In this document: piece by piece, positions 1-31,500 of the stretch | Position numbering within the stretch: the stretch's first letter is position 1 | Layout: the number at the start of each line of letters is the position of its first letter | Virus record (IMG/VR): IMGVR_UViG_3300020470_000123 | Coordinates: 1 to 31,500 of that record | Strand: one strand, 5' to 3' | DNA length: 31,500 bases | DNA from: a virus | Lineage: Duplodnaviria > Caudoviricetes | Position numbers and translations under genes: made by a program | The notes under the pieces: model-generated | Told to the model about the DNA's origin: nothing | The model's input: the letters and a program-made list of their open reading frames with translations, nothing else | The model's database searches: none

Positions 1-24
1 TTTATGTCCTTCAACTGGTATCAT
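1..24 (-). CDS. 5' end (partial) of a small conserved cyanophage protein (MIPVEGHK...)
   Basis: ATG at 24-22 overlaps the TGA of the 84-aa ORF (ATGA coupling) and reads MIPVEGHK to the window edge. It resembles the small protein that commonly follows vrlC in cyanomyoviruses (recalled). Confidence 0.55.
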
Positions 25-275
25 GCTTTTTTAACTGGTATAGTTCCGTTAATTAAATCTTTTTCAGATGGTTTTTTTGGATTATTATAGTTATCATAGG
101 TTTTTTTATCCTTATCGGTTAGTTTTGATTTTTTAAATAGTTCTCTTGTAGTTTTATAATACCATTCACCTTTCTCATCACTATACCCACCTTTACCGAC
201 AAGTTTAGTTGCCCAAGGATGTAATTTTTTTATTGCATTAGATGCTTCTTCTAAAAATTGTTTGAAATTTTTCAT
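21..275 (-). CDS. small basic hypothetical protein with T4 capsid-targeting-like N-terminus (candidate internal head protein)
   Basis: 84-aa Lys-rich ORF. ATGA overlaps with both neighbours. N-terminus MKNFKQFLEE resembles the T4 internal protein leader MKTYQEFIAE. Confidence 0.7.
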   Translation of the reverse strand: MKNFKQFLEEASNAIKKLHPWATKLVGKGGYSDEKGEWYYKTTRELFKKSKLTDKDKKTYDNYNNPKKPSEKDLINGTIPVKKA

Positions 276-781
276 GAGTAATGGAAATCTCTGTCTTTTT
301 TCTTATCTTTTAATTTAGATCCTCTTTGACGTTTTTCGCCTGTTTCGCCATAACCATCTGGATGTTTACCTGCTTTTGCCTTTCCTATATCATCAGGTGT
401 TCTTCCACTCTTATCAGTATAGTGCAATTTAGCACTCTTACCTGCTTTTTTAGTAATAACAGATTCTTGACCATACTTACTACCAAGTTTTCTCATAGTC
501 TTGCCAAACTTTCTTTTTGACATTCCATCAGGTCTTGTTGTATGGTAAGAAACTTCACGGGCATCAGAACCATCATCATACTTATACTTACCAGTAGATT
601 TTCTAAATCCAATACCTTTTCTTTTTAAATCACCTTCAAGTTGTTTTCTTTTTTTACGATTTTCCCTCTCATCATCCCCACGATCTGGAGATATATGTCC
701 AGTATCATGGGTTTCTGATTTACTAAGTGATCTTGATAAACCACCCTCACATAATATTAAAAATTCTTGGAAAGTTATCAT
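272..781 (-). CDS. basic hypothetical phage protein (ISxxR...ENR...L...G...G.Y...E.S...LGxKYGQESV pattern), capsid-targeting-like N-terminus
   Basis: 169-aa ORF, start overlaps the vrlC stop (TAATG). N-terminus is MITFQEFLILCE and the protein is very Lys/Arg rich. Confidence 0.8.
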   Translation of the reverse strand: MITFQEFLILCEGGLSRSLSKSETHDTGHISPDRGDDERENRKKRKQLEGDLKRKGIGFRKSTGKYKYDDGSDAREVSYHTTRPDGMSKRKFGKTMRKLGSKYGQESVITKKAGKSAKLHYTDKSGRTPDDIGKAKAGKHPDGYGETGEKRQRGSKLKDKKKDRDFHYS

Positions 782-3700
782 TACGCTAAGGCAATTGCTC
801 TAAAGTCTTTTAATCTAACAGGAACACATTCGTTCGTGGATGCCATTACTATCTTGATAGTAAATCCACTAAATTGCTCCAAATCATTTATAGTGAATTG
901 ATATTCCGAAAAATCATCCAAACCATTTGGTTTAACATAAGCATCTGGTCTACCATCATTCAAATTAACATCAATAATCTCATCACCAAAACCATCACCA
1001 TCAGTATCAATTAGATTCTTATAACCAGGGAATGGTCTATATCCTTGATTAACTTCAGTTGAATCTGCAGTAAATAATCTATAATATGCTCTGAAATCTG
1101 CTTCTGGTTGGCGATTAGCACCAACTAAAACTTTTATTGAAGTTGCAGGTTGTTTAAGATTAACCCTATTTGAAACAAAAATTGATCCATGACGATCACC
1201 ACTTAATTCTGTAGTTCCAGTATCAGATGCATACCCATCTTGTCCAACTGGATTATTAATCTTATTTCTACCTAAAATAAAGGTTGCATTTTTAATATCC
1301 AATATTGGAGATAAATTCTTATCTGTTGAAGTCATATCAACTTTCAAAGTTAAGGATTTATTCTTAGGTAAAGTTTCCAATCTTTGAATCTCATTAACTT
1401 TAGATGCAACTAATCTAGGTGTTGGGAAGAATGTCGTTTCATTCAAAGTAGTTGGTTCAAATCCCTGATCAATAAATGATACTTCATTTCCATCAGCACT
1501 TGTTCCACTTACTGTTCTGACAGAAGCACTTGCACGAGTTCCTTTTCCAGGTGTAACAATATTAAATTGTGGTGATAATGTACTAAACTGATGATTTTGA
1601 GAAATATCTACAGTTAATCCACCTATTGCTTTCTCATCAGTGAAACATAACATATTCTTACCACTAACTCTATCACTTGTTCCTCTATCAATTTCTAAGT
1701 AATAATTGTCTATATTAGATGAAGATTTTAGAGTTGTATTTGTCGGTAAATTAAATGTAGTATTAATACCTGCTAATGGGAATCCATTTATTTCATATGG
1801 TTGAATCTTTGTATCTTCTGGATGTTCAACTGCGGAAGAACCTTCAATTCCTCTAGTAATATTAAGTTGACCTTCTCCAATAACATAATTAACTATTTCA
1901 GATCCTAATAAAGCTTCTCCTCTATCAGTAGTAACTCCAGCAAATCTGGCAAATGATGATGTACTTGCAACTGATACTAGTGTTGCATCTTTTGATAGGT
2001 CTGATTTTGTTAATGTAGATATTGTGTCTGGTTCTATACCTTTAATACTAACAATATTGTTTCCACCGTGATGTGCATGATTAGGTTGAACCACTTCTAT
2101 AACATTACCAGTATTAATATCACTTGTAGGAACTGAATCTGATGCTACAGTTACACCAGTAAGAACGGTTCTAGTATCATTATTTGAATTTCCATAATGC
2201 ACTATAGTTTCACCAGTAATGAAATTCTCACCTTGAACATCTGTTAGATATAGAGTGTCTGGTTTTGCTACTACAGCATCGACAGTGAATTTTGCACCAA
2301 TACCAGATGTATACTTACTATCAGTTTCATCTATAGTAAGAACATCACCAACAGAGTATCCTGTACCAGCATTACCAGAAGAAGCATCAATATCAGTAAT
2401 TACTCCATTAGTTAATGTTATTGTTGCAGTAATACCACTACCACCACCAGTTAATGTCTTTAACTTGACTCCATTTAAATTACTAAATGCATACCCTGAT
2501 CCACCAGTAACGAGAGTAACCGCATCAACACCAAGTGCAAGAGGAGCAGATACTTTTTCAACAATACCTGTAATACTATCATCTTCTCTATCACCAGCAG
2601 CACCAGTACTAATCTTTCTTCCAACTCCAACAAAAACTTCTTGACCTGCAGTATATGATCCACTTGGCCAATTTAATTCAAGTTTTAATTTTCTTGGAAG
2701 TGTTCTAATAGGATTATCTGATAATATCTGAGTATTTTCATTACCTGCCTCAACTGGAGTATTATAGAATGTAACTGTACCAGAAGGAACAAATTCTGCT
2801 TTATAAAGAGTAAATGTTAAATCTTGATACTGACTTGGAGTCCATATACTACCATTTTGAGATTTAAAGAGACTACCACCAATATATTGCTTAGTAACAA
2901 CAACACTTTCAACATCAGGTAAATTGGATGTTTTAACAGTCTTTTGACCCATTGTTGCACACCACATTTCATATTGATCAGATCCTGGTGATAAGAATAC
3001 TAAGGCATATTCTTTTTGTGCTTCCAAATAAATTGGTGATGGGAATTTAATCCTAGTAGGAATAGAAGCATCATCTGAAGTCTGTATATTATTCGGATTA
3101 ATTGCCACTTGAGCAAAATCTTGAACAAGCCAACCTGTTGGTGTTCCTAATTCTACAGTCCTAAGTTCTACAAATACCTTAGCATTTGGATCTTTCTTAG
3201 CAAAGTAAACATCAAATGAAGTTAAGAATGCACCAGATTCATCAACAGTAAATGATTGTGCTAAAGGATCTCTATAAGGAGCCCTTATTCTTCGTGTTGA
3301 AGATTCTTCATTAACACTAACAGTAGTATTAATTTCATTTGGTCTCTGTGCAGGTGCAGGTGGATTCCTAACACCGACAGTATTTGTTACTTGAGTTAGG
3401 ATAGTTCCAGTAGCATGATAACTTGTAGAAGCATCACTAGCTAATGCAGTACTTCCTGGAAGTACTGTTGTTCCTACAGAAGCAGCAGTTAATTTAAAAG
3501 TCTTTGTTCCTGTTCTAAACAAAGGTGATGGTTTTGGTATTCGATTTGCATTTCTGAAATATATTGCACCTAAACAATCTCCCCAATTATCAGAGAATAA
3601 TCCTGCATTCGTTACTACTGCTGATGCACCACTGGTATTTCCTATAAGTACAAATCCTTCGGATATATAACCACCTTGACCAGGTCTATTTGCAAGTTCA

Positions 3701-6700
3701 TTTACATCACAATTAAATATTTTAGATGTAGCAGAGTATGAATCAGATGGTGCTGGTCTTGAACTATCAAATATATCTACCGTATATTTTTCTGTGGTTC
3801 CACCAACAACACTTATATTACTAGAAGTTAATGATGCCCTAATCTGCTCCTCACCAATATTTTGTATAGTACCGCCACCAATGAAATCATTACCTGGCAT
3901 AATGTATGGACTACTATCAAAAGGACCTACGATAGGAAGTCTAATAACATTAGTATCACCATACTTGTGATTTGGTGGAACTGCTATAACAGTAGCAACC
4001 AATTTACTACCATCATATACATCAACATGTTCATAATTCTGGAAAGAACCAGAATTCATTTGAATTTCAGTTACTTTAGGTGTTATATCAGGAGCAGCAC
4101 TATCAAGATATGCATAATGCTTTGTACTTGGTTTTAATCCATTTGCATTGAATGCAACGTTTCTACTACGCATAAATGGATCAGTTGCACCACTAATCTT
4201 AATACTTTCAACATAATCAAACTCTCTACCTGCATTCTCTAATGTATTATGGAATGAAGTTTCTACAGTTCTAGTTGTAGTTGTAGTTCTAGTTGTAGTA
4301 ATATCTCTATGATTACCTATAAATCTTCTCTGATTTGCTTCAACTTCTTCTTCAGTTACCGTTACATCAGTATTGACATCAGTAGTATCGGAAACAATAT
4401 TTTGATGTTCAGCCCAATGAGCACCTGTAGATTCTATTCTATGAGTTCCCTCAACATATATTGTTCTAGTCCAATTATCTGATGGTGGATCAAGAATAAT
4501 ACCACCAACATATACTATAACCTCAAATGGGTTAATATTTTCAACTTGAGATGCTTGTGGTTGTTCAATCCACCTAACTTCCTCAAAATCTAATGTTAAT
4601 ATATCTCCAGTTTTCTTACAATTAGGATCTAAAAGTTTTAAATTAGATGAAATATCTACGACATTTTGATCTATAGAAGGATCAAATGCCAATTCAGCAG
4701 GAAGTGACCAGAAATCAACAGCACTAATTAATTCTTTATTAACAATATCAATCTCACATCTAGATCCTTGCTCACGATTGGTGTTAATAAAATCTCTATT
4801 TTTAAAATCATTTACAACAAATCCAGTCTTAAATCTATCTAATCCATCAGCATCAGTAACTGATAATGATTTAGTATCCAATTCAAGAGCAGTAAGAGAA
4901 GTCATTGTTTCTAAATTAGAAACTCTGTTCTCAATTTTACCAATGTCTCTCATGGTAAATCTTCTGTTATCATATAGCCTGATATTAGGATCAGTTATAG
5001 GATTATAAAGATACGGTGGAAGTGTGATTTCAGCAACTTCCATAGAATCACCAACCTCAGTAGGTGGTGCTGGATTTTCAGCAGAGATTCCTTTAATAAG
5101 TTTTACTTGTTCAAATTTATTAATTACTAATTTATCAATTCTTGGTAGATAATAAGTATATCCAACAATTGATGATTCATCTGGAGCAACAACATATCTA
5201 GTTGTTGTTTCAAAACTTCTTGATGAGAACGCAAATGGAGATGCATTAGTTGCTGATGGATCAAATTCATTTACTCTTGGTCTAAAATCAAGAATATCAC
5301 TTGTTCTAGTTCTTCCTATACTTGGAATATCATTCGTGTACCTATCCTTAGTATATGAATTTACAGTGAATAAATCACCATTATTTCCACTCTGAACTTG
5401 ATACTTATCAAATATAATAAGCAATCTCTTAGAAGGAGAACCTGCATTTGCTTTTCTAACTATCTTAGAATAATCAGAATACTGTTTCTTATGTCCCTTA
5501 TCCAATCTATAATTAGATGTTCTATTCACATAGTTTCCAGGAACTACTTTTTGGATATTTGATTCTATATTAGATTCTTTAAAATTAACTGTTTCTCCAG
5601 GTGTAAATGTATTTCCATTAAGATATACAAAATCAATTTCATTAGTAGAAGGTCTATTTACAATTTGACCTATTGCTCTACTCTTGTTACCAACAATTTT
5701 TTCACCAATAATAGAATTTGTATTTAATGCTAAACCTTCTACAAATGTTAGTCTATCTAAACTAGGAGTATTTGTATCTTTAGATTCAAATACTGCAAGA
5801 ATCTTTACTACATCAGGAACATTTAATGATATTTCCTTATCTTCAACTCTTAGACCATAAAATTTACTTTGAGTTAGTTGTGCATTAGTTGACACACCTA
5901 CAGTTCTTGTTATTTCTAGTTTATTACTTCTAATATAGTCTTTAGACTTACTTTTAAGACCTATTTTCCTTAGTGTTGTATTAATAGTTACATTTGCACT
6001 ATTTCTAGAAAGACCTGTAAATACTAAATCATTACCATCATTAGTAATAGTAACTTTATCTGAACTTAATTTTTCTGGTACTCCATCAATATCATAAACA
6101 ACAGAATATCTTTCTTGATCAAATGACTCAAAGAAAGCACTAGTAATACCAATTGCACCATTATCCGAAGATCCATCTAAAGCATCTTGGGTTGTTAAAG
6201 TTATACTACCACTAGCAGATGTTGCTTTTCCTGTTATTTGACGAGATATTGATAATGTTGAGTTTGATAAATCTACTGCAGAAACGTTTCTCTTAGGTAA
6301 GTTAGCATATAATCCAGAATTATTGAAATTAAGAATTCTAGGTGATTTAATACGGAATATTCCTGAAGTTGTTACTCCAGAAACAATTTCACCATTCATT
6401 ATACCAGTTACAATACCAACTGGTTGAAGTCCTATTGAACTACCATCAGCAGCTATTGTATTTACTCTATTATATGTCTCAAATTGAACACCATCAGTTG
6501 CTGTTGAATATCCAACAAGAGAATCAGTTTTTAATCCAACATGACCAGCAAATCTTCTAGATGGTGATGTTGCAGTTCCATTATCTCCAGTAGAGTCTCC
6601 AACAATTACTAAGTTATCAAAAGCAGAGAAATTTGGTAAAATTCTATCATATAGAACTGAATCAGCAGCAAATGGGGTTAATAGTTTATTACTTGAGAGT

Positions 6701-8412
6701 GTCTTAGCATCTTGATATACAGATTTAATGTCATCAGTAGTATAAGATGTAACTTTAATTACTGAAGAATTAGAAGCTATATTTTGCTCATTAAACTTTA
6801 ACTGTTCCCCTTGAATAAAGGTTCCAGATGTTTGAGATAAAACTAATTCATTTGCGTTTGTTCCAGCTACATATCCAGTAGCACCACTACTTAAACCACG
6901 AATATATGTTGATATTGGTGCAATATTAGTAATTGTACCTGGATTACTTATTTCAAGATAAGTGTAAGTTTGTATATCATACAAATATAAATCCCACTGA
7001 GTTGCTGCACCATTGTAAGAATCATCAGTAAGACCATACCAATAAACACGAGCCTCACCAACTTTTGCACCTAATTCATCGGTAGTTTGACTTTTTGCTT
7101 CAATTGCTCTTATTCTTCTACTATAAAGATGAATAACATTAGCACCACCACTCTCAGCAGAACCAATATTAATATAAGGAGATCCTTGAGCATTATTTAC
7201 TCTCAATAAACTACCCATTGCAAATGGGATAGGTGAATTTTTAATACTCTTAGTATCTCTTGGTTTATCTACATCTAAAACAGTTGTTGCTGGTAGATTT
7301 ACATCAAATCCTCTAACATATGCTGTGCCTGGTGACAACTTAACACACATTGTATCTTCTGAAGGATCATTACCTTCATCAGTCTTTTGACCTTCTACAT
7401 ATAATCCATCAGAACCAATCTCATCATTCAATGAATTTTGAATATTTACTCTAAATGGATTTACTGCATAGTTGCCAGATTCATCATATGTTCTTTTGGC
7501 AAAATATTTTTTAATCTCTGAATATACAGACTTATTCTCTAATTTCTTTATTTCACCATTTCGTACTCTTAATAACTCTACAAAATTGGTATCATTATAA
7601 TCTAATAGTGCCTTTTTAGTTAATTTAACCGATATTCTAAATCTATCTGCACCTGGTGCAGCAAAATTAGTAAATCCTTTAGCATTATCATTTAAAGAAG
7701 GATTGTCATTTGCATTAATAACTTGCTCTAATACTTCAAATCCAACTCTATATGATGGTGTATTATTATATGGTTCAAGAATTACAAGAGACTTATTTAC
7801 ATCTACAAATGTACCTCTAATAAAATACACACCTTGATCAACACCAACAGCAGATCCAACAGCAGTTGCATCTTCAGATACCAATGTTAAGACAGATTCT
7901 CCTGTATTTAATGTAGTATTACCATAAGTAATATTTTCTTCAAGTGTTAATATTTCTTGATTTGGAAATGATTGACTTTCTTTATTATCCCCAGAAGATT
8001 TATATTTAACAAATAAAGTAATATCATCAACACCTTCGGATGGTGGAAGAATATAATTTTTAATAGTTCCTAATATTTGAGAATTTTGCCCACGGACTAA
8101 AGTTCCCTTACCATCATTATTATTGATTATTGCATCAAGATATACTGTAATATCAATACCCAAATGATCAGGATTTACTTTTACAGCAAAATATGTACTA
8201 TCGTAAGTTACTCCACCAGGAATAACCATTGAACCTTCTTTAAAAATATGACTTCCAAACGATTCTAATTGGTTTTGCAATATTGATTGCAAACCTGTTA
8301 ATTCTCTTGCTTGAACTGGATATCCAGGTTTAAACAGAACCTTATAAAAATTTTCTGCCTTATCAAAATCATCATAATAAGGACTTATATTTAAGTTAGT
8401 CTTTTGTGGCAT
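781..8412 (-). CDS. vrlC: VrlC-like (DUF4815) large virion structural protein
   Basis: 2543-aa ORF. Shows the characteristic N-terminus (PYYDDFD...VLFKPGYPVQARELTGLQSILQNQ), APGADR, RTYDESGNY, FTMRDIGKIENR, DPLAQSF and the C-terminal FRAIALA. Lies directly after gp8, as in cyanomyoviruses. Confidence 0.9.
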   Translation of the reverse strand: MPQKTNLNISPYYDDFDKAENFYKVLFKPGYPVQARELTGLQSILQNQLESFGSHIFKEGSMVIPGGVTYDSTYFAVKVNPDHLGIDITVYLDAIINNNDGKGTLVRGQNSQILGTIKNYILPPSEGVDDITLFVKYKSSGDNKESQSFPNQEILTLEENITYGNTTLNTGESVLTLVSEDATAVGSAVGVDQGVYFIRGTFVDVNKSLVILEPYNNTPSYRVGFEVLEQVINANDNPSLNDNAKGFTNFAAPGADRFRISVKLTKKALLDYNDTNFVELLRVRNGEIKKLENKSVYSEIKKYFAKRTYDESGNYAVNPFRVNIQNSLNDEIGSDGLYVEGQKTDEGNDPSEDTMCVKLSPGTAYVRGFDVNLPATTVLDVDKPRDTKSIKNSPIPFAMGSLLRVNNAQGSPYINIGSAESGGANVIHLYSRRIRAIEAKSQTTDELGAKVGEARVYWYGLTDDSYNGAATQWDLYLYDIQTYTYLEISNPGTITNIAPISTYIRGLSSGATGYVAGTNANELVLSQTSGTFIQGEQLKFNEQNIASNSSVIKVTSYTTDDIKSVYQDAKTLSSNKLLTPFAADSVLYDRILPNFSAFDNLVIVGDSTGDNGTATSPSRRFAGHVGLKTDSLVGYSTATDGVQFETYNRVNTIAADGSSIGLQPVGIVTGIMNGEIVSGVTTSGIFRIKSPRILNFNNSGLYANLPKRNVSAVDLSNSTLSISRQITGKATSASGSITLTTQDALDGSSDNGAIGITSAFFESFDQERYSVVYDIDGVPEKLSSDKVTITNDGNDLVFTGLSRNSANVTINTTLRKIGLKSKSKDYIRSNKLEITRTVGVSTNAQLTQSKFYGLRVEDKEISLNVPDVVKILAVFESKDTNTPSLDRLTFVEGLALNTNSIIGEKIVGNKSRAIGQIVNRPSTNEIDFVYLNGNTFTPGETVNFKESNIESNIQKVVPGNYVNRTSNYRLDKGHKKQYSDYSKIVRKANAGSPSKRLLIIFDKYQVQSGNNGDLFTVNSYTKDRYTNDIPSIGRTRTSDILDFRPRVNEFDPSATNASPFAFSSRSFETTTRYVVAPDESSIVGYTYYLPRIDKLVINKFEQVKLIKGISAENPAPPTEVGDSMEVAEITLPPYLYNPITDPNIRLYDNRRFTMRDIGKIENRVSNLETMTSLTALELDTKSLSVTDADGLDRFKTGFVVNDFKNRDFINTNREQGSRCEIDIVNKELISAVDFWSLPAELAFDPSIDQNVVDISSNLKLLDPNCKKTGDILTLDFEEVRWIEQPQASQVENINPFEVIVYVGGIILDPPSDNWTRTIYVEGTHRIESTGAHWAEHQNIVSDTTDVNTDVTVTEEEVEANQRRFIGNHRDITTTRTTTTTRTVETSFHNTLENAGREFDYVESIKISGATDPFMRSRNVAFNANGLKPSTKHYAYLDSAAPDITPKVTEIQMNSGSFQNYEHVDVYDGSKLVATVIAVPPNHKYGDTNVIRLPIVGPFDSSPYIMPGNDFIGGGTIQNIGEEQIRASLTSSNISVVGGTTEKYTVDIFDSSRPAPSDSYSATSKIFNCDVNELANRPGQGGYISEGFVLIGNTSGASAVVTNAGLFSDNWGDCLGAIYFRNANRIPKPSPLFRTGTKTFKLTAASVGTTVLPGSTALASDASTSYHATGTILTQVTNTVGVRNPPAPAQRPNEINTTVSVNEESSTRRIRAPYRDPLAQSFTVDESGAFLTSFDVYFAKKDPNAKVFVELRTVELGTPTGWLVQDFAQVAINPNNIQTSDDASIPTRIKFPSPIYLEAQKEYALVFLSPGSDQYEMWCATMGQKTVKTSNLPDVESVVVTKQYIGGSLFKSQNGSIWTPSQYQDLTFTLYKAEFVPSGTVTFYNTPVEAGNENTQILSDNPIRTLPRKLKLELNWPSGSYTAGQEVFVGVGRKISTGAAGDREDDSITGIVEKVSAPLALGVDAVTLVTGGSGYAFSNLNGVKLKTLTGGGSGITATITLTNGVITDIDASSGNAGTGYSVGDVLTIDETDSKYTSGIGAKFTVDAVVAKPDTLYLTDVQGENFITGETIVHYGNSNNDTRTVLTGVTVASDSVPTSDINTGNVIEVVQPNHAHHGGNNIVSIKGIEPDTISTLTKSDLSKDATLVSVASTSSFARFAGVTTDRGEALLGSEIVNYVIGEGQLNITRGIEGSSAVEHPEDTKIQPYEINGFPLAGINTTFNLPTNTTLKSSSNIDNYYLEIDRGTSDRVSGKNMLCFTDEKAIGGLTVDISQNHQFSTLSPQFNIVTPGKGTRASASVRTVSGTSADGNEVSFIDQGFEPTTLNETTFFPTPRLVASKVNEIQRLETLPKNKSLTLKVDMTSTDKNLSPILDIKNATFILGRNKINNPVGQDGYASDTGTTELSGDRHGSIFVSNRVNLKQPATSIKVLVGANRQPEADFRAYYRLFTADSTEVNQGYRPFPGYKNLIDTDGDGFGDEIIDVNLNDGRPDAYVKPNGLDDFSEYQFTINDLEQFSGFTIKIVMASTNECVPVRLKDFRAIALA

Positions 8413-8418
8413 TTTTCT

Positions 8419-9990
8419 TTAGAATTCCAGGATGATTTTAACGTCTTCTTTTTGTCGAGTATTTCGAGCAATCGAAGGTCTATTATCAAGATAAACAATT
8501 TCCCCCGATCCTTTATTTATCTCAGGTTTAGATAGCCCCTCATTGAATGTGGTTTCTAAATTAATCAACTTTGTTCCAGATGGATTTGTACTAATTCCAG
8601 TAAACCCTGTATCAATAGTTCCTGAAAAAGTAGAACTTGTTCCCTTAACAGCATTAGCAGTAGATTCAAATGAATATATCTGACCACTAGTTGAAATACC
8701 AGCATAATCAGTCTGATCATTTGTAGTGGTATAATTTAGAGATCTATCTCTAAAATACTTCATAACTTGAGTTTCTTTATCATATGAAGCAACATAAGCA
8801 CGGGCTTTTTGAGGATCACCATTAGAATCGGAAATATCCTGTGTTATTTCTTCACCAATGGTTGGAGTACCATTAACAGTTTTAAATTTAAAAGCATGTA
8901 AAGATGAGAAAGTCGTTCCAGTAAAAGTATTGGCAGTTCCAACTTCAGTTGGATTCTTTACAATACCTACTTGTGCAAACTTTGTATCTGTTGGAAAGTC
9001 TTTTGTAGAATCATCAAATCTAGCATATATCAATACCTTATCTGTTCCCAATTCAGTGTAGATATCGTAACCATGCCCAAGAGATGGTGGAATTATAGGA
9101 ACTAATTTTGCCCGTTGGTTTGATGGATGTTGGGTATCCTGTAAAGCACCTAAATCCACAACACCATAACTATAACCTTTACCACCAGAACTTACAGTAA
9201 CATCCTTAACTATACCAGAGACAATATCAACTCTTGCCTTTCCACCTTCACCATCACCAATAATTTTAACCTCTTGTCCTAATCCATCGGCATATTTACC
9301 ACCTGCCTTATCAATATATACATGCTTAATTTGATTATTATTTACAGTGGAATCACCATTTTCTCGTATACTTCTAATCTGAGCATCAGTACTAGTTGCC
9401 CAACCATTAGGAACAGTAATATACTCTGTAGAATCAAATTTAAGTATATCTGATGGAGATACTGTATACATATATTTCCAAATATAACCATCTCCACTAG
9501 TACCAGCTCTAGAAGGTTCTAAATCGGTAAATGTTGGTTCATCTTGAGAAATATTACCTTTTGGATTTTCACCAGTTGATCCATTAGAAATGCAAAGATA
9601 AACTTTGAAATCTGAGTTCATTACATAATAATTTGCACCATATAATCGACTCGATTCTTTTATAGGACTTGGATTACTTACACTATAATCATCTCTATAA
9701 ATTTCATACCGATTTCCAGCAGTCCAGTCAATTCTTCTGATAATCCTTCTAATATTAGCAGAAGAAATTTTCTTACCATACATCATGGTGTCGCCAACAT
9801 GAGCATGCCTAGAAAAATTATCTACAGGATCTGGTGTATTTGTATTCCAGTTTGTATCTCTTCCAAATCCAACTGTTGTTGGATTAGGTAATCCAATGAA
9901 AACGTAATAAGAATTGTCATCAGACTCTACTGATTCTACAAAGTTATTCGCATTCAGAATTCTAAATTGATCAGTAACAATTGCCGACAT
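8419..9990 (-). CDS. gp8: T4-like baseplate wedge subunit gp8
   Basis: 523-aa ORF with MSAIVTDQFR, WTAG..Y..Y, YYVMNSDFKVYLC, DGYIWKYMYTV and C-terminal SGEIVYLDNR..I.R...QKEDVKIILEF. Syntenic after gp7. Confidence 0.92.
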   Translation of the reverse strand: MSAIVTDQFRILNANNFVESVESDDNSYYVFIGLPNPTTVGFGRDTNWNTNTPDPVDNFSRHAHVGDTMMYGKKISSANIRRIIRRIDWTAGNRYEIYRDDYSVSNPSPIKESSRLYGANYYVMNSDFKVYLCISNGSTGENPKGNISQDEPTFTDLEPSRAGTSGDGYIWKYMYTVSPSDILKFDSTEYITVPNGWATSTDAQIRSIRENGDSTVNNNQIKHVYIDKAGGKYADGLGQEVKIIGDGEGGKARVDIVSGIVKDVTVSSGGKGYSYGVVDLGALQDTQHPSNQRAKLVPIIPPSLGHGYDIYTELGTDKVLIYARFDDSTKDFPTDTKFAQVGIVKNPTEVGTANTFTGTTFSSLHAFKFKTVNGTPTIGEEITQDISDSNGDPQKARAYVASYDKETQVMKYFRDRSLNYTTTNDQTDYAGISTSGQIYSFESTANAVKGTSSTFSGTIDTGFTGISTNPSGTKLINLETTFNEGLSKPEINKGSGEIVYLDNRPSIARNTRQKEDVKIILEF

Positions 9991-10016
9991 TTTTATTAAC
10001 TAAGACTTTTTTTCTT

Positions 10017-10024
10017 TATTTATA
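10017..10024 (-). promoter_or_regulatory. T4-type late promoter TATAAATA
   Basis: Plus-strand tatttata is an exact TATAAATA on minus. It sits in the gp7-gp8 intergenic gap, 26 nt upstream of the gp8 ATG. Confidence 0.85.
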
Positions 10025-10038
10025 GTCGTTATTATTGG

Positions 10039-13000
10039 TTAACTTATTTGAATCCTAATAGCACCAGTATTCCTCAAACCTTTCAGAGAAGATCTAGCAT
10101 AACTTCTTCTTTGAATTGTTGGGAATGTGCTTAATCCAGAGTCAACAGTTAATCCAGTAACACCTATAGAGATTGGTGATTCTGCTCTAGTAGCATTATA
10201 TAATCTACCCCATGATATCTTTCCATAAGTAGTAGTTAAACCAATATTCGTTGGTTCGTCTATATTAACTCCACCAGCGTCATGGAATCCAGTAGCAGCT
10301 AATCCAGTAATAACATCATTTGTATTTTTTATGTTACAAACAATCTCACCATTTTCACCAGATGTATATGCAATTTCAGAAACCTTATAGATGTTATCCA
10401 TAAATCCTGATCCAATTGCAATAATTTCATTGTCATTCTTATCAACAGATGTAGTTGGATCTCCACCTATACCAGCAATGAATCTATTATTATTTGGTTG
10501 AATAGATCCATCATTGAATGGTAAGTATTCAGCATCAGTTTTTGCTCCACCAACAGTAAATGGTGTATCTGAAATATAAACATAATGTCCTGCTTTCAAG
10601 TCAGTTGTTGGTTTATCTGCACGGAAAGCAAATCTTAGTGCCAATGGATGACCATTTGTTCCTGCTGATGTGGAGATACCAGTAATAATACCTGCAAATC
10701 CTTGTACATTCTTTATTTCCAATATCTTTTCAGATCCATAATATGCATCTGGTATCACAACTTGTGGTGGGTTGGAATGAGTATAACCTAAACCAATATT
10801 TGTTATGTTATATCCAGTAATTTTCCCATCAGTTACTGTAGCATTTGCTTCTGCAAAAGTTGAAATTCCAGTAACTGCATACTTATTTCTTTCAGTTGTT
10901 CCAATACCAACTCCAATTGGAGCAGAGATTGATAATGTAATAGCAGCACCAACATATCCATTACCTTCTTCATTAATTACTAATGATTCAATATCACCCT
11001 TATTGCTTACTATTGCAGTAATTGCAGCACCTATAAAGTTAGCAGGTGGTAGTAATAATGCGTCAACAGATTCTATAGAAACTCCATATCTATCTTCTAC
11101 TTTAAGATGTAATGGTGCTTCTTCATAGAAGAATGATTCGGCATCATCTACAAATATTCCATCAGTTTCTGCTGTAGTAGATCCTGTAGTAGATCCTACA
11201 CTTGCAATAATCTTTGCTGTTGGATAAATCTGAGGTTCTAATTGTTCTCTTGCTTTTGAAATTAAATCACCTTTAATCCAGAAATCAGTTTTTTGCTTAG
11301 TCCAATCTAATGGTTTAGCATAAAATTCTGTTATTCCAATACCAGTGTAAACTGTTGTTTCAACTAAATCAGATCCCAATATAGATTTAACTGGTCTATC
11401 TTTTTCTTGAGTCTCTGTAAATGGCTCTACATTTGGATTTAAGAAATCTGGATGTTTAATAAGATGAATATCATCTCCAATTTTTATAGTTTCATTTACA
11501 TCAACTATCTCAATATCAACACCCTCTTCTCCTTTATAGAAGAATACATCAACCTTATCACTTGCCATTGGTGCTTCAGTGAAAGTAAATGTAGTTCCAC
11601 CTTCAAATTGGTATGAAATATTAGGTGTTTGTAAAACTCCATTTACGAATATCAACAATACCGCATTTAAATCTATTTGATCTGATAGTGCAGATTCTTC
11701 ATCAACTTCAAATGATAATAATTGACCATTGAAGAATAATGGGAATCTTCTTCTAGATCCAGTTTGCATCAATGAAATACTATCAATAAAATCTAATTCA
11801 CCGAATTGCCATGCAGAGAAGAAATCACTAAATGTCTCTACAACTTCAAGTTCAAACTCTTGAATTGGTTTCTGTAATCTCTTATCAACAACCAATCCTT
11901 GTGGTTTAAACTTATCACCAATCTTAAATGAATGTCCTGGTCTTGCAATTTCAAATTCTGAAATTTCAAACATACTTCTAGCAATACCAACACTAGTTCT
12001 AGCAGCACCAACTGCCATATTCATAAGAAGATTATTACCAGTATCTGTAGTCTTACCTACACCTAATCTAGAAATACCTACAATAGGAACATTTTCATAA
12101 ATTGGATCTGGCAATTGAATTTCTGGGTTAACATACTTTCCACCAGGATCTTTAATAACTAAATCTAACGCACCGCCTGTTCCTGCAGGTGATTTTCCTA
12201 CCATTATCCTGAAGGTATCAGCAGTTGCTTTTCCTACTGGTAATGATACACCAAACGCAGGGTCAGTTGTTCTTGGATATGAATGTAAAGTCTGATGTAA
12301 ATCATGCTCACAAGTAAACACTAATGAATTTGAAGCAATTGTGACAGTTTCATTAGATTTCTGAATACATCCATTTACTGCTGGTTGTATAAAAGTATGT
12401 GGATATTTTTCTGATGATGGATTTGGATTTACATTAACTGTAAATGTATTAAGTGAAGCATTAGTAATGAATAACCATCTTCCACTAGCATAATCAGTAG
12501 GTCTTGGATAATGATGTCTAGTTACATTTCCATCTTTAGTACAAGTGAATGTTAATGAATTATCTTCAATAAGAATTGTATCAAACTGAGCAAATCCATG
12601 ATTATTTTTAGTAATTGTTAGATCACCTGTTATTTCATTATATGAAACATCTGAAGGTGTTATTGTGGTTGCACCACCAACACCGTGACTAGTTTTTATT
12701 ACTACTAATTCACCAGTTGCTGGATTATACTTAGCATTAGTTGGTGTTAAAACACCACCAGAACCTATAGTAAAACTACCTGCACTAGAACTTACAAATT
12801 TATGTTTATTTGTAGCAACTTTAGCCTCAACTATAGCTCCTCTACCACCTCCACCACCAGTACCAACATTAACAGTGAAACTATTATTAGCAATTCTCTC
12901 AACACCTAATGTTTGTCCTGATGCTGGATCAGTTGTTCTTGGATAAGTATGAGGACTTCTATGACTATCTCTAGAACAAGTAAATGTTAGTGAGTTATCT

Positions 13001-16000
13001 ACAATAGTAACTGTATTAGATGCCTTTAAAATGCCTCCTGGTACCACTGAATCGAACTGATGGGTATAATTTCCACCTGTGCTTATACAATTCGGTACAG
13101 CACTGACAAATGTATGACGAGCAGTGTTTGTAGAGGGTTGAACTGATAATACTTGTACAGTAATAGTAGTATCTGTTACAGATTCAATCTTGATTGCAGT
13201 ATCATTATATGGATCAGAAGATCTTGGATAAGTCTTAGTTGATGTGTTATTATCAACATCACAAGTAAATCCTAAAGAATTGGTTGCAATTTTAATACTT
13301 GTACCTGGTCTTAATGTATGTGATCCGATGTGTAATTCCATCAAACCAGTTACAGGATCATAATCAACATCAGATGGTGTAAATGTTACTGTTGGTGATG
13401 TTCCTACATCAATTTTAAAGGTATTTGTAGTCTTATTCTGAACAGCAACCCATTTTCCACTTATTGGGTCTGAAGGACGAGGATATTTGTGAACAGATCC
13501 ATAATTATCCATTTCACACTTAAGTGCTATAGAATAATCCTTAATTTTAACTAAATCACCATTAACAAATGGATGACCAGCCATTGTAACTGTTATCTTA
13601 CCAGTAGATGCACTATAAGTAACGCTATCTGGAGTGTGTTCTGTTGCTGCCTGTAAATTATGTGTTCCAACAGTCAATACCAATTCACCATTTTCTGAAT
13701 GATAATCAACAGTTGATGGTGTGTATTGTGTTCCTGTATTTGCAGTAACTGAATCATCAGCAGAACTCACAAACTTATGGTCATATAGTATATCGGTAAC
13801 TCCAATAGCAACTGGTTCACGATAACCAGATCCCATAGTTAAATCATTCCAGAATTCATATGCCCATCCACCACCATGATAGATATGTGCTATGGAGGTT
13901 AATCCAACTTGTACTTCAAAACTTCTTTCAGATACAATACCAACTAATTGCAATGCTCTTTCTTTATCCTTTGCATTAGGTCTTTCATCTTGGAATAATG
14001 AAGTTGTAACGCCAACATAATTTAAAGATTGAACACAATCAGGACTTGCTCCAACAAAAGTGTGTGCGTCTGTATTTGTAGGTGATATTCCAAATAAAAC
14101 ATTTACTTTGAAAGTGTCTGTCGTAACATTGGAAATAGTCATATACTTATCAAAAGCAGGATCAGTGCTTCTAGGATATGACTTATTAACCTGTCCACCA
14201 CCACCAAATCCACAACTAAATGTAATTGATTCTTCTTTCAATTTAATAGAATCACCATTTGAAAGACCATGATTAGTAATTTTTATTACCATATCACCAG
14301 TATTAGGATCATATGTTGTACCAGTGATAGGTTGACCAACAGTATATGTTGGACACTTAAATTCTAATCCCTTTAACTTAACAGTATTAGGAGATCCTAA
14401 ACTAAATCCATGTACTTTATTAGTAGTAACCGTAAGAATACCAGTTGTATTATCATATGCAGCAGTTTGAATACCAATAGTAAGACCAGATGAAGTACCT
14501 AAACCAACAATACCATTAATTGACCTATTAGCAAATCTATTTGTATTTTCTACTGATTCAACTTTAACTTTAGCACCAACTAGAGGAGCGTATCCAAGAC
14601 CAGGTGTTGATCCCATAGAAACTATTAGACCACCTCTTGGAAGTTGATTCTGGTTAATATCAAACTCAGATTGCATCATTTGACCATTTTCTGAGCTAAT
14701 ACCAGTGAATACTACACTTGATACACCAACATTAGTATCCTGTTCAAACTCATAGTTATTTCCAGCATTGTTAACTGTTAATGGTGTCTGGAATACTCCA
14801 TTGATGAATAGAATTCCATTACCAATACCAACACCAGTTTCTGTGTTAGCACCACCAACTGTCATAGTATATGTTCTTCCTATTCCAGTAAAATTATCTG
14901 AAATATCATCAAATACCATATTGGTTGTATAATTTTGTCTTAGGAAGGTTCTTCCACTAAATTCTGCTCTTACATATGGAAGATTAGTTTCATTCCTTCT
15001 TTCTCTAGTATTTCCTTTTGGTGGATCTAAGAACCAAGCAGTACTATCAACAATATTAAATGATCCCCTATGAACTCTAGCAGCAGCACCATCTGCATGT
15101 TCTGTTGCTCCAATACCTAAAGATCCTCTTCTTACTTTAACAACAGGTAGAGTGCATATTCCAAGAGCAACATCTTCTGCTTTATTAATAACTCCTTGAG
15201 GAAGACTTGAGAATCCGATTTGCTCAACCTTCATATATTCTGGTCCAACCTTCAACACATCTCTAGGTTGAACAGAACTTATTCCACTGAGAACAAATTG
15301 TGAATTTCCAATACCAATAGCACCATCAAGAGTGTGTTCAATTGCAGTAAATGTAATTGGTTGCTGTACAATTCCATCTAAACCAATAACTGTTTTAGAT
15401 AACTTATTAGTCATCTCAAACTTATGAGCATTACCTTCACCAACTCCAGTTATTTTAACAGGAAGACCTGAAGTGATATATTCTTTTTGAGTATAGAGTT
15501 CTATGTTATTAGAATCAATTGCCTTAACAAATAATGTAGAAGGTAGTATATCAGTAACAACACCAACATTATTAGCAGTTGAACCAATTGAAATTGCAGT
15601 AGATCCAATACCAACAAAAGTAGATCCTGGAATATACTTAATCTCTTCATTATTATTAAAGAAATGATTGGGTATATTAAATCCAGTTTGTTCTAATACT
15701 AAATCTGCAGGATTGAATATCTTACTATAAATTGGAGTTCCTTCAAATGTTAAATCAAAATTAACTTTGTTTGCTCTAGTTCCATTTACACCATCATATG
15801 CAGATAAGATTATACTTTTCTCTAAAGGTCCATATTTTAAGGATAATGGTTCATTTGCAAAATCATTAATAGTATTAAGAACTTCATTGTATGCCTGAAC
15901 TTCAATTAGAGTTGTTTCTGAAGTATCTGGATAGAAATTAAGTTCATTATAGTCACCAACAGTAACAGTTCCAAATGTACCTAAACCACTAGTAGTAGCA

Positions 16001-19000
16001 CCTGTAAATGGATACTGAATAGTTGTTGTATCAGAACCATCTTGAATAGAAACAACCTGATGCATAGCAGAACCACCAGTTTCATTAGATACTCTGACAA
16101 AAGATTTAACTGCAGAATCAATATCTTTATGTGTTCTTGTAACTAATATTGGTGTAGAAGTTCCAGTATGATATGTTGATTCTAATCTACCACTTCTTTC
16201 TGCACCTACAGGTTGACCAGGAACTGAAAATCTATAAGTTCCAATTCCAGCAGTTGTAGTACCTAAACCAACAACATTTGTACTTACATTAATTACTCTC
16301 TTAGTTTGATTTTCACATTCAAAGTAAATTGTTCCAGCATCAAATCTAGCAGTTAGAACTCCAACTTGAGATGAACTATAGCTTATATTTAAAGTATCAA
16401 TATAAGATTCTGTATAGTAAAGATTGGTTCCATCAAAATCAACAATAACTTCACCATAGTTAAGATCTTTAGTAATATCATCCTGTACTACAACAGATGC
16501 ATAGAATCCATTGAAATCAGTATGATCAAATGTTGCTAAAGTTGTTGTAGTAAATCCAGAAACATTATTGTTACTATCAGTATCAGCAATAGCAACTTTA
16601 ACATTAGATGCCTTAAAATCAAGAGATCCTATAGTATCTGTTCCATCAGTAATTCTATTAGTAGTGAAATCTATCTTATAGACTTTAATATCGTGATCTC
16701 TATCATATCTCTCAATAGGATTAAAGTTTAAAGTCTTTCTTTGGAATGAATCGGAAAGTGCTTCAAAATCACCCAATTTATGCTTTGTCCAATCAGTAGT
16801 CTTTTCTACCAAGAAAGCATCATTTGTTGTAGTTAATACAACCATATCGGACAACTGAGCATCCTGTGTGTCTGCATCTACTATCTGTACGAGATATCTT
16901 GCAAAATTACTATCAATTTCTTCAATTTCTGTAAATAAATCTTGTAATCCTTTACTTGAAAACTTACTACTAATATCATCATGAAGAAGAACTCTATTTG
17001 TCTTACATTTTGTATAATCAGTTAATTTTAAATTTTCAAAAGTAACAAATTTAGATTTATTTCCTCTAGTATCATAATCTTTTGCTAAATCAAAATTATT
17101 GATTGTATCAACTCTTCTTTCACCTAAAAGATCAACAACAATAACTGGTACTGATGAAACACTAGTTCCTACACCAACATTTCCAACAACAGTTTCAATT
17201 GATGTATCAGCAAAATTCTTCAGTCCAGATGGATGTACTAATCGGTTTACTGGATCAACAAACTTGTCCCAAGTTATTGGACTCTTAACAGAATATGAAA
17301 GATTTTGGAAATAATCATTATTTGGAACTACCTGAATATCTTCATTTAACTTACCACTATCATCCGTCCATCCATATTCCTGACGATTTGCATAATCAAC
17401 TTCAAATCTTGCTTTATTTTCGACTATAGATGTTATGGTTGCAGAAACATTACTAGTTTCACCTTTTATTCTATATCCAACCTTAAGTCTAAATGTTCCA
17501 TCAATTTTAATAAAATCTTCTCTTGTGTCAGCAATTTTTATATTTTTAGAAATAAATTTATTATTTTCCTCTACAAGTAGTGGTTCATTTATAATAAACT
17601 CTCCTCTTTCTTGAACAGCTTCAAGAATTGGATAATTTTTCTTATTGACAATATTTGCATATCCAGATTGATATGTTTTTGCAATACCTGGATTGGTTGT
17701 TAATCCAGTTATACTATATTTCAATACTGCTGGATCTGAGTTAACAAAATCTTGAACCTTAAAGAATCTAAACTGGTAGTTTGATGAGTTATAACCATCT
17801 CCACCAGTAGCAACACCAGCAGAAACATTACTCTGTGTTCCAATACCTGCTTCACCAAATAATTCAACACCTTCAACAAATACTTCATCTCCAGTTTCAA
17901 ATGGAGCAACTCTAAATCCACCAATAGGTGTTTCTAAGGTACAAGTAACAATACCTGAACCACCACCCTCCATAGAGTTAATTCCAATACCATTTGAATT
18001 ATTAATAGTAATAATTCTATGATTTATTGAACTTAATCCCTGAATTGGTGCAATTACATTAACATTAGATATAGTCTGATATGGCACTTCTGCTAATAAT
18101 GAAGTATCATCAATAATTTCATCCTTCTCAGGATCATATACGATGATATCAGGAGCACTTAGATACTCATTACCACCATCAGTAACAGTTATTGAAACAA
18201 TACTATCTAAATCATCAATTCTAACTACTGGAGAAACAAATGCTTCAGGACTTAATGTTTTATCTGATGAATATTCATATCCATAATCAACAATTCTTAC
18301 ACTATTAATTCTACCTATAGAAGTTGATAATGCTACAATATTAGCATTTTTTCCATTAAGACTAACAATTGATGAGAATTTTGGAAGTTGCTTATAATCA
18401 AATCCTTTTGATATTACTCTAATCTCTTTTATAGGACCAGAAACCGACTTAGATTCTGTGGCATATTCAATTGTATCGCATTGATCTTCTTTATATGATA
18501 GAAGTTCTGGAATTGATCTTGGTGAAACTTTAAATGTATCAGAAGTTATACCAAAAATCTTATAATCTCCACTATAAGCACTATCAACAAAATTAATTTC
18601 TGAATAATTTGGAATTGTAGTGTCTGCTGTACTGATATATCCAGATTTTTCTAATGTATAATACAACCTAGAAGGTGTTGTTTTTGAAAATGCAAGTGAT
18701 ATTGTTGATTCAGTTCCAACACCAACTGTACCTACACCACTTACATTGAAATTATTATTATCCTGAGAACTAATAAATTCATTCTTAAATTCCTTATCAT
18801 AAAATACTTTTAATTCATATCCAAGTAGAGAAGAATCAGAAACATTAAATGTTAACTTAGAATTCTTTATTACATCTATTTGTGGATTAATTGCAGCAAC
18901 TGTATGGTCAACAGCACCAGTAGATGAAATACCAATCAATAATGGTGGATCTACTTGAACATCTTTTAGAGTTTTAGCTACACTAAATTGATCCCTGTTT

Positions 19001-22000
19001 AACTCATAAACAAAGTAACTAGAGGAAATTGGCAACCCACCAACAGAACTTGTATCTTCATCTGCATCATAGAATATTTTATCTCCAGTTTTAAATCCAT
19101 GGCTTGGAACTGTGATACGATTTGTTGTTGTGTCAATTCCTGCAGAAGTAAACCCAACTCTATTAACTAATATAATCTCATGATCTTCATTGTATATCAA
19201 TGAAAGTGGAGCAGTACTTCCTACACCAACAACGGTATTTGGAACTACATTTAAAGAAACTACATCACCATTTGATAAACTATGAGACTCTGTATTTGCA
19301 ATTGCAATATTTGTAGTAACTGTTGATACGATTTTATCAATATCACCAGTAACTTGTTCAAAAGTAGACTCTAAAAGATATTCATAATCATCTGATTCAT
19401 TACCTTTAAAGAATAATCCCTCACTAGTAGTTGCAGCACCAACCTGAGTAACTAAACCAACATAGTTTTGACCTTTATTAATCGCATAAACAATTGAACG
19501 ATCAGTAGTTACATTAGGTAAACTAAAGTTAAGAACTGCTTCCTCAGTATCACCAACAATTAAAGAATTTGCAGTCCCTCTCTTACTAAAGATTAACTTT
19601 TGACCCGTCTTAAATGGATGGTTTGGTAAATATATTGATCTAGTTGGAATAGAAACTTCAGATATAGTATCACCAATTCTATATTCCTTAGTAATACCAC
19701 CACCAACAGTAACACCAGTTCCTACTGCTTGACTTGCATTGAAGTATACTTTATCGTTTATTTTTGATTCAAATTGCTTAGTTTTAACTGGTATGCTGAT
19801 ATGACTATTCAATATATCAATATTAGATCCATAAGTATGTGCAATTCCAGGTCCAAATCTCTTGACTCTAAGGATCGATCCCATATCAAAAATATTCAAT
19901 ACTTTAACTAACTCATTTTGATCTATTTTTAAAGTAGATCCAATAGAAACAGTATCTGGTATAATATTTACATAGATGTCATCAACTCTACCATCAACAA
20001 CTGCATTAGAAGTCATTGATTGTGCTAATCCGATTGTATTAGTACTTACACCAATCTGGAAAGAATCAGTAAGATATACTATAGAACTACTAAGTCCAGA
20101 TACAGATATTGTATCTTTATCATTTAATTCAATAAATGGTAAATAATGTGCTTGTACTTCAGTATTATTCTTCCAAGTAAATACTGCATTCTCATAAGAT
20201 TCTAATTCAGTCTCAATAGAAGAAACTCCTAAACCAACAATACTCTTAACTTGTCCACGAAGACCAGAACCACTAGTTCCAGAATTATCAAAAACGGTAA
20301 AATCTCCAACCTGATATCCAACACCACCATCCAAGACTTCTAATCCGTCAATTTCACCAACAGTTACAGATTCTATTGTACTTAACTGTCTTACACGCTC
20401 ATTAGATTCAACTATAAAGTCATTGTTTGCATCAGGATCACCAACCTTGTATGGGAAAGTGTTTCTAGCAAATGATGTATTATTAAAATCAAATGAATGT
20501 GATAAAGTGGTATTTGATGATATGAAAGGTGAACGATATGTATTACCAATAAAATATGGATACTTGGGTTCTAATTTCCCAATATTTGGACCAGACATTG
20601 CAGTAGTAACACCTGCAAAATATGCATATATTCCATTTGGAAACTCTGGAGTTTTACAGAATCTACCATTATGAACATCAAGATCACCTGAAGAATCGAA
20701 ATAATAATCTTCCGTAAAGAATCCTTCATCAAAAGCATTTGGTCTGTTATTAACTTGTGTCATATCAAGTTTATAACCTGGATTCATTAACCTAACGCCT
20801 GGACCTAATTCATCAGTTTTAGAGAAACCATAAGGACCATATATTGGATTTCCATCATATGCCCATCCTATAATAGGAGAATGTGATGTTCCATCATCAT
20901 TAAATGTATTTGCTATATCTTCATTATATCCATATAAACCAAAATGTAATTCTTCATCATTACCTTCTATACTAAATGTACCAAGTCTCTTTCTATTATC
21001 AACAGTTAACCTTCTAACTCTAGGTTCAAGAAGACCATTAATTCCTGTTGATTTTACATATAATTTTGTTTTGTCAGCACTATAACCAGTACCACCATTA
21101 ATAACTACAACACTAGTTAATTTTCCATCAGTGATAACGGGTCTTAAAATAGCACCATTACCAGTAACACCAGTAGTTGTAATTCCAGTAGCTTCAATTT
21201 CAATTTCTGGTAATGAGAAGTATTCTTTACCTCTATTCAAAACTACAGCATCAACTATCTTACCTTCTACTATAATTGGTTTTATTTCAGCATCTCTTCC
21301 TACTTTTATTTCTACAACAGGATTTTTCTCATGATTTAGAATTGGAGATCCATAATTATCTCCTTCCTCATACAAATATGCCTGAGATATTTCACCTGTA
21401 ACAACAGGAGTGAAATTAAACGATCCTGTAACTGTTGAAGCATAGGAAACCTCACAATTTACAGAAATATCAGGATATTTAAATGTCTGATATCCAATTC
21501 CTGTGCTTGTTAAGTTAACATATTCTCCTCTGTCATAATTTGATTTTGATGGAGTAGTAGCAATTCCTGCATTTGCTAATTTAAAGGAATCATCATCAAT
21601 CTTCATTATATAATAACCAATACCAGTTTCCAATCCACCAATACCAGTACCTGTATTATGATATTCTACTAAATCACCATCACTAAAACCATGATTTTTA
21701 AAGTTTATAGTATCAAATGCTACAGAAACTCCTGATGGTTTTACATTTAATTTTCTATATGTGTATCCAGAACCAGAATTTAATACTTTAACTGACTGTA
21801 ATACATTCTTAGTAGATGTTCTAAACTTATGAATACCACTTGCATTAGTAGCAGTGGACAATCCAATAGTATTGATACCTGTCATTGCATCTTCATAAGA
21901 ATTATAAAGATGAATAGTTCTTGTATTAACAACACTAACATTATATGGAGCACCAGTTGCTAATGTTCCATCTGAAGTATTTGTAGTATCAAATGCAGGA

Positions 22001-24618
22001 CCTATACCAAGATTAGAATTACCATTACTGTCGTAGTAAACTACCTCACCATTTGCCAAATTATGCTCTGTAGTGAATGTAATTGTTTCTTTTTCAATTG
22101 ATAAACCACCAGAAAAGAATATATCTCTACTATCAAAGGATAATTCACGAACTCTTTTACTTACAACAGGTTCTAATTGACATCCAATACCATTACCACC
22201 AGTAATAGAAACTGAAATTACATCATTTATATCAAATTCATGTGGATCTACATAAATCTTTTTAACAGATCCAGTTATAACAGGTTCAATTAAAGCAGTT
22301 GTGCCTGTACTAACTGTGCTATCATCTGTAATAAGTTTAGGTGGATTAATAACATCATAACCAGATCCACCATTATAAACTTCAACAGAAGTTAATGGAC
22401 CATAATAAATGTAATCTTCAGATATTGGTGTTTTTATTTGAACACCATCAATCATCATACCAATATCATTAAGTGGTGTCTCTCCTTTTCCAGAAACAAA
22501 TAAATTTTGATATAATGGGAATTTTCTTAAAACTTTATTTGATGTTAGATTTTTATTATTATGAGATAATTTTGTGAAATTATGATTACCTTCTAATGGT
22601 TGTAAACCTAATTTAACATTAGTTTCAGTACCAATTAAACCTCTTGAAAGATATAATTTAATTTTTCCTGGATTTCTAACTAAAACTTCAACATAATATC
22701 TCTGACCTGATACTAATCCTGGAATTTCTGTTCCATCTGTAGTGTATACAATAGAATCTCCTGTAATGAATTCAATAGGATCATCAAAAACTATATTATT
22801 ATATTCTTCAGTGTCTACATTATAATCCGTAATATGTGTAGCATCTGCTGTTGAAATGCCAGATTTTATGATATTGGTAGAAATTTCATAACTTGGTAAT
22901 GAGTTTGAAGCAACATAACCATCAATATCACCATCAACATAAACATTCAATACATCAGAAAGAATCTGATTATTACCATCTTGCAGTTCAACACCAGAAC
23001 TAGTAGCTTTTTTTAACTTTCTTACTAAATCATATTCCTTTAAAGGATCTGCATTGAATGCATTAATACCAGATAATACTACAGTTTTTGTAAAAGGATC
23101 TATTGAATTTACAATAGCATTAGAAAATACAGCAACAGATTGGTTTCTTTCTAAAATATCAACAATATCATTAACTTTTAAACTTGATTTATCGATTTCT
23201 GTAGATAATATAAAGTTTGGTTTGTTGACATCTTTTATTGGGAATCTACAAGATGTATTGTATATGAAAGAATTGGCAAATATCTGCTTATATGTGTAAT
23301 CAGATTGTGGATTTGGTATCGATTCGCCAACATTCTTAACATATACACTTTCACCTTCATTAACTAATGAAATATCTGAGACTGGTATGAACTTAGAAAG
23401 AACACCAGTAATTCTTAATTCTACTTTTTTCTCTAAATCTCCGTCTTCATAACCAAATATAACCTCATCTGATCTTAAATCAGCACCCATAGGTATATCA
23501 TTGATATTACCAGTACACCCAAAGAACTGATTAATACTCTTTGAAGTATATGAAATAATATTATCACCACATAAAACTGTTCCAGTTTCATGAAAACCGA
23601 CTGTTGAATCAACTGTAATAATAGTTGAATTTGCTCCTGTCGCTTCTAAAACTCTAGTTTTACCTGGAATAGTAAATGTTCCTTCAATTAAGTCTCTATC
23701 ATTAAATCCAACAAATAAAGAAAGTTTATAATATGCCTTATTTTCTCTTGTTAATATCTCAACTTCCGATACAGAAGCATTTGTTCTTAAATCAGTAGAT
23801 TTATAGATTGTTTGACCTACTAACTTTGCTGGATCACCACTAATAGGATCTGCAATAACAACTTCTCTACGAATAAACTCCGCATCAGAAGGTTTAATTA
23901 AACGCTCTTCTAAATCTAATACCTGAGATTCTACACCATAAAGAACTTTAAATAATATTTTTATAGACTCTTCAATACCTTTTGATTGATAAAAAGTTCT
24001 TGCATGCTTTATAAAATTACCAACATCAAGGTCTGGAGTAAAATCGTTATCCTCTAAACCAGGTAAAAATGTTCTTTTTAACTTTTTATAGAACTCTTGA
24101 ATGAAAAGTACACTTAGATTAGTAACTGATTGTGTACCAGTAACATCTGCAGTATGATTTGCAGCAGTTGTATTCTCAAAAACTAGACTTTCTTTATTAA
24201 CATCGTCAATAAAAGAAGAAATTCCTACATTATAACCAGTAATACCACTAAATCCACGAATACATCCTGTAAATGAAGTATCTGTCTTACCAGTATATGT
24301 GATAATTTCATCGTCAATCTTTAAAAGACCATATTCAGCAGGATATCCCTTTGTTGAAGAAACTTCAATAGTAGTATCTGTAGCACTAATATCTGATAAA
24401 AGAGTAGTGACACCAACTACAACCTCTGGAACTAGGTTATCAACCTTGATATACTGATCAAAGTTACTAATTAAGTCTGATGGAGCACCTTGTGCTTCTT
24501 GTGAAATATAATATTGCTTAAAAAACTCAGTTGCCTTGGGAAAGTCGCTAATTAAAAACTCAGGTAACTGACTTTCAATTATTTTATTGACTTTTACTCT
24601 ATTATCTACATTTAACAT
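10039..24618 (-). CDS. gp7: giant T4-like baseplate wedge initiator gp7 with many inserted repeat domains
   Basis: 4859-aa uninterrupted ORF between gp6 and gp8. N-terminal SQLPEF..., FYQSKG.EESIKILFK.LYG, and an internal NDYFQNLSYSVKS...LVHPSG motif typical of gp7. Confidence 0.88.
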   Translation of the reverse strand: MLNVDNRVKVNKIIESQLPEFLISDFPKATEFFKQYYISQEAQGAPSDLISNFDQYIKVDNLVPEVVVGVTTLLSDISATDTTIEVSSTKGYPAEYGLLKIDDEIITYTGKTDTSFTGCIRGFSGITGYNVGISSFIDDVNKESLVFENTTAANHTADVTGTQSVTNLSVLFIQEFYKKLKRTFLPGLEDNDFTPDLDVGNFIKHARTFYQSKGIEESIKILFKVLYGVESQVLDLEERLIKPSDAEFIRREVVIADPISGDPAKLVGQTIYKSTDLRTNASVSEVEILTRENKAYYKLSLFVGFNDRDLIEGTFTIPGKTRVLEATGANSTIITVDSTVGFHETGTVLCGDNIISYTSKSINQFFGCTGNINDIPMGADLRSDEVIFGYEDGDLEKKVELRITGVLSKFIPVSDISLVNEGESVYVKNVGESIPNPQSDYTYKQIFANSFIYNTSCRFPIKDVNKPNFILSTEIDKSSLKVNDIVDILERNQSVAVFSNAIVNSIDPFTKTVVLSGINAFNADPLKEYDLVRKLKKATSSGVELQDGNNQILSDVLNVYVDGDIDGYVASNSLPSYEISTNIIKSGISTADATHITDYNVDTEEYNNIVFDDPIEFITGDSIVYTTDGTEIPGLVSGQRYYVEVLVRNPGKIKLYLSRGLIGTETNVKLGLQPLEGNHNFTKLSHNNKNLTSNKVLRKFPLYQNLFVSGKGETPLNDIGMMIDGVQIKTPISEDYIYYGPLTSVEVYNGGSGYDVINPPKLITDDSTVSTGTTALIEPVITGSVKKIYVDPHEFDINDVISVSITGGNGIGCQLEPVVSKRVRELSFDSRDIFFSGGLSIEKETITFTTEHNLANGEVVYYDSNGNSNLGIGPAFDTTNTSDGTLATGAPYNVSVVNTRTIHLYNSYEDAMTGINTIGLSTATNASGIHKFRTSTKNVLQSVKVLNSGSGYTYRKLNVKPSGVSVAFDTINFKNHGFSDGDLVEYHNTGTGIGGLETGIGYYIMKIDDDSFKLANAGIATTPSKSNYDRGEYVNLTSTGIGYQTFKYPDISVNCEVSYASTVTGSFNFTPVVTGEISQAYLYEEGDNYGSPILNHEKNPVVEIKVGRDAEIKPIIVEGKIVDAVVLNRGKEYFSLPEIEIEATGITTTGVTGNGAILRPVITDGKLTSVVVINGGTGYSADKTKLYVKSTGINGLLEPRVRRLTVDNRKRLGTFSIEGNDEELHFGLYGYNEDIANTFNDDGTSHSPIIGWAYDGNPIYGPYGFSKTDELGPGVRLMNPGYKLDMTQVNNRPNAFDEGFFTEDYYFDSSGDLDVHNGRFCKTPEFPNGIYAYFAGVTTAMSGPNIGKLEPKYPYFIGNTYRSPFISSNTTLSHSFDFNNTSFARNTFPYKVGDPDANNDFIVESNERVRQLSTIESVTVGEIDGLEVLDGGVGYQVGDFTVFDNSGTSGSGLRGQVKSIVGLGVSSIETELESYENAVFTWKNNTEVQAHYLPFIELNDKDTISVSGLSSSIVYLTDSFQIGVSTNTIGLAQSMTSNAVVDGRVDDIYVNIIPDTVSIGSTLKIDQNELVKVLNIFDMGSILRVKRFGPGIAHTYGSNIDILNSHISIPVKTKQFESKINDKVYFNASQAVGTGVTVGGGITKEYRIGDTISEVSIPTRSIYLPNHPFKTGQKLIFSKRGTANSLIVGDTEEAVLNFSLPNVTTDRSIVYAINKGQNYVGLVTQVGAATTSEGLFFKGNESDDYEYLLESTFEQVTGDIDKIVSTVTTNIAIANTESHSLSNGDVVSLNVVPNTVVGVGSTAPLSLIYNEDHEIILVNRVGFTSAGIDTTTNRITVPSHGFKTGDKIFYDADEDTSSVGGLPISSSYFVYELNRDQFSVAKTLKDVQVDPPLLIGISSTGAVDHTVAAINPQIDVIKNSKLTFNVSDSSLLGYELKVFYDKEFKNEFISSQDNNNFNVSGVGTVGVGTESTISLAFSKTTPSRLYYTLEKSGYISTADTTIPNYSEINFVDSAYSGDYKIFGITSDTFKVSPRSIPELLSYKEDQCDTIEYATESKSVSGPIKEIRVISKGFDYKQLPKFSSIVSLNGKNANIVALSTSIGRINSVRIVDYGYEYSSDKTLSPEAFVSPVVRIDDLDSIVSITVTDGGNEYLSAPDIIVYDPEKDEIIDDTSLLAEVPYQTISNVNVIAPIQGLSSINHRIITINNSNGIGINSMEGGGSGIVTCTLETPIGGFRVAPFETGDEVFVEGVELFGEAGIGTQSNVSAGVATGGDGYNSSNYQFRFFKVQDFVNSDPAVLKYSITGLTTNPGIAKTYQSGYANIVNKKNYPILEAVQERGEFIINEPLLVEENNKFISKNIKIADTREDFIKIDGTFRLKVGYRIKGETSNVSATITSIVENKARFEVDYANRQEYGWTDDSGKLNEDIQVVPNNDYFQNLSYSVKSPITWDKFVDPVNRLVHPSGLKNFADTSIETVVGNVGVGTSVSSVPVIVVDLLGERRVDTINNFDLAKDYDTRGNKSKFVTFENLKLTDYTKCKTNRVLLHDDISSKFSSKGLQDLFTEIEEIDSNFARYLVQIVDADTQDAQLSDMVVLTTTNDAFLVEKTTDWTKHKLGDFEALSDSFQRKTLNFNPIERYDRDHDIKVYKIDFTTNRITDGTDTIGSLDFKASNVKVAIADTDSNNNVSGFTTTTLATFDHTDFNGFYASVVVQDDITKDLNYGEVIVDFDGTNLYYTESYIDTLNISYSSSQVGVLTARFDAGTIYFECENQTKRVINVSTNVVGLGTTTAGIGTYRFSVPGQPVGAERSGRLESTYHTGTSTPILVTRTHKDIDSAVKSFVRVSNETGGSAMHQVVSIQDGSDTTTIQYPFTGATTSGLGTFGTVTVGDYNELNFYPDTSETTLIEVQAYNEVLNTINDFANEPLSLKYGPLEKSIILSAYDGVNGTRANKVNFDLTFEGTPIYSKIFNPADLVLEQTGFNIPNHFFNNNEEIKYIPGSTFVGIGSTAISIGSTANNVGVVTDILPSTLFVKAIDSNNIELYTQKEYITSGLPVKITGVGEGNAHKFEMTNKLSKTVIGLDGIVQQPITFTAIEHTLDGAIGIGNSQFVLSGISSVQPRDVLKVGPEYMKVEQIGFSSLPQGVINKAEDVALGICTLPVVKVRRGSLGIGATEHADGAAARVHRGSFNIVDSTAWFLDPPKGNTRERRNETNLPYVRAEFSGRTFLRQNYTTNMVFDDISDNFTGIGRTYTMTVGGANTETGVGIGNGILFINGVFQTPLTVNNAGNNYEFEQDTNVGVSSVVFTGISSENGQMMQSEFDINQNQLPRGGLIVSMGSTPGLGYAPLVGAKVKVESVENTNRFANRSINGIVGLGTSSGLTIGIQTAAYDNTTGILTVTTNKVHGFSLGSPNTVKLKGLEFKCPTYTVGQPITGTTYDPNTGDMVIKITNHGLSNGDSIKLKEESITFSCGFGGGGQVNKSYPRSTDPAFDKYMTISNVTTDTFKVNVLFGISPTNTDAHTFVGASPDCVQSLNYVGVTTSLFQDERPNAKDKERALQLVGIVSERSFEVQVGLTSIAHIYHGGGWAYEFWNDLTMGSGYREPVAIGVTDILYDHKFVSSADDSVTANTGTQYTPSTVDYHSENGELVLTVGTHNLQAATEHTPDSVTYSASTGKITVTMAGHPFVNGDLVKIKDYSIALKCEMDNYGSVHKYPRPSDPISGKWVAVQNKTTNTFKIDVGTSPTVTFTPSDVDYDPVTGLMELHIGSHTLRPGTSIKIATNSLGFTCDVDNNTSTKTYPRSSDPYNDTAIKIESVTDTTITVQVLSVQPSTNTARHTFVSAVPNCISTGGNYTHQFDSVVPGGILKASNTVTIVDNSLTFTCSRDSHRSPHTYPRTTDPASGQTLGVERIANNSFTVNVGTGGGGGRGAIVEAKVATNKHKFVSSSAGSFTIGSGGVLTPTNAKYNPATGELVVIKTSHGVGGATTITPSDVSYNEITGDLTITKNNHGFAQFDTILIEDNSLTFTCTKDGNVTRHHYPRPTDYASGRWLFITNASLNTFTVNVNPNPSSEKYPHTFIQPAVNGCIQKSNETVTIASNSLVFTCEHDLHQTLHSYPRTTDPAFGVSLPVGKATADTFRIMVGKSPAGTGGALDLVIKDPGGKYVNPEIQLPDPIYENVPIVGISRLGVGKTTDTGNNLLMNMAVGAARTSVGIARSMFEISEFEIARPGHSFKIGDKFKPQGLVVDKRLQKPIQEFELEVVETFSDFFSAWQFGELDFIDSISLMQTGSRRRFPLFFNGQLLSFEVDEESALSDQIDLNAVLLIFVNGVLQTPNISYQFEGGTTFTFTEAPMASDKVDVFFYKGEEGVDIEIVDVNETIKIGDDIHLIKHPDFLNPNVEPFTETQEKDRPVKSILGSDLVETTVYTGIGITEFYAKPLDWTKQKTDFWIKGDLISKAREQLEPQIYPTAKIIASVGSTTGSTTAETDGIFVDDAESFFYEEAPLHLKVEDRYGVSIESVDALLLPPANFIGAAITAIVSNKGDIESLVINEEGNGYVGAAITLSISAPIGVGIGTTERNKYAVTGISTFAEANATVTDGKITGYNITNIGLGYTHSNPPQVVIPDAYYGSEKILEIKNVQGFAGIITGISTSAGTNGHPLALRFAFRADKPTTDLKAGHYVYISDTPFTVGGAKTDAEYLPFNDGSIQPNNNRFIAGIGGDPTTSVDKNDNEIIAIGSGFMDNIYKVSEIAYTSGENGEIVCNIKNTNDVITGLAATGFHDAGGVNIDEPTNIGLTTTYGKISWGRLYNATRAESPISIGVTGLTVDSGLSTFPTIQRRSYARSSLKGLRNTGAIRIQIS
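12190..14480 (-). repeat. degenerate ~90-100 aa protein repeats within gp7 (Y(D/N)xxTG...H....I...SLxFTC...YPRxxDP)
   Basis: Six YPR motifs: KSYPRSTDP, HKYPRPSDP, KTYPRSSDP, HTYPRTTDP, HHYPRPTDY, HSYPRTTDP. An identical 17-mer tcagttgttcttggata occurs at 12263-12279 and 12929-12945. Boundaries are approximate. Confidence 0.85.
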
Positions 24619-24621
24619 ATT

Positions 24622-26571
24622 TTATTCCCTTTCCAATTTCCCATTTGAGTAACTTGAAGTGTAATAATCTCTTGAGAATACAACGCCCGATACATCTTCG
24701 CCCGAAGCAATTACATCCTTAACCATATTTATCTTAGTATTAGAAACATCAAAACTTAGGTATAAATCCTTTAATCCAACAACATCATTAGAATCAGGGA
24801 ATGCCTGTATCTCAATTATGTCGTTAGGTGAATTTGTTTCTGTTATATTAATAGTATTTAATAGTATTTCACCTTTTTTATAATCGACTGTTCCTATAGA
24901 TTTAACTACAACCCGTAGTTCATCCTTTTTGTTCCGTGAAATTGCACTTAATATTCCCATATGAGTTCCATCAAGATCTCCTTTATCAGTTTTATTTGGA
25001 ACATCAGTTAAGTAAAGAATATCATCTGAACCAGAAACCTTAAATCCAGTACTTTTTATATTAAATCCTTCAGGATTAATATGGAATCTATTACCAAAGC
25101 ACAATTCATACTGTGCAAATTGGTTAATTAGCACCTTCATATCTCTTCTAATCTTAACTTTAGTAATATTAGAAGTAATTGCAGAATCAACTCTATCAAT
25201 TAACTGTAGTACCTTACTATACTTAAACCTACCACCAAACTTATTAATATCAATATTTTTAGAGTAGTCTGATAAAGTACTTGTGATATTTGATTTTAAA
25301 TTATTTGAATTAGAAACTTGAGCAGAATTATAGTAAATCGTACTATCTAACTCAACATAAAGTATCTTAAGATCAATAATGTCAGCGTCAATACCAGCAA
25401 TAGAGTAACTTTTAAGTTTATTTTTAATCTGTTGCTTATCAAAATCTGATACATAAGTACCATTTTTAGGCTTTATACTGATCTGAACTCTACCGAATTG
25501 TGGTGGATCTAATTCCTCACCACCAACAACAGCAACTGACTCTGTTCTAGAGTAAATTGACTGTATAATTGCCTCATAATCCCTTCCTGTAACTGCTCTA
25601 TACTGTGCTGAGTACAGTCTAGGTGCAAAATACTTAATAGAGGAAAGGTCTTCTTGTTCAGCACCGTTAGAAGCGTTCTGAACGGTAGTTACTATGATGC
25701 CACCATCAGGAATAACGGTTAATGCACCGATATCACTAGGAGCTTTATCCGTAAAAACACCTGCAAAATCAAATTCTCCTGTAGAACCTGCTCTACCACC
25801 TGCACCATTACCTTCTTCACCATCAGTAATAATGAATCTAACAGTAATAACTGATCCATTTTCTAGTTTTTTACCAAAATAACCATCACCAAAGAGGATT
25901 TCATACTTCTCATCCTGTACTTCTTGTATAAAGAAGATCTCAGAGTTCTTATTAACATTTAAAATGTTGTCTACCTTGGAAAATTCTCTTCCAAGACCAG
26001 TATCAGAAGGTCCAGCAACATAAATTTTGATAGTATTGGCATCAATATCACTATTTGAAAGAATAAATCTCTGATCTTTTGAAGTATTGATCTGAAATTG
26101 CTTCTCTAACAGTGTTCCTTGTAAAACTTCGATGTTTTCAAAGGTTGCTGTACCGTTAATTAGAGATGCAGTATAGGGTTCAACGGTTGAAAACCTATAT
26201 GTAGTGTCATTTGCCTCTCCTATGCACACTAAACCTGGTTTTAGGTACATTCTAGGTGCAGAATTAGTACTTGCAACATCAAATGAAATCGTTGCCTTTG
26301 CAGCAGTTTTTGAACGGGGTACATAACCTATGTTACGAGCAAGAGAAACCACATTTTCCCTTATAACTGCAGAGTCTAGGAAGGTTTCATTCGCAACTAA
26401 GTTGGCATTGAAGGCATTAATGTAAGTATTATAGGCAAGTGTATCAATTAATACGCTAAAATTAGAACCTTCAAAGTCAAAATCGGAAAAATTGCTGTTT
26501 GAACGAAGATAATCTCGTATTTGAGCCTTGATTTGTGTAAAATCTAAATTGGCAAACTGAGTAAATGGCAT
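24622..26571 (-). CDS. gp6: T4-like baseplate wedge subunit gp6
   Basis: 649-aa ORF with LDFxQIK..., DFDFEGSNFSVLID.LAYNTY, FLDSA..RENVVSLA..IGYVPRS, YEILFGDG..GK and QYRAVT..DY. Confidence 0.95.
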   Translation of the reverse strand: MPFTQFANLDFTQIKAQIRDYLRSNSNFSDFDFEGSNFSVLIDTLAYNTYINAFNANLVANETFLDSAVIRENVVSLARNIGYVPRSKTAAKATISFDVASTNSAPRMYLKPGLVCIGEANDTTYRFSTVEPYTASLINGTATFENIEVLQGTLLEKQFQINTSKDQRFILSNSDIDANTIKIYVAGPSDTGLGREFSKVDNILNVNKNSEIFFIQEVQDEKYEILFGDGYFGKKLENGSVITVRFIITDGEEGNGAGGRAGSTGEFDFAGVFTDKAPSDIGALTVIPDGGIIVTTVQNASNGAEQEDLSSIKYFAPRLYSAQYRAVTGRDYEAIIQSIYSRTESVAVVGGEELDPPQFGRVQISIKPKNGTYVSDFDKQQIKNKLKSYSIAGIDADIIDLKILYVELDSTIYYNSAQVSNSNNLKSNITSTLSDYSKNIDINKFGGRFKYSKVLQLIDRVDSAITSNITKVKIRRDMKVLINQFAQYELCFGNRFHINPEGFNIKSTGFKVSGSDDILYLTDVPNKTDKGDLDGTHMGILSAISRNKKDELRVVVKSIGTVDYKKGEILLNTINITETNSPNDIIEIQAFPDSNDVVGLKDLYLSFDVSNTKINMVKDVIASGEDVSGVVFSRDYYTSSYSNGKLERE

Positions 26572-26575
26572 ATTA

Positions 26576-26977
26576 TTATCTGGTTGGTTCTAATAGGAAG
26601 GTAAATGACTGAGTTGGTAATTTTAATCCAACAATATCAAAGAAAACGACTATATTAAAGGCATTATTATCAGGATAAGGATCTAATTCAACTCTTAGAT
26701 TATTAACTCGTGGTTCATAACGACTTACTGTCTCATTTATTTGATCTTCAACCACCATTGTGAGTGTAGGTGTAAAGTTTTCAAATAAACTGGCACGAAT
26801 ATCAGTTCCAACATCTGGATTAAAGAATCTTTCGTTAGGAATAGTCTCTACTAAATTTCTTACCGATCTTACAATTGCACGTTCATTCTTCAATACAGGT
26901 AGATCTTTTGTCACAGGATGTGGTTCAAAAGAAAAACTAATATCTTTAAATGCTCTAGACTTTCGTGTTATTGACAT
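26576..26977 (-). CDS. gp25: T4-like baseplate wedge subunit gp25
   Basis: 133-aa ORF with FKDIS.SF..HPVT.D, AI.RSVRNLVET...ERFF.P..G....LFE and YEPRV (GPW/gp25 family). First gene of the wedge operon. Confidence 0.95.
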   Translation of the reverse strand: MSITRKSRAFKDISFSFEPHPVTKDLPVLKNERAIVRSVRNLVETIPNERFFNPDVGTDIRASLFENFTPTLTMVVEDQINETVSRYEPRVNNLRVELDPYPDNNAFNIVVFFDIVGLKLPTQSFTFLLEPTR

Positions 26978-27011
26978 CGAAAAGGCAATATTTAGTACTA
27001 TTTACATCTTT

Positions 27012-27019
27012 TATTTATG
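27012..27019 (-). promoter_or_regulatory. late promoter variant CATAAATA upstream of gp25
   Basis: Plus-strand tatttatg is CATAAATA on minus, matching the NATAAATA cyanophage late consensus. It is intergenic, just downstream of a terminator and 34 nt upstream of the gp25 ATG. Confidence 0.75.
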
Positions 27020-27035
27020 ACAACAACTAGACATT

Positions 27036-27056
27036 AAAAAACCCCCTTTCGGGGGT
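27036..27056 (-). terminator. Rho-independent terminator
   Basis: Minus strand reads ACCCCC-GAAA-GGGGGT followed by a T-run (GNRA tetraloop), a few nt after the stop of the 49-aa ORF. Confidence 0.88.
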
Positions 27057-27061
27057 GAGGG

Positions 27062-27211
27062 TTATTTACCTTGTCCTCTGTACTTTTTCTTTGCTTTGTT
27101 TCGAGACGAAGCGGAGTACTTAGTATGTTTTCCGTTTCCTTGTCGAGTCTTCTTCGGGATTGATTCTAACTGAACATTTCCCCATGCACCTGTTTTGGTT
27201 CTTACTGCCAT
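27062..27211 (-). CDS. small, highly basic conserved cyanophage protein (49 aa; not in ORF track)
   Basis: Manual translation: MAVRTKTGAWGNVQLESIPKKTRQGNGKHTKYSASSRNKAKKKYRGQGK*. GAGGA RBS upstream, ATG directly after the previous TAA, terminator downstream. Confidence 0.85.
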   Translation of the reverse strand: MAVRTKTGAWGNVQLESIPKKTRQGNGKHTKYSASSRNKAKKKYRGQGK

Positions 27212-27382
27212 TTAGTCCTCTTTAATAATAATTTCAGTTCTTAGACCTTGTGGGTTATGAGATCCATTATCATAGAACTCATAGGCAAGGTCTTCCATTG
27301 CGTTAAAGTATTCATCTTGGGTGAGGTTCTTAAAGAGAATCTTCTCACCCTCATAGATGTTATATAACTCTTGTTTTTTCAT
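27212..27382 (-). CDS. small hypothetical protein (56 aa; not in ORF track), probable paralog of 28706-28876
   Basis: Manual translation: MKKQELYNIYEGEKILFKNLTQDEYFNAMEDLAYEFYDNGSHNPQGLRTEIIIKED*. AGGA just upstream, overlaps the glycosyltransferase 3' end. Confidence 0.8.
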   Translation of the reverse strand: MKKQELYNIYEGEKILFKNLTQDEYFNAMEDLAYEFYDNGSHNPQGLRTEIIIKED

Positions 27383-28115
27383 GTCCTACACGAACACGAG
27401 GATCGCACCAGATTTCAAAACCTGCTTCTTTCGCATCTAAACAGAACGAGACGTCTTCGCCACACATATCCTGAACTTCGCCAGATTCAAAGACTTGCAT
27501 CTTTGGAGCGAACCAAGGGTATGGAAGACCTTCGTGTTCAAATACTCCTTTCTTAATAAGTAACCATCCGAATCCTGCGTAGTCCACAGTAAATGGTTTC
27601 TTTCTTTTCGAGATGCTTTCGATGGTTTCGTGATTCATAACGCCCCCATTAGATCTAAAGTCATCTTCTTCCATCCAGTGTGCAACCGAGGTGGTTTTGC
27701 CGTCCTCAGTACAATACCAACCAGACGCTATGTCCTTATCCATCAGAACGATCTGCCAGAACTTCTCTGTGTTAAACACAATGTCGCTATCAATCCATAA
27801 CTGATAGTCATAGTTTAACTTACCGTCCCAAGGTAACTGATCAGGTCCCCGAAGAACATTAGCACCTAAGCACTTGCATCGTGCAAAGTTGACCATTGAT
27901 GAGTAATCCTGTGAGATTTGGATACTTGCTCCACTTTGAACCAGATCAAAGCATAGCTGTACAAAACTCTTCAAAAATGCATATGATACTCCTCTACCAG
28001 GTAAGCAGAATACAACTGTCTTACCTTTCACCATCTCCCTTGCTTTATCATAGTCAAAATCTGGTTCCTTTTTGACAACGGGAGATTTAGCTTTAACTGT
28101 AAATCCTTTCGCCAT
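27360..28115 (-). CDS. conserved cyanophage GT-A fold (GT2-like) glycosyltransferase
   Basis: 251 aa. DxD motif in LWIDSD, VDYAGFGWLLIKKGVFE, GEDVSFC...G..IWCDP.V.VGH, the GT2-type catalytic ED and C-terminal H. Confidence 0.75.
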   Translation of the reverse strand: MAKGFTVKAKSPVVKKEPDFDYDKAREMVKGKTVVFCLPGRGVSYAFLKSFVQLCFDLVQSGASIQISQDYSSMVNFARCKCLGANVLRGPDQLPWDGKLNYDYQLWIDSDIVFNTEKFWQIVLMDKDIASGWYCTEDGKTTSVAHWMEEDDFRSNGGVMNHETIESISKRKKPFTVDYAGFGWLLIKKGVFEHEGLPYPWFAPKMQVFESGEVQDMCGEDVSFCLDAKEAGFEIWCDPRVRVGHEKTRVI

Positions 28116-28147
28116 AACTTAGTGTAATTACCTTCACATATTACACT

Positions 28148-28155
28148 AATTTATA
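28148..28155 (-). promoter_or_regulatory. possible late promoter TATAAATT
   Basis: One mismatch to TATAAATA, intergenic, 32 nt upstream of the glycosyltransferase ATG. Confidence 0.5.
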
Positions 28156-28719
28156 CTATTTGTCAATGATGATCATACTCTGATCTACAAAATCAAAGTT
28201 TAGATTAACAGAGATTATTGTTTTTCTTTTACCTTTTAATGGTGCAGAACGATGTATTATATTAGATGGAAAGGTAACAATATCTCCTTCATTCATATCT
28301 AACTGTACAATCTGCTTGTTTTTTCTATCATAAAACTCTGTACTACTTTGACTATTCTCCAATTCTAAGTTATAGACAAAAGAAACATTAGAATGTGGAT
28401 GTATATGCCAACCGTGTGTATCCTTCTTTATATACTGCTGATACCAACAAGATTCTACTTCACTATCTTCCATACAATAATAATTTAATAACTCATTAAA
28501 GTATTCCTGTGCATTCTCTGCAAATAGCATATAATACTCAGGGGCAATATCTCTGTCCGAAAAGAAATCAGTTCTATCAATATGATCTAAGGATGCAATA
28601 TATTTCTTTCCGTGAATATCATTTTTAATGATATCTAATAACTTATCCTTAATTAAACTATGTGTTTTTAATTGATACTTCCAGATATCCATATCTAAAG
28701 TATCATCAATAACTTGCAT
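28156..28719 (-). CDS. putative 2OG-Fe(II) oxygenase (TIGR02466/2OG-FeII_Oxy_5-like)
   Basis: 187 aa with W.Q.Y....H.WHIH....S.VY.L, EGDIVTFPS.I.H.S and a distal R...IS.N, the pattern of phage 2OG-Fe(II) oxygenases. Confidence 0.8.
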   Translation of the reverse strand: MQVIDDTLDMDIWKYQLKTHSLIKDKLLDIIKNDIHGKKYIASLDHIDRTDFFSDRDIAPEYYMLFAENAQEYFNELLNYYCMEDSEVESCWYQQYIKKDTHGWHIHPHSNVSFVYNLELENSQSSTEFYDRKNKQIVQLDMNEGDIVTFPSNIIHRSAPLKGKRKTIISVNLNFDFVDQSMIIIDK

Positions 28720-28876
28720 CTGCCATTATACTACTATCAAATACAATCGACTCATAACTAAGTTCATCTTTATAATACGAATGATATAACCTTCCCCATA
28801 TAAGATCAAACTCTGATTGATCCAAGTCTTTAAACAATACCTCTCCTCTTAAGTATATGTGAAAGGTATTAGGCAT
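28706..28876 (-). CDS. small hypothetical protein (56 aa, start reassigned to MPNTF)
   Basis: The internal ATG at 28876 overlaps the end of the AbrB-like ORF. The sequence resembles 27212-27382. Confidence 0.7.
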   Translation of the reverse strand: MPNTFHIYLRGEVLFKDLDQSEFDLIWGRLYHSYYKDELSYESIVFDSSIMADASY

Positions 28877-29039
28877 CTTCTGTAATAATAAGTTCTTCAC
28901 CATCTGTTTTAAAATTTACTTCCGTATCTTCAAACCATCCTTGATCATTTACTACCCATTCAGGTATTCTAACAAAATATTCACCAGATACTGTATCGAC
29001 TTCTATGGGGCGTTTATCTTCTGGGTTATTTTTTAGCAT
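28869..29039 (-). CDS. AbrB/MazE/SpoVT-like DNA-binding domain protein (56 aa)
   Basis: GEYFVRIPEWVVNDQGWFEDTEVNFKTDGEELII fits the AbrB swapped-hairpin pattern (G..v.IP..i...lgw..G..v......d..lii). ATG at 29039 is preferred over the TTG at 29060. Confidence 0.7.
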   Translation of the reverse strand: MLKNNPEDKRPIEVDTVSGEYFVRIPEWVVNDQGWFEDTEVNFKTDGEELIITEDA

Positions 29040-29060
29040 TACAACTATTCTGTTTTTCAA

Positions 29061-29258
29061 TTATATATCAAATACGGTTTTCTCGCAAGTCGACCCTGTG
29101 GGCATTTTTTAACAGCGAAAAAAAATTTGAAGTTTGATGGAATATTGTTCTCGCTTTCGTAACACTTTGTAGGTTAGGGTCTCTATGCTTTTTTATAACG
29201 GGGGCAGGGGGCGAACCCCCACACACGGGGGCACTGCCAATACACGAACGACTAACCC
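29061..29258. other. structured non-coding boundary between early region and downstream genes
   Basis: About 200 nt without a credible ORF. Contains G5/C5 tracts forming GGGGG-TTCG-CCCCC on minus, A/T tracts, and a repeated TTCTCGC at 29080 and 29148. Confidence 0.55.
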
Positions 29259-29471
29259 TTACTGCACATCACCCAAGGCAGTTGCACAGGTGTTAGCGGT
29301 GATGCCATTATTAGAAGCACACCTCACTCTGCTGCTGCCACCCTTAATGCGTGATGCCCATTTGTTCGCTGCTCTTCCGTGTGCAGTCTTAAGGCGGGTC
29401 ACCTTCCATACTCTCCCGTTGATCTCAACCTCAGTTGTTGGAACTGTTAAACCGAATGGAGTTGAAGTCAT
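29259..29471 (-). CDS. small basic early hypothetical protein (70 aa)
   Basis: ORF begins 24 nt downstream of the TATAAT of element A. Confidence 0.75.
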   Translation of the reverse strand: MTSTPFGLTVPTTEVEINGRVWKVTRLKTAHGRAANKWASRIKGGSSRVRCASNNGITANTCATALGDVQ

Positions 29472-29495
29472 TTGTGATTTGTTTGGTATGTACTT

Positions 29496-29553
29496 ATTAT
29501 AAAACCCTCACCCCACGAATGGGGCAAGGGTGGACCAGTTTGTTTACTGGCAT
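29496..29553 (-). promoter_or_regulatory. early promoter/stem-loop element A
   Basis: Dyad ggaccagt-ttgttt-actggcat (29532-29553), 12-bp hairpin with UUCG loop and two G.U pairs (29504-29531), TATAAT at 29501-29496. Spacer is 30 nt. Confidence 0.8.
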
Positions 29554-29726
29554 CTATCCTCAAACATTTGCTGTGCTTTTCTTTCTATTGCAACTAATGT
29601 GCCTGAAGGTTGCCTCCAACATAACTCATTTAACTCATCATCTGTTAACTGGTTATGAACACGGAACTCTTCCCACGCTTCATCGTGGCACATTTCCATT
29701 AGTGCTTCGTGATTTGCAGTACTCAT
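29544..29726 (-). CDS. small acidic early hypothetical protein (60 aa; start reassigned to MSTANH)
   Basis: The track start at 29750 is only 2 nt from the -10 box. The second ATG (29726) fits the 21-26 nt -10-to-ATG distance seen at the other four elements. Confidence 0.7.
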   Translation of the reverse strand: MSTANHEALMEMCHDEAWEEFRVHNQLTDDELNELCWRQPSGTLVAIERKAQQMFEDRCQ

Positions 29727-29752
29727 TTGAATGGTTTGCTTATTACTCATTT

Positions 29753-29810
29753 AGTATAGCAAAAAAAGAGGGGGTGTGAACCCCCTCTGTGCCAATTTAA
29801 TAATCGTTTA
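29753..29810 (-). promoter_or_regulatory. early promoter/stem-loop element B (terminator-like hairpin plus -10)
   Basis: Dyad gtgccaat-ttaata-atcgttta (29789-29810, distal arm degenerate), GAGGGGGT-TCAC-ACCCCCTC followed by T7, TATACT at 29758-29753. Spacer is 30 nt. Confidence 0.8.
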
Positions 29811-29913
29811 AGATTGAGGTTCTTCTGCGTGGTGCATATGTGAGAACCTCTTCCTTTTGCTTACGCTCTGCTTCTTTGAGTGCTGCGTAGATCTCAGATG
29901 TTAAAGGTTGCAT
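29797..29913 (-). CDS. small early protein (38 aa; not in track)
   Basis: MQPLTSEIYAALKEAERKQKEEVLTYAPRRRTSILNDY*. ATG immediately follows the previous TAA and the stop lies within dyad B. Confidence 0.65.
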   Translation of the reverse strand: MQPLTSEIYAALKEAERKQKEEVLTYAPRRRTSILNDY

Positions 29914-30048
29914 TTAAAAAAGGCAGGTTGTTGTAAAAAGGATTATACTAAGGATAGCAAGTGCATTACGCTCTTCACGAACATCCTTAACATTTTGTAA
30001 GGCATCATAGATTTGTGCCTTAGTGTTTTTCAAAGTGACTTGAGTCAT
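29914..30048 (-). CDS. small early protein with C-terminal hydrophobic tail (44 aa; not in track)
   Basis: MTQVTLKNTKAQIYDALQNVKDVREERNALAILSIILFTTTCLF*. Tightly packed between neighbouring ORFs. Confidence 0.65.
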   Translation of the reverse strand: MTQVTLKNTKAQIYDALQNVKDVREERNALAILSIILFTTTCLF

Positions 30049-30051
30049 TTG

Positions 30052-30189
30052 TTAAAAATCGTTGTTAGATTTCAGATAGTCATCAAGGTCTCTCTTTGTA
30101 TCATCTGAAAGGGTTTCAGAGATTGCGTCCTCCATGAGTGCTGCTATAGCATCATCAGTAACGAAATCATCAAAACGTGGGAAAGACAT
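30052..30189 (-). CDS. small acidic early protein (45 aa; not in track)
   Basis: MSFPRFDDFVTDDAIAALMEDAISETLSDDTKRDLDDYLKSNNDF*. ATG is 21 nt downstream of the -10 of element C. Confidence 0.7.
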   Translation of the reverse strand: MSFPRFDDFVTDDAIAALMEDAISETLSDDTKRDLDDYLKSNNDF

Positions 30190-30210
30190 TGAATTAAATC
30201 TGATATGTGA

Positions 30211-30269
30211 ATAATAGGCGGTTGAGAGGGCAACCGCAACCCATGTTGTGCCAGTTTAATTACTGGTTA
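30211..30269 (-). promoter_or_regulatory. early promoter/stem-loop element C
   Basis: Dyad gtgccagt-ttaatt-actggtta (30248-30269), hairpin GCGGTTG-CCCTCT-CAACCGC, TATTAT at 30216-30211. Spacer is 31 nt. Confidence 0.8.
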
Positions 30270-30486
30270 GGTTATCAAAGAAATCCTGTGGTAATGTTTT
30301 AGCATTAACCCCGTCTAACCATTTGTTGATGTGGCGACTGGTGGTTACGCTCCACTTACGCTCTGTTCTGTAGTACTCATAGTCTGGAGTCCTAGCAGCG
30401 ACAGGAGTGTTGTAAGAGAAGAAAACTTGATGTCCGTCGGCAAGGTTAATCTGAGTTTGATTAGTGCCGAGTTTGAGGAGTTGCAT
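30256..30486 (-). CDS. widespread small phage early protein (FSYxTPVA...SxTTSRHINKWL type), 76 aa
   Basis: ORF fills the space between elements D and C. The motif is recalled from many phage hypothetical proteins. Confidence 0.8.
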   Translation of the reverse strand: MQLLKLGTNQTQINLADGHQVFFSYNTPVAARTPDYEYYRTERKWSVTTSRHINKWLDGVNAKTLPQDFFDNLTSN

Positions 30487-30511
30487 TTAGAATCCTTTGG
30501 TTAACAATTTA

Positions 30512-30569
30512 ATAATAGCAACTCAGAGAGGAGTTGCCACTCAGGGTGTGCCAGTTAGATAACCTGCAC
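30512..30569 (-). promoter_or_regulatory. early promoter/stem-loop element D
   Basis: Dyad gtgccagt-tagata-acctgcac (30548-30569), hairpin GCAACTC-CTCTCT-GAGTTGC, TATTAT at 30517-30512. Spacer is 30 nt. Confidence 0.8.
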
Positions 30570-31064
30570 ACCGTACTGATGAATTTCTTTCTGGGATATG
30601 GTAACACCTATTCGGGGGTCTTTGGCATTGCCTGACCTCTTCTTAGGGTACTGCTTCTTTGCCTTTGGAAGTACAATACTTAAGACATCATTACAGTTTA
30701 GTTTCCATACTTCGGCAATCTTTCCACCCTCATACCGTGCGTAGTAGTGGTTTTGATACTTGCCGATCTTATCCTCTATGAGGTATTTTTCCTGGAGTTC
30801 CCAGGTGTCCTGCACAGAGATGCCATTGTAAGTTGCGTTGATAGTCTTTGAAATGGTTGACTTGTATTCGCAACCTCCGTCAGCATCAAAGGCATCTGCT
30901 CCAGAGTAGTCATCAGCAACCTTATGTCCCAACAACCCTGCCATGTGGATCTCACGGGAACGGGCATAACTGAAAGGATCGCCCCAACCATTGTCCTCAC
31001 ACAGAGAATAAAGTTGTTCATAAAGGTTTCGGTACTGGACTTCGGGTGATGTGGTGTGCATCAT
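30555..31064 (-). CDS. PvuII-like PD-(D/E)xK restriction endonuclease-fold protein (169 aa)
   Basis: Start reassigned to ATG 31064 (GGAGGT RBS, ATGA overlap with upstream ORF). Catalytic GADAFDADGGCEYKS, with end-to-end resemblance to recalled PvuII (GNDAVDNAGQEYELKS; IAKY...FAIY.G..I..IY.L...D; NPKI...HG). Confidence 0.7.
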   Translation of the reverse strand: MMHTTSPEVQYRNLYEQLYSLCEDNGWGDPFSYARSREIHMAGLLGHKVADDYSGADAFDADGGCEYKSTISKTINATYNGISVQDTWELQEKYLIEDKIGKYQNHYYARYEGGKIAEVWKLNCNDVLSIVLPKAKKQYPKKRSGNAKDPRIGVTISQKEIHQYGVQVI

Positions 31065-31237
31065 CTCACCTCCGAAGAGATGAGATCCCACACCTGAGAG
31101 AAACGCTCAGAGGTAAAGTTTGAATTCTCCTCTGGATATTCTTCTGCCTCCTCATCCCATTTTTCAGGGAGATCGAAGCAGTATGCCTGAGTGAAAACTT
31201 CGTTAATCAATCTGAGATCTTCTTGAGAGAGATTCAT
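31061..31237 (-). CDS. small acidic early protein (58 aa; not in track)
   Basis: MNLSQEDLRLINEVFTQAYCFDLPEKWDEEAEEYPEENSNFTSERFSQVWDLISSEVR*. ATG is 21 nt after the -10 of element E, and the gene is translationally coupled to the nuclease. Confidence 0.75.
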   Translation of the reverse strand: MNLSQEDLRLINEVFTQAYCFDLPEKWDEEAEEYPEENSNFTSERFSQVWDLISSEVR

Positions 31238-31258
31238 TGGATTTGTGTAACTGTTAAT

Positions 31259-31316
31259 ATAATAACCCCATCCAGTTAAGAATGGGGTTAGAGTGTGCCA
31301 GTTTAATAATTGGCAC
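31259..31316 (-). promoter_or_regulatory. early promoter/stem-loop element E
   Basis: Near-perfect dyad gtgccagt-ttaata-attggcac (31295-31316), hairpin TAACCCCATTC-TTAACT-GGATGGGGTTA, TATTAT at 31264-31259. Spacer is 30 nt. Confidence 0.85.
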
Positions 31317-31500
31317 AGAAGTTATTTGCCCAATCAGGTAATCCCCATCCTCCGATGCCAAACTCTTTGCGATGCACAAGGCGTTGATAGATCTTTACAA
31401 TCTCATTCAATTCCTCTATCTTGAGATCATCACCCTCCCAACACTCAAGGTAATCGGTGTTAGCAACATCAGGGTTTCCATCTGCAAAGGTGGGGCAACT
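31303..31500 (-). CDS. 3' part of an early hypothetical protein (start outside window)
   Basis: Open frame from the window edge: SCPTFADGNPDVANTDYLECWEGDDLKIEELNEIVKIYQRLVHRKEFGIGGWGLPDWANNFCANY*. The stop lies inside dyad E. Confidence 0.7.
   Translation of the reverse strand, partial: SCPTFADGNPDVANTDYLECWEGDDLKIEELNEIVKIYQRLVHRKEFGIGGWGLPDWANNFCANY

Follow-up and report, generated by a model that had tools for sequence, protein, structure and literature searches.

Five repeated 58-base units, set between small genes and all on the minus strand, form an array in the 31,500-nt stretch of viral DNA analysed here (the window; positions 1 to 31,500 of IMG/VR record IMGVR_UViG_3300020470_000123), the source of which is a marine T4-like cyanomyophage near P-SSM2 (Table 1). 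Each unit is likely a composite of an early promoter and a terminator for the gene upstream, and cassettes are exchanged at these units between related phages, likely by short-homology recombination. In this mechanism, the 22–24-bp inverted repeat would be bound by a dimeric activator that substitutes for the missing −35 element, and the hairpin between the repeat and the −10 box would terminate the transcript of the upstream gene. That gene would end about 8–15 nt before the stem, i.e. inside the dyad, as it must finish ahead of its own terminator in a tightly packed region; the AT-rich centre of the dyad would provide the stop, and the half-site itself begins with TAA. Crossovers in the two conserved blocks, the proximal arm and the −10/leader, would remove, add, or swap a gene together with its promoter as one cassette, and they would fall at the units because these are the only sequence common to unrelated neighbouring genes.

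Table 1. Features of the array, by position in the window
Feature	Position	Strand	Remark
Small gene, 3′ part (PHROG 13427)	31303..31500	-	Truncated at window end; stop within dyad 5
Unit 5 dyad	31295..31316	-	1 consensus mismatch
Unit 5 hairpin	31263..31290	-	Terminator-like
Unit 5 −10 box	31259..31264	-	TATTAT
Small gene, 58 aa	31061..31237	-	No family match above cut-off
169-aa gene (PHROG 35715)	30555..31064	-	Stop within dyad 4
Unit 4 dyad	30548..30569	-	2 consensus mismatches
Unit 4 spacer	30518..30547	-	30 nt, contains hairpin
Unit 4 −10 box	30512..30517	-	TATTAT
76-aa gene (PHROG 5643)	30256..30486	-	Homologue of early PHM2_060; stop within dyad 3
Unit 3 dyad	30248..30269	-	3 consensus mismatches
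Unit 3 hairpin	30218..30237	-	
Unit 3 −10 box	30211..30216	-	TATTAT
Three abutting small genes, 45/44/38 aa	29797..30189	-	Gaps of 3 and 0 nt; final stop within unit 2
Unit 2, proximal half-site alone	29789..29810	-	Degenerate distal arm; 7 mismatches in total
Unit 2 hairpin	29767..29788	-	T7 run behind it; shaped like a classical intrinsic terminator
Unit 2 −10 box	29753..29758	-	TATACT
Small gene (PHROG 14136)	29544..29750	-	Stop within dyad 1
Unit 1 dyad	29532..29553	-	
Unit 1 hairpin	29504..29531	-	With T run
Unit 1 −10 box	29496..29501	-	TATAAT
Small gene, 70 aa	29259..29471	-	Final gene of the array

The sequence-only reading had described five such elements, and all five were recovered at the positions claimed, with dyad-to-−10 distances of 30, 30, 31, 30, and 30 nt for units 1 to 5, no consistent −35 element, upstream proteins ending in RCQ, LNDY, LTSN, GVQVI, and CANY, and a TAA stop in each dyad at plus-strand offsets of +12, +8, +8, +7, and +8 (7, 11, 11, 12, and 11 on the gene strand). 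A hairpin folds between dyad and −10 box in 5/5 units (whole-unit z of −2.3 to −7.4). The description of five full dyads holds for four copies (1, 2, 3, and 3 mismatches to its consensus); the copy at 29789, with seven mismatches and the distal arm TAAACGAT, is therefore a half-site rather than a dyad. The combination of a proximal arm with a −10 box at 30/31 nt occurs five times in the window, compared with no occurrence in 294 of 300 dinucleotide shuffles and one in each of the remaining 6. A three-mismatch match to the consensus at 8915 arises by chance and is without a −10 box.

In terms of gene content, the PHROG matches of the array genes are to families of unknown function alone, and Pfam gave none above cut-off. 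A PvuII-like nuclease is a weak lead for the 169-aa protein, for which a PDB search returned no match. The PHROG 14136 gene below the 29789 copy probably starts at 29726 rather than 29750: the predicted start site lies downstream of the first ATG, and the PHROG match covers residues 9–68. Rfam had no match in the window, and the 58-base unit was absent from the top families of a generic repeat finder.

The same geometry recurs in relatives. Among 357 strict proximal arms from 83 loci, a −10 box lies at 30 nt in 93, 31 nt in 59, 32 nt in 12, and 41 nt in 8, and at any other distance in at most 4; the distal arm is conserved across these loci even though it was not used in detection. A profile search over 0.95 Mb gave 255 matches, compared with 0 in one shuffle per locus. 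One dyad serves −10 boxes at 30/31 nt on both sides in 68 of 320 unit-strands, an arrangement that a symmetric protein site allows. A CRP-type site was considered for the dyad and is ruled out by the arm spacing and by the centre, at about −53.5, relative to the geometry generally given for CRP.

When the search was extended to named relatives, the unit was found in P-SSM2, P-SSM5, P-SSM4, P-HM2, and Syn9, with whole-genome pattern matches numbering 16 in P-SSM2, 15 in P-SSM5, 7 in Syn9, and 17 in P-HM2 (1 in each control). The small-gene region of Syn9 holds three units, at 48559, 51001, and 52997, and further ones occur genome-wide. Doron et al. 2016 (ISME J 10:1437) reportedly described, from Syn9 and P-TIM40, a novel regulatory element of the early genes of T4-like cyanophages; the unit, present in Syn9 and before P-HM2 early genes, is most likely that element. 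A literature query with the motif words returned unrelated papers alone, and no account of the motif appears in the retrieved passages of PMC5780444, PMC9004378, PMC1524935, PMC5312081, PMC8707807, PMC11726456, PMC9692554, PMC7368042, or PMC6778093.

The proposal that the unit is an early-gene promoter with a predicted protein-binding dyad gains support from P-HM2 expression classes (PMC5082946 S2 Table). In a scan of 49.7 of 183.8 kb, picked from the genome-wide pattern matches and leaving out those at 52618, 121453, 138324, and 142570, unit-headed genes were Early (A) in 7/10 cases and Mid (B) in 3/10, and the genes classed Early in light (20 of 242) all fell inside unit-headed runs (20/20). 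One strong P-HM2 unit lies within gp46 and one weak match within gp7. RNA runs contained a share of 0.06–0.12 of the window's words.

As to the protein that would read the dyad, the half-site points to the host. The CGRE1 site of Prochlorococcus yfr2 promoters is bound and activated by the GntR regulator PMM1637/PlmA, according to passages of Lambrecht 2018 (PMC6191309). Its half-site, TAACTGGCAC or GTG[AC]CA[AG]TT, is letter for letter that of the phage unit; the downstream host half starts 63–67 nt before the RNA 5′ end, comparable to the predicted −64/−65 of the phage distal arm, and the A[CG] found in the proximal arm of the phage unit is retained at host position 14–15. From half-site identity alone, we tentatively take PMM1637/PlmA as the leading candidate for the protein that would bind the dyad. 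A fuller version, which we consider possible but doubtful, is that T4-like cyanophages borrowed this light- and nitrogen-stress regulator of the host by rebuilding its half-sites as a reversed 8-6-8 dyad replacing the −35 element of every early promoter, so that the stress state of the host would gate the first step of infection and the docking sites would double as shuffling joints for early genes.

The two arrangements differ, the host order being ACTGGCAC-N2-GTGACAAT and the phage order reversed, GTGCCAGT-N6-ACTGGCAC. The upstream CGRE1 half was found in 1 of 267 phage units, with 7 of 8 matches, the host arrangement ACTGKCAC-N2-GTGMCART in 0/5 phage genomes, and a bridging form with three half-sites in none of 40 viral contigs carrying a host-type site (best third half 5/8). 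At host loci, Rfam placed Cyano-1 (Yfr2) on 2/2 submitted of the 37 that are Yfr2-like by a motif rule and on 0/6 submitted from the rest. The published yfr5 promoter, which combines one half with a phage-like second half carrying two mismatches, was neither shifted nor activated; this result and the missing upstream half in phage units both speak against PMM1637. The yfr5 result also favours a binder that is phage-encoded or virion-injected, an activator or a repressor shutting early genes off, as do the lack of enrichment of the phage half-site order in five host genomes (6 one-mismatch sites vs 5 in the control) and a candidate AbrB/MazE-like gene of 63 aa at 28869–29060, just below the array (cosine 0.92–0.94). 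We consider such a phage protein rather unlikely, given that a GntR domain occurs in 0/5 phage genomes, that the half-site equals that of host CGRE1 with a distal arm positioned like the host half, and that the earliest genes must presumably be read before phage proteins exist. The question is which protein binds the dyad, and either answer is compatible with the composite promoter-terminator reading.

Where the upstream gene stops in the dyad, hairpins with MFE ≤ −6 occupy 89% of the spacers that follow (121 spacers), compared with 22% of 59 bidirectional spacers and 25% of 36 spacers without an upstream gene; a strong stem plus at least five T in the tail is present in 52 of the 121 tandem spacers, so not all need be terminators. 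The median stop-to-stem distance is 15 nt (n = 46), vs 12 nt at other terminator-like hairpins (n = 20). Upstream stops fall within the dyad in 161 of 216 cases, and among genes that reach the dyad 161/180 stop there, where a random frame would do so in about 42% of cases, which indicates selection or sorting beyond composition, although these stop and unit counts come from related contigs and are non-independent. Dyads without an upstream gene are equally rich in stop triplets (42/44). The dyad spacer does not appear to supply captured genes with their stop codon, as the sequence-only reading had proposed: in-dyad stops sit at eight offsets in all three frames, vary in position within one gene family, and are TAG or TGA in 37 of 161 cases. 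Of the 57 upstream families, the usual stop position is in the dyad for 28, before it for 24, and after it for 5. With gene-less dyads holding stops, offsets and codons varying, and a terminator-like stop-to-stem distance, the pattern has an ordinary cause and needs no capture mechanism.

Evidence for exchange at the units comes from junctions and chimeras. Across 183 junctions, 74 pairs of upstream and downstream families occur, and in close relatives the partner switches inside the unit, with the distal arm staying with the upstream gene. Ten crossovers were mapped, 7 in the dyad and 3 in the 3′ hairpin/−10/leader; the number is small, 3 of 13 crossover trios were dropped (12–25 mismatches, one a family mis-assignment), and two of the seven dyad crossovers serve as each other's parents. 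Unit 1, among the clear chimeras, joins two units that adjoin in a relative having one extra cassette there, and records the clean loss or gain of a cassette, with the join inside 6 shared bp that start at the last spacer base. The N6 spacer or its edge is touched by 6 of the 7 dyad intervals and likewise by the interval in the window, and 3/10 crossovers fall at the −10/leader. Between non-allelic units (237 pairs), the longest exact run covers the spacer/proximal arm in 63% and the −10/leader in 29%, and the split of crossovers between dyad and −10/leader is as microhomology predicts.

It is improbable that the units are promoter-terminators only, with gene gain and loss in the region unrelated to them. 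Regulatory anatomy would explain the geometry and the stop overlap without recombination, and Logan assemblies of four DNA runs contain no clean joint at any unit, their contigs being fragmented and their joints having short sides or foreign letters between. The mapped chimeric units already contradict this view, as do the diversity of family pairs, the partner switches, and the hairpin of the window's unit 4, which in P-SSM2 is found one cassette further down. Loose ends of Logan contigs at 29528, 29753, and 31317 coincide with hairpin, −10, and dyad edges and are too weak to count.

The chimeras bear out the comparison with the PeSL cassettes of other T4-like phages drawn by the sequence-only reading. 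In Arbiol 2010 (PMC2839356) and Comeau 2014 (PMC4122927), the PeSLs of RB49/phi1, PST/T4, and nt-1/KVP40 are composite terminator/promoters that separate the small accessory genes of a variable region, where cassettes are gained, lost, and exchanged with in-unit crossovers that leave chimeras; the cyanophage units share these traits, with predicted terminator and promoter activity and ten mapped crossovers. They differ in that a PeSL has a −35/−10 sigma70 promoter (a PmSL, a Mot box) with its stem-loop upstream, whereas the cyanophage unit is without a −35 element and has an inverted repeat at about −64 to −43 and its stem-loop inside the promoter. Mini-circles were shown for PeSLs, whereas the cyanophage units are known from assembled contigs. 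The passages of Puxty 2015 (PMC4503421) judge PeSLs unlikely in the S-PM2 ORFan region.

The remaining proposal of the sequence-only reading, integron-like capture, is not supported. Here the dyad would be the crossover site of a tyrosine recombinase that either comes from the host or accepts unlike spacers, and would supply the stop of captured genes. The 8-6-8 symmetry, the in-dyad upstream stops, the clean indel at unit 1, and the seven crossovers in the dyad speak for it; crossovers that touch the spacer or its edge are what a site-specific enzyme would also give, and some integrases, e.g. those of some conjugative transposons, do tolerate unlike spacers. The array resembles integron attC arrays, as generally described, in its tandem small genes whose stops overlap a repeated imperfect palindrome; it differs in having a promoter for each cassette, a far shorter site without the conserved core order (the internal GTT...AAC runs opposite to that of attC cores), and crossovers at more than one block. 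Tyrosine recombinase PF00589 was found in 0/10 virus records (7 of them complete or 99–100% complete relatives; of the window's own genome, 31.5 kb are available) and serine recombinase PF00239 in 0/4. Spacers are identical in 6 of 237 same-locus pairs, with 122 spacers among 222 dyads, and dyads are also bidirectional or precede non-cassette core genes (PHM2_135/cobS, hli). Together with the −10/leader crossovers and the varied stop offsets and frames, these findings make site-specific capture very improbable.

In T4-like cyanophages this class of early-gene element has apparently been published, and shuffling of the PeSL type is known from other T4-like phages; the window adds one more member to a known class, in which stops inside the dyad should not be taken for integron capture. 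No paper linking cyanophage early promoters to PMM1637/PlmA was found in a search of open-access papers, which do not include Doron 2016. For the unknown reader of these promoters, host PMM1637/PlmA is a named and testable candidate; the protein has already been purified, and an R50A variant as control and a reporter in E. coli are available. If PMM1637/PlmA does read them, the onset of cyanophage infection would be coupled to the sensing of light and nitrogen by the host.

Five copies of a repeated unit lie on the minus strand of the window, each consisting, along the gene strand, of a distal arm (8 nt), a spacer (6 nt), a proximal arm (8 nt), 30–31 nt that contain a hairpin, a −10 box, an A/C-rich leader, and an ATG. 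The positions of the units, their spacings, −10 boxes, upstream C-termini, and TAA offsets are all as a sequence-only reading had given them; of the five dyads that it described, four are borne out, and in the second copy the distal arm is not recognizable. The proximal arm with its −10 box is found five times in the window, versus 0–1 in 300 shuffles. The window, a virus record of 31.5 kb, carries the T4-type baseplate genes gp8, gp6, and gp25, and its positions 27000–31500 are 76–78% identical to the Prochlorococcus myoviruses P-SSM5 and P-SSM2. The unit array is part of the small-gene region upstream of gp25, and both of these phages have the same order.

Units and other features of the window
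Feature	Position	Strand	Observation
S-adenosylmethionine lyase-like gene	272–781	−	Match to family PF23780 (E 1.9e-7); possible anti-restriction gene, judged by this match
Structural ORF, 2543 aa	781–8412	−	Very long
Structural ORF, 4859 aa	10039–24618	−	Very long; occupies gp7 position; internal repeats
63-aa gene, PHROG 661	28869–29060	−	ESM features like AbrB/MazE-like DNA-binding proteins (0.92–0.94); directly below array; equal-sized gene at same place in P-SSM2
Intergenic stretch, 200 nt	29060–29260		Below array; A/T runs and G/C-rich inverted repeats; highly variable, deep coverage in Logan contigs
Unit 1	29532 (dyad start)	−	
Unit 2	29789 (dyad start)	−	
Unit 3	30248 (dyad start)	−	
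Unit 4	30548 (dyad start)	−	
169-aa array gene	30555–31064	−	D...EYK motif; 185 ESM Atlas features shared (cosine 0.95) with a cluster of PvuII-type endonucleases, 94% of whose members have PF09225; no sequence match in Pfam or PDB; possible early nuclease
Unit 5	31295 (dyad start)	−	

The unit is real and conserved. A profile search of 0.95 Mb recovered 255 units, whereas one shuffle of each locus yielded none, and whole-genome pattern matches, some of which are chance matches within genes, number 16 in P-SSM2, 15 in P-SSM5, 7 in Syn9, and 17 in P-HM2 (control, 1 match per genome). Measured from 357 strict proximal arms at 83 loci, the −10 lies at 30 nt (n = 93), 31 nt (n = 59), 32 nt (n = 12), or 41 nt (n = 8), and each remaining distance accounts for 4 cases at most. 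The distal arm, which was left out of unit detection when its conservation was scored, is conserved as GTG[CA]CA[G]T (0.57–0.91 per column; 92 unique units). Bidirectional units, in which a single dyad has a −10 at equal distance on each side, make up 68 of the 320 unique unit-strands whose upstream DNA was long enough for scoring (143 phage loci) and are the expected outcome of a symmetric protein site.

In the 49.7 kb of P-HM2 that were scanned, units head the Early genes PHM2_057, 060, 061, 064, 066, 068, and 135 and the Mid B genes 053, 148, and 198/hli, and the Early gene PHM2_065 overlaps a bidirectional unit. Unit-headed runs contain all 20 of the genes, out of 242, that are classed as Early in light in the P-HM2 data of Thompson 2016 (PMC5082946), the distant pair 135–136 included, although these genes are clustered and are not 20 independent trials. 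The 76-aa gene of the window is a homologue of PHM2_060, and the unit is present three times in the small-gene region of Syn9. Doron 2016 reportedly described an early element of T4-like cyanophages; we take the unit to be this element because it heads P-HM2 Early genes and occurs in the Syn9 small-gene region.

The location of stop codons in the dyad is likewise a real pattern. An upstream ORF is present at 216 of 252 non-bidirectional units and stops within the dyad in 161 cases, before it in 36, and after it in 19; among 57 families, the dyad holds most of the stops in 28. A TAA at offset 11 is the beginning of the half-site sequence itself, and a stop triplet is found in 42 of 44 bidirectional dyads, where genes as a rule do not end (1.27 of 3 frames versus 1.45). 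The in-dyad stops use eight offsets, several of them within one gene family, and 37 of the 161 are TAG or TGA. The hairpin belongs to the upstream gene, as would be expected of a terminator: where a stop in the dyad precedes the spacer, 89% of spacers have it (n = 121), versus 22% of 59 bidirectional spacers and 25% of 36 without an upstream gene. With the stem squeezed between the dyad and the −10, a gene ending at the usual distance before it would end within the dyad; the median stop-to-stem distance is 15 nt (n = 46) versus 12 nt for other terminator-like hairpins of the same loci, a small comparison set (n = 20). Counting against the terminator account, only 52 of the 121 spacers combine a strong stem with a T-rich tail.

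The units also act as joints between cassettes, with 74 upstream/downstream family pairs among 183 junctions. In identity profiles of close pairs (first set, 111 junctions), those with the same upstream and a different downstream gene show identities of 0.92 in the distal arm, 0.76 in the spacer, 0.46–0.57 in the hairpin, and background in the leader, and the gradient is reversed where only the downstream gene is in common. Unit 1 corresponds to the left unit of a compared locus, L176, up to a common AACTGG and to the right unit beyond it, L176 having one additional cassette of ~253 bp between the two; the hairpin of unit 4 is found one cassette further down in P-SSM2. In the 10 usable of 13 trio groups, 7 crossovers fall in the dyad and the other 3 map to the 3′ hairpin, the −10, or the leader, a split that agrees with short-homology recombination because the longest exact runs of non-allelic unit pairs (n = 237) lie in the spacer/proximal arm in 63% and in the −10/leader in 29%. 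Arbiol 2010 (PMC2839356) mapped the crossovers of promoter-early stem-loop (PeSL) circles to the interval that runs from the −10 to the Shine-Dalgarno or ATG. The units behave likewise as joints but fail the PeSL promoter anatomy.

The integron-like capture favored by the sequence-only reading, with the dyad as a site-specific crossover point, is very improbable: although 6 of 7 dyad crossover intervals reach into the spacer or as far as its edge and some integrases tolerate unlike spacers, the tyrosine recombinase family PF00589 is absent from 10 virus records (P-SSM2, P-SSM5, Syn9, P-HM2, P-SSM4, two IMG/VR genomes (99–100%), and three fragments) and PF00239 from 4, controls giving matches in both searches, spacers are identical in only 6 of 237 pairs, and units also precede core genes and, by their layout, would serve as bidirectional promoters. 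The units thus fail the integron features that were tested. Most likely, the unit is the already known early-promoter element (Doron 2016), has a terminator nested in it, and serves as a joint in the manner of a PeSL.

A candidate for the protein that binds the dyad comes from the host. In Lambrecht 2018 (PMC6191309), the GntR regulator PMM1637 (PlmA) is shown to bind and activate the 21–22 nt CGRE1 palindrome of yfr2 promoters, listed in Table S1 as ACTGGCAC-AT-GTGACAAT. A CGRE1-derived pattern matched 70 GTDB stretches, 61 of them cyanobacterial. About 24 cyanobacterial matches (L091, L095–L097, and others) are without a Yfr2 motif by our motif rule, and most of those in Prochlorococcus precede, at similar distance, another conserved stretch starting TGTGTGAGTGAGTTG; the ones that were scanned gave no hit in Rfam. 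The exact host-type palindrome occurs in 40 viral contigs (L214–L253), often adjoining tRNA genes (5 of 20 scanned) and once near a wcaG RNA, and frequently precedes a recurring stretch that looks structured and matches nothing in Rfam; the palindrome is absent from P-SSM2, Syn9, P-HM2, P-SSM4, and the compared phage genome G009. A dyad unit precedes the P-HM2 hli cluster (L255 6099 = P-HM2 168098), whose genes are high-light response genes, and the same stress induces PMM1637 targets.

The CGRE1 half-site equals the phage half-site, with the order of the halves reversed. In 37 stretches with a Yfr2-like RNA, the downstream CGRE1 half starts 63–67 nt before the RNA, which is the start place of the phage distal arm, and the block after it keeps an A (0.97) and then C/G, the first two proximal-arm positions, the rest not being kept. 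Counting against PMM1637, the upstream CGRE1 half is absent from phage units, 5 host genomes show no enrichment of the phage half-site arrangement, and the yfr5 promoter, in which one half is complete and the second is phage-like but for two mismatches, was neither shifted nor activated in Lambrecht 2018 (PMC6191309). A search of 5 phage genomes turned up no GntR domain. Judged by half-site likeness, PMM1637 is a possible, if somewhat doubtful, binder of the phage dyad, and a testable activator candidate.
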